Positions 1 through 64,000 of a stretch of 64,000 nucleotides of DNA are shown piece by piece (the stretch's first letter is position 1; each line of letters begins with the position of its first letter). The notes under the pieces are model-generated. The model was not told the origin of the DNA. It worked only from the letters and a program-made list of their open reading frames with translations, and made no database searches. This stretch comes from Planctomycetota bacterium. Its GTDB lineage: Bacteria; Planctomycetota; JAJSAM01; JAJVHW01. Made by a program: the position numbers and the translations under genes. The stretch spans positions 608,001-672,000 of the forward strand of contig CBDFJG010000004.1 in NCBI GenBank assembly GCA_965248445.1, given 5' to 3'.

Positions 1-105
1 GGCGGCGCAGCCCGTCGAACGCCGGCCCGCAGCGTGTGCAGCGGCATCCCACGTGTGGCACACCGCCGTCCTGTGCGATGCCGAGCACGACGACTTCCCA
101 GCCGC

Positions 106-2556
106 TCACTTCTCGTCGCTCTCAGCTGCGGGCACCAGGTCCGACAGGTCGTCCGGCACGTGGGCGGGCAGGTCGAACGTGTACGCGCCGTCGTCCCGGA
201 GTGTCCCCCGACCGTTCCACTCGTTGACGTCGCGATTGCCGTAGCGGTCGTCTCCGCCGAAATCGAGGAACAGCGCGAACGAGTGGCCGCCGTGGTACGT
301 GTTCGACTTCGCCTTGCCGGGCAGATCGGAGTACGTGTCGGAGCCCTGGTTGTCGATGAACACCACGATCCCGTTGTGGGCCGCCGATGCGAGCGAGAAC
401 CCGCGGGTCTCGTAGGTGTCGTCGCCGTTCCCGTCGCGGAAGAAGACCGTCGTCTCGTCCCACGACAGTCCCTGCGCGACGCCGGCATGGCTCTGGTAGA
501 GGTCGCTGCCGCCGCCCTCGAGGAACGTCCCGGCGGCCTGGTGCGCCGCGAACCCCTGCGCGTACCGGGAGCCGATGTAGCGATCCTGCCCGTCGCCGTC
601 GTCGACGAGCGCGCCCCAAGCGTGGAAGTAGCCCCCGCCTTGGCTGAAGTTCCCGGCCTCGTACACGTCGTCGCCCATCCAGTCGTGGAGCAGCCCTACG
701 CCGCCTGAACCGATGTGGCGGAACCCGAACCCCACGCCCTGGCTCCAGCCGCTGAACACGCCGTCCTCGCCGTACTCCGAGCCGTACTTGCCGGTGGCCG
801 CGTAGCGGTCGTTGCCGCCCATGTCCGAGAGCGCGCCGACGCCACCTGGTAGGCCGACTCCCTGCGCGTAGCGATCGGCCGTGTAGGTGTCGTCGTCGTC
901 GGCGTCGATGAGGACGCCCGCGCCGCACATGGCGACGCCTTGAGCGCATTCGGTGGCCCGATACGTGTCGCGGCCTTCCCAGTCACGCAGCAACGCGAAG
1001 CCTGCGACCGCGGCCCCCTGGCCCCACTGCCGCGCCAGATACTGATCGTCGCCATCCAGGTCGTAGAGCACGGCGACACCCCCGATCGCCGCCGCTTGCG
1101 CGAAGGGAGAGGTGGCGCCGTAGAGGTCGTCCCCGCCCTCGTCCACGAGGATCGAGATCGGTACCTCTCGGTCCGCGCGTGCGCCGCAGTCCAGGTAGCG
1201 GTCGTTGCCGCCGAGGTCGAAGCGCAGCGCGCAGCGCTTCTTATGGGTCTGCCGGCCGGGACCGGCGAACTCGATGCGGCCCACGGCCGTCTCTCGATAG
1301 GCGACGATCCCCTCTCCGCCGTGCTCCGCCACGAGCCTCCGCCACTCGGGCTGCCGCTGCCGAATGAACGCGAGGACGTCCGCCGCGACACTCGCGACCG
1401 CTGCACGGTCCACGCTCGCGAGCAGTTGCATCGCGCGGCGGCTGGCCCGCTCGCGTTCGACGTCCTCGTCGTCGTACATGTATTCGCCCTCGACGGCGAA
1501 CCGTTCTGTGATCAGCGGCAGCGTCTCCTCGACGAACCGCCGGGCCGCGGGCGTCCAGCCGAGCGCGTCGCGGACCCTGCCCGCGTACTCGACCAGGAAG
1601 AGCTCCATCCGATCGAGCTCATCGTCGAGATCGCGCGCGACGACCTTCTCGAACGCGGTGACGAGCGGAACCTTGCCGTTGGCGGCAACGACTGCAGCGC
1701 CCATGCCATCGGGGAACAGGCTTGCCGCGAGCTCTTGGGCCGCGTTCTCATGCGCCGCAGGATTCAGCTGCACCTCGACCGTCTTCCGCAGCCGGAACGG
1801 GTCCTGTTTCTCGAAACGCTTGCGATGGCGTGCCAGCGTGTCGCGGTAGCGCGGCAAGCCGGAGTCCAGCGCCGTGACCCGGTCGATCCAGTCGAGTATC
1901 TTCGTGTCGTTGCGTGTCGTCTCGAACCAGGACAGCGGAGTCTCGAGCTGCGCAAACGAGGGCGGCTGACGGCCGAGGAGGAGCGGGGTTCTCTTCACGG
2001 TTTCTCCGCGGACGTAGACGGCGCTGCTCATCGAGTCGGCGGGTAGCGGCATCAGCACTTCGCGCAGCCGCTGGACGGCCTCCGCGCGCGGCCCCTGGTC
2101 CAGACGTGCGCCGGCGAGTTCGACCAGGACGTCGCCGTTCTCCATCCCTGCGCGGCCGAGCGACTGGCCCGGCTGAACACCTCTGACGCCGACGCCGTAC
2201 GCATACCCCGTGGACGCCGGCACGTTGCGCGCTCCCACGAATCCAGTGCCGAGGTAGGGGCGGTCGTCCGCGGACGGCTCGAACGCCAGCACGCGGTCGG
2301 TCCAGCCGTTCTCTGCAGCCGCTGCTGCTCCAGGTGTGTCGCCGACCGCCGGGGACGGCTGCAACGGCGCAGGTCCGCGCGGCAATCGGTCTTCGAACGG
2401 GTGGTCGACCGGACTCGGCCGGTCGATGAGCTGCCGCACGCGCGGCGGCAGGGTCTCGCCGTAGTGGTTGATGGGACGGATGCCGTGTCCCTCGCCGCCC
2501 GAGCAGCCCGCAGCGAGCACCACGACCACTGCCACGCCTCTCCATCCCGTTCGCAT
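106..2556 (-). CDS. Lipoprotein with a PDZ domain and C-terminal Asp/Gly-rich repeats
   Basis: Start moved to ATG 2556 (MRTGWRGVAVVVVLAAGC, lipobox). PDZ-like segment (GVRGVQPGQSLGRAGMENGDVLVEL) and about 10 repeats of D-x-x-G-[DN]-D-x-Y...QG. Confidence 0.7.
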   Translation of the reverse strand: MRTGWRGVAVVVVLAAGCSGGEGHGIRPINHYGETLPPRVRQLIDRPSPVDHPFEDRLPRGPAPLQPSPAVGDTPGAAAAAENGWTDRVLAFEPSADDRPYLGTGFVGARNVPASTGYAYGVGVRGVQPGQSLGRAGMENGDVLVELAGARLDQGPRAEAVQRLREVLMPLPADSMSSAVYVRGETVKRTPLLLGRQPPSFAQLETPLSWFETTRNDTKILDWIDRVTALDSGLPRYRDTLARHRKRFEKQDPFRLRKTVEVQLNPAAHENAAQELAASLFPDGMGAAVVAANGKVPLVTAFEKVVARDLDDELDRMELFLVEYAGRVRDALGWTPAARRFVEETLPLITERFAVEGEYMYDDEDVERERASRRAMQLLASVDRAAVASVAADVLAFIRQRQPEWRRLVAEHGGEGIVAYRETAVGRIEFAGPGRQTHKKRCALRFDLGGNDRYLDCGARADREVPISILVDEGGDDLYGATSPFAQAAAIGGVAVLYDLDGDDQYLARQWGQGAAVAGFALLRDWEGRDTYRATECAQGVAMCGAGVLIDADDDDTYTADRYAQGVGLPGGVGALSDMGGNDRYAATGKYGSEYGEDGVFSGWSQGVGFGFRHIGSGGVGLLHDWMGDDVYEAGNFSQGGGYFHAWGALVDDGDGQDRYIGSRYAQGFAAHQAAGTFLEGGGSDLYQSHAGVAQGLSWDETTVFFRDGNGDDTYETRGFSLASAAHNGIVVFIDNQGSDTYSDLPGKAKSNTYHGGHSFALFLDFGGDDRYGNRDVNEWNGRGTLRDDGAYTFDLPAHVPDDLSDLVPAAESDEK

Positions 2557-2623
2557 GTGGAGCAGGGTACCGCGATCCCGTTCAGATGTTGCCCCGCTCG
2601 AACGTGCGTGCCACGCTCGCGCC

Positions 2624-3889
2624 GTGGGGACCACCGAACCGTACCTGCCGACCGCCGAGACCACGCGCGAAGCGCTCAGACGTTTCGGGTCGCCGCTGTA
2701 TCTGTACGACGAGACGACGCTGCGCACACGCGCGTCCGAGTTGCTCGGGTTCGGCGGACCGTTCGGCTTCACGGCGCGCTTCGCCATCAAGGCGAATCCC
2801 GCGCGGGCCGTGCTGCGTCTGTTCGATGAGATGGGTCTGCAGTTCGACGCCTCGAGCGTCCACGAGGCCGAGCGCGCCATTCGGGCCGGCGTCGCGCCGC
2901 AGAAGATCCAGCTCACCACCCAGATCCTCGGCAGCGGCTGGCAGGATCTGGTCCGGCGTGGCGCGGGCGTGACCGCGTGTTCGGTGCGTCAGCTCGAGCT
3001 GCTGGGGGGCGAGTTCCCCGGCGGCACGTTCGGCGTGCGCTTCAATCCCGGCGTGGGCAGCGGACACAACAACCGCACGAGCGTCGCTGGCCCGGACGCC
3101 AGTTTCGGCGTCTGGCACGAGCAACTGCACGACGTCCTGCGCTTGGCGGCGGAACACGGATTGCGGCTCGACCACGCGCACCATCACATCGGCTCGGGGG
3201 GCGAGGCGATCAAGTGGGCGGAGATCGCGACCGCGACACTCGCGCTCGTACGCGAACTGCCCGACGTGACGACGGTCAACCTCGGCGGAGGGTTCAAAGT
3301 CGCTCGCATGCCCGGCGAGCACGGTACCGACCTCGCCGCCGCTGCGGCTGCGGCGCACGCACTGCTGCGTGAGTTCGCTGCCGACACCGGGCGCGAGCTA
3401 CACCTCGAGGTAGAGCCGGGGACGTTCCTGGCCGCCGACGCCGGCGCGATCGTCGCGCGTGTGTACGACGTCGTCTCCACAGGAGCGGACGGGCACGTAT
3501 TCGTCCGCACCGACGTCGGCATGGCGGAGATCCTCCGTCCGTCGATGTACGGCGCCCAGCACCCGGTGGCGTTCCACGCGGCAGAGGCGGGCGGCGCGCT
3601 GGGAGACGAGGTGCCGCTGCTCGTCGTGGGGCCGTGTTGCGAATCGGGGGACATCCTGACACCGGCCCGCGGCGATCCCGAGGGTCTGGGGCCGCGCACG
3701 CTCCCGCGTCCTGCTGCCGGTGATGTCGTCGTCGTCGGTGGCGCGGGCGCCTACTGCGCGTCGATGCCCGCGAAGCACTACAACTCGATCCCCGCCGCTC
3801 CCGAGGTCTGGCGGGACCCGGCCGGGGAGCTGCGGCTGGTTCGAGCGCGCGAGAGCCTGGACGACCTCCTCCGTCACGAGCTCGGCTGA
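2624..3889 (+). CDS. lysA: Diaminopimelate decarboxylase
   Basis: GSPLYLYDE, FAIKAN (PLP lysine), HHIGSG, NLGGGF, EPG, GPCCESGD and GAGAY motifs. GTG start at 2624 chosen to avoid overlap with the divergent gene. Confidence 0.9.
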   Translation: MGTTEPYLPTAETTREALRRFGSPLYLYDETTLRTRASELLGFGGPFGFTARFAIKANPARAVLRLFDEMGLQFDASSVHEAERAIRAGVAPQKIQLTTQILGSGWQDLVRRGAGVTACSVRQLELLGGEFPGGTFGVRFNPGVGSGHNNRTSVAGPDASFGVWHEQLHDVLRLAAEHGLRLDHAHHHIGSGGEAIKWAEIATATLALVRELPDVTTVNLGGGFKVARMPGEHGTDLAAAAAAAHALLREFAADTGRELHLEVEPGTFLAADAGAIVARVYDVVSTGADGHVFVRTDVGMAEILRPSMYGAQHPVAFHAAEAGGALGDEVPLLVVGPCCESGDILTPARGDPEGLGPRTLPRPAAGDVVVVGGAGAYCASMPAKHYNSIPAAPEVWRDPAGELRLVRARESLDDLLRHELG

Positions 3890-3979
3890 GTCCCGGAATC
3901 GGGTTCCGAATCGAGCCTGACGCGAGCCTGGCAGCAGGTCCCGGTTCACCTCGGCCACTGCGATTCCCGATCCAGAGGG

Positions 3980-5323
3980 ATGCGCTGTCCGCACTGCGAC
4001 GAGCCCACGCTCCAGGGGGCCAAGAGCTGCCTGGCGTGCGGTGAACCGGTCGTGCGCCTCGCTCCGCCCGTGACCCCCGTCGCCCCGCGCGACGCCGACG
4101 AACCGGAGATCGGGAAAAGCCGCGCGTTCACGAGTCCGCTCGAGGAACTCGCGGCACTCCCCATCTCGCCGCCGCCTGTGTCGCGGGCCCCGGATGCCGC
4201 GATGCCGAGTGGGGCGGTGCTCTGCAAGATCTGCCTCGGACCGTCAGAGGACGCGGTGGTCGGCGGAATCTGCGCCGGTTGCCGGGGTGTCGTACGCGAC
4301 GTCGGCACCGAGCGAATCGCTCCGACGGAGCAGTACATCCACCCGGCCACGTCGGCGGCCGCGACGACAGGTGCATTCGCCGACCGCATGGGCTCCGCAG
4401 CGTTCCGTCCGCCGCCGTTGTACATGAAGAAGTCGCGCATCCGACGTGGGTGGATCGCTGCGCTCGCCGGCATGCTGCTCGTCGGGGCCGGCCTCGGCGT
4501 CGTTGCGCTGCGCGGCGATCCCGACCCTGTCGAGCGCCACCTGCGCGACGTACGCGCGGAGGACGCGCACATCACCTTCGCCGTCCCGAGCGACGTTGTC
4601 GTCACGATCACCAGCGAGACGTCACTCGCGATCATGCACGAGTCCATCCGAGGCGGCTTCGCCAAGGGACTCGAGACACAGTTCGACATGCAGCAGCGCG
4701 CCGAACAGGTCACGCAGATCGCGGGCACCGAATCGGGCGACTCGGTCGAGGTCATGTCGTCCTGTCGGCTCGTCGACCAGCAGGGAGAAGCGGTCGGCCA
4801 GGACGTGCGGGAGTTGAAGGCGTATCCGTGGGAGGGTCTACGCGAACGCGTGCGGATGGAATTCCCCGCGACCGGCGGTCCCACCGTCAACGGCGACCCG
4901 CCGTTGCCGCTCAAGGACGTGACTCCGTTCGTGACGATCGGGGCGCTCGGTGTGCCGGATGGCCCGCTCCGGCCCGGCGCGACGTGGCGGCTGACCAGCG
5001 TTCTGCCGGTCGCTGCAACGCACCGCGGCTCTCTCTCACCCCTGACGTTCGAGTGCCGCGTAACGTACGTCGGCAGGGCTACGGCGGGCGGTCGCGAGTG
5101 CGCCGTCACGCGCATCTCGGGCACGGCCAGCGGCCAGCCGTGGGGACCGCTCGACCGCTTCAACCGTTCGCGCGGCAAACTCGCAGGAGCGCTGTTCCAC
5201 GACCTCGACACCGGGCTCCTGGTCGAGGCTCACCTGTACTGCGAGACCGCCGTCTGGCTCGACAGAGGCCGGATGGAGGAGCGTGTCTCCGTCAAGGGCC
5301 GCGTCGATATCGACCGCCGCTAG
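3980..5323 (+). CDS. Membrane protein with N-terminal zinc ribbon(s), one TM helix and a beta-rich C-terminal domain
   Basis: CPHC..CLAC and CKIC..CAGC pairs, TM segment WIAALAGMLLVGAGLGVVAL. Confidence 0.6.
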   Translation: MRCPHCDEPTLQGAKSCLACGEPVVRLAPPVTPVAPRDADEPEIGKSRAFTSPLEELAALPISPPPVSRAPDAAMPSGAVLCKICLGPSEDAVVGGICAGCRGVVRDVGTERIAPTEQYIHPATSAAATTGAFADRMGSAAFRPPPLYMKKSRIRRGWIAALAGMLLVGAGLGVVALRGDPDPVERHLRDVRAEDAHITFAVPSDVVVTITSETSLAIMHESIRGGFAKGLETQFDMQQRAEQVTQIAGTESGDSVEVMSSCRLVDQQGEAVGQDVRELKAYPWEGLRERVRMEFPATGGPTVNGDPPLPLKDVTPFVTIGALGVPDGPLRPGATWRLTSVLPVAATHRGSLSPLTFECRVTYVGRATAGGRECAVTRISGTASGQPWGPLDRFNRSRGKLAGALFHDLDTGLLVEAHLYCETAVWLDRGRMEERVSVKGRVDIDRR

Positions 5324-6546
5324 CGCAATGCGGCGGAGATGAGCACGGCCGCGTGACGGACGGACAGACCCGAGTCCTCTGACCGCAGCGACGTCTCGAT
5401 CTGCAGCCGGCACCCCGCGTTCGCGGTCACGACGATGTGCGGCGCCACCGCCAGGATCGCGCACGCCTTTTCCATGCCGAGACGCGCGCCCTCGGCGGGA
5501 TGCAGCACGTTGAACAGCCCTGCGCTGCCGCAACACGTAGACGCGTCGGGTGCATCGACGATCTCGACATCCGGGATCGCCGCGAGGAGTTCGCGCACGA
5601 CGTGGGCGCGCCGCTGACCGTGGTCGAGGTGGCACGGCGGATCCCACGCCACGCGCACCGGGGCGGACAGTCCGAGAGCCGCGGCGATCGGTCTGAGCGC
5701 GTCGTGTGGAACATGCGCTGCGGCCAGCACGAGCGCATCCGTTGCGGGGACCGGTAGCCGGTCCACATGAGCGAGCAGGTGAGCGCCGCATCCCGCGGCG
5801 TCGGCGACGACGGCCTCGACCGGCAGATCGCGCAGCGCGTCGGCGAGCCGGGTGAGCCAGGCATCCGATCGCATGTCGTCGCCCTGGTGCGCGTGGAGAG
5901 CGCCGCAGCACAACGGGCCGCGCGGGACGTGGACATCGAAGCCTGCGTGCCGGAGCACGTGCACCACGGCTGCGCGGTCGGCGCGATCGGCGTGATCCGT
6001 CACGCAGCCCGGCAGGAGGGCCACGGCTCCTTTTCGCACGGAGAGCGCCGGCTGGACGGTCGGGACCGAGCGCGACCACGCGCGCCATGACGCGTCGGGC
6101 GCAAGCCGGGCGGCCTGCGAGACGAGCCGCGCACCGGGTAGGCGGGGCAGGCGGGGCAGGCGGGGCAGGCGGCGGGCCAACCACGCCAGCCGCATCACCG
6201 CGGTGACGCCGGCCGACGACGCGAACAGGCGCAGCAAGACGCGCTCGAGCCACGGTGCGGGCACGCGGCCCCGCAGTTCGGCACGGCCCCGTTCGAGAAG
6301 ACGGCCGTATGGAACGTTCGACGGGCAGGCCGGTTCGCATGCGCGGCAGCCCAGGCACGCATCGAGGTACTCGCCGATCTCGCCCGGCGGCACGTCGCCG
6401 TTCTCCGCGAGCGAGCGCACGAGTGAGATCCGGCCGCGCGGCGAGTGGCCCTCGTTGCCGGTCGCTGTGTACGTGGGGCAGACTGGGAGGCAGAATCCGC
6501 AGTGGATGCACGAGTCCGAGAGCGTCAGCAGTTCGTGGCGCGTCAC
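5320..6546 (-). CDS. glcF: Glycolate oxidase-type Fe-S subunit
   Basis: CIHCGFCLPVCP and CLGCRACEPACP ferredoxin motifs, two CCG domains. 4-bp overlap with glcE. Confidence 0.85.
   Translation of the reverse strand: MTRHELLTLSDSCIHCGFCLPVCPTYTATGNEGHSPRGRISLVRSLAENGDVPPGEIGEYLDACLGCRACEPACPSNVPYGRLLERGRAELRGRVPAPWLERVLLRLFASSAGVTAVMRLAWLARRLPRLPRLPRLPGARLVSQAARLAPDASWRAWSRSVPTVQPALSVRKGAVALLPGCVTDHADRADRAAVVHVLRHAGFDVHVPRGPLCCGALHAHQGDDMRSDAWLTRLADALRDLPVEAVVADAAGCGAHLLAHVDRLPVPATDALVLAAAHVPHDALRPIAAALGLSAPVRVAWDPPCHLDHGQRRAHVVRELLAAIPDVEIVDAPDASTCCGSAGLFNVLHPAEGARLGMEKACAILAVAPHIVVTANAGCRLQIETSLRSEDSGLSVRHAAVLISAALR
6141..6172. repeat. 9-bp tandem repeat (GGCGGGGCA) x3.5 inside glcF
   Basis: Visible directly; encodes (LPR)n on the minus strand. 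Confidence 0.85.
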
Positions 6547-7490
6547 GGCATGCGTCCTGACACGAGCCGGCGATCCGGATCGAACGCCGTTCGTAGCCGG
6601 GTGAACAGCGGATGCACGCCGCGCTCTGGCGCCGGCCCTTCTACGTGGGCGACGAACCTCCCGCGGAGGACATCGACGATCGAAAACGCAGCCGAAGGCA
6701 AGCGTGCGTCCGCGCCGCCCACGCGCGCAAGACCATCGCCCGGCAACGCTGCGGCTTCGCGCGTCCACTCCTCCCACGGGGGCGGGACGGCCGTCAGGCC
6801 ATGACGCCCCGCGCGCTGTTCCGCGGCGCGAACCGCGCCGGGCTTGCCCTCGAACAGCACGGCGACCCGGTGCTCACCGCGGTCACTCCGCACCGTGATC
6901 GCCGATGGTGCGTGTCCCGATCGCAGCGCGCGGCGCGCGCGCGTCACTGCCTCGCTCCGCGACTCGAACGCGGCTCCCACGGTTGCCGTTGCCTCCGGCC
7001 GTGCCTCGATACGGAACGTGACTTCGGCGAGCGCGGCCAGAGAGCCGCCCGCGCCCACGAATGCGCGCGCAACACCGAAACCAGCCACGCTCTTGACGAC
7101 GGCCGCGCCGACACGGACGACATCGCCGCCCGGCAGGACAGCAGTCGCAGCGAGGATGACGTCTCGCAGCCGGAATCCCATGCGGGCGCTGAGTCCGTCC
7201 GCGCCGGCGGCGAACGCGCCTCCGACTGTGCCGCGTCCCGAGTCGTAGGGCGCAAGCGGGAACCGACGACCGCGTTCGCGCAGCGCGTCGTCGAGTTCGA
7301 CGAGCGTCGTCCCGGCGCGCGCGGACGCCACGAGATCCGCCGGCCGCACCTCAAGCACGCCGGAGAGGCGATCGAGTGACAGGGTCTCCGCGCCGTCCAC
7401 CGGACGCGCGGTCGTGCCGCCACCGACGACGCGCACACGACCGCCGGGCCCGAGCGCTTCGACCGTCTCCGCGATACTGACGGGTCTCAC
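6543..7490 (-). CDS. glcE: Glycolate oxidase-type FAD-binding subunit
   Basis: GGGT, ARAGTTL, GTVGGA and VVKSVAGF motifs, C-terminal LRTAFDP. Lies between glcD and glcF. Confidence 0.8.
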   Translation of the reverse strand: MRPVSIAETVEALGPGGRVRVVGGGTTARPVDGAETLSLDRLSGVLEVRPADLVASARAGTTLVELDDALRERGRRFPLAPYDSGRGTVGGAFAAGADGLSARMGFRLRDVILAATAVLPGGDVVRVGAAVVKSVAGFGVARAFVGAGGSLAALAEVTFRIEARPEATATVGAAFESRSEAVTRARRALRSGHAPSAITVRSDRGEHRVAVLFEGKPGAVRAAEQRAGRHGLTAVPPPWEEWTREAAALPGDGLARVGGADARLPSAAFSIVDVLRGRFVAHVEGPAPERGVHPLFTRLRTAFDPDRRLVSGRMP

Positions 7491-8926
7491 AGCCAACCGC
7501 CCGCGACGTTCGTCACGGCACCGCGCGACACTTCCCCGCACCGGCCTCCGGAGGGGAGCACCTTGCCGGGGTTCATGCGCTCGTCCGGGTCGAGCGCGTG
7601 TCGCAGCCGCGCGAACAGCGCGCGCGTCGGCAGGTCGAATTGACGTTCGAGCAGGCCGCGCTTCTCGAGGCCGATGCCGTGCTCTCCCGTGAGCGAGCCT
7701 CCGAGGTCGAGGCACGCCTGAAGCATGTCCCGGCCGGCGGCGTTCGCGCGGGCGAGTTCGTCGTCGTCGAGCGTTTGAAGCAGAACGAACGGATGCAGGT
7801 TCCCGTCACCGGCGTGCGCCACGATCGCGACATCCACGCCGTGTGCGCGGGCGGCTTCGTCTATCCGCGCCAGCGCCTCCGCCAGTCGCGACGGCGGAAC
7901 CACTCCGTCATGCGTCACGAATCCGCGCGCCAGGTGCCCGACGGCCGCGCCGGCCTGCTTGCGTGCCCGCCACATCCGCGCGCGCTCCGCGTCGTCTCCG
8001 GTCGCGCGCACGTTGCGCCCGCCGGCGGCACGGAGGGCTCCAACCACCGGTGGCACGAGCTCATCCAGTTGCTCCTCGGTGCCCTCGAGTTCGACGAGCA
8101 GCAGAGCCGCGACTGTGGCGTCGAACCCGAGCGGCTCGTGCGCCTCGACGGCGTCCAGCGCGCGACGATCGATCATCTCGACGGCCGCAGGCACCGCACC
8201 AGTGGCGATGACCGCCGCCACGGCCCGCGCGGCGTCGCCGGTTGCGTCGTACGTCGCCAGCAGGGTCCGCACGCCGGCGGCGCGCGCGACCAAGCGCACG
8301 GAGATCTCCGTCACGACGCCGAGGAGGCCCTCGCTGCCCACCAGCAGCGCATTGACGGAATCCGCGCCTACGCCCGCCCGTTGTGCACACTCGCCAGTCG
8401 CGTGAACGGCGCCGTCGGCGGTCACGATCACCAGCCCGGTGACGTGGTTCGCCGTGACTCCCAGCCGCAGCGTGTGCGGGCCTCCTGCGTTCGCGGCGAC
8501 GTTGCCGCCGACGGTGCACGCGGACTGGCTCGAGGGGTCGGGTGCGAAGCGTAGCCCGTGAGCCGCCGCCGCGCGGTCGAGGTCGGCGTTCACGACGCCA
8601 GGTTGTATGACCGCGCGGAGACGCTCCGCATCGATCGACACGATGCGGCTCATGCGGGCGGTGCCGACGAGCACGCCGCCGGAGGTGGCGAGTGCTCCGC
8701 CCGCCAGCCCCGTGCCGGCACCGCGCGGCACGACCGGCACGCCGTGCCGTGCCGCGACGCGCACGACTGCGGCGACTTCTGAAGTGCTGCTCGGCAGCAC
8801 GACGACATCCGGCCGCCCCGGATGCAGCGTCTGTCCGTCACATGCGTACGTGATCCGGTCGGCGGCGCGGTCGAGGACCGCATCGTGTGGCAGGACGTCG
8901 CGGAGATCTTTGACCAGGGCGTTCAC
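7487..8926 (-). CDS. glcD: Glycolate oxidase-type FAD-linked subunit
   Basis: PRGAGTGLAGGA, PDPSSQ, GSEGLLG, HAGDGNLHP and GEHGIG motifs. GTG start at 8926. Confidence 0.88.
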   Translation of the reverse strand: MNALVKDLRDVLPHDAVLDRAADRITYACDGQTLHPGRPDVVVLPSSTSEVAAVVRVAARHGVPVVPRGAGTGLAGGALATSGGVLVGTARMSRIVSIDAERLRAVIQPGVVNADLDRAAAAHGLRFAPDPSSQSACTVGGNVAANAGGPHTLRLGVTANHVTGLVIVTADGAVHATGECAQRAGVGADSVNALLVGSEGLLGVVTEISVRLVARAAGVRTLLATYDATGDAARAVAAVIATGAVPAAVEMIDRRALDAVEAHEPLGFDATVAALLLVELEGTEEQLDELVPPVVGALRAAGGRNVRATGDDAERARMWRARKQAGAAVGHLARGFVTHDGVVPPSRLAEALARIDEAARAHGVDVAIVAHAGDGNLHPFVLLQTLDDDELARANAAGRDMLQACLDLGGSLTGEHGIGLEKRGLLERQFDLPTRALFARLRHALDPDERMNPGKVLPSGGRCGEVSRGAVTNVAGGWL

Positions 8927-8940
8927 GAACGCCGAGGTTC

Positions 8941-8980
8941 GCAGAGCCCGGGGTCGCAGAGCCCGCCCTAGCAGAGCCCG
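8941..8980. repeat. Three direct repeats of GCAGAGCCCG with a 15-bp period
   Basis: Exact copies at 8941, 8956 and 8971 in the gap upstream of glcD. Confidence 0.85.
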
Positions 8981-8999
8981 GCGTAGCAACAGCGCGGGG

Positions 9000-9437
9000 T
9001 CAGAGGCCGTCCGTCGCCGCGCGGTCGAAGCCGGCCTTCACGCGCTCGTCGTTCAGGACCATCAGCCCCCACACGCCGAACGGGAAGGTGAGGCACCCGC
9101 ACTGCAGGTTCACGAGTGCCAGCACGCACGCGATCATGGCCAGCCCGCGCGACTGCAGATTCATCATCTTCAGAGCGCCGAACGCGATGGCACCGTTCAG
9201 GACGAGAAACACCCCGCCGAACAGGTACTTCATCGTTCCGGTCAACGTCGCAATGGCCTGGCGCTGATCCTCGGTCATCTCGCTGCCCGAGAGATCGGGG
9301 CTCCAGAAGATCCCGATGATCGCGGCGAGGACGCCCATGCAGGCCAGCGAGAGGAGGAAGATCGCGGGCAGCTTCACGCTCGCGGCGGCCGACCGTCCCG
9401 TGTCAAGCGTCTCGCTGATGAGTCCGTCGTCGCCCAT
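9000..9437 (-). CDS. Small multi-pass membrane protein
   Basis: Hydrophobic helices, C-terminal PFGVWGLMVL..V..F pattern, GGAGG before ATG 9437. Confidence 0.65.
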   Translation of the reverse strand: MGDDGLISETLDTGRSAAASVKLPAIFLLSLACMGVLAAIIGIFWSPDLSGSEMTEDQRQAIATLTGTMKYLFGGVFLVLNGAIAFGALKMMNLQSRGLAMIACVLALVNLQCGCLTFPFGVWGLMVLNDERVKAGFDRAATDGL

Positions 9438-9607
9438 GCGCCACCCTCCAGGGCCCGCACGGTAGCCGCCGCCGCGGAACGGGAGGAGACTCTCTGCGGC
9501 GCCGGGTGGCCGGCCGTACAGAATGAACCGACGTTTCCCCGGTCGGTTGGGATCAAGGTCTGCGTCCAACCGGATAGAGGTACATCGGGGCTAGAGGAGG
9601 GTCGGGC

Positions 9608-12600
9608 ATGTCCGGTCGTAAGGTCGTTCCTATTGCGATTCTGGTGGTGTTGCTCCTGGTCGGGGGCCTCGTCGCCATGCTGATGCAGAGCCCGGGTGGC
9701 GTGGGCGACGGTGACGACTCCGACGCCCAGCCCGTCAATGTCACGAAGGACGATGACAAGGCCCGTCGGAAGAAGCAGCCCGCGGTCCCCAAGCGTCGCT
9801 GGCGTGAAGAGGGCTCCGGCCAGGTCATCGGCATCGTCAAGGAGTACGGCTCCGACAAGCCGCTGGCCAACGTCGACGTGTCGCTCGAGGCGGGATTGCC
9901 CGGCCCCGACACGGTCATCCGCACCACCACGAACTCGGACGGCTCGTTCGTCATCGACGATGCGTTGAACTTCGACGAGTGGCTCCTGCGCGTGACGCCC
10001 TCCGCCCCGATGGCGGAACGTCAGATGAACGGCATCGAGGTCATCGCCGACAAGGCGACGAACGTCGGCGTGATCTACGTGACGCCGACGTACGTCGTGC
10101 CCGGCATCGTCGTCGACGAGCAGGGTGACCCGATCCACGGCGCGACCGTGCGCGTCCTGCGACAGCGACCCGCGGGCGCCGGCATGGACTTCCTGCGTCT
10201 GATCCGAGAACTGCCGGCACCGCCTGCCGCCGCGGAGACCGCGCTCACCGACATCGAAGGCAAGTTCGAACTCCTCAAGATCCCGCCGGGCAACTACGAC
10301 ATCGAGGTCTCGGCGGAGCAGTACACGCAGCGCACCGAGCGCGGAATCCCGATCTCTCCGTCGTTGTCCGAGCGACCGCTCCGATTCGTGCTCGTTCGTG
10401 GATTCGAGCTGGAGGGCCGCGTTGTGCGCCCGAGCGGCGGCAACGTCGCGGGCCTGTCCGTGGTCGCGTTCAGCGAGCCGAACAACCAACTGGAGATGTT
10501 CCAGGTCGACCGGCGGTATGCCGTCACCGACGAGAGCGGAGGCTTCCGTCTGACCGGTCTCGCCGCGGGCGAGATGATCGTGGCCGTGACTCCCGAGGGC
10601 GAGCCGTTCACGGTGAAGGACGACGTCACGGTGCCCGGCACCGAGTTCATCGAGCTCGTGATCCAGGGCGATTCGTGGATCACGGGCAAGGTCACGAACG
10701 AGGACGACCAGCCCATCGAAGACGCCGAGATCTTCATCGCGATCTTCGACCAGGGCTCGCCGATCGTCGGCAACACGCGCACCGACGCTTCCGGGCAGTA
10801 CCGCATCGACGGCCTGCGCGCAGGCCCGCTACAGCTCTTCATGGTGCGCGCGGACGGCTATGGCAGCCACCCCGAGGACCCGGTCGCGATCATGCGCGGC
10901 AACGGCGGCGGGGAGAGCCTCAAGCACGGTGAGAACGTGCGCGACATCTCGCTCGGCAAGGGCGCCATCGTGCGTGGAACGGTCATCGACCAGAGCACCG
11001 ATCAACCCATCGAGGGCGCGACAGTGCGACTGGTGTCCGTGAGGTCGTTCTTCGGCGGCGAGCAGAGCGGCATCTCCGGCACGGACGGGACGTTCGAGAT
11101 CGTGAGCGTGCCCAAGGGCCAGGCCATGATGTCGGTCAGCAAGGAAGGCTACTACCAGCCGGGCGTCAACCAGATGTCGATCGGGATGATGTTCCAGGGC
11201 GCGATGGGAGGGCAGTCCGCCCCGGAGGATCCCGGCAAGGGCGCGATGGTCTCGATCACCGAGGCAGGACAGATCATCGAGCGCGAGATCAAGATGGCCG
11301 CGGGGTCCGTCATCAAGGGCGTCGTGCAGACGCCGGACGGCGAGCCCGTGCCCGGTGCACGCATCACACTGGAGGCCGATCAGGGCCAGGGCATGATGCG
11401 GATGCTCTCGTCCGTCATGTCGCAGATGGACCCGCGGCTCAGCCAGGACGGTGGCCGCTTCCAGATCCCTGGTCCGTCCCCGGGCAGCCAGGCGCGTGTC
11501 GTCGCGAAGGCGCAGGGATGGCTCGATGGCCGCACGGATCCGATCAGCCTAGGGCCGGGTGAAGTCATGGAGGACCTGGTTGTCACGCTCCGCCGCGGCG
11601 CCGTCATCGAGGGTGTCGTCAAGGGCGGCGACGGCCGGCCGCTGACCGGCGCCTTCGTGCGCTGGGCGGTGAGTGAGGAGGGTGCGAACGAGTGGATCAA
11701 GCGCCGAGAACTTCGGCAGGCGACGCCGTCCGTGACCGGCGAGGACGGACGCTTCCATCTCGAAAACGTGGAGCCCGGCAAGGTCATCGTGCAGGCGGAC
11801 CACGCCGAGCACACGGCGACGACCGAGGCGAGCATCGAGGTGTCGGAGTCCAAAGCCACCTCGCTCGACTTCAAGCTTGCGGCGGGTGGTGTGTTGACCG
11901 GAACCGCGATGGGACCGGACGGCCGGCCGCACTCGGGCACGCGCATCGACGTGACGTACCGCGGCGAGGGGAACCCGTACCGGTACGCGCGCGCCCCCGA
12001 CGACATCGTGGTCGGTGAGGACGGATCGTTCGAGATCAAGGGACTCGCCCCCGGACCGTATGACCTCATCGCGCAAGGCGAGGGCGTCGCGCCGTCCCCG
12101 ACCGTTCGCGTCGACACCGGGACCGCAACTCCCGTGGCGCTGAAGCTCGAGCCGGCGTTCGTCATCGCAGGAACGGTCCGATTCGAGGAGGGCGGCATCG
12201 CCTCGAGCGTGCAGGTGCAGCTGTTCCGGATCAACGAGGACGCTGAGCAGAGCGTGGGCAACGCTCGCTCCGACACGAACGGCGACTTCACGTTCGAGAA
12301 CCAGCCCGCCGGGACGTACTCCGTCAGGACAGGCGGCTGGAGCTGGGGCGGCGAGACCACGCAGGTCCTGCCGACCCGTGTCGATGACGTGCAGGCTGGA
12401 CAGGAGAACGTGATGCTCACGGTGTCGCGCGGTCTCTCGATCGCCGGGACCGTGGTTGCGCCGGGAGGATCGGTACCCGAGATGGGGTGGGTGTCGGTCA
12501 ATCGCATCCGTCAGGAGGGGGAAGACGCGTCTGCCAACGTCAGCACCGGCGGTCAGATGGTGGAGGGGCGCTTCGAGATCGGCGGACTCAGCCCCGGCTC

Positions 12601-12955
12601 GTACACCGTCAACATCAACATCGGCTCGCAGAGCCGTTCTGTGCGGGCGGACGCCGGCACCAACGATCTCCGGGTGGAGTTCGATGCCGGAGGCACCGTG
12701 CGGGGCCGCGTGACCCTGCCCGACGGCTCCCCGGCCGTCGGCGCGAACGTCAGTGCGACGGGAGCACGCGTCACGGCTGACTCCGACGGCAACTACGCGC
12801 TGAAGGGTGTCTCAGCGGGCGTGGTGACCGTGCAGGCGGGGCACTGGGTCGACGGCAAGGCGCACCAGGGCCGCGTCGAGAACGTCGAGGTGCGCGACCG
12901 GGACGAGGTCGCGGGGATCGACATCGCGTTGGAGTTGCAACAGACGAACCGCTGA
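9608..12955 (+). CDS. Membrane-anchored protein with about 11 carboxypeptidase-regulatory-like (prealbumin-fold) repeats
   Basis: N-terminal TM, repeated G-x-V...G-x-P-x-x-G-A-x-V...T-D-x-x-G-x-F units. Confidence 0.85.
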   Translation: MSGRKVVPIAILVVLLLVGGLVAMLMQSPGGVGDGDDSDAQPVNVTKDDDKARRKKQPAVPKRRWREEGSGQVIGIVKEYGSDKPLANVDVSLEAGLPGPDTVIRTTTNSDGSFVIDDALNFDEWLLRVTPSAPMAERQMNGIEVIADKATNVGVIYVTPTYVVPGIVVDEQGDPIHGATVRVLRQRPAGAGMDFLRLIRELPAPPAAAETALTDIEGKFELLKIPPGNYDIEVSAEQYTQRTERGIPISPSLSERPLRFVLVRGFELEGRVVRPSGGNVAGLSVVAFSEPNNQLEMFQVDRRYAVTDESGGFRLTGLAAGEMIVAVTPEGEPFTVKDDVTVPGTEFIELVIQGDSWITGKVTNEDDQPIEDAEIFIAIFDQGSPIVGNTRTDASGQYRIDGLRAGPLQLFMVRADGYGSHPEDPVAIMRGNGGGESLKHGENVRDISLGKGAIVRGTVIDQSTDQPIEGATVRLVSVRSFFGGEQSGISGTDGTFEIVSVPKGQAMMSVSKEGYYQPGVNQMSIGMMFQGAMGGQSAPEDPGKGAMVSITEAGQIIEREIKMAAGSVIKGVVQTPDGEPVPGARITLEADQGQGMMRMLSSVMSQMDPRLSQDGGRFQIPGPSPGSQARVVAKAQGWLDGRTDPISLGPGEVMEDLVVTLRRGAVIEGVVKGGDGRPLTGAFVRWAVSEEGANEWIKRRELRQATPSVTGEDGRFHLENVEPGKVIVQADHAEHTATTEASIEVSESKATSLDFKLAAGGVLTGTAMGPDGRPHSGTRIDVTYRGEGNPYRYARAPDDIVVGEDGSFEIKGLAPGPYDLIAQGEGVAPSPTVRVDTGTATPVALKLEPAFVIAGTVRFEEGGIASSVQVQLFRINEDAEQSVGNARSDTNGDFTFENQPAGTYSVRTGGWSWGGETTQVLPTRVDDVQAGQENVMLTVSRGLSIAGTVVAPGGSVPEMGWVSVNRIRQEGEDASANVSTGGQMVEGRFEIGGLSPGSYTVNINIGSQSRSVRADAGTNDLRVEFDAGGTVRGRVTLPDGSPAVGANVSATGARVTADSDGNYALKGVSAGVVTVQAGHWVDGKAHQGRVENVEVRDRDEVAGIDIALELQQTNR

Positions 12956-12995
12956 ATCCGTGTTCGCATTGGGAGCCCGGCTCCCGGGAGCAGCC

Positions 12996-13301
12996 GTGGC
13001 CCGCAAGAAATCCGTCGTCGTCACCTTCCGCGTGGATGCGCACCTGGCCGAGGCCCTCGACCAGCTGCCCGATCGCTCCGCGTTCATCCGCGACGCGATC
13101 CTCGAGCGTCTCCACGACACCTGTCCGGCATGCGGTGGTGAGGGCCGGGTGCACTGCGACTCGGTCCCCTGGCTGCAGGAGTTGTTCGAGAAGGCCGGCG
13201 CCCGGTCTTGCACGTGCTGCGCGACCGTGTTCGTTCCGTCGCAGCCCGCCGCCGAGATCTGCACGCACTGCGACGAGGACGAGGGCGCGCACAAGCACTA
13301 G
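12996..13301 (+). CDS. Ribbon-helix-helix (CopG-like) protein with a Cys-rich C-terminus
   Basis: VVTFRVD...LAEALD...RSAFIRDAI, followed by CPAC, HC, CTCC and CTHC. Confidence 0.7.
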   Translation: MARKKSVVVTFRVDAHLAEALDQLPDRSAFIRDAILERLHDTCPACGGEGRVHCDSVPWLQELFEKAGARSCTCCATVFVPSQPAAEICTHCDEDEGAHKH

Positions 13302-13630
13302 CTGCGTCGCGTCGCGGGGGTCGGGGAGCGATCCTCGCGCCGCTCCTGGCTAGTTTTCTCCCTCCTGCGCGGTCTCCGACCGCTACGGAGGTGCTCCAGT
13401 CACGGCGCTCGCTCCGCAAGCCCCGGTGCCACTCCGCTGCGGCGTTCCGCCTCCGCTGCGCGTTCACTCCTGCCGAGCCGTCCACCGGACGCTTCGGCTG
13501 CCGCTGCGCGGCACCGTCGTTCACCCCTCGCGATTCGCGCAACCAGTGCGGGCTCGCTGTTGGGGCGGGGCGCTGCCCCGCGCGCGCCCGTGCAACTCGG
13601 ATCGCCCGCCCGATGGGGCTCACGACAACC
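13302..13630. repeat. Palindrome-rich intergenic tract (REP/MITE-like or structured RNA)
   Basis: Several hairpins and CTCCGCTGCG twice, between convergent genes. Confidence 0.45.
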
Positions 13631-13633
13631 TTC

Positions 13634-15397
13634 CTACCGCAGCTCCGTTTCCAGCGCCGCTCGGCCGCCCTTCTCCGCCTCGTAGGCCACCCGCACCTTG
13701 CCGCTGCCCTTCACGATGAAGCGCACGGTCACCGTCGAGTCGCCGGAGATCCCGGAAGGCAGCCGCACGGTCGCGGGCCGGCGGGTTTCCGGGTTGCGCA
13801 GGCGCTTGGATCGCGCGTCGAGCACGCCGGACGCGATGACGTTCGCGCCCGACAACGTGACTCGATCCGGCCGCCCGATCTTCTTGTTCGCCGCCATCTG
13901 CGAGCGCGTCGGGATCATGCGGTCGTTCGCGAACGTCGCGTCGACGGCCATCAGTCCGTTCGGCAGCCTCGACGTCGCGATCGTGCCCGGCTTCACGAGC
14001 GGCATCTCGTCCGCGTGGAAGAGCACGAACGCCATGTTGCGGTGCACGCACTCCTGCAGCATGAACGGCGGCGGAACGCGCCCTGTCTCACGCCGCCACC
14101 CGCCGAGTTCGATCGCGCCGAGCTGCGGGTGGTTGAACGGCTTCCAGTCCACGTATCGCGCGCCGAGTTCGACCTCGTCATCGAAACGCAGGCGTTCAAT
14201 CCGTCCCTCGCGGCCGGACTTCGGCGCACGTCCCAGGTACCGGTCGCGCGTGAACAGCTCATTCGAGAACGAGTAGATCCCGAGTGTCTCGTACGCGAAG
14301 TTGATCTCGCCTCCGTACACCTGGTAGAGGTCCTTCCAGATGATCATCGAGCGGTAGAACGGCAGTTGCGCCTCGCCGCGCTCGGCCAGGGCGACCAGTA
14401 CGCGCTCGTCGCCGCCCGGGTATTTGCCTGCGCTCTTGCTGCCCGGTCCGCGCAGGATCATCCCGCCCGTGTTGTGCATGCTCTGGAAGCCTGCGATGTT
14501 CGGGTGCGCCACGACGAAGTCGACGATGGCCCGTGTCTCCGGCAGCGACGCGGGATACGGACCGGCGCCACGCTGCTCCGCGGGGCCGCGCCAGTCGGCG
14601 GGCCAGTCACGATTGGGGTCATAACCGCCGGGACCGTCCTCGTTGAACCGTCCGTCGCCGTCATCGTCGAGGCCCTCGCCGCCGATGATCCTCCAGGTGC
14701 CCTTCTCCCCGGGCTTCACCCGCACCATCAGGCGCGGCTCCTCCGGGTCTTCCTTCCATCCTCCCGACTCGTCGCGCACGCGCATCTGGAGCAGTTCACC
14801 ATCGCCGTCCAGGTCGTTCGGCGGATCCTCGTCGAAGCTGCCGTCGCGGTCGTTGTCGACGGGACGCTTGCCGCCGCGCGAGCTGTGCATGGTGTTCGGC
14901 GCGTCGAACCAGTGGGCGCGCCCGTCGGGGTTCACGCTCGGCAGCACGTAGAGAGTCCGCTCGCGAAGCAACTGTGCGACACGAGGCAGATCCTTGTTTT
15001 CAGTGATCCACCACAGGAGATAGAGGCACGCCTCACCCGCCTGAACTTCGTTGCCGTGGATGTTGCCGTCGCACCAGAACGCCGCCTTCTCCGTGTCGCG
15101 GCCGGTGCTCTTGTCGGTCAGCACCGCAAGCAGGAGGTCGCGTCCTTCGACGGACTTGCCCACGGTTCGCAGTTCGACGAGACCCGGGTGGGCTGCAGCG
15201 ATCTGGCGCATGGCGGCGTGCATCTCGTCGATCGGGTAGTACCGGTCGAACCGCAGCGGCACCTTCGGCTGCCAGCCTCTCGTGCCCGCGACGCGCGGCG
15301 GGGCGTCGATGGTCCAGGGCGGCACGTCGGGGCGGTCTTGCGCGCCGGCCGGAACAGCGAAGGCGACAGCCAGCAGGAGAGCGAGCGTGCGTCTCAC
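13634..15397 (-). CDS. Secreted M14 zinc carboxypeptidase family protein
   Basis: Signal peptide, GKSVEGRDL, IHGNE (HxxE), NPDG, NRDWP, SLPETRA and SMHN motifs. Confidence 0.88.
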   Translation of the reverse strand: MRRTLALLLAVAFAVPAGAQDRPDVPPWTIDAPPRVAGTRGWQPKVPLRFDRYYPIDEMHAAMRQIAAAHPGLVELRTVGKSVEGRDLLLAVLTDKSTGRDTEKAAFWCDGNIHGNEVQAGEACLYLLWWITENKDLPRVAQLLRERTLYVLPSVNPDGRAHWFDAPNTMHSSRGGKRPVDNDRDGSFDEDPPNDLDGDGELLQMRVRDESGGWKEDPEEPRLMVRVKPGEKGTWRIIGGEGLDDDGDGRFNEDGPGGYDPNRDWPADWRGPAEQRGAGPYPASLPETRAIVDFVVAHPNIAGFQSMHNTGGMILRGPGSKSAGKYPGGDERVLVALAERGEAQLPFYRSMIIWKDLYQVYGGEINFAYETLGIYSFSNELFTRDRYLGRAPKSGREGRIERLRFDDEVELGARYVDWKPFNHPQLGAIELGGWRRETGRVPPPFMLQECVHRNMAFVLFHADEMPLVKPGTIATSRLPNGLMAVDATFANDRMIPTRSQMAANKKIGRPDRVTLSGANVIASGVLDARSKRLRNPETRRPATVRLPSGISGDSTVTVRFIVKGSGKVRVAYEAEKGGRAALETELR

Positions 15398-17010
15398 GGG
15401 ATTGTCCTCTCGAGGACCACGGTGCCCGTGTCCGGTCCCGTGCACGTGATGCGCACCGTTGCGCCCGTCGGTCCCGACACGACCCACGACAACTCGTTGC
15501 TCGAGCCGCCTCCGGCGATGCGCTCGATTTGCTCGTGCGGATCCCCCGCGAGCAGTGCGCCTCCTGGCGGCACTTCGACGCGGATGTTCAGCGGCCGCCG
15601 CGCGCGCAGTTCCGCGCCACGCTCGGTGTGCGTCGGCAGGCGCCCCGTGTTCGCGAGTCGCGTTCGCACGCGCAGCACCCCCGCCTCGCCGTCCGACTCG
15701 GTGCGTGAGAAGACGACCCGCGGCCGGCCGCGCGCGCACGCGAGGAGGAACTCGCCGGTGCGCACCACCCCGGACTTGGGGAACGACCTGAGCTGCGGCG
15801 CTTTGTCGGCCAGATACGTCCCGGCGGCGACGCCGCCTCCCTGCACGGCGCGCAGTGTCAGCTCCGGCCACTCGGCGTCCTCGTGCGGCCACGCCGGACC
15901 CGGGTCCCCCGCGAGTGAGCGGCCGAGGTAGAGCCGCCCGAACTGGTGCGCGACCGCGGCACCCATGCTCCCCTTGCCCGGAGCGTGCGCCTTGTTGACG
16001 GACTCCTTGTCTTCAGGCTTCCCGTGCAGTTCGCGCAGACCGTCGTACGTCGCCTTGTCCGCGTCGGAGGGCTTGGGCCATGCGTCGCCCGCGCCGGGCG
16101 CGGCGTGAACGGATTCGGCCGAACCGAACTCGTACACCATCGCGATGCGCTGGTCCGCGAGGAGCAGGTCGATCAGCGCGCGGGTCTCCGTCGCCGACGC
16201 CGGCCACATGCCGGCGAGCGGCACATGTTCTTCGAACGAACGGGTGAAGTTGCGCGAGATGTCCACACCGCCGGGGCCGTCCTCGTTCAGGAGGCCGTCT
16301 CCGTCGTCGTCCCGGCCCTCCGGAACCAATCGGTGCGTCGGTGCGATGCCCTCTTCGGGCTTTGCGCGCGCCGCCACGAAGACACCTTCCTGTTCCTCGT
16401 GCGGGCTCACGCGCACGTCACCGCCCGGATCCGGCACGAGCATCCACGAGACCTTCCCGTCGCCGTCGATGTCGTCCGGCCCGTCCTCGTCGACTTCTCC
16501 GTCCCCGTCCTCGTCCACAGGCGTGTCGTTGCCGGCGCGCGGGAAGACTGCCGCCCGTGCGGTGGCGTCCGGACTCTGGTCCGGCACGATCCGGACGGCT
16601 GTTCCCGTGGGCAGACCCTCTTCGTGCTGCGCGAGCCACGCCGCGAGGTTCACCGCGATTCGCGACTCGTACGGATCGCGCAGACCGGACGCATGGGCGA
16701 CAACCAGCGCGACCCACTGCACGTCCCCGCCCTGCCGCGACGACACCGTCAGTGCTTCGAGTGCCCGGCCGCCGGCGCTCTTCCCGATCGTCTCGACGCT
16801 GACGTGCCCGTGCTGCGCCGCCAGCTCCACCGCGGTCAGGGGAAAGAGCTCCGCGATCGGCGTGAACTCGATCTCCGGTTCCTCGGCCATCGGATCCTCG
16901 GCCGTCGGATCCTCAGCTGCCGGGGGCTCCCCGTCCTGCGCCTGCGCGAAGAGGCCCAGGCCGAGAACGAGCAGCAGCCCGGAGACCGTGAACAGAGCGG
17001 CGCTGCGCAT
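15394..17010 (-). CDS. Secreted M14 carboxypeptidase-like protein with a degenerate zinc site
   Basis: GKSAGGRAL, SPDA, DISRNF and ETRAL align with M14, but HxxE is missing. 4-bp overlap with the downstream M14 gene. Confidence 0.75.
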   Translation of the reverse strand: MRSAALFTVSGLLLVLGLGLFAQAQDGEPPAAEDPTAEDPMAEEPEIEFTPIAELFPLTAVELAAQHGHVSVETIGKSAGGRALEALTVSSRQGGDVQWVALVVAHASGLRDPYESRIAVNLAAWLAQHEEGLPTGTAVRIVPDQSPDATARAAVFPRAGNDTPVDEDGDGEVDEDGPDDIDGDGKVSWMLVPDPGGDVRVSPHEEQEGVFVAARAKPEEGIAPTHRLVPEGRDDDGDGLLNEDGPGGVDISRNFTRSFEEHVPLAGMWPASATETRALIDLLLADQRIAMVYEFGSAESVHAAPGAGDAWPKPSDADKATYDGLRELHGKPEDKESVNKAHAPGKGSMGAAVAHQFGRLYLGRSLAGDPGPAWPHEDAEWPELTLRAVQGGGVAAGTYLADKAPQLRSFPKSGVVRTGEFLLACARGRPRVVFSRTESDGEAGVLRVRTRLANTGRLPTHTERGAELRARRPLNIRVEVPPGGALLAGDPHEQIERIAGGGSSNELSWVVSGPTGATVRITCTGPDTGTVVLERTIP

Positions 17011-17038
17011 CCCGGGGAGGATACGCCCGGGACGAGCG

Positions 17039-18103
17039 CTACTCCACGCTCAGGAGTTCGAGATCGAAAACGAGGTCCGTCTTCTCCGGGATCTGGCTCG
17101 ACATCCGCTCGGCGCCCCGCGCGAGCTGGTGCGGGATCGTCACGGTGACGCGGTCGCCGGCCTGCATCTGGATGACGGTCAGGTCGAGGCCGGGAATCAT
17201 CTGCCCCACGCCGACGATGTAGCGCATGGGCTTGAGAGCCTCTCGCGTGTCCACGACCTTCGTGCCGTCCGGGAGCGTGCCGACGTAGTGCAGCGTGACC
17301 CGCTGACCGCGCTCGGGCTTCGCGCCCTTACCGTGCTTCTGCCAGACGATCTTCGGTTCGATGACGGCCAGCACCTCGATGTCGAACACGAGATCTGCGT
17401 TCGGGGGGATCTTTGGCGGGGATCCGCGCTTGCCGAGCGCCAACGCAGCCGGGACCTTGATTTTCACGCGGTCGCCGACGCGCAGCTTCTTGAGGACCAT
17501 GTCCAGCCCGCTGATTCCGCTCCGTGCTCCGGCCTGCAGCATGACCGGCCCGGCATCCTCCGCGCGCGAGTCGCGCCACACCTCGCCGGTTCCGAGCGAC
17601 GCGGTCACGTGTGCCTCGACGAGGTCTCCGCGTTCGAGCGCCTCGCCGTGACCGTGAGCGAGGTACTCGACGTCCGGCTCCAGGATGTCGAGGAGTTCCA
17701 TGTCGAAGACGAGGTCCGCCTTCGGGGGGATGGCCGGGCCGCGCCCGTCTGCGCCGTACGCGAGCTTCCACGGGATCGTCACCTTCCAGCGGTCGCCCTT
17801 GCGCATCTGTGCGAGCGCCAGATCCCAGCCCTTGATGACCATCCCGGCGCCGACCTCGACGACGAACGGCTCGTCCCGGTCGCGGGAACTGTCGAACTTC
17901 TTCCCGTCGAGAAAGGTGCCCGTGTAGTGGACGAGCGCGACGCGGCCGTTGCCGCAGACCTCGCCCTCCCCGGTGGCCAGCACTTCCTTCTGGATCGTCG
18001 GCTCGGGGACGGCGTCCTGTGCGGAGGCCGGCCCGGAGAGCAGCGAAACGGCGACGAGCGACAGGGCGGCAGCGGCCAGCGCCGCGAGGACGGGGATGCG
18101 CAT
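17039..18103 (-). CDS. Secreted FKBP-type peptidyl-prolyl isomerase with three FKBP domains
   Basis: Signal peptide, VHYTGTFLDGKKFDSS, VIKGWD, and three IPxxxDLVFDxE[LV]L domain ends. Confidence 0.9.
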   Translation of the reverse strand: MRIPVLAALAAAALSLVAVSLLSGPASAQDAVPEPTIQKEVLATGEGEVCGNGRVALVHYTGTFLDGKKFDSSRDRDEPFVVEVGAGMVIKGWDLALAQMRKGDRWKVTIPWKLAYGADGRGPAIPPKADLVFDMELLDILEPDVEYLAHGHGEALERGDLVEAHVTASLGTGEVWRDSRAEDAGPVMLQAGARSGISGLDMVLKKLRVGDRVKIKVPAALALGKRGSPPKIPPNADLVFDIEVLAVIEPKIVWQKHGKGAKPERGQRVTLHYVGTLPDGTKVVDTREALKPMRYIVGVGQMIPGLDLTVIQMQAGDRVTVTIPHQLARGAERMSSQIPEKTDLVFDLELLSVE

Positions 18104-18178
18104 GTGAACTCCTCGAATGTGCCCGCGCTGCGGGACCACGAGCCTAGCGGTCCCTGCTCAGATCGTCCGGCGGGGCCT

Positions 18179-19528
18179 CTATCTGAGATCGACGCGGACG
18201 AGCTTGACCTTCGATCCTCTTTGGACGCGCAGGAGCATGGTCCCGTCCCGTCTGGCTGAATCCGCGGCGTCCTCGAGCGCGGTCACCGGGTCGTTTCCGG
18301 GCAGCCAGGCGCTCTCGCCCACGCCGAGGACCATGTCGCCCGGCCGCAGCCCGGCGCGCTCCGCGCCGCCGTCGTCGATGACGGTCTGCAGCACGACGAC
18401 ACCCGCATCCCCTGGGACCTGCACGCGCGTGGGCAGGGCGTCGCGCGGCACCATCGCGAGCATCGCCTCGAGCGCACCGATCGACGCGTTCGGGCCCATC
18501 TCCGTGAAGGTCGGGCGCTTGGCGAGATTGGCCAGCTCCCAGATCACCCTGTAAGCGTGCCGCGCCACCGCGGCGACCTTCTCCGCGTCGACCCGCGCCG
18601 CGGTGTCTCCGACCGTGTGGTAGTCGCGATGCAGTCCGCTCGTGTAGTAGAGCGCGGGGATCCCGTTGTCGTAGAAGCTCGCCTGGTCGCTGCGCTTGTA
18701 GACGGAGCCCGTCTTGGCGCGGAACCGGATGCCCGACGAGTGCGCCACGCGGCGGTGCACTGCGTCCAGCTCCGGCGAGGACCCGTTGCCGTACACGTGC
18801 ATCTCGTTGCGATCGTTGCGCCCGACCATGTCCATGTTCACGTTGCAGACGAGATTCGCCAACGGGACGGTCGGATTCGAGACCCAGTGCTTGCTGCCCA
18901 GGAGACCGCGCTCTTCACCGCTGAAGAACACGAACAGGATCGAGCGCTTGGGCCGCGGAGCTGCCTCCGCTGCGAACGCGCGGGCGATGAGCAGGAGCGC
19001 CGCGACGCCGCTCGCGTTGTCGTCTCCGCCGTTGAAGTGCCGTTCACCGTCCAGCGTGCCGACGTGGTCGTAGTGCGCCGAGACGACGAGGCACTCCAAC
19101 TGGAGGGCGGGGTCGCTGCCAGGCAACAGCGCGCACACGTTGAACGTCGCCCGCGTGCCGCCCGTCGGGTTCGCGCTCTCACGCTGCGCGGGGAACGGGA
19201 GCAGGCGCACGCCGAACGTCTGCCTGTAGGTCTCGCGGTCGCCCTCGCTCCCGCCGGCGCCGGTCAGCTTCCAGGCGGCGAGGTGCTTCTCGATGTACTC
19301 GCCCGCTACGTCGCAGCCCCACGTCCCGGATGCGCGGCCCGCACAGTTCGGCCCGGCGAGGTAGTCCACGAACTTCCGCGCGACCGCGCCGTCGAACGAG
19401 CGCATCACGTAGTCCGGCGGCGGGCTCGCCGCGGCCTTGTTCGCGGCCGGGAGCGGGGCCTCCTCCGTCGCCAGTGCCACCGCCGCCAGCGCGGCCAGAA
19501 GTGCGGCAGATGGCGCGATGCGCTTCAC
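18179..19528 (-). CDS. M28 family aminopeptidase with a C-terminal PDZ domain
   Basis: SAHYDHVG, GGDDNASG, GEERGLLGS, NMDMVG, RSDQ and YHTVGD motifs, AERAGLRPGD PDZ segment. Confidence 0.88.
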   Translation of the reverse strand: MKRIAPSAALLAALAAVALATEEAPLPAANKAAASPPPDYVMRSFDGAVARKFVDYLAGPNCAGRASGTWGCDVAGEYIEKHLAAWKLTGAGGSEGDRETYRQTFGVRLLPFPAQRESANPTGGTRATFNVCALLPGSDPALQLECLVVSAHYDHVGTLDGERHFNGGDDNASGVAALLLIARAFAAEAAPRPKRSILFVFFSGEERGLLGSKHWVSNPTVPLANLVCNVNMDMVGRNDRNEMHVYGNGSSPELDAVHRRVAHSSGIRFRAKTGSVYKRSDQASFYDNGIPALYYTSGLHRDYHTVGDTAARVDAEKVAAVARHAYRVIWELANLAKRPTFTEMGPNASIGALEAMLAMVPRDALPTRVQVPGDAGVVVLQTVIDDGGAERAGLRPGDMVLGVGESAWLPGNDPVTALEDAADSARRDGTMLLRVQRGSKVKLVRVDLR

Positions 19529-20214
19529 AGGACCGGCAGCCGTTCGTTGAGCCACTCGCCGACGAGGCGAATCTCGGGAGGACAGACCTGGTGCTGCATC
19601 GGGTACGTCTCGTACTGGACGTCGTACCCGGACGCAACGAGTGCGTCCCGCGCCTCGCGGCCCATGTGCTCCTGCACCATGGGGTCGAGCGTCCCGTGGC
19701 ATTGCAGGATCGGGACATCGGCGTTCGCCGCTGACCGTTCCTCCGGCAGCGACTCGGGCAGCAGGAGATATGCGGACAGCACGAGCAGGCCCGCGAGGCG
19801 CTCGGCATGGCGGAGCCCGTGGAACAGCGCGATCGCCCCGCCCTGGCTGAACCCCGCGAGGACGATCCTCCCGGCCGGCACCCCGCGCTCGTGTTCTCTC
19901 TCGATCAGTGTCGCGACGTGTTGCGCGGACCGCCGGAGGCCCTCTTCGTCATCGTTGCGCCTGCCCATCTCGACGATGTCGTACCAAGCCGGCATGACCA
20001 TGCCCCCGTTGACGGTCACGGCGATGGGGGGGGCGTGCGGGAAGACGAAGCGGACGCGGTGGTCCGGGGGCAGCCCGAGCTCCGGCACGATCGGCTCGAA
20101 GTCGTGCCCGCTGGCCCCGAGGCCGTGCAACCAGATCACCGCCGCGTCGGCCGGCCGGTGCGGCGGCTCGATCTCGACACAGTCCAGGACCCGGGCGGCG
20201 TGGTCGTCGGCCAT
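19525..20214 (-). CDS. Phospholipase/carboxylesterase (alpha/beta hydrolase)
   Basis: WLHGLGA, FPHAP, MPAWYDI, GFSQGG and HGTLDPMV motifs. Confidence 0.9.
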   Translation of the reverse strand: MADDHAARVLDCVEIEPPHRPADAAVIWLHGLGASGHDFEPIVPELGLPPDHRVRFVFPHAPPIAVTVNGGMVMPAWYDIVEMGRRNDDEEGLRRSAQHVATLIEREHERGVPAGRIVLAGFSQGGAIALFHGLRHAERLAGLLVLSAYLLLPESLPEERSAANADVPILQCHGTLDPMVQEHMGREARDALVASGYDVQYETYPMQHQVCPPEIRLVGEWLNERLPVL

Positions 20215-20431
20215 GCGCCGCAGTCTGACCCGCGCCTGGCCCCGAGCCCAGGCAACTCCGGCTGCCGTCGTCGCGCCGCCGCCGGCGGCCGCCTTCTCAC
20301 CCAGGGCGAGCGCAGAGATGTCCCACATCCCTGACAGGTCATCGTCGGGGCGTTCCGTGACCGGCCTCACACCGTTCCGGTGGTCCAACCCCGAACACCC
20401 GCCGGACGATGAGTTTCCCGTGAAGACGGTC

Positions 20432-20800
20432 TCAGGCCGAACCTAGGATGCGGCCCGCGGACGGGACCGCGCAGCGCGCACGCCGACGGCGACGGGGGCG
20501 CAGATGGTTGGCCAGAGCCGAGTCGTCGTTCGCGATCAGTCGCTCGAGCCGTCCGCGCAGCACAGCGGCTTCGCCTTGCAGCCGGTCACGGTCGCCGTGC
20601 TCACCGAAGAGCCGGTAGCTGCGCATGACCGACTGCGCGATCATGACGCCCTTGTTGCCGAAGCGGCGATGTCCTCGCGGGCCTTCGGCCAGCGCACGGA
20701 AGGCGCGCTCGATGTGCGCCCAGCAGAGCTGGCGGCGGGCAAGTGGGTGTGACTCGTAGGCACCCATCCGGTCGCTGATCACCGTGCCACCGAAGCGCCG
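20432..20800 (-). pseudogene. IS66-family transposase (TnpC) internal fragment
   Basis: GTVISDRMGAY...RQLCWAHIERAF matches the IS66 TnpC core. Cut at the IS3 left end and truncated downstream. Confidence 0.7.
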
Positions 20801-20872
20801 CCCTCTGTGCCAACGTGGCTGAGACACCGACCCCACGGATGATTACTGTGCAGGGCGGTGGAGGAACCAGCG

Positions 20873-21376
20873 ATGACGAACAACCACAACACAGCGCCGG
20901 GGGAGATCCCGGAGCCGAGGGAGGGCGAGCATAGCGAGCGCGATCGAGGCGGAGGGGGCTCCCCCGGGGCGCGCGGCCCGGGGGACGTTGGGGTGCGCGA
21001 CCCCGAGGTCGTGCCGCGCGCCTCGCGGCGGCGCTTTGGCGCCGCGTACAAGCTACGGATCATCGAGGCGGCGGACGCGTGCACGAAGCCCGGCGAGATC
21101 GGCGCTCTCTTGCGCCGTGAGGGGCTGTACTCCTCGCACTTGTTGACGTGGCGGCGCGCGCGGGACCAGGGCCAGCTCGAGGCGCTCTCGCCCAAGCGGC
21201 GTGGTCCCAAGCCCGATCCGGACCGTGCGCTCAAGAAGCGCAACGAGCAGCTCGAGCGCGAAGTCGCCCGTCTCGAGAAGCGGCTCGAGACGGCCGAGGT
21301 GATCATCGACGTGCAGCGAAAAGTCTCACGGCTGCTGGGCATCGAGATGCCCGAGACGAGCGGGAGCGACACGTGA
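20873..21376 (+). CDS. IS3-family transposase OrfA
   Basis: RRRFGAAYKLRII...GEIGALLRREGLYSSHL HTH plus coiled coil, GGAGGA SD. Confidence 0.88.
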   Translation: MTNNHNTAPGEIPEPREGEHSERDRGGGGSPGARGPGDVGVRDPEVVPRASRRRFGAAYKLRIIEAADACTKPGEIGALLRREGLYSSHLLTWRRARDQGQLEALSPKRRGPKPDPDRALKKRNEQLEREVARLEKRLETAEVIIDVQRKVSRLLGIEMPETSGSDT

Positions 21377-22401
21377 TTGCGGCGGAGGAGCTGGGGGGAC
21401 GCGTGGGCGTCGCCCCCGCGTGCCGCGCGCTCGGAGTCACGCGCGCCACGCTCTATCGGCGCCGAACGGCACGCACGTGCCCCCGGCCCCAGCAGCCGCG
21501 CCGGCGCTCGCCGCGCGCCCTCACGATCGACGAGCGTCTTACCGTACTCGCGGTGCTGAGCGAGGAGCGCTTCTGCGATCTGTCACCGCTTGCGGCGTGG
21601 GCGATCCTGCTCGACGAGGGACGCTACCTGTGCTCGGTGCGCACGATGTACCGCATCCTCGGTGCGGCTGGTGCTGTGCGTGAGCGCCGCAACCAGCTGC
21701 GTCATCCCGCGTACAAGAAGCCCGAGCTCCTCGCGACCTCCCCGAACCAGGTCTGGAGCTGGGACATCACCAAGCTCCGCGGCCCGGTGAAGTGGAGCTA
21801 CTTCTATCTCTACGTCGTGCTCGACATCTACTCCCGCAACGTCGTGGGCTGGATGCTGGCGGACTGCGAGAGCGGTGCGCTGGCGACGGCACTCATCGAG
21901 CAGTCCTGCGAGAAGCAGGGGATCGCGGCGGAGCAGCTCACGATCCACTCCGATCGGGGGCCGCCGATGATCAGCAAGCCGGTGGCCTTTCTGCTCGCCG
22001 ATCTCGGCGTGACGAAGTCGCACAGCCGGCCGTACACGTCGAATGACAATCCGTTTTCCGAGAGCCAATTCCGCACGCTGAAGTACCGGCCGGACTTCCC
22101 AGCGCGCTTCGGCTGCATCGAGGACGCGCGGGCGCACTGCCGCGCCTTTTTCCACTGGTACAACCGCGAGCATCGTCACTCGAGTCTCGGGCTGCTGACG
22201 CCCGAGACCGTGCACTACGGCCGCGCCGAAGCGGCCGTCGCCGCGCGCTCGGTCGTGCTCGATGCCGCGTACGCGGCGCATCCCGAGCGCTTCGTGCGCC
22301 GTGCGCCGACGCCGCCGGCTCTGCCGACCGAGACGTGGATCAACCCGCCGGCCCGGGAACTCGCGGCGCTGGAGACTGCGACACAGGAGGCTGCTCACTA
22401 A
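21373..22401 (+). CDS. IS3-family transposase OrfB (DDE/rve)
   Basis: WSWDITKL, IHSDRG, SNDNPFSES and WYN..HRHS motifs. GTGA overlap with orfA. Confidence 0.92.
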   Translation: MIAAEELGGRVGVAPACRALGVTRATLYRRRTARTCPRPQQPRRRSPRALTIDERLTVLAVLSEERFCDLSPLAAWAILLDEGRYLCSVRTMYRILGAAGAVRERRNQLRHPAYKKPELLATSPNQVWSWDITKLRGPVKWSYFYLYVVLDIYSRNVVGWMLADCESGALATALIEQSCEKQGIAAEQLTIHSDRGPPMISKPVAFLLADLGVTKSHSRPYTSNDNPFSESQFRTLKYRPDFPARFGCIEDARAHCRAFFHWYNREHRHSSLGLLTPETVHYGRAEAAVAARSVVLDAAYAAHPERFVRRAPTPPALPTETWINPPARELAALETATQEAAH

Positions 22402-22690
22402 ACTCGAAGACGCGGTGTCTCAAAGTCGTTGACACGTCCCGTCCGCTAACCCACTCCTCACGCGGAAGGTCGCCTGCGTGAAGCGGATCTTCGCGGAGGT
22501 CGGTGTACTGGTCCGCGATCGGGCAAGTTGGGACAGACCTGACGAAGAGTGAGGCCGGTCCCCGCGCAGCGTTACCGATCGGGCCAACAGCGCGAGAGTC
22601 CCCTGAGCCTGGGTGACTACTGGTACCCCCCTGTTAGGAGCGGGGGTACGCGACCCGCGCGGCCACCGCCTCGGCCAATACACTGGCTCG

Positions 22691-24070
22691 GTGCGCCGCC
22701 GCAACGCCGTCCTCCTCGTGATCGCGACCGCCGTGGTCGGCACATCGGCCTGGCTCGCGCTGCGACCGAGTCCCGAGGACCTCATGGCCGACTTCGTCGC
22801 CGAACTGCGTGCGCGCGGGGAGCCCGTCACCATCGCGGACATGGAACTGCCGTTACCTCCTGACGCGGAGAACGGAGCCGATGATCTCGCCGCTGCGTTC
22901 CGTTGGGTCGAAACTCGCCTGGCCCAGGAGGACCGCGAACTCGAGAGCACCGACCGCGTCTACTGGTGGTGGCACTACGCCGGGCCGTGGGATCACGACG
23001 CCGACGATCCTTGGCACGAGCACGCGACGCCCGAGAAGCTCGACGAGCTACGCGAGTTCCTCGCCACGATGGGGCCGCTCTACGAGGGTCTGGCTGCCGC
23101 AGCGGGCAATCCGGAGATCGTCTGGCCTCTCCCGGTGGAAGCGGCCAGCCCTTCCCTATTCGGTCCGAAGGCCACCGACACGCTCGACACCTGGCGTGAC
23201 GTGCGCCGGTTGCTGGAGGCCCGCGCCGTCGTGGCCACCGACCCCGGCGAACGACTGGACGCGGTTGTCTGGCTGGTCGCACTCGTTCGGAGCGTGCGCC
23301 TTCGAACGCACGCTGACTTCCTCTTCGCAACCGTCTTTCGACGCCAGAGTTGCGTTGCTCTTCGCGACGGAGTGGAGGCTGGGCGGCTCGATCCGGCCGA
23401 GCTCCGCGCCCGAGTCGACGACCTCCTTCGCGAAGGCCTCGTCGCGACGATGCCGCGCGCTCTACGCGCTGAGCGAGTGCTCTGGATCGAGCAGTTCCCC
23501 GCGCTGCTGGATGGCTCGCTCCAAGCGCAGTTGCGCGAGTTAACGCGGTCGCTCGACAGGGGTTTCAACGAGCGACCGCCGCCGCGCGCCTGGGAACCGA
23601 TCACCGACGCTGCCTACGAGACGCTCGCCGGCGTGCGGTTCGACGGGCCCGAGTACGTCGCAGCGCTGCGCACAATCGATGCTCTGATCCCGCACGAGGG
23701 TGCCTGGAGCCGCGCGGATGAGGCCGCGTTCGCTGCGTTCGAGTCGCAGCCGGGCTACTTCCAGGGACACGGGACTCCCGAACGCGCCGACCGAATGCGG
23801 TCTGTGGACGCTGCCGAGGCCCTCGCTCGGATTGCGCTGGCCGCATGCGAGCACCGGGCCAACCACGGTGATTGGCCGCGGTCCACTGCGGACCTGTCGC
23901 CGCTGTTCGCCGACGGCGTCCCGGTCAATCCGTACACGGACGCCCCGTTCGTCATGAAGCGTGACGGTGCCGCGCTTGTGCTGCGAGCAACGCGTGGTCA
24001 AGCCCCCGCGCTGCCTGCCGACGAGAGTCTGCGAGACGCTGGCCTCGAATGGCGTCTGACGCCCCGCTGA
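22691..24070 (+). CDS. Hypothetical protein with an N-terminal TM and a pseudopilin-like C-terminal motif
   Basis: TM segment, C-terminal HGDWPRSTADL...PVNPYTDAPF. TACACT 6 nt before GTG. Confidence 0.65.
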   Translation: MRRRNAVLLVIATAVVGTSAWLALRPSPEDLMADFVAELRARGEPVTIADMELPLPPDAENGADDLAAAFRWVETRLAQEDRELESTDRVYWWWHYAGPWDHDADDPWHEHATPEKLDELREFLATMGPLYEGLAAAAGNPEIVWPLPVEAASPSLFGPKATDTLDTWRDVRRLLEARAVVATDPGERLDAVVWLVALVRSVRLRTHADFLFATVFRRQSCVALRDGVEAGRLDPAELRARVDDLLREGLVATMPRALRAERVLWIEQFPALLDGSLQAQLRELTRSLDRGFNERPPPRAWEPITDAAYETLAGVRFDGPEYVAALRTIDALIPHEGAWSRADEAAFAAFESQPGYFQGHGTPERADRMRSVDAAEALARIALAACEHRANHGDWPRSTADLSPLFADGVPVNPYTDAPFVMKRDGAALVLRATRGQAPALPADESLRDAGLEWRLTPR

Positions 24071-24086
24071 GCCGCTCTCACTTGCG

Positions 24087-24891
24087 CTAGTTCAGCGTCG
24101 CTTCCCACAGCCCCTCTCGCGCCTCCTCCGTGTTCTCTCGGTAGAGCGCGTACCTCGCCGAGCGAGTCTCTCGCCCGGACTCGATCAGCTTGCGTACGAA
24201 CTCCCTCCCGCCCACTTCGTCCGCGACGGAGAGCGCAGCAGCCACCTGCGAGAAGAGCCACCGTCCAGTCTCGTACGCTCGCTGACGGACCGACCGCTCG
24301 TCGATCTCCGCCGCCAAGATCGACTCGTCGCACTCGCCCAGGAACGCCGCCCACGCCGGATGCGGATCCGCGCGGCTCTGGTTCTTGTGGGCGCGGTCCA
24401 CCGGGCTCGCCGTGATCGTCCCCCTCGACCCGCTCAGATCGGGTTGCTACGCGCTCCAGGAATGCGTACGCCTCGTCGTCGTCAGGGAACTCGCCATGCG
24501 CCGCGAGCGCAACGGCGCCAACGAGACGCGGGCGCGGTTCCTCCATCGCGAACAACTCCACCGCCAGAGCCCTCGCGCGTTCGGTGTCGATGGCCGACAG
24601 TGCCGCGGCAAGCCACGCCGAATTGCGGTTGTCCAACTCCGCGAATCCCGACGACCACTTGCGGAGTGGCGCCAACGCCGCGTCTCCGAACTCCACGACC
24701 GCAGGAACCGCACGCATGCCGAATTCCCGATCTCTGATCAGTATCTGAGCTGCTGCGTCTGGCGATCGCCACTGACCCTCGAACGGCAGCAGAGACCTCG
24801 CTGAGCGCTGCAGCGGCGGTACCGCGACGACGAGCAAGGCGAGCGCTGCGACGGCGATGACAACGCGACTCAACACCGTGCGCGGCTGCAT
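24087..24891 (-). pseudogene. Hypothetical helical-repeat protein, apparently frameshifted or chimeric near 24420
   Basis: The 24891 frame degrades after a G5 tract, while a second frame runs to TAG 24087 and avoids overlap with the convergent gene. Confidence 0.45.
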
Positions 24892-25035
24892 ACCCGAGAC
24901 CCTCGTCCGTGTACATCAGCGGGCGCCTCGTCGATGCGCACCCGTTCTCAATCGCCCTTCGCCTCGCGCCGGTCCAGATGCATGTTCAGCACGATGGCGC
25001 CGACAACGAGCGGGGGCAGCAGCCACATCGCGAAC

Positions 25036-25122
25036 CAACCACCAGCTCGCGGCCAGCGGCACCCACAGCGCGAAGATCGCGCGCTGTGTGAGAGGGCCGG
25101 GGGATGCCGTCTTCGGAGTCAC
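25036..25122 (-). pseudogene. N-terminal stub of a MATE/flippase-like membrane protein
   Basis: LTQRAIFALWVPLAASW resembles the first helix of MATE-like proteins; similarity stops after about 28 codons. Confidence 0.45.
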
Positions 25123-25285
25123 GAGGAGCGTGTGTCTACCCGCCCCCGTGCCACGGGGCGCCAAGTGCGGAGCCGCCGCCGCGGCGAAGTGCTCCGGCGA
25201 GTCCCTACTCCGAGTGGATCGCTATCGAGATGCCCGATCGTTCCTGCTGCGCGGACAGCCCGCACGAGGTCAGCGACTCTGACGC

Positions 25286-26203
25286 TCAGCGAGGTTCGAG
25301 CAACCGTCGTGCGTTGCCGCCGAGGATCAGCGCCGCGTCATCGTCCGAGAGGCCGCAGTTCTGCATCGCTTCGCGCTGGACCGTCAGCAGGTCGGCGCGC
25401 CAGCCCCGCGGGAACGTGCACGAGTCGGTGCCGAAGAGGATGCGCCGGCGGCCGAACACGCCGAGAGCCGTGCGGAACACGTCGTCCAGTGTGATGTCGG
25501 CCGGCTGCGTCGCGATCCACGAGTTCGAGGACGACGAGTCGGTGTAGACGTTCTCACACATCGAGCCGGCCATCAGCGTCTCGCGGAAAAACCCCGCACC
25601 GAAGTGCGGGATCACGAAGTGCGCAGCAGGGTGCGCATTGGCCGCGGGGATGATGTCGAGCGGGTTGGCGTACGCGAGATCCTGCGGACGCGGGAGGCCG
25701 AGCAGGTCCTTCAGTTTGACGACCAGGACGCCGCAGTGCACGACGGCCGTGGCGTGGCTGTCGGCCAGCGCCTCGAGCACCGGGCGCACCGCCGCGTCGC
25801 CCATCCGGTAGTGATGCACCGCCGGGAACAGGAGGATGCCGCGGAACGGGCCGTCCTCGAGCAGTGCGCGCACCCGCTCACCGGCACCCGGTGCGACGGG
25901 ATTGACCAGCGCGAACGGCGTGATGCGGCCGCCCGAGACCTGCGCCGCTTCGGCGAGCACCGGGATCTCCTGCGGCACGCTCGCGAAGCTGACCATGTGC
26001 TCGACGCCGTTGGCGTCCATCTCCGCGTGCCAGCGCGCAACGTGCTCGGCGGTGTCGGAGCCGGGAACTTCGAGGCCGGTCTTCTCGACAACGCGCGCGA
26101 GCTTCTCCTCGGTCGTGCCGGGCTGCGGTGACTGCGCCGCGAGCGTCTCGAAGAACGTCCGCGAGAAGAAGTGCGAGTGGAAGTCGATAATGCGCGTCGT
26201 CAT
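25286..26203 (-). CDS. Amidohydrolase family 2 protein
   Basis: IDFHSH, VHCG, IPHFG, NVYTDSS and ILFGTDS motifs. Confidence 0.88.
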   Translation of the reverse strand: MTTRIIDFHSHFFSRTFFETLAAQSPQPGTTEEKLARVVEKTGLEVPGSDTAEHVARWHAEMDANGVEHMVSFASVPQEIPVLAEAAQVSGGRITPFALVNPVAPGAGERVRALLEDGPFRGILLFPAVHHYRMGDAAVRPVLEALADSHATAVVHCGVLVVKLKDLLGLPRPQDLAYANPLDIIPAANAHPAAHFVIPHFGAGFFRETLMAGSMCENVYTDSSSSNSWIATQPADITLDDVFRTALGVFGRRRILFGTDSCTFPRGWRADLLTVQREAMQNCGLSDDDAALILGGNARRLLEPR

Positions 26204-26285
26204 GGTCCACCTCCGTTGCTCGCACGATAGCGGACGCTCTGCGCCACGCCGCGAGTGACGCGCGGCAATGCGCTAGGCTACGTAG

Positions 26286-27246
26286 ATGCGACTTTCCGAC
26301 GCGGTCGTCGTGATCGCGGCGCTGACCTGTTGCGCTGCCTGCGGGGATGACCCGGCAACACCGGCCAGCCCGCCTGCGGCGAGGGCCGCCGCCCCCATGG
26401 GCGAGCTGGGCGTTGATCTGAGCGCACCGGCGGCGCCGGTCGCACCACCAGATCCAGCCGAGGATCCGGAGTCACTCGTGCGCTCCGCGATGGACCATCT
26501 GTACGACGTCGGCGTCGTCAAGATCCAGATGCACGTGAACGTCCGTCCCGACGGACTGACAACGCATCGTGTGTCACCGCCATTGCCCGACGAGGACGTG
26601 CTCTGGGCACGCATCGAGGAGGCCGGCGTCGAACTGGCCGCGCAGTGCGGAGCACCCGGACGCGGCGGCGCAGCTTCTGACCGAGGAATTCGCCGACGAG
26701 AAGGCGCGCCGCTGCGCGAACACCCTCCTCGCTCTCAAGTACTGCGATGCATCGTTGTGCACACGCCTCGCCGCGGTCGCAGCCGCGGGCCAACTCCGAA
26801 GCGCGGATGACTGGGGTGCACTCCTGTCCGCCGTCACTTCTGCCGGCGGCAGCCTCGACTTCTACGCAGAGAGGCGCGCGCTCCGAGAGGGTAGCGACAC
26901 GGCGCGCGGGCTCGTCGTCACGATGGCGGGAGACGAGATCGCTGCTGGTCAGACAGATCGGCTGCTGATCCTGTGGGAGGCTTGGGATCTCGCTGTCGCC
27001 GGCGATTTCGACGAACTCAAGGTGTCGGCCGCGCTGAGGACGGCGATCAACACCACAGGGCGCTCCGTCTCCGCGAGGGAAGTCGTCGCTCTCGCGGACC
27101 ACGTCTCCCGCCCGGACTGGTCGCCCCGACTGCGGGTGCTCGCCGGCATGCTGGAGGAACACGCGAGCGCCGACGGGCGCGTCTCCGACGCCGCGATCGG
27201 CGAGTTCATGGTGCGCTTGACCGACGCGTGGCGAGCCGCGGACTGA
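26286..27246 (+). CDS. Hypothetical lipoprotein split by a frameshift near 26650
   Basis: Lipobox (LTCCAAC); coding quality moves from the 26286 frame to the frame ending at 27246 (ELAAQC / AEHPDAAAQLL). Confidence 0.55.
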
Positions 27247-27267
27247 GGGCGGAGTTCGCGCCGAGCG

Positions 27268-27558
27268 TCAGCAGGAGCCGCAGGTCTCGCAACGCCAGCC
27301 GGCGTCATCGCGGCGGCGGTGGCGCTTCATGTCGATGAGCGCGACCACATAGACGCCGGCCCAGACGCAGAGCATCGCGACATGGGTCTCGCCCGGCGAG
27401 AGGTCGTAGGCGCGGCGCAGCGGGTAACCGGCCGCGAGCGCGAGGGCGCCGGCCGACGTCCACCAGACGACCGCGCGCCGCTGCCAGTCCTTGCCGGGGG
27501 GCGACTCCGTCTCGCACGTCGTGCACACGCGGGGACGCGGCTCGGCGGTCGTGGACAT
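27268..27558 (-). CDS. Small two-TM protein with split zinc knuckles
   Basis: CTTC before and CETC after two hydrophobic segments. Confidence 0.5.
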   Translation of the reverse strand: MSTTAEPRPRVCTTCETESPPGKDWQRRAVVWWTSAGALALAAGYPLRRAYDLSPGETHVAMLCVWAGVYVVALIDMKRHRRRDDAGWRCETCGSC

Positions 27559-27728
27559 GGATGGTCCAACCGAAACAGAGCAGCGTGCGTTCGCAGTGCC
27601 TGGGACGGCGCTGCGTGCAAGAAACGTCACCGTCGCGCGTCGAGCTGTGCACCAACACACGACGTCGCGTCCGGCGCACACAGCGCCGAGCGGCGGAGGA
27701 GGCAGGATGACGGGACGAAGCGTCTCGT

Positions 27729-28133
27729 GTGAGGACGCCGCGCGCGTTCACGCTGATCGAGTTGCTGGTGGTGATCGCCATCATCGGGATGCTGGTCAGC
27801 ATCGTCGCGGTCAACTCGATGGGCGCAGCCGATCAGGCGCGGGTCGACTCGACCAAGTGGCAGATGGGGCAGATCGAGAGCGCGGTCAGCATGTTCAAGC
27901 TGAAGAAGCGGCGGCTGCCCGAGACGCTCGACGACCTCGTCGGCGGCGTCGACGACGAGCGCTTCCTCGGCTACAGCCGCGTGCCCCGCGACGCGTGGGG
28001 AGGAGAGTTCCTCTACGAGGCGACTTCTCGCGGCGGCTTCCAGCTGACCTCATTCGGCGAGGACGGCAGGCAGGGAGGCGACAGCTTCGCGGCAGACATC
28101 ACGCGGGACGACCTGATTGACGTCGGAGACTAG
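27729..28133 (+). CDS. gspG: Type II secretion major pseudopilin-like protein
   Basis: RAFTLIELLVVIAIIG N-methylation motif, P.TLDDL, VPRDAWG..F.Y and SFGEDG..GG motifs. Confidence 0.8.
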   Translation: MRTPRAFTLIELLVVIAIIGMLVSIVAVNSMGAADQARVDSTKWQMGQIESAVSMFKLKKRRLPETLDDLVGGVDDERFLGYSRVPRDAWGGEFLYEATSRGGFQLTSFGEDGRQGGDSFAADITRDDLIDVGD

Positions 28134-28209
28134 CCGCATGGGTTTCGCTCGGCCGCGGGGCGGCTAGAATGGCGCCGGCGGGCGAGATCCCCCGCCGGGA
28201 GGTGTCGTC

Positions 28210-28881
28210 ATCGCCAAGGTCAATTCCCTCGCACTCTTCGGACTCGCGGCAGCGGCGGCGGTCGGCATGTTCTTCCTCGGAGCAGCGGTCGGCGGGACGT
28301 TCGGCGGGGAACCGGTCTCGCCGTCCGACGCGAGCGTCGACGACGGCAGCACCGGCGCGGCGAACGCCAAGATCCTCGCCAAGCTCGACGCGCTCTCCCG
28401 CGAGGTGCGGCAGTTGCGCGACGGGCAGGCCGACGACGCACGCAACGCGCAGAACGACCGGAAGCGCGATCGCGTCGATCCTGCGACGGCGCAACTCCGC
28501 GTCGCTTCACCGACCGAGCTGAGCGCCGGTGAGCGCGAGATCCTCGAGCGGTTGAAGTCCCTCGAGATGGTGGGAGGGCGGGTCGCTTTCACGGCACCCG
28601 TCGTCTACCAGGCGGTCACCAAGCTCGAACGGCCGCCGAATCTGACCGCGCGGCAGTACCTCGCTACGCTGAAGTCGAAGAACAACACGACGGTCCAGCA
28701 GGCGCACGCCGGCTGGTCCCCCGCGCAGGTGCAGAACGAGTACGGCATGCCCGACGCCATCCTGGATCGCGACAGCTACATCGAGTGGGTCTACTTCATC
28801 GGAGATGAGCCGTCGGACGGCAGCAAGCGCAAGCAGTTCGACTTCCACTTCACGAACGACCGCTGCAACGTCGCGCACTAG
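28210..28881 (+). CDS. Hypothetical membrane-anchored protein (coiled coil, SmpA/BamE-like C-terminus), probable ATC start
   Basis: GGAGGTG at 28198-28204, in-frame ATC at 28210. The first ATG is 28267, in the middle of the hydrophobic helix. Confidence 0.6.
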   Translation: MAKVNSLALFGLAAAAAVGMFFLGAAVGGTFGGEPVSPSDASVDDGSTGAANAKILAKLDALSREVRQLRDGQADDARNAQNDRKRDRVDPATAQLRVASPTELSAGEREILERLKSLEMVGGRVAFTAPVVYQAVTKLERPPNLTARQYLATLKSKNNTTVQQAHAGWSPAQVQNEYGMPDAILDRDSYIEWVYFIGDEPSDGSKRKQFDFHFTNDRCNVAH

Positions 28882-28949
28882 GGGCGGACGCGCGCCGCTG
28901 ATCGCGGGCAGGGCAGCGCCGTACCCACGGCGCTCTACGATCCCCTGTC

Positions 28950-29978
28950 GTGCCCCCCCTCCGCGTCCTCCTCCTGACTCACAAGGAACTCTACGCGCGA
29001 CCCTCGCTCGACGGCTTCACCGAGCAGGAGACGCTGCCGTGGCGCACCGCGTACCAGGTGTTTCACGGCTTGTGGGCGATGGGACACGACGTGGGGCAAC
29101 TGGGGCTCGACGACAGCCTGGGACCGCTGCACAGGGAGCTCGACCGCGCGCTGCCGGACATCGTGTTCAACCTGCTCCTCGAACTGCGCGACTCGGGCGG
29201 GTACGAGCCGCACGTCGTCTCAGCGCTCGAAGCGCGCGGCGTACCGTTCACCGGTTGTAACTCCGAGGGGCTCGTGCTCACGCGCGACAAGGCGCTGTCG
29301 AAGACTCTCCTGCGCGCGCATGACGTGCCGGTGCCGGACTTCGCGGCGATCGCTCTGGGTCGCCGGGCGCGCAAGGTCCCGATCGAGTTCCCCGTGATCG
29401 TCAAGCCGAACGACGGAAGCGGATCCGTCGCGATCTCCGAGGACGCGATCGTGCACGACCAGGCCGCGTTATCCCGCCGCATCGCACTGCTGCACGACAC
29501 CTACGGACTGGGCGTGATCGTCGAGCGCTTCATCGCGGGGCGAGAACTCACAGTCGGCGTCCTCGGCAACGGCCGTCCGGAGGTGCTCCCGGTCATGGAG
29601 ACCGTGTTCGGTGATCTGCCGGAGGCCGCGCCCCGGATTCTGACAAGGCGCCTGAAGTGGGACCTGCACCACCGCCGCGAGCTGGGCGTGCAGTGCGCGC
29701 CCGCGCAGAAGCTCCGGGCGGCGGACCGGGAACGAGTGACCGCAATCGCAGAGCGCGCGTTCGGGGTCCTCCGCCTGTCCGGGTTCGCCCGCTTCGACGT
29801 CCGCTTGGCACCGGACGGCGGCGCCTTCGTCGTGGACGTCAACCCCAACCCCGACCTCGACTCGGAAGACGAGCTCGCGCTCTCCGCGACATCTGCAGGT
29901 ATGTCGCAGCACGACCTGCTGGCACGAGTGATCGACCTCGGGCTCGCCTACCGCCCCTGGTGGGCAGGCTCTCCTTGA
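28950..29978 (+). CDS. D-alanine--D-alanine ligase family (ATP-grasp) protein
   Basis: VFNL, PFTG, DKALSK, FPVIVKP, ERFIAGRELTVGVLGN, ARFDVR and DVNPNP motifs. Confidence 0.85.
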   Translation: MPPLRVLLLTHKELYARPSLDGFTEQETLPWRTAYQVFHGLWAMGHDVGQLGLDDSLGPLHRELDRALPDIVFNLLLELRDSGGYEPHVVSALEARGVPFTGCNSEGLVLTRDKALSKTLLRAHDVPVPDFAAIALGRRARKVPIEFPVIVKPNDGSGSVAISEDAIVHDQAALSRRIALLHDTYGLGVIVERFIAGRELTVGVLGNGRPEVLPVMETVFGDLPEAAPRILTRRLKWDLHHRRELGVQCAPAQKLRAADRERVTAIAERAFGVLRLSGFARFDVRLAPDGGAFVVDVNPNPDLDSEDELALSATSAGMSQHDLLARVIDLGLAYRPWWAGSP

Positions 29979-30067
29979 TCCACGCAGGGTGAGCCGATTC
30001 GGGCTCGCCCGTCGTTCTGCGCGTGTCAGAATGCGGTCGGTCCCAGTTCGAGCGGGGAGGCGCGACC

Positions 30068-30511
30068 ATGGATTGTCCACGCTGCGAGAAACAGCTGGCG
30101 GTGACGTTCTGCACCGGCGGACGCATGCTGATGTGTGCGTACTGCGGGGGAACGGCGGTCACAGTCGAGATGCTCCGCCGGTTCGCACCACAGGACCGCA
30201 TCGACGACATCTGGCGCCAGGCGAAGACCACGCGGGAGAAGAGCACCCGCGACTGCCCGAGCTGCGAAGCCAAGATGCGCCGCGTGATGTCGGAGGCCGG
30301 TGAACAGGTCGTGATCCTCGAGACCTGCGCGCTCTGTCACATCGTGTGGTTCGACGAGTCCGAGCTGAAGGCGTTCTCGCCGGACGCGACCGAGCCCTCC
30401 GAGGAGGAGAAGGTCGAGGCCGCCGATCGCCTGGGCGTGAAGGACCGCGACAACGCCGGCGACGGTGTGTGGCGATTCGCGGGACGCTTGAAGGGCCTGT
30501 TCGGCGAGTAG
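30068..30511 (+). CDS. Double zinc-ribbon (zf-TFIIB-like) protein, copy 1
   Basis: CPRC, CAYC, CPSC, and C..C..VWFD..EL motifs. Confidence 0.75.
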   Translation: MDCPRCEKQLAVTFCTGGRMLMCAYCGGTAVTVEMLRRFAPQDRIDDIWRQAKTTREKSTRDCPSCEAKMRRVMSEAGEQVVILETCALCHIVWFDESELKAFSPDATEPSEEEKVEAADRLGVKDRDNAGDGVWRFAGRLKGLFGE

Positions 30512-30536
30512 TCGTCCGCGCGCTGTGACCGGAGTC

Positions 30537-31028
30537 ATGAACTGCCCAAGCTGTGAGAAGCCGTTGGCAGTTACCTTCTGCGCGGGCGGTCGCATGCTGA
30601 TGTGTGCGTACTGCAACGGCACTGCGGTGACGATCGAGATGCTGCGCCGCTTTGCGCCCGGTGTCCGTGTGAACGACATCTGGCTGCAGGCGAAGTCGAC
30701 GCGCGAGAGAAGTGAACGCGACTGCCCGAGTTGTGAGTCCGCGATGCGGCGCGTGACCGTGAAGGCCGGCGAGCACACGGTCGTCCTCGAGACCTGCGCA
30801 CAGTGCCATGTCGTGTGGTTCGACGGAGACGAACTCCGCACGCTGTCCCCCGACGCGACGGAACCGTCCGAGGAGGAGCGACGCGCGGCGGCGAAGCGCC
30901 TCGGCATCAAGGACCACGACAGCGTGGGGTCTGGAGTCTGGCGTTTCGTAGGGCAGCTCGGACGCATGCTGTCGGAGCGTGAGGGCGTCTACGGTGAAGG
31001 CGTGCCGTGGTCCGGAGAGGTGTTCTAG
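30537..31028 (+). CDS. Double zinc-ribbon (zf-TFIIB-like) protein, copy 2
   Basis: Close tandem paralog of 30068..30511. Confidence 0.75.
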   Translation: MNCPSCEKPLAVTFCAGGRMLMCAYCNGTAVTIEMLRRFAPGVRVNDIWLQAKSTRERSERDCPSCESAMRRVTVKAGEHTVVLETCAQCHVVWFDGDELRTLSPDATEPSEEERRAAAKRLGIKDHDSVGSGVWRFVGQLGRMLSEREGVYGEGVPWSGEVF

Positions 31029-31091
31029 GGGCTGGGTCCACGGCCGCCTCGCGATGGCGCCCGCGAGGCCAGGGCGCCTAGACTGACCGGC

Positions 31092-32510
31092 GTGAAGGCA
31101 CTGCCGTTCGCGATCTCGTTCGCCGCGCTCGTCCTCGGAGCCGCGGCGGTGTGGCTCTCGCTGGCGGGCCGCGACGCCGGCCCGGACCTGACCGGTCTCG
31201 AGGCGCGCATCGCGGAGCTCGAGCGGCAACTTGGTGCGCGGGCGCCGAGGAGCCGGCCGCGCTCGGGGGCGTCGCGAGCGGCGCCCGACATCCCGGCGCG
31301 GGCGGCACCCGCGATCCCGCCGCGGGCGGCACCGGACACTCCGGATCGGGCAGCACCGAGTATGCGTACGCAGCCGGGTCCGTCCGTGAGCGGTGAGAGC
31401 GCACACGCGTTCCTCGAGGGCTGGGTGCGCTCGTTCCATGAGAACGGCGAGGGGACCGAGTTCTTCCGGCTCGGAGTCGAGGCGTTCGCGCCGGAACTGG
31501 TGAGCGACCTCGGCGCGTATCTCGCCGACGCGCGGCAGCCGGCAGGGCTCCGCCTCGCGATCGCGAAGATGCTCGGCGCCGCCCGTTTCAAGGACGACTC
31601 CCGCGCCGTGGACGCGCTGATGAACGCGCTACGAGGTGCGCCGAGCCGTGATCTGGCCGAGCAGGCGTTGCGAGGCGTCGTGCAGTCCGGCGACGTACGG
31701 CGCGCGACAGAACTCGAGGGGCTCTCCGACCGCGTGGAGGACGCCGTGTCACGCGGTCACGTGTACCGCGCGATCGCCGCGCTGGCCGGCGAACAGACGA
31801 ACGCCACTTTGCTGCGTCTGATCTCGCGCGAACGCGACACCGTGGCGCAACGTGCCATCGTCGAGAGCGTGAACGCGCAGGACGAGGACTCAGCACTCGA
31901 GATCCTGCGGCGCGCCTCGCGCGGCGACGCTTACTACCTGCGAAATCGCGCGGCGGAGAAGCTGGGGCTGTTCCGCAGCGACGCGGCGCGCCAGTTCCTC
32001 GCGGAGTGGGCGGCGCGGGAGTCGCACCAAGCCGTGAAGGCGCGGCTCAATTCGGCCGCCGCGGCGCAGAGTTCGCTGCCCAAGTACGACGCCATGCGCG
32101 CGGCAGGGCCGGCGGACGTGCCGAACCCGGCGAAGGACCATCAGAACGCGTGGTGCCCCAAGGAGCAGAACGGCGGAGAGGAATGGCTCGAGCTCGCGTA
32201 CGACGGCGCCATCGAGGCGACGCACGTCCGCGTGCACCAGGTCTACACTTGGGGAGGCGTGGTGCGCGTCGACGTGATGGACGACCGCGGCCGCTGGCAC
32301 ACGGCGTGGGAAGGCGGCGAGGTGCTGGAAGAACAGAGCGTGGCGCAGATCCCGCTCGCGGGGGTTGCTGGCGGCGTCACGCGCGTCAGGGTCGTCATCG
32401 ACACGTCGACGACGAACGGCTGGTACGAGATCGACGCCGTCGAACTCGTCGGCCGCGGCGACCGCGCCTGGGCATCCAGCGCCACGGCGAGCAGCACCTG
32501 GGGGCAGTGA
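31092..32510 (+). CDS. Membrane-anchored HEAT-repeat protein with a C-terminal discoidin/galactose-binding-like domain
   Basis: TM, Pro/Ala linker with 8-aa repeats, helical repeats, then AWCP...EWLELAY...WYEIDAVELVG. Confidence 0.72.
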   Translation: MKALPFAISFAALVLGAAAVWLSLAGRDAGPDLTGLEARIAELERQLGARAPRSRPRSGASRAAPDIPARAAPAIPPRAAPDTPDRAAPSMRTQPGPSVSGESAHAFLEGWVRSFHENGEGTEFFRLGVEAFAPELVSDLGAYLADARQPAGLRLAIAKMLGAARFKDDSRAVDALMNALRGAPSRDLAEQALRGVVQSGDVRRATELEGLSDRVEDAVSRGHVYRAIAALAGEQTNATLLRLISRERDTVAQRAIVESVNAQDEDSALEILRRASRGDAYYLRNRAAEKLGLFRSDAARQFLAEWAARESHQAVKARLNSAAAAQSSLPKYDAMRAAGPADVPNPAKDHQNAWCPKEQNGGEEWLELAYDGAIEATHVRVHQVYTWGGVVRVDVMDDRGRWHTAWEGGEVLEEQSVAQIPLAGVAGGVTRVRVVIDTSTTNGWYEIDAVELVGRGDRAWASSATASSTWGQ

Positions 32511-32511
32511 C

Positions 32512-34531
32512 ATGCGCATCGAGTTCGGAGTCCTGGCGACGACCATCGTTGGTTGCGTCTTGGCGATTCCGGGGTCGGCCCAGGACACGGCCGCCGCCAC
32601 GTACCAGGGGAAAGACGCCGCGGCGTGGGCCGCTGAACTCGTATCGGAGGACGCCGCAGCTCGGCGCAAGGGCGTGTACGGGCTGTGGCAGGTCGGCGTG
32701 GCCGCGAAGCCCCACGTGAAGGAGCTCACGATCGCGCTGCGCGACGGCGATGAGTACGTCCGCAAGACCGCCGACCGTGTGCTCGTGCGCTGGGACTGGC
32801 AGGTCGCCATCAACACGCTGACGTCGGCCCTCCCCGAGTTGATCGCGGCGCTCGGGGACGAGCGCGCGTCGGTTCGCGCAACCGCCGCGAATCTCGTCTG
32901 GCACTGTGGACCAATCCCGAACGTCTCGGGGGGCGAGCCGCCGCCGGACGATCTCGTCCCGGCACTCGTGAAAACCCTCGGAGACGCGGACGGCGCCGTT
33001 CGCGCCAACGCCGCAGCGTCGCTCGCGAACCTGGGTGACAAGGCAAAGGCGGCGTTGCCCGCCCTGCGTACGTCCGTCCGGGACGAGGACGTGAAGGTCC
33101 GGATGTGGAGTGCTCGCGCGCTGAGCTGGATCGCCCCCGACGAAGCTGTGCCATTCTTGATCGAGCTCCTCACCGACGACGACGTGGCCGCGCGCACGTC
33201 CGCCGTCGAAGGGCTGGGCGGCGCGGCACAGGAGCAGCGCGCCGCGGCCATCGCCGGACTGGAGCGCGCGCTCGCCGATGCAGCGGAACCGGTCCGGACC
33301 GCTGCGGCGAACAGCCTCTGGCAGATGAAGGACCCACGCACGCTCACGATGCTCGTGAAGGCGCTCACAGAAGACGACGCTGCGGCGGTGCGCTCCGTGG
33401 CGGCGTACGCCATCGGGGACATCGGTCAGATGGACTCACTGGCAGCCGTCACGAGCGCGCTCGCTGAGGATCCCGACCCCGCCGTGCGATCCGCAGCAGC
33501 CATCGGCATCGGCGGATTCGGCCCCGAAGGCGCGGCGGCGATCCCCGCACTGATCCGCGCACTCGGGAGCAACCAAGCGGCCGTGCGCAGCGGCGCCGCG
33601 AACGCACTCGGACGGTTGGCTGACTACGGCGACCTCGCCGTTCCCGCGCTGATCGCCGCACTCGACGAGGACGATCGCAGTGCGGACCTGATGATCTACT
33701 CGACCCTCGGCCAGATCGCGATGCACGGCACCCCGGACGATCGCATTCTGGTGGCGCTACTCGGGGGCCTGGACCGGACGGGACAGGCGCGCCAGTTCGC
33801 CATTCAGGGAGTTGTCGCGTTCGGCCCACGCGCGTGGGGCGCGGTTCCCCACCTCGTGGACGAGCTGCCGACCATGACCGACATGTTCGATCGGCGCGCC
33901 GTATACAGCGCCCTCCAGAGCATCGGATCGGACGCGGCCGAGGCGCGAGACGCACTTGCGCACGCCGTCCACACGGACGCGGAGAGCCAGATCATGGCCG
34001 CGGGGGCACTTGCGTCCGTGACCGACAGAGACAGAGACGTGACGCTCGCGCTCGGGATCCTGACCACGGCGCTCGACGATGACCGGAACGCTCTCCACGC
34101 GATCGCGACACTCGGCAAGATTGGTGCGCGCGCACGCTCGGCTGTGCCGCGCCTGCGCCAGCAGATACAGCGCGATGAGCGCTCCCGTGTGGCAGCAGCC
34201 GGTGCGCTCCTTCGCATCGAGGGCTCGAACGCACGCGACGCTCTGTGGCTACTCCGCGACGAGGTCGAGAAGAACGGGAGCCGGCAGGCAATAGGACCTG
34301 CTCGGACTGGCTGGAAAATCAGCCTCGGCAGCGGCAACCACGCTGCTGAAGATCGCTGCCGACCCTGCGGCGGACGGGCGCTCGTCAGCTCTCGATGCGC
34401 TGATTCGGATCCGGGCCGAGGGCCCCGAGGTTCGTAGCGTGTACGAGTCTGCGAGGTCGGACGCCAGTCCGTGGATCCGGACGCTCGCCGCACGAGGACT
34501 CAGGAAGCTGCCGGCGGAACGCGAGCGCTGA
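32512..34531 (+). CDS. Secreted HEAT-repeat protein, frameshifted near 34294
   Basis: Many L..AL.D....VR..AA..LG repeats; the repeat continues in the +1 frame (DLLGLAGKSASAA...WIRTLAARGLRKL) to TGA 34529-34531. Confidence 0.8.
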
Positions 34532-34543
34532 CCGCGACGCCCT

Positions 34544-35029
34544 CTACTGCTTCGGCGTCAGGATCGTGACTCCGCAGGGAGACTCGTCGCGCTGCATCGA
34601 TCCGTCGAACACGAAGTTCGTGATCGAGACGCCGCAGTTCCGGCCGTTCTTGGTGAACGGCAGGATCGCATTCGGCGGCTTCTCGAGCGCGGAGGCGTCG
34701 AGCCTCCATCCGTTCTCGCCCATCCCCGTCTTGAACCACGCAACGACCTCGGGGAACGGCGTGTCGATCGCGTGAAGAATCACGTTGTAGGCGCTGCCAC
34801 CGTCGGTGACGGCGCGGCAGGCCATGTAGTCGGCCAGCGGGACGTCGGACGGGAAGTCGCCGGGGATCGTGCAGTCGTGGTGAATGCCGCCGTCCGCGGA
34901 GATCTCGACGTTCCCGATCACGATCGTCTCGTCTGCATCCTCGGCATCCGGATCCTTGTCGCACCCGGGCACGAGCCCCGCAGCGAGGACACAAAAACCG
35001 GCCAGCCAGATCACGCGCAACACCGTCAT
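34544..35029 (-). CDS. Hypothetical lipoprotein
   Basis: Signal peptide ending LVPGC, IPGDFPSDVP motif, GGAGGTGA SD. Confidence 0.7.
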   Translation of the reverse strand: MTVLRVIWLAGFCVLAAGLVPGCDKDPDAEDADETIVIGNVEISADGGIHHDCTIPGDFPSDVPLADYMACRAVTDGGSAYNVILHAIDTPFPEVVAWFKTGMGENGWRLDASALEKPPNAILPFTKNGRNCGVSITNFVFDGSMQRDESPCGVTILTPKQ

Positions 35030-35096
35030 CAGTCACCTCCCCGTCGGAACGCGCGAAGAAGCTAGCAGACGCGCGGCTGGAGGCGGAGACCGCGGG

Positions 35097-35261
35097 TCAC
35101 TCGGAGCCGCGGGGCGGCGCCTCGAGCGCACGGACGATCTGGCGCAGCTCGCGGACCGTGTCCTCGCGGGCACGCATCGAACGCCAGCCGACCACGGCCC
35201 AGAGCACGACGATGGGCGCGAAGATCAGCAGCAACACCAACGACCCGAGTCCTGCAGCCAT
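35097..35261 (-). CDS. 54-aa single-TM small protein (not in the ORF track)
   Basis: AGGAGG SD, then MAAGLGSLVLLLIFAPIVVLWAVVGWRSMRAREDTVRELRQIVRALEAPPRGSE*. Confidence 0.65.
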   Translation of the reverse strand: MAAGLGSLVLLLIFAPIVVLWAVVGWRSMRAREDTVRELRQIVRALEAPPRGSE

Positions 35262-35351
35262 GAACCTCTCCTCCTACGGTCTGTAACTGACGTGCTCTGC
35301 CACCGGTTCAGCACCGATGACGTGCAGCCGGCGACCTGGCGCGGCCGCGGA

Positions 35352-37982
35352 TCATCGCAGCGCGAGCACATCCATGCCGAGGACGGAGACGCCGCCGCCG
35401 TCGCGATCGCGGGAACCGCCGGTCCAGACCGCGCTCCAGAACACGCGCAGAGCCGCCTTCTGACCTCGCTTGCGCTCGAACGGCGCAAGCAGGTCGATCT
35501 CCCGCTTCTCCTTGTCCAGGCGCTCCACGGCGAACGGGCAGCGGGTGAACGGCTCGCCGCTCACGGGGTCGACCAGTATTCCGCGGATCGTCTCCGGGTC
35601 GATGCCGGTGCCCCGGTACTTCAAGCGGACCCGTGCGATGAGGGGACGCCCCGCGGCGAGCGAGTTGGTGTTCAGGGACGCCTGGGCCATGCCGTGAGGG
35701 TGGTTCGGTCCGAACTCGGTCTTCACCTTCCCCGGCCACGGGTGCGAGACGATCTCGAGTGTCTCGCGGTCCAGTTCGCGCGACCGTGCAGGCGGCACAT
35801 CCAGGAGCGCGCCGAGGGCGCGCGCCTCGTGCGTCACATCGCGGTCGGTCGCGCCTGCCAGCGTCCGCCAGAGGTGCGGCCTCGCCGACATGATCTCGTA
35901 CTCGCCGAGCCATCTCGCACACGTCGCGTGCAGTTCCGGCGGTGCCGACGCTGGAGCGTACCGCGTGAGCAGCTCGTCCCGTTGCTTCGTGCTCATGAGG
36001 ACCAGGCTCGCCAGCGCGAAGCCGCGTAGTCCGGCGTTCGCGTCCTCGTCGGCCACGAACAGTTCGAGGCGCGGCAGGGCGCGAGGTTCGCCGAGCCGCG
36101 CGACGTGCGTGAGCGCGTGGAGACGGATCGGCTCGTCGAACGGGTCATCGCCGATGTCGCGCCAACGGTACTCGTCCTCTTCGTCGGGCTTCGGCGGCGG
36201 ACGATTGTCGAGCGCGTCGCCCAGCCATCCGTAGAGGGCGATTTCCGAGAGCACTCTGTGCCATCTTGCGAAGCGAGGCAGCCGCGATTCGACGGGCAGC
36301 CCCGCTATGCCGATGTCCGCCGCTTCGCCGCGGACGCTGATCGAGCGGTGTCCGGTGGCGATGATCTGGAGCCCCGGCTGCATGTCGGGGCGGTGCATCC
36401 CTTCCGGGCTGAGGTGCCACGCCAGCGACTCGAACGCACGGCCGACGTCACGGGTCATGCTGTCCCAGGCCTCGGGATACCGGCCGCCGCGCTGCGCGAA
36501 GATCTCGGCGGTCCACGCCGCGGTGGTGTCTCCGGGACCGGCGGCAGGAACGACGACCCGCGAGTCGCACCGCAGGTACGCATCACGGAATACGCGGTAC
36601 CGCTGGCCGCGCGACTCCAGCGCCCGGCGGAACAGGTGCTCCCCCGCCGCCCGGCGTGCCGCGGCCGGGCGGGTGTAGATCTCCGGCCACGTCTGGAGTC
36701 GCGGGGCCTTGGTCGGGAACCTCGCGACTTCGAAGACCGTCACGTTGTCGATCTCGAGGTCGCATCGGCCCGTCCACCTCACGCGCAACTCGGTCTTCGC
36801 GTCGGCGAGGTTCTCGAACCCGAGGAACACGTCGCTCCATTCGCCGTCGGTGACGTCGCGCGCCAATACAGTGCGCGTCGAGGCGATCGACAGCCCCTTG
36901 TTGTGGCACACGTCGACCACGAGCATCGGCCCCTCGTCAATGATCCCCGTGCAACGCACGCGGTAGCGGGCAAGGAACCGCCCCTCCGGGATGTCGTCGG
37001 TGTACGGCCCGTAGAGAACGTGGCCGGCGCCGTGATCAGACCGGGTTGCGCGCCACGCGTTCTCCGTCGCTACACCGGCGGTGTGCCCCGCGTCCTTGTG
37101 CTCTGCCTCGTAGACGAAGACGCTCTTCGTCATGCGTGTGAGAGCCGCATCGAACTGCTCGGGATCGATCCGGCGCGCGGCCTCCAGCCGTCTCGCGCGG
37201 CCCCACGCGTCCTCCGAGCGCCCGGGTCCGACCGCTGTCTCCCGTCGCAGCAAATACGGGGTGAATTCAGCACCTCGAAGATGCCCCTCGAAGCTCGGTC
37301 CGGCGGCCTCACCCGCCGCCACACGAAGCCACGGGTCCGCCTCCTCCCCAAGCAGACGCACGAGTTCGCGCGCGAGTTCGACGCGCTGGTTGACCTGCAC
37401 CGTCTCGTCGAGAATCAGCTCGCCGAGCAAAGGGATCACTGCGCGGTCGCCGAGCCGCCCAAGTGCCAGCAGTGCGTGGAGGCGATGTGGCTCGATCAGT
37501 CGGCCACGCCAGCCGGACTCGGGGACGTACCGCCCCGCGCCGTCCCAGCCGAGAGCGGCCCAGAGGAACAGGAGATGCGGCCACCGATTGGACTCCGGCA
37601 GCTTCGCGACGTCGACCCGCTTGCGACCGACCAGGCCATCGTGCCGGGGGACTGACGGCCGCGCGCCGCAGAGGTCCTGCACGGCGGCGTGCCACGCGGC
37701 ATCGAGCGGCGTCGCGGCATCGCCGGCGTCCATGCGTTCGAGCAGCCCCTGCGCGACACGCCGCGGGAGCTCCTCCGGATCCTTCGCCCGGCTCGACAAC
37801 TCGGCACGCGCAACGTCACCGAGAGCGAAAAAGTCCTCCCGCAAAACAACGTGGTCGCGGCCGGGCGTCGTGAGCACGATGTCTGCCAGCACGACCGTTG
37901 CGTCGTCGCCGTCTCCGGCGGCAGCGAGCGCCGGCAGCAACGCCAGCGCCCCGCACAGCAGGCTGCTTCTGACCCTGGACAC
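35352..37982 (-). CDS. Large secreted protein with HEAT-like repeats and beta-sandwich (CBM-like) modules
   Basis: Signal peptide, YGPY..IPEG.F.ARY module, helical repeats. Confidence 0.6.
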   Translation of the reverse strand: MSRVRSSLLCGALALLPALAAAGDGDDATVVLADIVLTTPGRDHVVLREDFFALGDVARAELSSRAKDPEELPRRVAQGLLERMDAGDAATPLDAAWHAAVQDLCGARPSVPRHDGLVGRKRVDVAKLPESNRWPHLLFLWAALGWDGAGRYVPESGWRGRLIEPHRLHALLALGRLGDRAVIPLLGELILDETVQVNQRVELARELVRLLGEEADPWLRVAAGEAAGPSFEGHLRGAEFTPYLLRRETAVGPGRSEDAWGRARRLEAARRIDPEQFDAALTRMTKSVFVYEAEHKDAGHTAGVATENAWRATRSDHGAGHVLYGPYTDDIPEGRFLARYRVRCTGIIDEGPMLVVDVCHNKGLSIASTRTVLARDVTDGEWSDVFLGFENLADAKTELRVRWTGRCDLEIDNVTVFEVARFPTKAPRLQTWPEIYTRPAAARRAAGEHLFRRALESRGQRYRVFRDAYLRCDSRVVVPAAGPGDTTAAWTAEIFAQRGGRYPEAWDSMTRDVGRAFESLAWHLSPEGMHRPDMQPGLQIIATGHRSISVRGEAADIGIAGLPVESRLPRFARWHRVLSEIALYGWLGDALDNRPPPKPDEEDEYRWRDIGDDPFDEPIRLHALTHVARLGEPRALPRLELFVADEDANAGLRGFALASLVLMSTKQRDELLTRYAPASAPPELHATCARWLGEYEIMSARPHLWRTLAGATDRDVTHEARALGALLDVPPARSRELDRETLEIVSHPWPGKVKTEFGPNHPHGMAQASLNTNSLAAGRPLIARVRLKYRGTGIDPETIRGILVDPVSGEPFTRCPFAVERLDKEKREIDLLAPFERKRGQKAALRVFWSAVWTGGSRDRDGGGVSVLGMDVLALR

Positions 37983-38074
37983 GTCCGCTCTGGCTCCCTC
38001 GCGCCTCTGCATCGTACCCGCACGGGTGGAACGCGAGCGTCACACGCACGCAACGGGCGAGGGGACGATGGGCT

Positions 38075-40222
38075 TCAGCGGCGCAGGAGCACAGCGCGGG
38101 CGCGGCGACGGTTGCGCTTGATGGCGTACGCGAGCGGGAGTGTCGCCTCGACGGCGGAGTCGTCGATGAGCACGAACACGGTGGCCTCGCGATAGTCCCG
38201 GCGCGGCTGGGCGTCGGGAGTCAGGTCCTCGTCGGCGAGCGAGGCCGCGAGATCCTGCTTCCGGAGCACCAGTTCGAGACGCGCGTCCTGCGCCGGAACG
38301 ATGCCCTTGCTCTTCTTGACGACGAGTCGCACCTTCGAAGATCCGTCGGCGCCCTTGCCTTTGGCGTCGAGCGTGAACGTGCGCACGACGCCGCCGAGAT
38401 AGACGGACAGAGTCCGGCCGGCCGGATCGAAGCCCTCCGGCACCGCGACGAGTGCGCGGAGTGCGGCCTTGTCGCGGCTGCTCTTGGCGAAGTTGAGCGC
38501 GATGCGGGCGCTGCCCGGAACGAGTGTTCCCGTCCCACCGCTCGCGGGTCGCGATCCGCCGTCGTCGAGCTCGGTCCCGAGAGCGATCTCGAGATCGTCC
38601 GGATAGACGTCCGCGTCGGAGTCGATCTTGGCGAATCCGGCACGCGGGCTCGGCTCCACAGACACGGTTACATCGGCGGCGGCCGACTGCCCGACGTCGT
38701 CGAACACGGTGTACGTGAACGCATCCTCTCCGACGAAGTCGCGCGCCGGCCGGTAGTTCACCGTTCCGTCCTCCAGCACGGACGCGCGGCCGTGCAACGG
38801 CGCGGTGGTCACCTTCACGGTGACGAGCCGGTCCGTCGCGCCGGCGTCGTTCGCCAGGACGTCGATCGTGAGCGACGAGTCCTCAGGTAGCACCCGGAAG
38901 TCGGCGACCGGCGTGATCACGGACGCTTCGGCGGTCAGCGCGATCTCCAGCGTGTAGAGCTGCACCCGGTTCGAACCGTCGCCGCGTACACGGACGGTGT
39001 ACGTGCCCGCGCCCTGCAGGAGTCCGACGTCGAACAGCGACTCGGCGCCACCGGCGGGAGTCGTGTCCGAAGATGCGAGCACGGTGCTGCCATCCGTTCC
39101 GAGCAGCGACATGCGCAAGTCGACACGCGTCAGCGCATTGAACACCTGGCTGGGTCCGCAGCCGCTATTCGACTGCGCGCCGTCGGCGTACGAGCTTCCG
39201 ACGGGCGTCAACACGATGTCCGCGCGCGTCCCGGCGGGAGCCTCGAACGAGTAGTAATCCTGGTCATCGCCGTCGTCGATGCTGACGAGGCGCACGGTGC
39301 GCGTCTCGGCATCCGCCGCGCCGAGTGGCGTCGCCCCGCCCACCGAGTCGTTCGGTTCGTGCGTATCGCCATACAGACGCTGGGCCGCGAGGATGTCGTC
39401 GAGCTGCGGTCCGTCGAACGCACTACCCGTGACCGGTTCCATCAGCTTGGTGCCGTTGACCGGACAGACGTGCCCAAAACCGAGGCCGTGACCGGACTCA
39501 TGGGCGACGGTGTTCCGTAGTCGAAGCGAGTTGCTCGACGTGACGTTGTAGTAGCGGTCCGCCGTGTCGATGACCATGTCGCTCGCGTTCGGGAAGAAGT
39601 TGTACGCGAGCGTCCCGCCGTTGCCGTCGATGCGGTGACCACCGATGCGCACGTCGGCGCGTGTACCGCGGATGCCCGCACGGAAGCCGAGGGGGACGGC
39701 GTCATCGGCCGGCTCGTAGACGTACTTGATGCCGCTGACCTCAGACCACCTCTCGAAGATCTTCTCGAACAGCGCCATCCACGCGCTCTCGCTGCCGTAA
39801 ATCCCGGTGAGGAACGCGCGCAGGTTGCTCGGAGCGGATCCCTCACCGCTGAAGCTGTCGATCATCGTGCCGTCGGGCACGATGCCCCACGTCAGTGTGG
39901 TCTTGTCGCCCTGGCTCAGCCCCGTGCCGTTCGTGGCGGTGGTGCTCCAGCGGGCGCCGTCTGCCGCTTGGTATTGCGCAATCGCCGGGCCCTCCGCGAT
40001 AGCGCACTCGACGGACTCGCGGTAGGAGTCCGGCGTGCCCGGGGCGAAGCAGACCGCAATCGGAAGCCGCGCCGGAGCCGCCTCTGCCTGAGCCACTGCC
40101 TGAACCGCCCGGGCCGGTGCCACCGAGTCTCGGGCCCCGTGGGCCGACACGCTCAGGACCACCGCCGCCACGAGGGCGGTCAGGCGATGGCTGCGTGCTC
40201 GCCGCGAGGGCCGACTCCGCAT
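38075..40222 (-). CDS. Secreted matrixin/M10-like metalloprotease with PPC and Ig-like (Big_9) domains
   Basis: HESGHGLGFGH, Met-turn LMEP, propeptide Cys (CFAPGTP), EPNDS, IDVLAND...FTYTV. Confidence 0.85.
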   Translation of the reverse strand: MRSRPSRRARSHRLTALVAAVVLSVSAHGARDSVAPARAVQAVAQAEAAPARLPIAVCFAPGTPDSYRESVECAIAEGPAIAQYQAADGARWSTTATNGTGLSQGDKTTLTWGIVPDGTMIDSFSGEGSAPSNLRAFLTGIYGSESAWMALFEKIFERWSEVSGIKYVYEPADDAVPLGFRAGIRGTRADVRIGGHRIDGNGGTLAYNFFPNASDMVIDTADRYYNVTSSNSLRLRNTVAHESGHGLGFGHVCPVNGTKLMEPVTGSAFDGPQLDDILAAQRLYGDTHEPNDSVGGATPLGAADAETRTVRLVSIDDGDDQDYYSFEAPAGTRADIVLTPVGSSYADGAQSNSGCGPSQVFNALTRVDLRMSLLGTDGSTVLASSDTTPAGGAESLFDVGLLQGAGTYTVRVRGDGSNRVQLYTLEIALTAEASVITPVADFRVLPEDSSLTIDVLANDAGATDRLVTVKVTTAPLHGRASVLEDGTVNYRPARDFVGEDAFTYTVFDDVGQSAAADVTVSVEPSPRAGFAKIDSDADVYPDDLEIALGTELDDGGSRPASGGTGTLVPGSARIALNFAKSSRDKAALRALVAVPEGFDPAGRTLSVYLGGVVRTFTLDAKGKGADGSSKVRLVVKKSKGIVPAQDARLELVLRKQDLAASLADEDLTPDAQPRRDYREATVFVLIDDSAVEATLPLAYAIKRNRRRARAVLLRR

Positions 40223-40380
40223 GCGTGGGGTCTCCGGGGTGAGGAGCGGTGGCGGCCACCGCTCGGCTTGGGACGTCTCTCTATCTAATCGGTACTCAGA
40301 GGGTCTTGCGGAAGTGTTACGCACGCCCAGGCTCGGCAAGGGGCCGTAGCCTCGGGCGGAGGAGTCGCGAGGAGCTGATC

Positions 40381-40770
40381 ATGTCCGTGAGACGCCGCCC
40401 CGGGCCCGACCCGGATCTGCTGTTCTGCTCGAACTGCCACGTCTCGATCCCCCGCGGCGAGGTGCAGCGGGATGCCCTCCAACAGTGCCGCGCCGGTGGG
40501 CTGCTGTGCGCGCTGTGCTCCCAGACCTCGCCGGCCCGGAGAGAGGCGCGTCGTGCCGCACTGGAGGCCGAGTTCGCCGACGAGGCGCCGGTCCCGCTCC
40601 CGCTGCCCGAAGAGGGGACAACGACGGACGCCGCGCCCGGATCGCGTGATGGGGAGTTCGACGCCCGCCTGGCGAACCTCGAGCGCGGGAGCTTCTACAT
40701 GAACAAGCGACTCGACGACATCGTGCAGAGGCTCGACAAACTGGCCGGGGGACGCGCCCCCGTAGAGTGA
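40381..40770 (+). CDS. Small zinc-finger/coiled-coil hypothetical protein
   Basis: CSNC...CALC, AGGAG SD before ATG 40381. Confidence 0.6.
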   Translation: MSVRRRPGPDPDLLFCSNCHVSIPRGEVQRDALQQCRAGGLLCALCSQTSPARREARRAALEAEFADEAPVPLPLPEEGTTTDAAPGSRDGEFDARLANLERGSFYMNKRLDDIVQRLDKLAGGRAPVE

Positions 40771-40774
40771 GGGC

Positions 40775-42411
40775 GTGACACGTTCGCTCGCCCTCGGCCT
40801 GGTCGTCGGAGCTGCCGCGGGTCTCGTTGCCGGGTTCGTTGCCGGGCGGATGACCGCGGAGCGTCCATCGCAGAACGCGCACGTCGCCGGCGGTGTGGAG
40901 ACCATGGCGAACCGGGTCGCGGGTCGCGCGCCTGCCCCGCGCGCCGCACGCCTGCGCGTCACCCCGGAAACCGCACGCGGTGGCGCACCGGGCGGGTCGA
41001 TGGTCTCCGCCGCACCTGCCGTCCCGCCTCCGCCTTCCAAGCCGGTCTCGTCCGCCCGACCACCACCCCAGGGACCGCAGTGGGATCAATGGACGGAAGC
41101 GCAGTTCCTCGACGCACTGGAACGAGCGGCCCGCGGCCACCGGATCGAGTACTCGTTCAATGTGATGACGCACCTCCGGCGCCGGTTCCCGAACGCGCGC
41201 GTGTCCCTCGCACTCGCCACCGCCTTGATCGAAGCGGGCGAGCACTTCGACGTGAACCATGCCACGCAGTCGTTCACGGGCAGAGAGCTGCAAATCGCGC
41301 TCGAACGCGCTGCCCGGGGCTCCTCTGAGAATCGCGCCGAATGGGCGTTCGCGCAAACGGCTGCCAGTCACGCCAATGCGCGCGGGCTCTCCGTCGGCGA
41401 CGCGCTGCGGAGCGACCTCCTGTCTCACGACATGCCGTTCGTGCGCACCGCCGGCCTCTCTCTCGCGTACAGCGATCCTGGCGCGCAGCGCGATCGAATC
41501 CGCAGGATGGGGGCGAGCGATCCGGACGTGAGCGTGCGGGCGTATGCGCTGAACGTGCTGATGGACAGCGTGTCGGGGATGGACCCCGAGGCTCCGGGCC
41601 TGTTGCTCGATGCGCTCGCGAACGGGACGTCCGAGCTGCGGATGAGCGTCCTGCACCTGGTGCCGCTGATGGGGCCGGACGCGGCGGACCACGCGCTCCG
41701 GCTCCTCGTGGACGAGGGGTACGCGGCCGGCGGCGAGGAGGTCAGCCCCTCGTCGAGGCGGTGATGATGGGAGGCCTGACCGGCAGGCTCGTCGCCGCGC
41801 ACCCGCCGCGCGAGCTCATCCGGATCATCGCGGATTACATGCCGAGCATCTTCGAGACGGATCCCGCGCTCGGACCCACCTTCGAGCCGCACCTTCCGGC
41901 GATCGCAGCAGCACTGAGCACAGAGTCTCTCGAGGAGTTCTACGGAGACGCCGCACGAATGGGATTCACGTCGTGGGTCGGACGGGAAGCGGCGTCGACG
42001 GATCGCTCGGCATCGCGCCGGCGCCTTGCATTCGCCGCGGCGTGGGACGCTTCGAGCGACGACGACACCCTGGCGCCGTGGTTCGTGGACCTCGCCCGCA
42101 CCGTCCTCTGGGACCGCACGGCGCCGCTCGAGATACAGCGGGAAGCGCTGGAAGCGCTGAGGGGGGACGACCGGACGAGGCCGGAGATCATCACCGATCA
42201 ACTCCGCATCCTGCGCGATCACTCGACGCGCCCGGGACTGCGTCTCTACGTGCTGCAGGCCCTGAGCGAGCAGCTGGGCGATGAGGACTTCGAGGCCCGC
42301 CGCGCGGAGATCGAAACGGCGTTCCGCGACGTCTTCAGGAACGACCCGAGCACCTGGGTGCGCGGCGCGGCGGAGGACCGTCTGCGCGAGGAGTGGCCGG
42401 AGGACGACTAG
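40775..42411 (+). CDS. Membrane-anchored HEAT-like protein, frameshifted at the C4 tract near 41746
   Basis: One extra C gives GGEEVSPLVEAVMMGG and joins the two ORFs; the end has a DPSTWVRGAA repeat. Confidence 0.6.
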
Positions 42412-42457
42412 GCGACCGTCACTTCGAGGCCGTGTCCGCGCGCGTCTCGACCGGTAG

Positions 42458-43546
42458 CTACTCGGGGATGCTCTCGCTGTCGAAGTCGTTGTCCGAGTAC
42501 GTGGTCGCGCCTGGCAACGTCGTGTCCTCCACGCCGAACCCCTTGCTCTTCGTGGTCGTGTTCCGCGTGAGGGCGGTGCCCACGTTGTTGATCTCGAAGC
42601 CGTTGCCCTTCGCCTTCGTGACGACGCCGTCGGTGAGGGAGTTCTCGACGCCCTCGACGTCGAACCCGTCGTCCTTGGGCTTGATCGCCGTGTTCTCCTC
42701 GAACGTGTTGCCGCTGCCGGTGCAGTAGAACCCGTCGAACTTCGGCTTCGTCGCCGTGTTGCGACGCAGGGTGTTCCCGTTCCCGACGATCGCGAACGCG
42801 TCGTCGCCCGTCTTCTGCGCCACGTTGTCCTCGACCGTGTGCGAGGAACCGTTGATCACGAACCCACGGAATGCCGGCTTCTTCACGATGTTGTTGCGCA
42901 CCGTCGCGCCACTTTGGCCGGATGCGCTCTCGTCGAATTCGACTCCGTCTTCAGCGACCTTGCTGATCACGTTGTCCGAGATCACCGCATCGTCGCCGTT
43001 CAGGTCGATGCCGTCGTCACCGCACTTCGAGATCTTGCAGCCGGTGACCGTGACGTCGCTGACCTCCGTGGACCCGACTCCGAACGACATGCCGTCGTGG
43101 CCCGTCTTCTTGATCGTGCAACCCTGGACGCGAATCACGCTCGAGCCGGTCGCGAAGACCCCCGACACCGCTGAAGCCGTGATCTTGCAGCCGATGATCG
43201 CGACATCCGTGGCCGCGAGGATGTGCACTCCGTGGGTGCCCGCCTTCTTGATGGAGAACCCCTCCACGACGATCCCGATCGAGTCGTTGATCGTCACGCC
43301 GGCACCGTTCCCACCCGCATCGATCGTCGCCTTCTTGAGCGCCCGCAGCGTGACGTTCGACTTGCCGAGGAAGAGCACGTTCTCCTTGTACTTACCCTTC
43401 GAGACCGCGACGACGTCGCCGCCGACCGCGGCGTTGACCGCCTCTTGGATCGTGTCGAAGTCTCCGGGTACCGAGATCGTCTCGGCGATCGCGACGGTCG
43501 GAAGTGCAAACAGGGTCAGTGCGGCGGCGAGTGCGTGCGTTCTCAT
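42458..43546 (-). CDS. Secreted right-handed beta-helix protein
   Basis: VPGDFDTIQEAVNAA..GD.V.V..G.Y.E followed by PbH1-like repeats. Confidence 0.85.
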   Translation of the reverse strand: MRTHALAAALTLFALPTVAIAETISVPGDFDTIQEAVNAAVGGDVVAVSKGKYKENVLFLGKSNVTLRALKKATIDAGGNGAGVTINDSIGIVVEGFSIKKAGTHGVHILAATDVAIIGCKITASAVSGVFATGSSVIRVQGCTIKKTGHDGMSFGVGSTEVSDVTVTGCKISKCGDDGIDLNGDDAVISDNVISKVAEDGVEFDESASGQSGATVRNNIVKKPAFRGFVINGSSHTVEDNVAQKTGDDAFAIVGNGNTLRRNTATKPKFDGFYCTGSGNTFEENTAIKPKDDGFDVEGVENSLTDGVVTKAKGNGFEINNVGTALTRNTTTKSKGFGVEDTTLPGATTYSDNDFDSESIPE

Positions 43547-43603
43547 GGTTCCCTCCACGTCGGCCAAGCATAGCGACACAGCGATGCGTTAGCGTCGTGC
43601 GCC

Positions 43604-44395
43604 GTGACGACCAGCTACGACGACCACCCCTGGCTCTACGACGCGGCGTTCTCGTGGGACGTCACCGACGAGGTGGTGTGGCTCCGCGAGCGCTTCGGGC
43701 CCGGGGCCCGGTCCGTCCTCGAGCCCGCCTGCGGCTCGGGTCGGATGCTGGCGGGTCTCGCGCGCGCCGGACTCGACGTCGCCGGGTTCGATCGGTCCGC
43801 CTCGATGCTGGCGCGGGCACGGGCGCGCTTCGACGAAGACGGACTCCCCCCTCCTCTGCTCCTCGACGGCGAGCTCTCGGCCTGCGGCGGCCTCGAGTTC
43901 GGGCGCGCGTTCGACGCGGCGGTCATCCCGCTCGGCACGTTCGGCTACCTGACCGAGGACGCCGCCGCGGCGGCGCACCTGGAAGGCGTCGCCCGGCACC
44001 TACGGTCGGGATCGAAGTACTTGATCCAGTACGAGCTGAACGACCTCGGCACGTTCACGCCTCGGGAACCCGGGCCGACATGCCAGTGGGAGATGCCCCG
44101 CCCGCAAGGCAGCGTGCGCTGCACGGTCTTCGGCCGCGACTGGGACGCGACCACAGGCGTGACGACCGAGATCCAACGCTACGAGGTGCTCGACGGGCCG
44201 GACGCCGGCCTCGTGCGGGAGAGCGAGCATCGCCTCGGCGTGCGGGGCTGGGAGGGGTGGCGCGCACTGATCGACGCGTCCCCGTTCACGCAGACTGCCG
44301 CCTACGACGGAAACGCCCGCGACCGCGCCGCGCTGCCCGTCGGTGCGGCGCTGGAAGACCGTCTACTCGTGTGGCAGGAACTGACACTCGCTTGA
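43604..44395 (+). CDS. Class I SAM-dependent methyltransferase
   Basis: VLEPACGSGR, GFDRSASML and FDAAV motifs. Confidence 0.88.
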   Translation: MTTSYDDHPWLYDAAFSWDVTDEVVWLRERFGPGARSVLEPACGSGRMLAGLARAGLDVAGFDRSASMLARARARFDEDGLPPPLLLDGELSACGGLEFGRAFDAAVIPLGTFGYLTEDAAAAAHLEGVARHLRSGSKYLIQYELNDLGTFTPREPGPTCQWEMPRPQGSVRCTVFGRDWDATTGVTTEIQRYEVLDGPDAGLVRESEHRLGVRGWEGWRALIDASPFTQTAAYDGNARDRAALPVGAALEDRLLVWQELTLA

Positions 44396-44455
44396 CTCGG
44401 GCTTCACTGTGTCGGCTATCGTCTGGGGTTCATCCGTCAACACGAGGAGACCGGC

Positions 44456-44956
44456 ATGACACCTGAACAGATCAACTACCGCAGGCAGCTCTTGCTCGAC
44501 AAGTGCAAGGGTGAGGACGCGCTCACGCTCAAGGCGATGGAGGCCCTGCCCGCCGACAAGTTCGGCTGGAAGCCCGACCACGAAAAGTGCTGGCCCGCGG
44601 GTGAGCTCGCGATGCACTCGGTCGGCGCGGCGAACTTCTTCCTCGCGCTCGCAAAGGGCGAGACGCCCCCCAGCGAAGCGCCGCCCGGCCCGAGCGACAA
44701 GGCAGGGATGCTCGCGGCAGCCGGCGCAATCCAGGCGCAGTACCGCAGCGAGATCGCCGAGATGAGCACGGAGCAACTCGGCACCGAACTCGATTTCATG
44801 GGTCAGACGTTCTCGGCGCTCGACGTGCTCGAGTGGCACCCGTGGCACATGGTCCACCACCGCGGGCAGTTCCTGATGTACCTGCGGCTGATGGGCGCAA
44901 AGGTGCCGTCGACGTACGGTCCGTCCGGCGACGAGGACTACACAGGCGAGGCGTAG
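44456..44956 (+). CDS. DinB family protein
   Basis: ELAMH...HMVHHRGQFLMYLRLMG.KVPSTYGPS. Confidence 0.88.
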   Translation: MTPEQINYRRQLLLDKCKGEDALTLKAMEALPADKFGWKPDHEKCWPAGELAMHSVGAANFFLALAKGETPPSEAPPGPSDKAGMLAAAGAIQAQYRSEIAEMSTEQLGTELDFMGQTFSALDVLEWHPWHMVHHRGQFLMYLRLMGAKVPSTYGPSGDEDYTGEA

Positions 44957-45044
44957 GCCCGGATCAACGCGTATCGGGCGGCGTGTCGGCGTTGGCGAAA
45001 GCGCCCCGCGTGTCAACCGGACAAGTGCCGCGTACCATGTGGTC

Positions 45045-46187
45045 ATGCACCGGGCAGGGCTCAGAGGACTCCTCGTCGCTGCGGCGGCGACCGGGCTGCT
45101 TGCAGGCGGATCGCTCGAGGCCAAGGACTCGGCAGAGAAGGCCGCCGCGCGGCGGGCCCGGGCCATGCTCGCCCAGACGGAGGGCCTGGCTGTCTTCCTC
45201 GGGACCATCGAGGACGCGCGCAAGGAGGCCCTCGACCGCAACGTACCTCTCCTTGTGCATCTGATGGTCGACACGGAGGTGTGCAGCACCGCCTACCTCA
45301 GCAACGTAATCGGGGACACGACGCTTGCGTCCATGAGCGAACGCGCGATCGTGGTGATCGGGAGCGACGGCGACCACGGGCAGGTCAGGCTGACCGATAA
45401 GGTGAACGGCAAGCCGGTGTCGCGGATGGTCTGTCCCACGCTGCCGTGGTTCGAGAACTGTGCAGCGCATGCGACCTCCCGCGACAACTCGTGGATCGCG
45501 TACAAGGACGCCGACGGCGAGATGCGCGCACCGCAGACGATCATCGAACTCGCCGAGGGTGGGATCTCGTTCCGGCACGATACGACGGTCTGCCCGCCGG
45601 TCGGTCCGATCATCGGCGCGCTGGGCGAAGCGCAGGAGACGTCGGGACACGGGATGACGGCGCGCGAGCACGCAGAAGTGCTCGTGCGGCGCGAACGCGG
45701 GCTGAAGGCGCTCAAGGCAGGCGATTGGGGCGCGGCATTCGGCGACCTTTGGCGCGCTCGAAAGCTCGCACAGAACGGCACGCTCGCGCGGCTTGTCGCC
45801 GAGGAGTTGGCGATCGCCGCCGACGAGATCGAGCAGTTGATCGGTGACTGGAGCCCGAAGCTCGTGGCCGGCACCGAGGTGGAAGCGTTCGAGAAGCTGG
45901 CCGGTCTCGAACCGCACATCGCCGGAACGAAGTGGGAGAAGTCCGTCGGTAAGTCGCTCGACGAAGCCGAACGCGACCAGTCGCTCACGCCTCTGCTAGC
46001 GGGCCCGATCCTCGCGCGCGAAGCGGAGAAGCTGTGGAGCGCGTACGAGGCGGCCGTCACCGCGACAAAGGACCGGAAGGCGACGAGCACACTCCGCAAG
46101 CTGCTCGACAAGAAGTACGCCGAGACACCCGCTGGCACGCGCGCAGCCGAGGCGAACCCGGATCTCGCCCGCAAGGTCCGTCGCTAG
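45045..46187 (+). CDS. Secreted hypothetical protein, thioredoxin-like N-domain plus helical C-domain
   Basis: Signal peptide, IEDARKEALDRNVPLLV, C-terminal KYAETPAG..A. TACCAT 6 nt before ATG. Confidence 0.55.
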   Translation: MHRAGLRGLLVAAAATGLLAGGSLEAKDSAEKAAARRARAMLAQTEGLAVFLGTIEDARKEALDRNVPLLVHLMVDTEVCSTAYLSNVIGDTTLASMSERAIVVIGSDGDHGQVRLTDKVNGKPVSRMVCPTLPWFENCAAHATSRDNSWIAYKDADGEMRAPQTIIELAEGGISFRHDTTVCPPVGPIIGALGEAQETSGHGMTAREHAEVLVRRERGLKALKAGDWGAAFGDLWRARKLAQNGTLARLVAEELAIAADEIEQLIGDWSPKLVAGTEVEAFEKLAGLEPHIAGTKWEKSVGKSLDEAERDQSLTPLLAGPILAREAEKLWSAYEAAVTATKDRKATSTLRKLLDKKYAETPAGTRAAEANPDLARKVRR

Positions 46188-49100
46188 GCGCTGCCGAAGA
46201 GCCTTGTCCGAACGCGAAGCGTCAGATGGAACAGCGTCGGGACGAGCAGCATCGTGAAGAACGTCGAGACGACGAGGCCACCGAGCACCACGCTCCCGAG
46301 TCCCCGGTAGAGCTCGCTCCCCGCGCCCGGTGAGACGACCAACGGCAGAAGGCCGAACACGGTCGTGAACGTCGTCATGAAGATCGGCCGCATGCGCGTG
46401 CGGACACCGTCCTGAATCGCCTGCGACGGATCCACGCCCTCCTTCATCCGCTGAAGGGACTGGTGCACGATCAAGATCGGGTTGTTCACGACAGTGCCGA
46501 TCAGGATTACGAATCCGAGCATCGTCAGAACGTCGAGAGACTGCGGAATGAAGAGGTTGAGCAGCGCCAGCCCAACGATCCCGCCCGCGGCGCCGAGCGG
46601 CACCGCGACGATGATCACGAACGGGTACAGCCAGGACTCGAAGAGCGCGGCCATCAGCAGGTACGTGATCAGGAGGGCGAGAACGAGGTTGAAGCCGAGC
46701 GCGTCGGCGGTTGCGTTGAGTTTGTCGGCTGTCCCCGAGAGGTTGATGCGCACGGTGTCGGGCACGGAGCCCTCGGCCAGGATGGGCCCGACGATCTGTG
46801 ACTCGATCTTCTCGATCGCTTCCTCGAGCGGGAACGTCGGGGGCGGTGTGACCTGGATCGAGATGGTGCGCTGGCGTTCACGGTGGTTGATCTGCTCGGG
46901 GCCGCTCGCGAGAGAGACGTTCGCGATCGACGACAGCGGCACGAGGTCACCCGTCGACGTAGCAATGGGTAGCGCCTGGATGTCCTCGACGCTCCGTGCG
47001 AACTCGTAGCGCCCGACGATGGACAGGTCGATCTCGTCGCCGTCGACGTAGTAGTCCGACGCGAACGCTCCGTCCACGAGTGCGTCCACGGTGTAGCCGA
47101 GCTCGGCCGCACTGATCCCGAGCTGCGCCGCGTTCTCCCACTTGGGGCGAACGTGCACCTCCGGATTGGAGAGGTCGAGACTCGGCACCGGGAACGCCTG
47201 CGCCCCCGGCACGACGCCGGGCACCGTGCCCATCACGCGGCCTCCGATGCCGACGAGCACCTCGAGGTCCGGACCCGTGATCTCGATGTCCACCGTGCGG
47301 CCCGCGGAGAGACCCTGCTCGAAGATGCTCGACTGCTTCGCGACGCCGAACGTCCCGGGGAGCGAGAACGCGAGGCCCTGGATCAGTGGAACCAGCTCAC
47401 CGGAGCGCAGCGGATCCTGCGCGCGGATGCCCAGGAACACCGAGCGGCCGCGCGCCACGTAGAAGAAGTCCCGGATGGCCGGGAAGTCGAGCTCGGCCGC
47501 GCGCGGATCGCCGGGATCCATGTCCCAGTACGGTCGCGTCGCCGCTTCGATCGTCTCGCCCATGGCAACGAGTTCGTCGAGGTTGTAGCCGGGAGGCGGC
47601 AGCAGGATCCCGAACACGAGATTGCGGTTCCCGGTCGGGAGGTACTCCATCTTCGGCGTGAGCAGCCAGGTGCCGACGATCGCGCCGACGATAAAAAGAA
47701 GCACGACCGCGAGTTCCAGCATCCAGCTGCGCTGGAGCCAAGCGTTCACCGAGACCACGCTCTCGACGCACCACTTGCCGAAGTCGTCGATGAACTGGAG
47801 CCGCGCGCGCCTCGGTTGGCGTGGTGGCAACGACGCGGGTTCTTCGCCGCTCGGTGCGTGCTCCTTCAGGATGCGGGAGGTCGCCGTCGAGATGACCGTC
47901 GCGGACACGATCATGGAGATCGCCACGGCGGAGCCGATCGCGAGCGCGATGTCGCGGAACAACTGCCCCGCTTCTTCCTCGACGAAGAGGACCGGCACGA
48001 ACACGGCCAGCGTCGTGAGCGTGGACGCGAAGACGGCGCCCCACACTTCCTGCGTGCCCTTGATCGCGGCATCGCGCGGGGAAGCGCCCGCCTGGTAGTG
48101 CCGGTAGATGTTCTCCAGCACGACGACTGCGTTGTCGACGAGCATCCCGACCGCGAACGCCAGTCCCGCGAGGCTGATGACGTTCAGCGAGCGTCCCAGC
48201 AGACCGAGCACGAGGAAGCTGCCGATGAGGCTGGTCGGAATGGCGAGCGCGATGACCAGCGTCGAGCGCGCGCTGCGGAGGAACACCAGCAGAACGAGAA
48301 TCGTGAGCAGGCCACCGATGACGATGCTCTGGTTCACGAGCCCAACGGCCGACTCGATGTACTCGGTCTCGTCGTACACCAGTTCGAGCTGCAAGCCGCG
48401 GGCGGCGAGGACGCCCTCGTCCAGCTCGTGCATCGCCTCGCGCAGTCCGGCCATGACGTCGAGGACGTTCGCGCCGGCCTCACGCTGGCAGTTCACGGCG
48501 ATCGCCGACTCACCGAAGTTCCGGACGATGCCGGTGGCCTTTTTGTATCCGAGCCGCACCTCGGCCACGTCGCGCACGTACACCGGGATGCCATCCCGCT
48601 CAGCGACGATCGTGGACTCCACGTCGGCGGGCGACTCGAACTGACCGAGTGTGCGGACTGTGTAGCGCCGCTTGCCGTCGTCGAAGTCGCCACCCGAGGT
48701 GTCCTGGTTGCGAGCGCGCAGCGCGGTGCGCAGATCACCCACCGTGACGGCGCGGGCGGCGAGCGCGGACGGGTCCACGATGACCTGGAGCTCGCGGTCG
48801 CGGCCGCCGAACACGTTCGAGTTGCTGACGCCGGCGACCCGCTCGAAGCGCGCCTCGATCTGGTCCTCGGCGAACTTCCGGTACGTGGCGACGTCGACGT
48901 CCGGAGGGAGGAGCGCGGAGACACCTGGATGCGTCCCGGCCGCAAGACGCAGGCGGCTCATGCGGAGCCCGGAGCTGGCGGCGCGCGCGGCTCCGGCGAG
49001 CGAGTCCGCAAACTCCGGATGCGCGTCTGCGAACTCCTGCACCGCTTCGCGCGTGGGAACGCGCTGTCGCAGGATGAACCACGCGATCGGGTTCGCGCTG

Positions 49101-49495
49101 GAGCTCGACGTCGTGATGACGGGCTCCTGTGCCTCCTCCGGGTAGTCGCGCACCTGCTGCAGGCGCGAGCTGACCTTGAGCAGTGCGGAGTCCATGTCGG
49201 TGCCGACGATGAACTCAAGCGTCACGGTCGCCGTCGAGTCGGCGCTCTGCGAGCTGAGCTTCGCGAGACCCTCGACGCTCTTCAGCTGCTCTTCCTGCGG
49301 CTGGACGATCTCGCGCTCGACCTCTTGCGGGCTGGCACCCGGCCAGAGCGTCTCGACACTGATCGTGGGCGTCTGCACCTCGGGCGTGAGCTGCATCGGC
49401 ATCGCGACGAGCGCGATCGTGCCGAACAGTGCAACCAGAAGCACACCCACCGCCACCTTGACGGGGTTGTTGACGAACGCTGCGACCAGGCCCAC
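46184..49495 (-). CDS. RND efflux transporter permease (AcrB/AcrD/AcrF family)
   Basis: GMLVDNAVVVLENI, STLTTLAVF, GTVVNN and RMRPIFMT motifs, 1103 aa. Confidence 0.95.
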   Translation of the reverse strand: MGLVAAFVNNPVKVAVGVLLVALFGTIALVAMPMQLTPEVQTPTISVETLWPGASPQEVEREIVQPQEEQLKSVEGLAKLSSQSADSTATVTLEFIVGTDMDSALLKVSSRLQQVRDYPEEAQEPVITTSSSSANPIAWFILRQRVPTREAVQEFADAHPEFADSLAGAARAASSGLRMSRLRLAAGTHPGVSALLPPDVDVATYRKFAEDQIEARFERVAGVSNSNVFGGRDRELQVIVDPSALAARAVTVGDLRTALRARNQDTSGGDFDDGKRRYTVRTLGQFESPADVESTIVAERDGIPVYVRDVAEVRLGYKKATGIVRNFGESAIAVNCQREAGANVLDVMAGLREAMHELDEGVLAARGLQLELVYDETEYIESAVGLVNQSIVIGGLLTILVLLVFLRSARSTLVIALAIPTSLIGSFLVLGLLGRSLNVISLAGLAFAVGMLVDNAVVVLENIYRHYQAGASPRDAAIKGTQEVWGAVFASTLTTLAVFVPVLFVEEEAGQLFRDIALAIGSAVAISMIVSATVISTATSRILKEHAPSGEEPASLPPRQPRRARLQFIDDFGKWCVESVVSVNAWLQRSWMLELAVVLLFIVGAIVGTWLLTPKMEYLPTGNRNLVFGILLPPPGYNLDELVAMGETIEAATRPYWDMDPGDPRAAELDFPAIRDFFYVARGRSVFLGIRAQDPLRSGELVPLIQGLAFSLPGTFGVAKQSSIFEQGLSAGRTVDIEITGPDLEVLVGIGGRVMGTVPGVVPGAQAFPVPSLDLSNPEVHVRPKWENAAQLGISAAELGYTVDALVDGAFASDYYVDGDEIDLSIVGRYEFARSVEDIQALPIATSTGDLVPLSSIANVSLASGPEQINHRERQRTISIQVTPPPTFPLEEAIEKIESQIVGPILAEGSVPDTVRINLSGTADKLNATADALGFNLVLALLITYLLMAALFESWLYPFVIIVAVPLGAAGGIVGLALLNLFIPQSLDVLTMLGFVILIGTVVNNPILIVHQSLQRMKEGVDPSQAIQDGVRTRMRPIFMTTFTTVFGLLPLVVSPGAGSELYRGLGSVVLGGLVVSTFFTMLLVPTLFHLTLRVRTRLFGSA

Positions 49496-49511
49496 GGGTG
49501 CGCTCGCCGTC

Positions 49512-50777
49512 CTATTCGCCGCCGTCGCCCGCGGGCTGCGGCGCGACCTTCTGCCCCGGTCTCAGGCGTTCGTTCCCGCGGATGACAACGCCGTCGCCCG
49601 CGCGCAGGCCCCCAGTCACCGTGATGAACCCGCTCTCAGCCTCGCCGACCTCCACGGGCGCCGGAACGACGGTGTGCGTGCCATCCGGATCCGAGATGAC
49701 GAGCCAGACGACCGGCTTCGGACCGCCCAGCACCAGCGCGTCCTTGGGGACCACCATCGAGCGCTTGGCGGGGCCGACTGCCAGGGACACGCGCGTGAAC
49801 ATGCCGGCTCCGAGATTCAGCGCCGCGGGCTCGGCCCCAGAGGTCTTGCGGCGGATCCTCACATCGACCGGAAACGCCCGCGTGCGCTGGTCCGCCATCG
49901 GGATGACTGTATGCACGCGACCGAAGAGCACGGTGCCGTCGAGAGCGGGGACGTGGACATGCGCCGCATCGCCGACGGAGATAGCGGCGATCACGTCCTC
50001 GACCACTCCCACGCGGACGTCCACCTCGTCGAGCGCCGCAATCGTGACCACCTGCGCACCCGGTGTGACCCACTCGCCGAGCTCGGTGTGCTTCGCGACG
50101 ATGCTCCCGTCGAACGGCGCGGTGACGGTGTGACGATCGAGATCGTCTTGGATGCGCGTCACGAGCGCTTCCTGCTCCGCGACGCGCGCGCGCGCTGCGG
50201 CGATCCTCTCGGGGCGCGGCCCGAGACGCAGAATCTTGAGCACGAGCTCCGCAACCCGCTTGGACTTCTCCGCAGCGACCTTGCGGAGCTGGCGTTCGCG
50301 AAACTCACCTTCGTTCAGCGCCCCTGTCTCGCGCATCCGCCGCCCGGAGTCCGCCTGCCACGCGGCGAAATCGAGATCGGCTTCGGCGGACGCGAGCCGT
50401 TCCTCGGCGGCAGTCACGTCCTCGCCGCGGCTTCCGTTCTCGAGCTCGCTCAGCTCCGCCGCGCGTGCGTCCAGCTCACCCTTGGCCGCCGCCAGCTCCG
50501 CGGCCACGCGCGTCGAGCGGACGCGCAAGAGCGGCTGCCCGGCCTTGACCTCGGCGCCCTCTTCGGCCAACAGTTCGACCACCCGGCCGGCCACCTCGCT
50601 CCCCACGACCGCCATTCGCGACGGGCGCACCGTGCCGACGAATGTGCGGCGAGGTGCGACGTCGTGGTTCTCGACGGTAGCCACCACGACGGGCGCGGGT
50701 GGGAACTCCTGAGCGAGCGCCGCAGCGGGCGCCAAGAGCAACACGGTCATTGTCCGCAGGATCATCGCCGCCTCCAT
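49512..50777 (-). CDS. RND efflux periplasmic adaptor (MFP/HlyD family)
   Basis: SEVAGRV....EEG..VKAGQPL, VTAPFDG and GL..GD.VV..G motifs. Start 50777 or 50765. Confidence 0.9.
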   Translation of the reverse strand: MEAAMILRTMTVLLLAPAAALAQEFPPAPVVVATVENHDVAPRRTFVGTVRPSRMAVVGSEVAGRVVELLAEEGAEVKAGQPLLRVRSTRVAAELAAAKGELDARAAELSELENGSRGEDVTAAEERLASAEADLDFAAWQADSGRRMRETGALNEGEFRERQLRKVAAEKSKRVAELVLKILRLGPRPERIAAARARVAEQEALVTRIQDDLDRHTVTAPFDGSIVAKHTELGEWVTPGAQVVTIAALDEVDVRVGVVEDVIAAISVGDAAHVHVPALDGTVLFGRVHTVIPMADQRTRAFPVDVRIRRKTSGAEPAALNLGAGMFTRVSLAVGPAKRSMVVPKDALVLGGPKPVVWLVISDPDGTHTVVPAPVEVGEAESGFITVTGGLRAGDGVVIRGNERLRPGQKVAPQPAGDGGE

Positions 50778-50960
50778 CCCCCGCTCCCAGTCAACGGTCC
50801 CGAACAGGACCGCAATCCCCGGATTAACCAATCCGTGCCCGACCGGCACCATTTCGAGATTCCGCGACGCGCAGCCAGGCAGGAGTCCGGTCGAGGCCAC
50901 GGCGGAAACTGGGGTTACGATGCCGACTCGGGGCAGAGGATGCGACGGAGGAGTACAACG

Positions 50961-53933
50961 ATGATCTGGGCTCGGATTCTGCGCACTGTGCGCCACGTGG
51001 CACTGGCCGCAGTGGTGGCTCTGACCGCCGTCACGGCTCACGGAGAGGGCGGCGACAACCCGCTCGTGTTCCCGCAGCGGGCCACGATCGACATCGACAC
51101 ACCGGTCTTCGCCGGCGAATCGGTGTTCACCGTCGGCACGACCGAAATCATCTTCGCCCCCAACATGGGCGTGAAGGGCAGGTTCACGGGTTACGTCCGC
51201 CTCGGCTCCGCCGTTGCCCCGCTGAAGGGGAAGCTCGTTTGCAAGAAGGGCAAGTGGGTCTTCAAGGCGACCGCGAAGGACAAGCTGAACGGCAAGCCGG
51301 ACCTGACGATCAAGTTGAAGGGTGAGATCGGCGGAGACGGACGCGACGTCACCGGGACCGGGAGCATCACGCAGAAGTCCACGTCAACGAAGGTGAAGAA
51401 CGCCAACCTCGTCGGCCGGCTCGCGGGGAACTTCGCGCCGACCGCGGTCCAGCTGCAGTTTCACTTCGAGCCGAACGCCCCGGCCGGTACGGCGCCCGAG
51501 CTCGAGTCGTTCATCTTCACGCCGGAGGGCCTCGTCTCGCTGAAGAAGTTCAAGTGCCGCGCGAAACCCGGTGAAGGCGGCGTGGACAAGGTGAAGATCA
51601 CCACCAACGGCAAGAACGCGAACGTCAAGTTCACAGGCACGAACGACGGAATCACCGTGAACCTGCTCGCGACCGGCAAGATCGGCGCCCACAAGTTCAA
51701 GGACTACCCCGTCTCGTTTCCGAATCTGCCGGCCGCGCGACCGAACGCATTCGAGACGGGCACGGGGTCGAGGACGATCACGATCCCCGCGAATGGCTGC
51801 CTCACGTCCGACGTGGTCGTCACGACGAGCGGGGGCGTCGAGCTGACCATCGCTTCCGGCACGAAGCTCCGAACCCTCGCCGGCGCGCTCATCCGAGGAC
51901 GCGTGCGCATCCGCGTGGCGGACGGCGGCGGTGCACGCCTCCAGCCCGGTGAGACGATCGCAGACGGGAGTGTGCAGGTCCTGGTGGACCTCCTCGACGA
52001 CAGCGACGCCGTGCAGCGCGTCGTCACCGCGGTCTACGGCGAGCGACCTCCGATCCCCGACGGACGAGGGCCGCTCACGCTCGACATCTCGGGCCTGTCC
52101 CTCGGTGGCTCCGGCGGTGGAGGTGGCGGCGCGCGATTCACGCGCACCCCCGGGGACTTCGTGGCGGACGCGCTCCCTTCTCTCGATCCCATTGCTGCCG
52201 ACGCGAACGACTTCGAGTGGGAGGACATCCAGCCGCGCGTCGGGGTCACGTATGCGCTGGGGGCGGAGCGCCGGACACTCATGAGGAACTCCGCTCCCCT
52301 CGGTGACGTGGCGGACTTCTCCGGCGAGCTCGAGTTGGATCTCGCCTCGGTGTACGCGTTGACCTACTACGTCCCACCCGAGTCCGAGGCCCCCCCGGGA
52401 CCATCGACCGACTTCGAAATGTCCGACGGGACCGACACGAGCGAGTTCCCGCGCTTCAAGTACATCTTCGTGCAGACGCCGGACGGCACGAACATCGGAG
52501 TCGGAGGGGCGCCTGATCCCGGCGGTACTCTCGACGACACCGTCGACATCCTCGACTTCAACGGCAAGCCGATCGGCGAGGTCGAGATGACGGCGTCGGC
52601 AGCGAAGCGGATCCTCCGCTGGACGTCCCCGCACCTGAATCGCGTGCGGCTGCGAGTCGTCTTCTGCGACGACCAGGGTGCCGAGTTCACACGGATCATT
52701 GACGACGGGCGAGGCGACGACGGCGAGCTCGTGACCGTGGGTTCCTACGCCGGTGAGGTGCGCATCTGCCTGAACGCGCTGGGCGGCTACAACGGCGAGG
52801 CGCGTGTGCTCGTGGAGCGCGCGTTCCGCAACAGCCTGCCCGACACAGCGGAACTCTCGCAGGCGCGCTGGCTGCCGGGCCCGGACGGCCTGTCTCCCGA
52901 TGTCCTCAAGTGGACGCTCGGAGGCTACCAGGAGTCGGTACGCAACCTGAGGGGAGTGTTGGAGGACGGTGGCTTCGACGTGACTGGGGTGACGTTCGAG
53001 TATGCCGCGCGGAGCGTGACAATTACGCAACCTCCGAGTCCCATGCTGATCTACGGCAACCTGGACGAGGAGACGGTCCAGTTCCTGGACGTGGGTGACG
53101 TCCAACCGCTTCAGCCGGCCATCGACGTGGGCGGCCGTCCGGACTTCGCCAAGCTCAACCGGAACAAGTGCCGCGCGCACGTGATCGTCGGGAAGTTCCT
53201 CTACATCCTCGATGCAAAGCGCCGAGCGATTCTGTATCGCGTGAAACTCAAGGGCACTGGCACCGGACTGGCCGTGGACGCGACGGGCGCGCTGATCTAC
53301 GTTGCAACGGACAAGGGCACGCTCGAGGCGCGGGATGCGATCGACGGGCACGTGGTCTGGTCGATCGACACGTTCCCGCGCACGTTCCTCACGTCGATCT
53401 ACGTCCCGCACGACGGTGGCAACCTCTGGATGACCGCCCCGCTCGAGGGAAAGATCTACCGTATCGACACGACGCGCCACACGGCTCCCGAGACGATCGC
53501 GGCCCTCGGCGTACAGAGCGCCGCCGCGTCGCACTCCCAGGAGTGGCTCGCGTACACGAACCTCCAGGCGGGGACGGTCGTGTTTCGGGACCTGATCAAC
53601 AGCGGTGCCCCGCGCGTCGTGCCGAGCGGCGGCGACTTCCCCGTCCACCCCGTGTGGAGCGGCGACGATACGCGCGTCTACACCGGGAACCAGGGATCCG
53701 GTTCCATCGGCGTGATCGACCCGGACACGTTCTTGCTCGACAGCATCGTGCTCACGGTCGGGGAGCCGAACCTGCTCGGGTTCTTCACGGACTTCGACAA
53801 TCGCGTACACGGGTTCGTCACCGGCGGCGGCGGAGTCGATGGCGGGGGCGAGCTCTTCGCGGACGGCTTCGAGTCCGGGGACGTCACTGCCTGGAGCACC
53901 GGGAAGAACCTCGGCCACGGCGACGGCCAGTAG
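50961..53933 (+). CDS. Large secreted multidomain protein with a C-terminal YVTN/YncE-like beta-propeller
   Basis: Signal peptide at ATG 50961 after GGAGGAG, Lys-rich beta domains, propeller blades (RVYTGNQGSGSIGVID). Confidence 0.75.
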   Translation: MIWARILRTVRHVALAAVVALTAVTAHGEGGDNPLVFPQRATIDIDTPVFAGESVFTVGTTEIIFAPNMGVKGRFTGYVRLGSAVAPLKGKLVCKKGKWVFKATAKDKLNGKPDLTIKLKGEIGGDGRDVTGTGSITQKSTSTKVKNANLVGRLAGNFAPTAVQLQFHFEPNAPAGTAPELESFIFTPEGLVSLKKFKCRAKPGEGGVDKVKITTNGKNANVKFTGTNDGITVNLLATGKIGAHKFKDYPVSFPNLPAARPNAFETGTGSRTITIPANGCLTSDVVVTTSGGVELTIASGTKLRTLAGALIRGRVRIRVADGGGARLQPGETIADGSVQVLVDLLDDSDAVQRVVTAVYGERPPIPDGRGPLTLDISGLSLGGSGGGGGGARFTRTPGDFVADALPSLDPIAADANDFEWEDIQPRVGVTYALGAERRTLMRNSAPLGDVADFSGELELDLASVYALTYYVPPESEAPPGPSTDFEMSDGTDTSEFPRFKYIFVQTPDGTNIGVGGAPDPGGTLDDTVDILDFNGKPIGEVEMTASAAKRILRWTSPHLNRVRLRVVFCDDQGAEFTRIIDDGRGDDGELVTVGSYAGEVRICLNALGGYNGEARVLVERAFRNSLPDTAELSQARWLPGPDGLSPDVLKWTLGGYQESVRNLRGVLEDGGFDVTGVTFEYAARSVTITQPPSPMLIYGNLDEETVQFLDVGDVQPLQPAIDVGGRPDFAKLNRNKCRAHVIVGKFLYILDAKRRAILYRVKLKGTGTGLAVDATGALIYVATDKGTLEARDAIDGHVVWSIDTFPRTFLTSIYVPHDGGNLWMTAPLEGKIYRIDTTRHTAPETIAALGVQSAAASHSQEWLAYTNLQAGTVVFRDLINSGAPRVVPSGGDFPVHPVWSGDDTRVYTGNQGSGSIGVIDPDTFLLDSIVLTVGEPNLLGFFTDFDNRVHGFVTGGGGVDGGGELFADGFESGDVTAWSTGKNLGHGDGQ

Positions 53934-54007
53934 CAGCGGCTCTGCGACTCAGCCAAGCGGGACCGTAGCGTCTTCCCCTTGAGGCGCTTTGCGCCGGGAG
54001 GTCCGTG

Positions 54008-54574
54008 ATGGTGTCCCTGCTCGATCTCTGGCTTCCGATCGTGCTGTCCGGCGCGGCGGTCTGGTTCCTCAGTTTCCTGATGTGGATGGTGCTGCCGCAT
54101 CACCGCAAGGACTTCGGCGAGCTGCCCGGCGAGGACTCGATTCTCGCCGCCGTACGCGCGGCGGGCACCAAGGCCGGGCAGTACGCATTCCCGTTCTGCA
54201 AGGACATGGCGACGATGAAGACCGAGGCGTTCCAGAAGAAGTACGCCGACGGTCCGTCGGGCTGGGTCATCGTGCGGCCAAAGGGCGGTTACACGATGGG
54301 CGACAAGCTCGTGAAGTCGTTCCTCTACAACGTGCTCATGGTGGCGATGGTCGCGTACATGGCGACCATTACGATGCCGGCGGGCGCAGAGGGCATCGAC
54401 GTGTTCCGGTTCGTCACGGTCGGCGGCTTCCTCGCGTTCGCGGGAGCGCTCGTCTGGGACGCGATCTGGATGTCGCGCAGCTGGCGCACGACGACGCTCA
54501 GCCTGATCGACGGGGTCGTCTTCGGCGCCGCGGTGGGCGCCATCTTCATGTTCATGTGGCCGCAGCCGGTCTAG
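54008..54574 (+). CDS. Conserved four-TM membrane protein
   Basis: LWLPIVLS..HH..D...LP.ED, G.Y.FP and YADGP motifs, GGAGG SD. Confidence 0.72.
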   Translation: MVSLLDLWLPIVLSGAAVWFLSFLMWMVLPHHRKDFGELPGEDSILAAVRAAGTKAGQYAFPFCKDMATMKTEAFQKKYADGPSGWVIVRPKGGYTMGDKLVKSFLYNVLMVAMVAYMATITMPAGAEGIDVFRFVTVGGFLAFAGALVWDAIWMSRSWRTTTLSLIDGVVFGAAVGAIFMFMWPQPV

Positions 54575-54598
54575 CCACGTTCAGCCCACAGTCGTAGA

Positions 54599-54949
54599 TC
54601 AGGCTTTCGTGTAACGCGGCTCGTAGAGCGTCAGCGTCAGCCCGCCCGGCGCAACGAGCTCGGTGGCTCGACCCCAGCCGCGATCCTCGATCGCGTTCTT
54701 GAACTCGACCCCGCGGCCCTTCAGCTCCTCGACGGTCTCCTCGATGTGATCGCAGTAGAACGAGATCTCGTGCATCCCCTTGGGCTGCCCGTCCATCACC
54801 GGGTGGCACCCGACCTCGCCTTCCGCCAGGTCGAAGATCAGCCAGCCGTCGCCGACGTCGTTGCATGCGAGACCGAGCTTGTCGCGGAGGAACGCGCGAA
54901 GCGCCTCCGGATCGTCCGTGAAGAACATTGCGTGAATACCCTTGATCAC
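54599..54949 (-). CDS. VOC/glyoxalase family protein
   Basis: HAMFF...RAFLRDKLGL, ISFYCDHIE, EDRGWG and LYEPRY motifs. Confidence 0.85.
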   Translation of the reverse strand: MIKGIHAMFFTDDPEALRAFLRDKLGLACNDVGDGWLIFDLAEGEVGCHPVMDGQPKGMHEISFYCDHIEETVEELKGRGVEFKNAIEDRGWGRATELVAPGGLTLTLYEPRYTKA

Positions 54950-55021
54950 GGCCACACCTCCTCATCGGGGACACCGCGAGACTGCCATCCCACGCGCCGG
55001 ACGGCAACAGTCGGTTCGCGC

Positions 55022-55660
55022 TCAGATCGAGAAGCGAGCGTAGTGGAGCAGGTTCCTGTGGCGCACGTGGGCGACGCCGACATCGCCGTCGGTCAGATGC
55101 CCGGCCACGCGGGAGGAGACCTCGTACTCCGTGCGTCCGCCGCTCTGGTCCTCGAGCGTGACGAAGTACGTGGTGGATGCGCTGCTGTTCTCCCCGCCAC
55201 CGGAGACCTCCGTGCGCGTCTGAGCGACCGCGGCGGGGTAGGCCCGCGGCTCGGCGCGCGCGAACTTGGCCGCCTGTCCCACGCACTGGATCAGGACGAA
55301 GAGACCGATCAGGACGATGATCGCGAGAACGAACGTCTGAGTGGACCAGAACGACCCGCGCCCGGGGAACGAGCGCATGGCGACCGCGAAAAAGCCCGTC
55401 ATCCCGAGGAAGAGCAGGGCGAACCCGATGGCGCAACCGTGCTTCGCCATCGCACCGCCTGACGAGACGCTGATCGCCAGCGCCCTCTCGAAGTCCGGGT
55501 CGGCGCGAACAGCCGCAAGTCGCGCCGCGGTGTCGCCCTTGGGGTGATCCAGAGGCGTCCACTCCCGCGGCGGCAACTCCGTGGCGCAGTACCCGCAGTA
55601 GAGGGTGTCCCCTTCCCGCGGGACCGCGTTGCACGACGGACAGCGCCGCCCGGTACTCAT
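55022..55660 (-). CDS. Zinc-ribbon, two-TM, DUF2500-like protein
   Basis: CPSC..CGYC, two TMs, TTYFVTLE...G.R.EY.V...GDVG. Confidence 0.65.
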   Translation of the reverse strand: MSTGRRCPSCNAVPREGDTLYCGYCATELPPREWTPLDHPKGDTAARLAAVRADPDFERALAISVSSGGAMAKHGCAIGFALLFLGMTGFFAVAMRSFPGRGSFWSTQTFVLAIIVLIGLFVLIQCVGQAAKFARAEPRAYPAAVAQTRTEVSGGGENSSASTTYFVTLEDQSGGRTEYEVSSRVAGHLTDGDVGVAHVRHRNLLHYARFSI

Positions 55661-55725
55661 TCCCTCGCGCCCTTCTCCATGTGGCAGTTCAACCGGTGCG
55701 CGCCCGACGCCGTTCACGGGTCAGG

Positions 55726-56799
55726 CTAGACGCGCGCCGGGCGACCTCGTCGGGCTTTGCGCGTCCGCGGCTCCGTCGTGTCAGGGACCTCCCGGTACCG
55801 CGAGAGCAGAGCCGCGACCTTGCGCACTGACGCACGAGACCAGTCGTGCTCCCACCACGACAGATCCGTGTTTCCGAGCTGGTCTCGGAGATACGGATCG
55901 GGTCGGTCGAGCAGCAGCTCGGGGGGGCGCGTGGTCTCGGTGAACGCGAAACGGCGCGGCAGGTCGGAGTACAGCGAACGCGGCGGACCACTCCAGCGGA
56001 TGCCCTTGAGCGCACAGCCGGTCGCGGGCGTGTGGAGCAACACGCGCTGCACGTCCAGTTCGGTGACGAGCACCTCGATCGCCGCCGAGAGCGCGGCCTC
56101 CTGCCAGAGGTTGGCGCACGGTGCCAGCACGCGATCCCGGTAGGTGCGCAGACGCCGGGCATCGTGTTCGGTCGGTCGCCGCCGCCAGAGCACGGAGCGG
56201 AACCGATCATCTGCCGCGAGCACCTCGAAGTCGAGGTCGCGGACCCAATCGGACTGGATCTCCTCGATGAGCGCCTCGCGCCGCCGCAGGTCGACGTCGA
56301 CGCGTACCCACGCGAGAGTCGTCAGCGTGTCGCGGCGAACGGGGTGCCCCCAGTGGAGCGGCATCCGATCAGGACGCACCAGGCGCCGGAAGTCGCGGTC
56401 GTGCGCCGCCGGGAAGTTCAGTTGTACGACTAGGTTCATGCCTCGCCGTGACATCTGGTAGTCCTCGCGGGACCAGTAGGAGGCATCGGCGCCCCAGCGC
56501 GAGAACGTGACCGTGTACGGAGTCCCTCGCCCGACACGGGTGTTGCTGGCGGCCCGCGCAGCGTCGATGAGTGACCCGGCGCGGATCCGGCCGCCGCCGC
56601 TCCGGGCGAGAACCTCGCGCGCAGCGCACCGCGAGAGGAGCCCCTTCAACGTCGAGCGCTTGAGCGCAGCAACGGGCAGTCCCTCCACCCCGACGTGCAG
56701 CGCGAGCAGCACGAGCGCGAGGCGATCGCGGACGTAGGCGTACGACGTAGGCCTCGACTGCAACCGCCCGAGGACGCGGGAGAGAGTGGGAGAGTCCAT
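55726..56799 (-). CDS. Conserved hypothetical protein (EEIQSDW motif, possible GNAT-like fold)
   Basis: LVVQLNF, TLAWVRVD..EALIEEIQSDW and PPRSLYSDLPRRFAF motifs. Confidence 0.6.
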   Translation of the reverse strand: MDSPTLSRVLGRLQSRPTSYAYVRDRLALVLLALHVGVEGLPVAALKRSTLKGLLSRCAAREVLARSGGGRIRAGSLIDAARAASNTRVGRGTPYTVTFSRWGADASYWSREDYQMSRRGMNLVVQLNFPAAHDRDFRRLVRPDRMPLHWGHPVRRDTLTTLAWVRVDVDLRRREALIEEIQSDWVRDLDFEVLAADDRFRSVLWRRRPTEHDARRLRTYRDRVLAPCANLWQEAALSAAIEVLVTELDVQRVLLHTPATGCALKGIRWSGPPRSLYSDLPRRFAFTETTRPPELLLDRPDPYLRDQLGNTDLSWWEHDWSRASVRKVAALLSRYREVPDTTEPRTRKARRGRPARV

Positions 56800-56841
56800 G
56801 TCTTGGGAGCAGGTCAGCGCCGTGGCGCAGACACACGGGGA

Positions 56842-56875
56842 GCCTGAACGGGCAGCCCGCCTGAACGGTCAGCCC
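56842..56875. repeat. Tandem 17-bp direct repeat GCCTGAACGGKCAGCCC x2
   Basis: 56842-56858 and 56859-56875, one mismatch. Confidence 0.85.
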
Positions 56876-56936
56876 GGGGGGCCGTGAAAGCTGCCGGAGG
56901 CGAGCGGGGAGCCGCGCGGCGGGGGCCGCGCTGATC

Positions 56937-56975
56937 TCAACCGAGCGGGTGCGTACTCTCTCGCGTGCGGAACAT
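56937..56975 (-). promoter_or_regulatory. Putative 12-aa leader peptide MFRTRESTHPLG
   Basis: GGAGGTGA SD just upstream, UGA stop, flanked by hairpins in the 5' leader of the 55726..56799 gene. Confidence 0.6.
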
Positions 56976-57018
56976 GGGTCACCTCCCACCACCTGGCCAT
57001 TCGGTGGGAGAACGGCAG

Positions 57019-57046
57019 ATGGTAGTGAGCCATCGGCGGTCGTCAA
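57019..57046 (-). promoter_or_regulatory. Sigma70-type promoter TTGACG-N16-TACCAT
   Basis: Near-consensus -35 (57041-57046) and -10 (57019-57024) pointing at the leader peptide. Confidence 0.6.
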
Positions 57047-57121
57047 CCCCTCGCTGCCGTAACGAATGACGCCGGCGAGTTTTTCGTTCGTTCGAAGTTC
57101 ACCGCCCGCGCGTCCATCTGA

Positions 57122-57694
57122 GTGGTGGACGGGAGCACGCCTCTGGACGCTAGCGAGTTGCTCGGGCGCATCGCCCGGGGCGACCGCGACGCCTTCACCG
57201 CGTTCGCACGGCGGTTCGAGCGGCCGCTCTATCGGTTCCTGGCCGGGCTGACCGGCTCGGCCGCCGCTGCCGAGGACGCGCGTCAGATCACTCTCCTGCG
57301 GGTCTTCCGGAAAGCCGCCACATACCGCGGAGGGTCCGTGGCGGTCTGGGTGTTCCGGATCGCCCATCGCGTCGCCCTCGACCTGCGCCGGCGGGATAGG
57401 CGCCGGACGTCCGCCGGTGACGCGGCTGAAGTCGGCCTCGCTGACCGATCGCCGTCTCCCCAGCGGCGCGTGGAGCGCGCCGAGCAGAACGGGCTGGTGC
57501 AGGACGCACTTGCCCGGCTGCACCCCGACGACAGAACGATCGTGTGGTTGCGTGTCGCCGAGGAGCTCTCGTTCGCGCAGGTGGCCGCGGTCACTGCCGA
57601 GGCTCCCTCGACCGTGCGCTACCGCTTCCTGCGCGCGCTGCAACAGCTGCGGCGCCAGCTCGGCACTCCCGTGGACTGCGGGCTGGACGCCTGA
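57122..57694 (+). CDS. ECF RNA polymerase sigma factor
   Basis: GDRDAF, AEDARQ, WVFRIA and region 4 LSFAQVA...STVRYR. Confidence 0.88.
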   Translation: MVDGSTPLDASELLGRIARGDRDAFTAFARRFERPLYRFLAGLTGSAAAAEDARQITLLRVFRKAATYRGGSVAVWVFRIAHRVALDLRRRDRRRTSAGDAAEVGLADRSPSPQRRVERAEQNGLVQDALARLHPDDRTIVWLRVAEELSFAQVAAVTAEAPSTVRYRFLRALQQLRRQLGTPVDCGLDA

Positions 57695-57707
57695 TTGGAG
57701 TACGAAC

Positions 57708-58370
57708 ATGACCTGTGAAGAGACCCGCCTGATCCTGGCCGACGATCCGGACGAACCGCCGGCCGCCGCCCGCGCCCACCTGGTGACGTGCGCGGAGTGC
57801 CGCGAACTGGCCGAGGACGTGCGCGAGGGGCTGGCGACCGCGCGGGCCGCGGTTCGCGCGATCGAAGGCGGCCCCGCGCCGGCCCTGGACATGACCGCGC
57901 TCGTCGCGCGCACCGCGCGTCCCGCGCGTCCGCGCCTTCTGCGGCGCGTGCGCAGCGCCGCCGCACTGCTGCTCGCTGCCGTCGGCGTCTTGGCGCTGTT
58001 CCAGACGCGAATCGAGGCGGCCGACGGCGCGTTCCGCGTGCGGTTCGCGCTGCCCGGAACCAACGAGACACCGGCCGGCGAAACGCCGGAGCAGAGCGCC
58101 GTGAACGAGCTGCGTGTAGCCCTGGACGCGGAGAACCCCGAGAGCGCGCTGCGGCGAAGCATGGAACGGAGCGTCCTGCCGCTCGCCGAGTGGATGGACG
58201 AACGCGAGGACCGTCTCGACGCGCTCCTCGCCTCGCTCGAACGGCGGGCCGCCGCCCGCGATCTCGCCGTGCACGACGAACTCCGGCGGCTGCGGACCGA
58301 GCTCGATGCGTCCAGGGATCTCGTCGCCGCCGGCAACTCACACCCCGCACTTCCCGAGCCCGTCGAATGA
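57708..58370 (+). CDS. Zinc-binding anti-sigma factor (zf-HC2) with TM
   Basis: MTC...HLVTCAEC (HxxxCxxC) and a TM helix, directly after the ECF sigma. Confidence 0.8.
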   Translation: MTCEETRLILADDPDEPPAAARAHLVTCAECRELAEDVREGLATARAAVRAIEGGPAPALDMTALVARTARPARPRLLRRVRSAAALLLAAVGVLALFQTRIEAADGAFRVRFALPGTNETPAGETPEQSAVNELRVALDAENPESALRRSMERSVLPLAEWMDEREDRLDALLASLERRAAARDLAVHDELRRLRTELDASRDLVAAGNSHPALPEPVE

Positions 58371-58387
58371 CGGAGGAGACCACGACC

Positions 58388-59188
58388 ATGAAGAAGACAC
58401 TGACGATCACGATTGCGGCCGTCCTCGCGACGGCGACGACACTCGGCGCGCTGACCCTGACCGGGCGGCTGCGCGCACAGGACGCGGCGAACGCGGAGGC
58501 GCGACGGGTCGACCGCGACGTCGCGCGCGCCGTTCGCGACGTCGAGGTGATGCGGCGCATCCTCGCGAAAGAGGCACTCGGCGCGACCTCGCGGACGGAC
58601 CCGATGGCAACCGTCGCCTGGCACGCGCGCTACGCGCTCGACCGCGCGACGCAGTTCGGCGGCAGCGGCAGCAGCGAAGCGTTCTTCGTGGAGGGACAGG
58701 GCGCGATCTTCATCCTCCGCACGTCGGACCCCGTGACGCCTCCCACGGGCGACCCCACCGCCACACCCGAAGAGAAACCGACGTTGTGGGACAGCACGCT
58801 GGCCGACGTCGAAGGTCACCCGCGCCGCTACCAGAAGGCCGACCAGAACGAACAGTTCGACCGTGAAAAAGTGCGCTCGCTCGAGGATCGCATCCTGACG
58901 CAGTTCGCGCGCTTCGGCGCACGGATGTCCGGGCTGCGCGCGCAGGACTCGATCACCGTAGTGGTCGTGGGCCGCGGCGGCGGGCGGAGCGCCGTCGCGT
59001 ACCTCAACGCGTTCTACGGGCCCGGAGACGAGTCCGAGCCGGACGAGTCGCCCGCGACCGTCTACCTGTCCGGGACCGGCCGTAGCGTCCGTACGATCCG
59101 AGTCGGCATGGGCGACATCCAATCCGTCGCCAACTCGGGCGGTGGCGCCGAGGCACTCCGCGCCCGGGCGACGATCCAGGCCTACTGA
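58388..59188 (+). CDS. Secreted hypothetical protein, third gene of the ECF operon
   Basis: GGAGGAG SD, signal peptide MKKTLTITIAAVLA, AFFVEGQGAIF. Confidence 0.65.
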   Translation: MKKTLTITIAAVLATATTLGALTLTGRLRAQDAANAEARRVDRDVARAVRDVEVMRRILAKEALGATSRTDPMATVAWHARYALDRATQFGGSGSSEAFFVEGQGAIFILRTSDPVTPPTGDPTATPEEKPTLWDSTLADVEGHPRRYQKADQNEQFDREKVRSLEDRILTQFARFGARMSGLRAQDSITVVVVGRGGGRSAVAYLNAFYGPGDESEPDESPATVYLSGTGRSVRTIRVGMGDIQSVANSGGGAEALRARATIQAY

Positions 59189-59784
59189 GGCGGCAGCCGC
59201 TCGAACGCGAGCAGGTGGCGTGCGCGCACGAACGCCACGCCACCGTCGCCGGCGGCGAGGTCCTCGGGTGCGGCGGCGGGCGTGTCGAACTGTTTCTCGC
59301 TGCCGTCCTCGAACGCGAGATGCACGCGTGGCGGCCGGTTCGTCTTCACGACGGACGGTTCGGTTGCGATCACCGTCGCCACGTGGCGCTCGACTGGGTG
59401 GCGCATCGTGTCGAGCAGTCGAAGGAGGCCGAACGCGGTCGCTCCCCCGCCTACGACCAGGAGCACCCAGTCGGCTCCGCTGCTCTTCCCGATCGCGTGC
59501 ACCGCCAGGAGAACGCCGACGGTTCCAACGAGAGCGCATCCGACGAGCACGAGGTTCGGCACCAGCTGCGGCCAGGTACGCGGGGTGCGCGTCAGGGCTT
59601 GCTGCAGGGCCGGATGCCCGCTCAGCATGACCAACTGCTCGGCGCGCTCGTCGTAGCGCGCGTGCGGAGCGGGCACCGCGCCGGCGAGTGGCGCGCCGCA
59701 CTCGCCGCAGAACGTGGCGTCCAGCCTCGCGACCGGTGCCTTGCACCGGCTGCACCGCTCAACCTGTACTTCGTTGCCCGCCAT
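59182..59784 (-). CDS. Zinc-ribbon, two-TM, DUF2500-like protein
   Basis: CSRC..CGEC, two TMs, AFEDGSE...GDGGVAFVR; same layout as 55022..55660. Confidence 0.6.
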   Translation of the reverse strand: MAGNEVQVERCSRCKAPVARLDATFCGECGAPLAGAVPAPHARYDERAEQLVMLSGHPALQQALTRTPRTWPQLVPNLVLVGCALVGTVGVLLAVHAIGKSSGADWVLLVVGGGATAFGLLRLLDTMRHPVERHVATVIATEPSVVKTNRPPRVHLAFEDGSEKQFDTPAAAPEDLAAGDGGVAFVRARHLLAFERLPPQ

Positions 59785-59852
59785 CGTCCTCACTCCGAAC
59801 CGCGGCCGGAGGACCGGGTTCGCACGGAGGGCAGGCTATCAGTGCCTCTCCG

Positions 59853-60751
59853 TTAGTGCCTGTGCTCGAAGCTGTACACGAACAGCAGTTCGTGATGACC
59901 CTGCGCGAAGCGGAGACGGCCACTGAAGTCGAGATCATCGTGACCAGAGCCACCGTCGAGCTCCACTTCGTCGTCGAAGTCGCTGTTGCGCAGGGTGACC
60001 TCGTCGTCGCCGCGGCCACCGTCGATCTCGACGTCGTCGTCGAAACCGCAGCCCTCCACGAGTATGTGATCGTCGTCGCGGCCGCCCTTGACGCCCACGT
60101 CCTCATCGAAGTCGGTCTCGGTGAGCAGTACCTCGTCGCTGCCCCGGCCGCCGACCACGCGGACCCTCGCGAAGCGCGTGAACGCGGAGAAGTGGATGAT
60201 GATGCGATCGTCGCCCTCGCCGCCGTGCAGTTTCACGCGGCCGAGCACGCGCACGTCGCGCAGTTGCACGTCGTCCCGTCCGTCCTGCGCCAGGATGCGA
60301 ACCGAACGACGGAACACGCAGTGGCCGGCCGTGATGATGCGATCGCGGCCGTCGCCGCCGTAGGCCGACATGCGGCGCCTGACAACGATGTCCTCCATGC
60401 GGAGCGTGTCGTGTCCGTCGTCCAAGCGCGCGCGCAGGTCGCGCACGTTCACGCCGATCACGTCGAAGTAGTCACTCCCGTCGCCTCCCTCGAGCCGCAG
60501 GGACCGCACGCCGCTCGCGATGACGGCGCCCGGCGCCCCATTGACGAGGGTCGTGCCGAGACCCAGGACCGTGATCTCGTCGGCGCCCGGGCCGGGGGTC
60601 ACCTCCACGTCGTTCGCGGCGGCGTCGCCGATCACGAGCGCGAGACCGTTCGGATCGACCGAGACAGACACGTCTCCGTCGGCCAGCGCCGGTGCCGCGA
60701 GCGCCAGGGTCAGCACTGCCGTCACCGCAGAGTCAGTTGGATGCCGCGCAT
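59853..60751 (-). CDS. Secreted Gly/Asp-repeat (GGxGDD) beta-solenoid protein, frameshift in the signal peptide
   Basis: AAGGAGGT SD and ATG 60751 (MRGIQLTL) are one base out of frame with AVTAVLTLALAAPALA; about 8 GGxGxD repeats. Confidence 0.65.
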
Positions 60752-60924
60752 TGCGCACCTCCTTGAGATCGGTCCCCGCAAGGACCGGACCGGTCTGACC
60801 CGCCACTCGGGAGGCTAACCTCCCCGCGGCGGACGTCATTCCGTGACCCCTGGTGTGTCCACGGTGTCTCTCCAGGGGGAATGCGCCCGAACCCCCGCCG
60901 GTTGATCGGCGCAGGAGGCCGTAC

Positions 60925-62055
60925 GTGAATTGCACCGTTGTTCGTCCCGCGCTGTTCGCGGCCTTGCTGACGGTCGCGGCCGGCTTCCCCTCCGCGGCAG
61001 GCGGCCAGGAGAAACCGGAGCTGCCTCCCATCTCTGAGGACTCCGGCTTCGCGTGGCTAGACGGGAACGACGACGTACCGGCCGTCGTGGCGCGTGACGA
61101 CGTGAAGAAGGGGATCGCCCGCTTCAAGGGGCACCCACGCGATGTGATCCCGCCGATCGACGAGCCCGTGTTCTATCCCTCCAACGACGCGGCACAGGCG
61201 CATCTCGGTCTGCGCGACGACGACCGGCTGCTCACCATCGAGATCGACGGCGACGCACGGGCCTACGCGACACGCATCCTGGACCGGCACGAGGTCGTGA
61301 ACGACACCGTCGCCGGCAAGCACCTCGCGATCATCTGGTGACCCCTCTGCCTGTCCGGGAGCGCGGTCTCCCGGACGCTCGGAGCCGTGAGTTCCAAAGA
61401 GTCGGGGCGGCCGGCGCAGGCTGAGATCACCGTGACAATCGGTGTCAGCGGCTACCTGATCAACAGCGACGTGTTGCTCTGGGACCGGGAGACGCAGACG
61501 CTTTGGTCGCAGATCGACGCCCGGGGCATCGCCGGACCGCGCGCGGGGTACGAGCTCACGCATCTGCCGATCGCCGACACGACGTGGCAGGCGTGGAAGA
61601 CGTCACATCCCGAGGGCCGGGTGCTGCGGGGCCCAATGCCGCCGAAACGCTACGCCGGCGGCTACCGGGGCTACCACGACTCGAACGGCGTCTTGTTCCC
61701 GCTCGCGCACGAGTCCGACCGCCTCCCGAAGAAGTCGGTGGTGACGGGTCTTCGCGTAGGCGGCGACTCCGCGTGCTGGTCACACGTCGGGCTGCGTAAA
61801 CGTTCAGCGGCGCGCGAGGAGACCGCCCGCGAGACTCCGCTTCACCTGACGGAGACGATCGGCGAGACCACGGTGCGGCTGACCTACGACCCCGTGGGTG
61901 ACAGCCTGACGGCCCACACCAAGGGGGAGCGTGACGAGGACGTCGCCGTCCCAACGCTCCGCATGTACTGGTTCGCCTGGTTCGCGTTCCATCCGCGCAC
62001 GCTGGTCGACGGCAAAGCGGCAACGCCGCCGCCCGACGGCGACGCGGGCGACTAG
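60925..62055 (+). CDS. DUF3179-family selenoprotein (W-U-P-L-C), secreted
   Basis: DVIPPIDEP, ARAY..RILDRHEVVND, in-frame TGA 61339-61341, then PLC, GVSGYLINS, DRETQTLWSQ and YWFAWFAFHP in one frame. Confidence 0.9.
61353..61376 (+). promoter_or_regulatory. Putative bacterial SECIS hairpin
   Basis: GTCCGGGAG-cgcggt-CTCCCGGAC, a perfect 9-bp stem starting 11 nt after the UGA. Confidence 0.78.
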
Positions 62056-62687
62056 TCGAGCCGGCGTCCGACGACCCAATCCTCGTGCTGGTTCCAGCCG
62101 ATGTATGCGCTGCCGTCCGCCGCGAGCCAGCAGTCGTCCACCCACGGATCGCCCGGTGCGCCCTCCCGCGGCCACGTGAACACGAGCCCGAGCCCGCCCG
62201 GCTCCCACATCGCGCCACGATGCTCCGCGTCGATCTCGCCGTCGGCACGCAGGTAGATCTCCCCCACGACGTTCCCGTTGACCGCGTGCTCCCAACGGCC
62301 GACGACCGCCGATGGATGCGGCCGCTCCCGCCGGATCTTCACGAACAGCCACGTGTCCGGCTTGTCCGGGTGAGGCCGCACCGGCCAGTACGCGTGGGAC
62401 ACGTAGTTCTCGCGCAATCGCAACATCATGGCGAGCTGGGCCGTCGGATCGTCGTACAGGACGAACACAAAAGGCGGCCGCTGGTCGTGCTGCCCGAAGG
62501 CGCCCCAGCCCCAGGTGCCGCGTAGCGGACGCGAATCCGGGGATTCTCGCGCGACCGGTCCGGCGTTGAGCACCTGATCCGGCGACCAGCGCAACTCCAG
62601 CCACGTCGGCGGGTCGGGGGTCGACAGGGCGAGCGCGCCGACGACGGCGAGCACGACGGCGGTGAGGATCAGAAGCCAGCGGGTCAC
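62052..62687 (-). CDS. Hypothetical secreted or membrane-anchored Trp-rich protein
   Basis: N-terminal hydrophobic helix, TAGGCT 6 nt before GTG. Confidence 0.55.
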   Translation of the reverse strand: MTRWLLILTAVVLAVVGALALSTPDPPTWLELRWSPDQVLNAGPVARESPDSRPLRGTWGWGAFGQHDQRPPFVFVLYDDPTAQLAMMLRLRENYVSHAYWPVRPHPDKPDTWLFVKIRRERPHPSAVVGRWEHAVNGNVVGEIYLRADGEIDAEHRGAMWEPGGLGLVFTWPREGAPGDPWVDDCWLAADGSAYIGWNQHEDWVVGRRLD

Positions 62688-62925
62688 GCGCCCAGCCTAC
62701 GCGCGATCGAGAGAGGCACCGGATGTAACCAATCGCCCTCCCCATACGCCCTAGGGGTGGGCGGTGGGGGGCGGGTGGATGGACGGCGCGGGTGGCCGGT
62801 CGCGGGCGGGCGGTGTTGCAGGCGCGGGAGCGTCGCTCCGAGTCGCTCCTCAGCATCGGGGTTCGCGGTGCCGCGGGGGTCCGCGCATACTGACGCCGGC
62901 GACCACCCTCTCTGGAGTCCCTGTC

Positions 62926-63621
62926 ATGCACCGTCTTGCACTCACCGTCATCGCCTTCGCCGGTCTGCTTTGCGCAGCACCGCTGCTCGCCGAGGAGAAG
63001 GCGACTCACGTCACCGAACCGGAATCCAAGATCAAGCTGCCGATCGAGCTGTCCGTGCTCGAGGGCACCGCGACGCACACGCTGACCGGCGTGGCGATTC
63101 GCGAGAAGACGATCTTCAAGGTCGACGTCTACGCGCTCGGCCATTACGTCGAGTCGGCCGCGGCAAAGAAGGACCTCGCCGCGTGGAAGGGCAAGACGGC
63201 CAAGCAACTTGCGGGCGACAAGGACTTCACCAAGAAGGTCCTCGCCCCCGGGTTCGCGCGCACGCTGCGCTTGCACCTGGCACGCGACGTGGATGCCGAT
63301 GACTTCAACGACGCGTTCGAGGACTCGCTCCTGCCGCGCGTCAAGAAGCTCATCAAGAAGGGCATCAAGGGCAGCGAGAAGGACGTCGAGACGCTCAAGG
63401 GCTACTTCACACTCGACGAACTGGCAGAAGGCACCAAGCTGGACTTCACGTGGACCAAGGACGGGAAGTTCACGTCCGTCATGAACGACAAGAAGCTCGG
63501 TGTCATGACGAGTCCCGCCCTCTGTGAAGCGATGTGGGACGTCTACTTCGGCTCCGACGCAATCCAGGACGAGTTCCCTACGAAACTCGTCGAGCGCTTC
63601 CCGGGCATCATCGGCAAGTAA
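62926..63621 (+). CDS. Chalcone-isomerase-like fold protein, secreted
   Basis: LTGVAIREKTIFKVDVYALGHY, LCEAMWDVYFG motifs. Confidence 0.82.
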   Translation: MHRLALTVIAFAGLLCAAPLLAEEKATHVTEPESKIKLPIELSVLEGTATHTLTGVAIREKTIFKVDVYALGHYVESAAAKKDLAAWKGKTAKQLAGDKDFTKKVLAPGFARTLRLHLARDVDADDFNDAFEDSLLPRVKKLIKKGIKGSEKDVETLKGYFTLDELAEGTKLDFTWTKDGKFTSVMNDKKLGVMTSPALCEAMWDVYFGSDAIQDEFPTKLVERFPGIIGK

Positions 63622-63638
63622 CCCGCCAGGAGACTCAC

Positions 63639-64000
63639 ATGCAACGCTGGCCCGCAGTTCTCGTCACCGCGTCTCTCATCGTCGGAGCGGCACTGCTTGT
63701 CCACACTGCTCTGGCCTTCGCCGAGCAGGGCCAGGGTCCCGTCGAGGGCGATAACGTCCGCATCGAGGACATGCGCCTCGGCGAGTACTGGTACGGCGCT
63801 GAGATCTCGCAGGAGGATCTCGTCGGCAAGGTGGTGCTCGTCGAAATGTGGGGCAGTTGAGTGGGCTGTCGGGCCATCACGCCCGAACTGGTCAGTCTGG
63901 CCAGCCGCCTCGAAGGAAAGCCGTTCCATCTGGTCGCGTCGTTCTGCCAGAAGGGCACGCGCGAAGACACCACGGCCTACATCAAGGGCAAGGGCCTCGC
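63639..64000 (+). CDS. TlpA/ResA thioredoxin-like selenoprotein (U-V-G-C), partial at the window edge
   Basis: Signal peptide, DLVGKVVLVEMWGS, TGA 63858-63860, then VGCRAITPELVSLASRLEGKPFHLVAS, open to the window end. Confidence 0.85.

Follow-up and report, generated by a model that had tools for sequence, protein, structure and literature searches.

The window analysed here is a 64,000-nucleotide stretch of a planctomycete genome, near the right-hand end of which lies a gene for a DUF3179 (PF11376) protein whose reading frame is interrupted by a single TGA. The gene and the features in and around it are as follows, in window coordinates:

60925..62055, + strand: DUF3179 (PF11376) gene, 376 codons, GTG start, TAG stop, selenocysteine (Sec) predicted at codon 139
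60913..60918, + strand: AGGAGG, resembling a ribosome-binding site, 6 nt ahead of the GTG (from sequence)
60925..61002, + strand: predicted cleavable signal peptide, approximately residues 1-26 (from hydropathy, cleavage site placed by eye)
61210..61632, + strand: repeat 1, modelled with a Rieske-like fold, lacks CxH/CxxH ligands, bears U-P-L-C
61288..61293, + strand: His122-Glu123 codons (from alignment conservation)
61339..61341, + strand: in-frame TGA, predicted selenocysteine 139
61348..61350, + strand: Cys142 codon, second residue of the UxxC motif
61353..61376, + strand: bacterial SECIS-type hairpin with a 9-bp stem, G being the second base of the loop (61362-61367; from folding and covariation)
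61705..62007, + strand: repeat 2, a copy of repeat 1 in shortened form, lacking the Cys/Sec motif (from hhalign)
59853-about 60752, - strand: ORF with an N-terminal hydrophobic stretch, no Pfam/NCBIfam match
62052-62687, - strand: ORF with an N-terminal hydrophobic stretch, no Pfam/NCBIfam match
62926-63621, + strand: chalcone-isomerase-like gene with an exported product, between the two selenoprotein genes here and also in the orthologous locus
63639..64000, + strand: TlpA-like gene, running past the window end to G000:C4:672778 (L172), in-frame TGA at 63858-63860 (W-G-S-U-V-G-C), weak NCBIfam match

Two open reading frames, 60853..61341 and 61387..62055, share one frame with only the TGA at 61339-61341 between them, and the original prediction that they constitute a single interrupted gene is borne out by the read-through protein. 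This protein matches PF11376 with 215.7 bits and covers the full profile (positions 1-292; gathering cut-off 27), as against 60.2 and 130.3 bits for the two halves taken separately, while a scan of the same protein against NCBIfam returned no family. We place the start at 60925, where a dicodon coding score trained on the genome itself turns positive just behind the AGGAGG at 60913-60918, and from there on the score stays positive, including across the TGA gap. Gene callers do split the gene, as had been anticipated, and the 222-aa downstream piece stands alone in the protein database (P0002). Mean hydropathy peaks at 2.4 over residues 9-19 and relatives have similar N-termini; from this hydrophobic N-terminus the protein is likely to be exported.

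The TGA falls in the sequence W-U-P-L-C, at the first Cys of the CPLC motif where it had been predicted to lie, and the aligned column is Cys in 71 of 71 homologues (the alignment holds 71 of the 77 database matches, or 72 rows with the window protein). The motif ends in Cys in 68 of the 72 rows, in Thr in three and in Ala in one; His122 is present in all 72 and Glu123 in 71. In 31 loci drawn from this genome and related ones (L045 and L017, apparently the same gene, being counted once) the column holds TGA in 15, Cys in seven and another residue in eight, the repeat being absent from one. The original prediction depended on homologues having Cys or Sec at this column, and that is how the aligned homologues and, among the 31 loci, the 15 with TGA and the seven with Cys read. 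The 15 loci with the identical TGA come from 11 genomes. The closest relative found, in a Planctomycetota assembly, has 52% identity, and in a heuristic scan of the genome the window TGA ranks first of the 182 TGAs that have coding signal both before and after them.

The genome (5.4 Mb, 92% complete, 0.17% contamination) is equipped to decode such a codon. The genes selA, selB and selD each score over cut-off and tRNA-Sec (selC) scores 68.3 bits against a gathering cut-off of 47, so that all four of the genes on which the original prediction relied are present; selD has an in-frame TGA of its own. As TGA is otherwise the main stop codon (1724 of 2730 long ORFs), recoding rather than a changed code is indicated. 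Although selA was found in 25 of 25 genomes with DUF3179 and in 23 of 35 without it, 16 of the 25 belong to one order and kin are not independent, and we therefore take the co-occurrence as consistency only.

Downstream of the TGA there is a perfect 9-bp stem (61353-61361 with 61368-61376) with a G-containing loop, beginning 11 nt after the TGA as the original prediction had described it; a U-G pair could extend the stem by one. The loop, CGCGGU, lies 20 nt after the TGA. With its 6-nt loop, 9-10 bp stem, G at loop position 2, 20-nt spacing and energy of -16.5 kcal/mol the element conforms to the bacterial SECIS consensus as given in the legend to Fig. 2A of PMC13188914 (loop 3-9 nt, stem 4-16 bp, G at loop position 1-2, spacing 16-37 nt, energy <= -7.5). 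Compared with 2000 synonymous resamplings the 9-bp stem is exceptional (P=0.003), and a 9-bp Watson-Crick stem is present in the equivalent window of 0.19% of 20,000 random genomic TGAs; a dinucleotide-shuffle test of the hairpin energy gives a modest result (z -1.0 to -2.0). An Rfam scan of 59000-64000 returned three matches, all far below gathering and none to a SECIS family.

The hairpin also follows the TGA from locus to locus. Of the 15 TGA loci 14 have a stem of at least 7 bp (G-U allowed), as do 16 of 79 distant Cys loci but none of the seven related ones. A 7-pair helix across the 15 TGA loci has 87.6% of its cells paired with 14 two-sided changes, and none of 500 shuffles scored as high, slid controls giving 35-57%; these covariation figures are inflated by the relatedness of the loci and by the choice of register. 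In the window hairpin itself the pairing is shifted by one base relative to most relatives, and the usual G-G/G-U is absent from the loop. The proposed match to the minimal SECIS of Escherichia coli fdhF stands only in part. A stem starting 11 nt after the UGA is common to both, but the fdhF element has a bulged U in its 6-bp upper stem and, after 18 nt, a loop that begins G-G-U, whereas the window element has an unbulged 9-bp stem and a loop after 20 nt with neither the bulge nor that loop start.

Taken together, the shared reading frame, the conserved Cys at this column, a complete Sec machinery and a hairpin tied to the TGA support the reading of this gene as a selenoprotein. Codon 139, the TGA, almost certainly specifies selenocysteine, and we predict with very high confidence that SelB binds the hairpin and inserts Sec. 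Were the TGA instead a true stop, brought about by nonsense mutation or assembly error or simply separating two genes, it would be the commonest stop of this genome put to its ordinary use, as its 1724 occurrences at the ends of long ORFs allow. However, such a stop would have to recur at the same column in 15 loci from 11 genomes, with a hairpin that tracks it and a coding score that continues across it, and it would leave a downstream piece having neither signal peptide nor motif. An assembly error is also at odds with the contigs of four sequencing runs, which agree letter for letter, although these runs come from one sample, possibly the source, and are not independent support. We regard a true stop as very improbable. 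A genome-wide reassignment of TGA to Trp or Gly is more improbable still: TGA-reassigned codes exist in other bacteria, but here TGA terminates 63% of long ORFs, no tRNA other than tRNA-Sec is called with a TCA anticodon, and the aligned column is Cys, neither Trp nor Gly.

DUF3179 (PF11376, UxxC/T) already figures among the predicted selenoprotein families in the tables of two reviews (PMC9312934, PMC13188914), so that the Sec forms to which the original prediction alluded have indeed been published, as predictions. The DUF3179 table rows in these two papers give no fold, partner or function, the available text of PMC9230427 has a DUF3179 member in a localisation table only, and no fold or function for the family was found in the literature searched, a search that had most subscription journals outside its scope. 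NCBI names members 'DUF3179 domain-containing (seleno)protein'. The window gene is one more member of this catalogued family, having in common with the listed selenoproteins a full PF11376 match, one Sec in a UxxC motif, and an in-frame TGA with a downstream hairpin. Its second repeat is shortened and a short insertion follows its motif, differences that leave its membership unbroken.

A second DUF3179 gene in the same genome (G000:C3:1277080-1278126; L161/L015) has UPLC, a 7-bp hairpin and a lipoprotein-type N-terminus, and belongs to a different branch from the window gene. In trees, one of them restricted to 30 of the available rows with long branches excluded, the window gene and its single orthologue are placed with Cys forms and outside the main Sec branch of the phylum. 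As joining the two with that branch is not rejected (AU p=0.18), we do not claim an independent Cys-to-Sec origin. A plasmid search returned 27 records, mostly haloarchaeal, and no functional lead.

The neighbourhood contains what may be a partner. The TlpA-like gene is separated from the DUF3179 gene by an opposite-strand ORF as well as by the chalcone-isomerase-like gene, and at the orthologous locus (L045) the same gene order is found and the TlpA-like TGA is kept. The hairpin of the TlpA-like gene is weaker (6 bp by folding, with no G in loop positions 1-2). We consider its product a candidate exported selenoprotein and a candidate electron donor for DUF3179. A promoter and terminator scan of 60600-64000 returned none. 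By eye, the ORF at 59853-about 60752 has Gly/Asp-rich repeats resembling calcium-binding repeats.

The DUF3179 protein is internally duplicated (hhalign 99.7%, E 1e-25; reversed controls 0.2%), and its models have a pLDDT of 82.9 for the whole protein and 90.3 for the repeat-1 domain. When the repeat-1 model is used for structural searching, ranks 1-43 are all Rieske-fold and the first other fold appears at Z 4.1, the matches including 3gce_A (Z 8.6, rmsd 2.7, 94 aligned), NirD 3c0d_A (Z 8.4) and 2qpz_A (Z 8.1); with the whole protein the top Z is 7.0. Over 93-97 residues repeat 1 superposes on Rieske ferredoxins (3gce, 2qpz, 3dqy) and on NirD (3c0d, 4aiv, 2jo6) with Z 8.1-8.6 and rmsd 2.7-3.5. 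In Foldseek neither the whole nor the domain model reached a match at E<=0.001; repeat 1 against Rieske chains gave probabilities of 0.97-0.99 with E 0.035-0.09. Profile comparison by hhalign with Rieske profiles (30 domains) is weak, at 11.5% for the whole protein, 31% for repeat 2 and 0.2% for repeat 1 (reversed controls <=0.5%), and a Pfam scan of the read-through protein has no match to PF00355 (Rieske). A sequence search of the PDB gave 0 matches for the protein and one chance match (E 0.78) for the profile, and an ESM Atlas search with a natural Cys homologue as query, DUF3179 clusters excluded, gave no usable match.

Because a CxH or CxxH motif is found in 0 of 70 domain rows, DUF3179 is not a Rieske iron-sulfur protein, and we predict from the models that repeat 1 adopts a Rieske-like fold without an iron-sulfur cluster; to our knowledge NirD is likewise without one. 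In a weak profile alignment DUF3179 has D-x-x-T/G-S at the position of the Rieske CPxHG, and it differs further from Rieske proteins in having two repeats and in being likely exported. Its U/CxxC motif would lie in a hairpin away from the Rieske cluster tip. A thioredoxin-fold UxxC oxidoreductase was also considered and rejected: the motif forms a turn linking two strands, in a model that is mostly beta, rather than standing at the start of a helix, and neither Pfam nor NCBIfam finds a thioredoxin family in the read-through protein. Judged from the secondary-structure strings of the models, Sec139 probably ends a strand at the hairpin turn, with His122 across from it.

A role as a cell-envelope redox enzyme is likely, and with a probability of roughly 55% we propose that the protein is an exported selenol oxidoreductase re-reduced through DsbD/TlpA. 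In this model Sec139 would be the nucleophile, aided by the invariant His122-Glu123 on the neighbouring strand, and would attack an oxidised substrate, which might be a peroxide, a disulfide or a sulfoxide. Cys142 would resolve the intermediate as a selenenylsulfide, a TlpA-type thioredoxin fed by DsbD/CcdA would re-reduce Sec139-Cys142, and repeat 2 may act as a non-catalytic scaffold or binding surface. In single-nucleophile thiol enzymes the first motif position is kept and the second varies; since the DUF3179 motif has Cys or Sec in first place and tolerates Thr, Ala, Ser or Leu in second, a redox role is suggested.

Periplasmic thiol reductases draw electrons from DsbD/CcdA via TlpA/ResA-type thioredoxins, and DUF3179 resembles them in its predicted export, its redox-type UxxC, its fusions to thioredoxin-type and CcdA domains and its TlpA-like neighbour, although it does not have the thioredoxin fold. 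Fusions among 120 of the 141 long homologues are to PF13715-type domains (82), thioredoxin/redoxin (17), VTT (2) and CcdA/DsbD (1), and WCxxC is intact in 13 of the 17 thioredoxin-type fusions, the other four not being assessable by script. At 10 of the 79 distant loci a gene for a redoxin or flavoprotein disulfide reductase lies in the flanking DNA, which extends to 4 kb at most, and the genome has a DsbD-like gene (L173) that itself contains a Sec candidate. No substrate is indicated, as most loci have no common neighbour and the commonest fusion partner, PF13715, is non-redox; the largest neighbour clusters are antisense shadows of the DUF3179 gene. The commonest long form (P0079-P0185) joins DUF3179 to PF13715/PF13620 (carboxypeptidase-regulatory-like), and the few rows of it that carry a name come mostly from Bacteroidota.

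Metal binding is the main alternative to this oxidoreductase. Here Sec would still be inserted, and U139, C142, H122 and E123 would bind a soft metal such as copper, the protein serving as an envelope metal chaperone or sink and its thioredoxin partners merely keeping the ligands reduced. The placing of C-P-L-C at a beta-hairpin turn (strands taken from the models) resembles a metal knuckle, and His and Glu are nearly invariant beside it. Six loci of one subgroup depart from U/C-x-x-C, four having His at the first position and the others reading NFLT and CPIS; five of them adjoin heme o synthase or cytochrome oxidase genes (ctaB, cox3, subunit IV), a setting that fits metal binding better and weighs against the redox reading, and the first-position His variants keep H-E. 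Metal-binding selenoproteins are moreover catalogued in PMC13188914, and the genome has an HMA-type candidate (L181). However, the His variants form a separate branch from the window gene, the second Cys is often replaced by non-ligating residues, even in Sec forms (UPVA, UIVA, UPLL), and exchange of Cys for Sec is described in PMC13188914 as mostly marking catalytic redox Cys. We judge metal binding unlikely for the window protein. A dedicated part in arsenic (arsenosugar) or selenium metalloid handling appears decidedly improbable: ArsS (TIGR04167, over cut-off), TIGR04282/TIGR04283 glycosyltransferases and an ArsM-like protein are encoded beside Cys homologues at six of 79 distant loci, but none of these genes is seen at the other 73 (flanks up to 4 kb, some shorter), the genome (92% complete) has no ArsS over cut-off (best 43 bits against 300), and the window neighbours of the DUF3179 gene are unrelated.

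The subgroup loci L019, L020, L021, L022 and L024 (HPLC, HPLS, NFLT, CPIS) encode apparently membrane-anchored DUF3179 proteins and have genes for heme o synthase and for cytochrome oxidase subunits III/IV as neighbours; the DUF3179 proteins are possible oxidase assembly or copper-handling factors. At L058, L068, L076, L078, L079 and L106 Cys-form DUF3179 genes lie within arsenosugar-type clusters, which contain ArsS, TIGR04282/TIGR04283, an ArsM-like protein, a VTT protein, a flavoprotein disulfide reductase and an ECF sigma factor with its anti-sigma.

Returning to the selenol oxidoreductase, we extend it to a broader and more tentative proposal, which we hold with somewhat less confidence than the redox assignment itself: that DUF3179 may be a tandem Rieske fold which has lost its cluster and acquired, elsewhere on the fold, a selenol/thiol centre and its His-Glu relay, making up a class of envelope oxidoreductases that this genome would use within a set of at least 26 predicted, mostly exported selenoproteins. 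If true, the Rieske fold has been reused for thiol chemistry. The Rieske scaffold is not among the selenoprotein folds in the available portions of PMC9312934 and PMC13188914. To the catalogued family the present analysis adds the two repeats, a Rieske-like model without ligands, the thioredoxin-type fusions and the downstream gene for a candidate TlpA-like selenoprotein. The lead it thereby offers for a widespread family consists of a cluster-less Rieske-like scaffold together with candidates for the Sec/Cys-His-Glu site and for the electron donor.

The figure of at least 26 derives from the heuristic scan and is a lower bound. When 40 TGA candidates were read through, 22 had the TGA inside a Pfam family stretch, three of the 22 scoring below the Pfam cut-off, and the families were thioredoxin-like, CMD/AhpD, Rdx, deiodinase, DUF1223, DUF3179 and HMA. 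An NCBIfam rescan of 12 candidates adds an ArsC-like protein (over cut-off) and the weak TlpA-like match, for a total of at least 26 family-supported candidates including the window gene and SelD. Export signals are seen by eye in about two thirds of them, and several of the remaining 16 candidates are plainly adjacent genes. The window gene illustrates how gene callers cut such selenoprotein genes in two. Six putative selenoproteins are given for one planctomycete in the accessible text of PMC4807772. According to the available parts of PMC13188914, selenoprotein-rich bacteria, with records of 57 and 63, are mostly anaerobic, and aerobic bacteria rarely keep selenoproteins; a large exported set in a genome that also encodes heme-copper oxidase subunit I sits awkwardly with the rarity stated there.

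The candidates of this genome (L155-L181) are mostly exported thioredoxin-like proteins, together with three CMD/AhpD CxxU proteins and deiodinase-like, Rdx, DUF1223 and HMA-type proteins. Five others (L171, L174, L178, L182 and L185) have coding signal and signal-peptide-like N-termini with little or no family support, and this set includes the motifs YUNPC, QUPFC, FCU and AUPNC and an LRR-like protein. At L184 (G000:C4:1561052, - strand) an in-frame TGA falls in a D-V-E-V-A-* repeat; coding signal is present before and after it but there is no hairpin, and here the TGA is possibly a nonsense mutation rather than a Sec codon.
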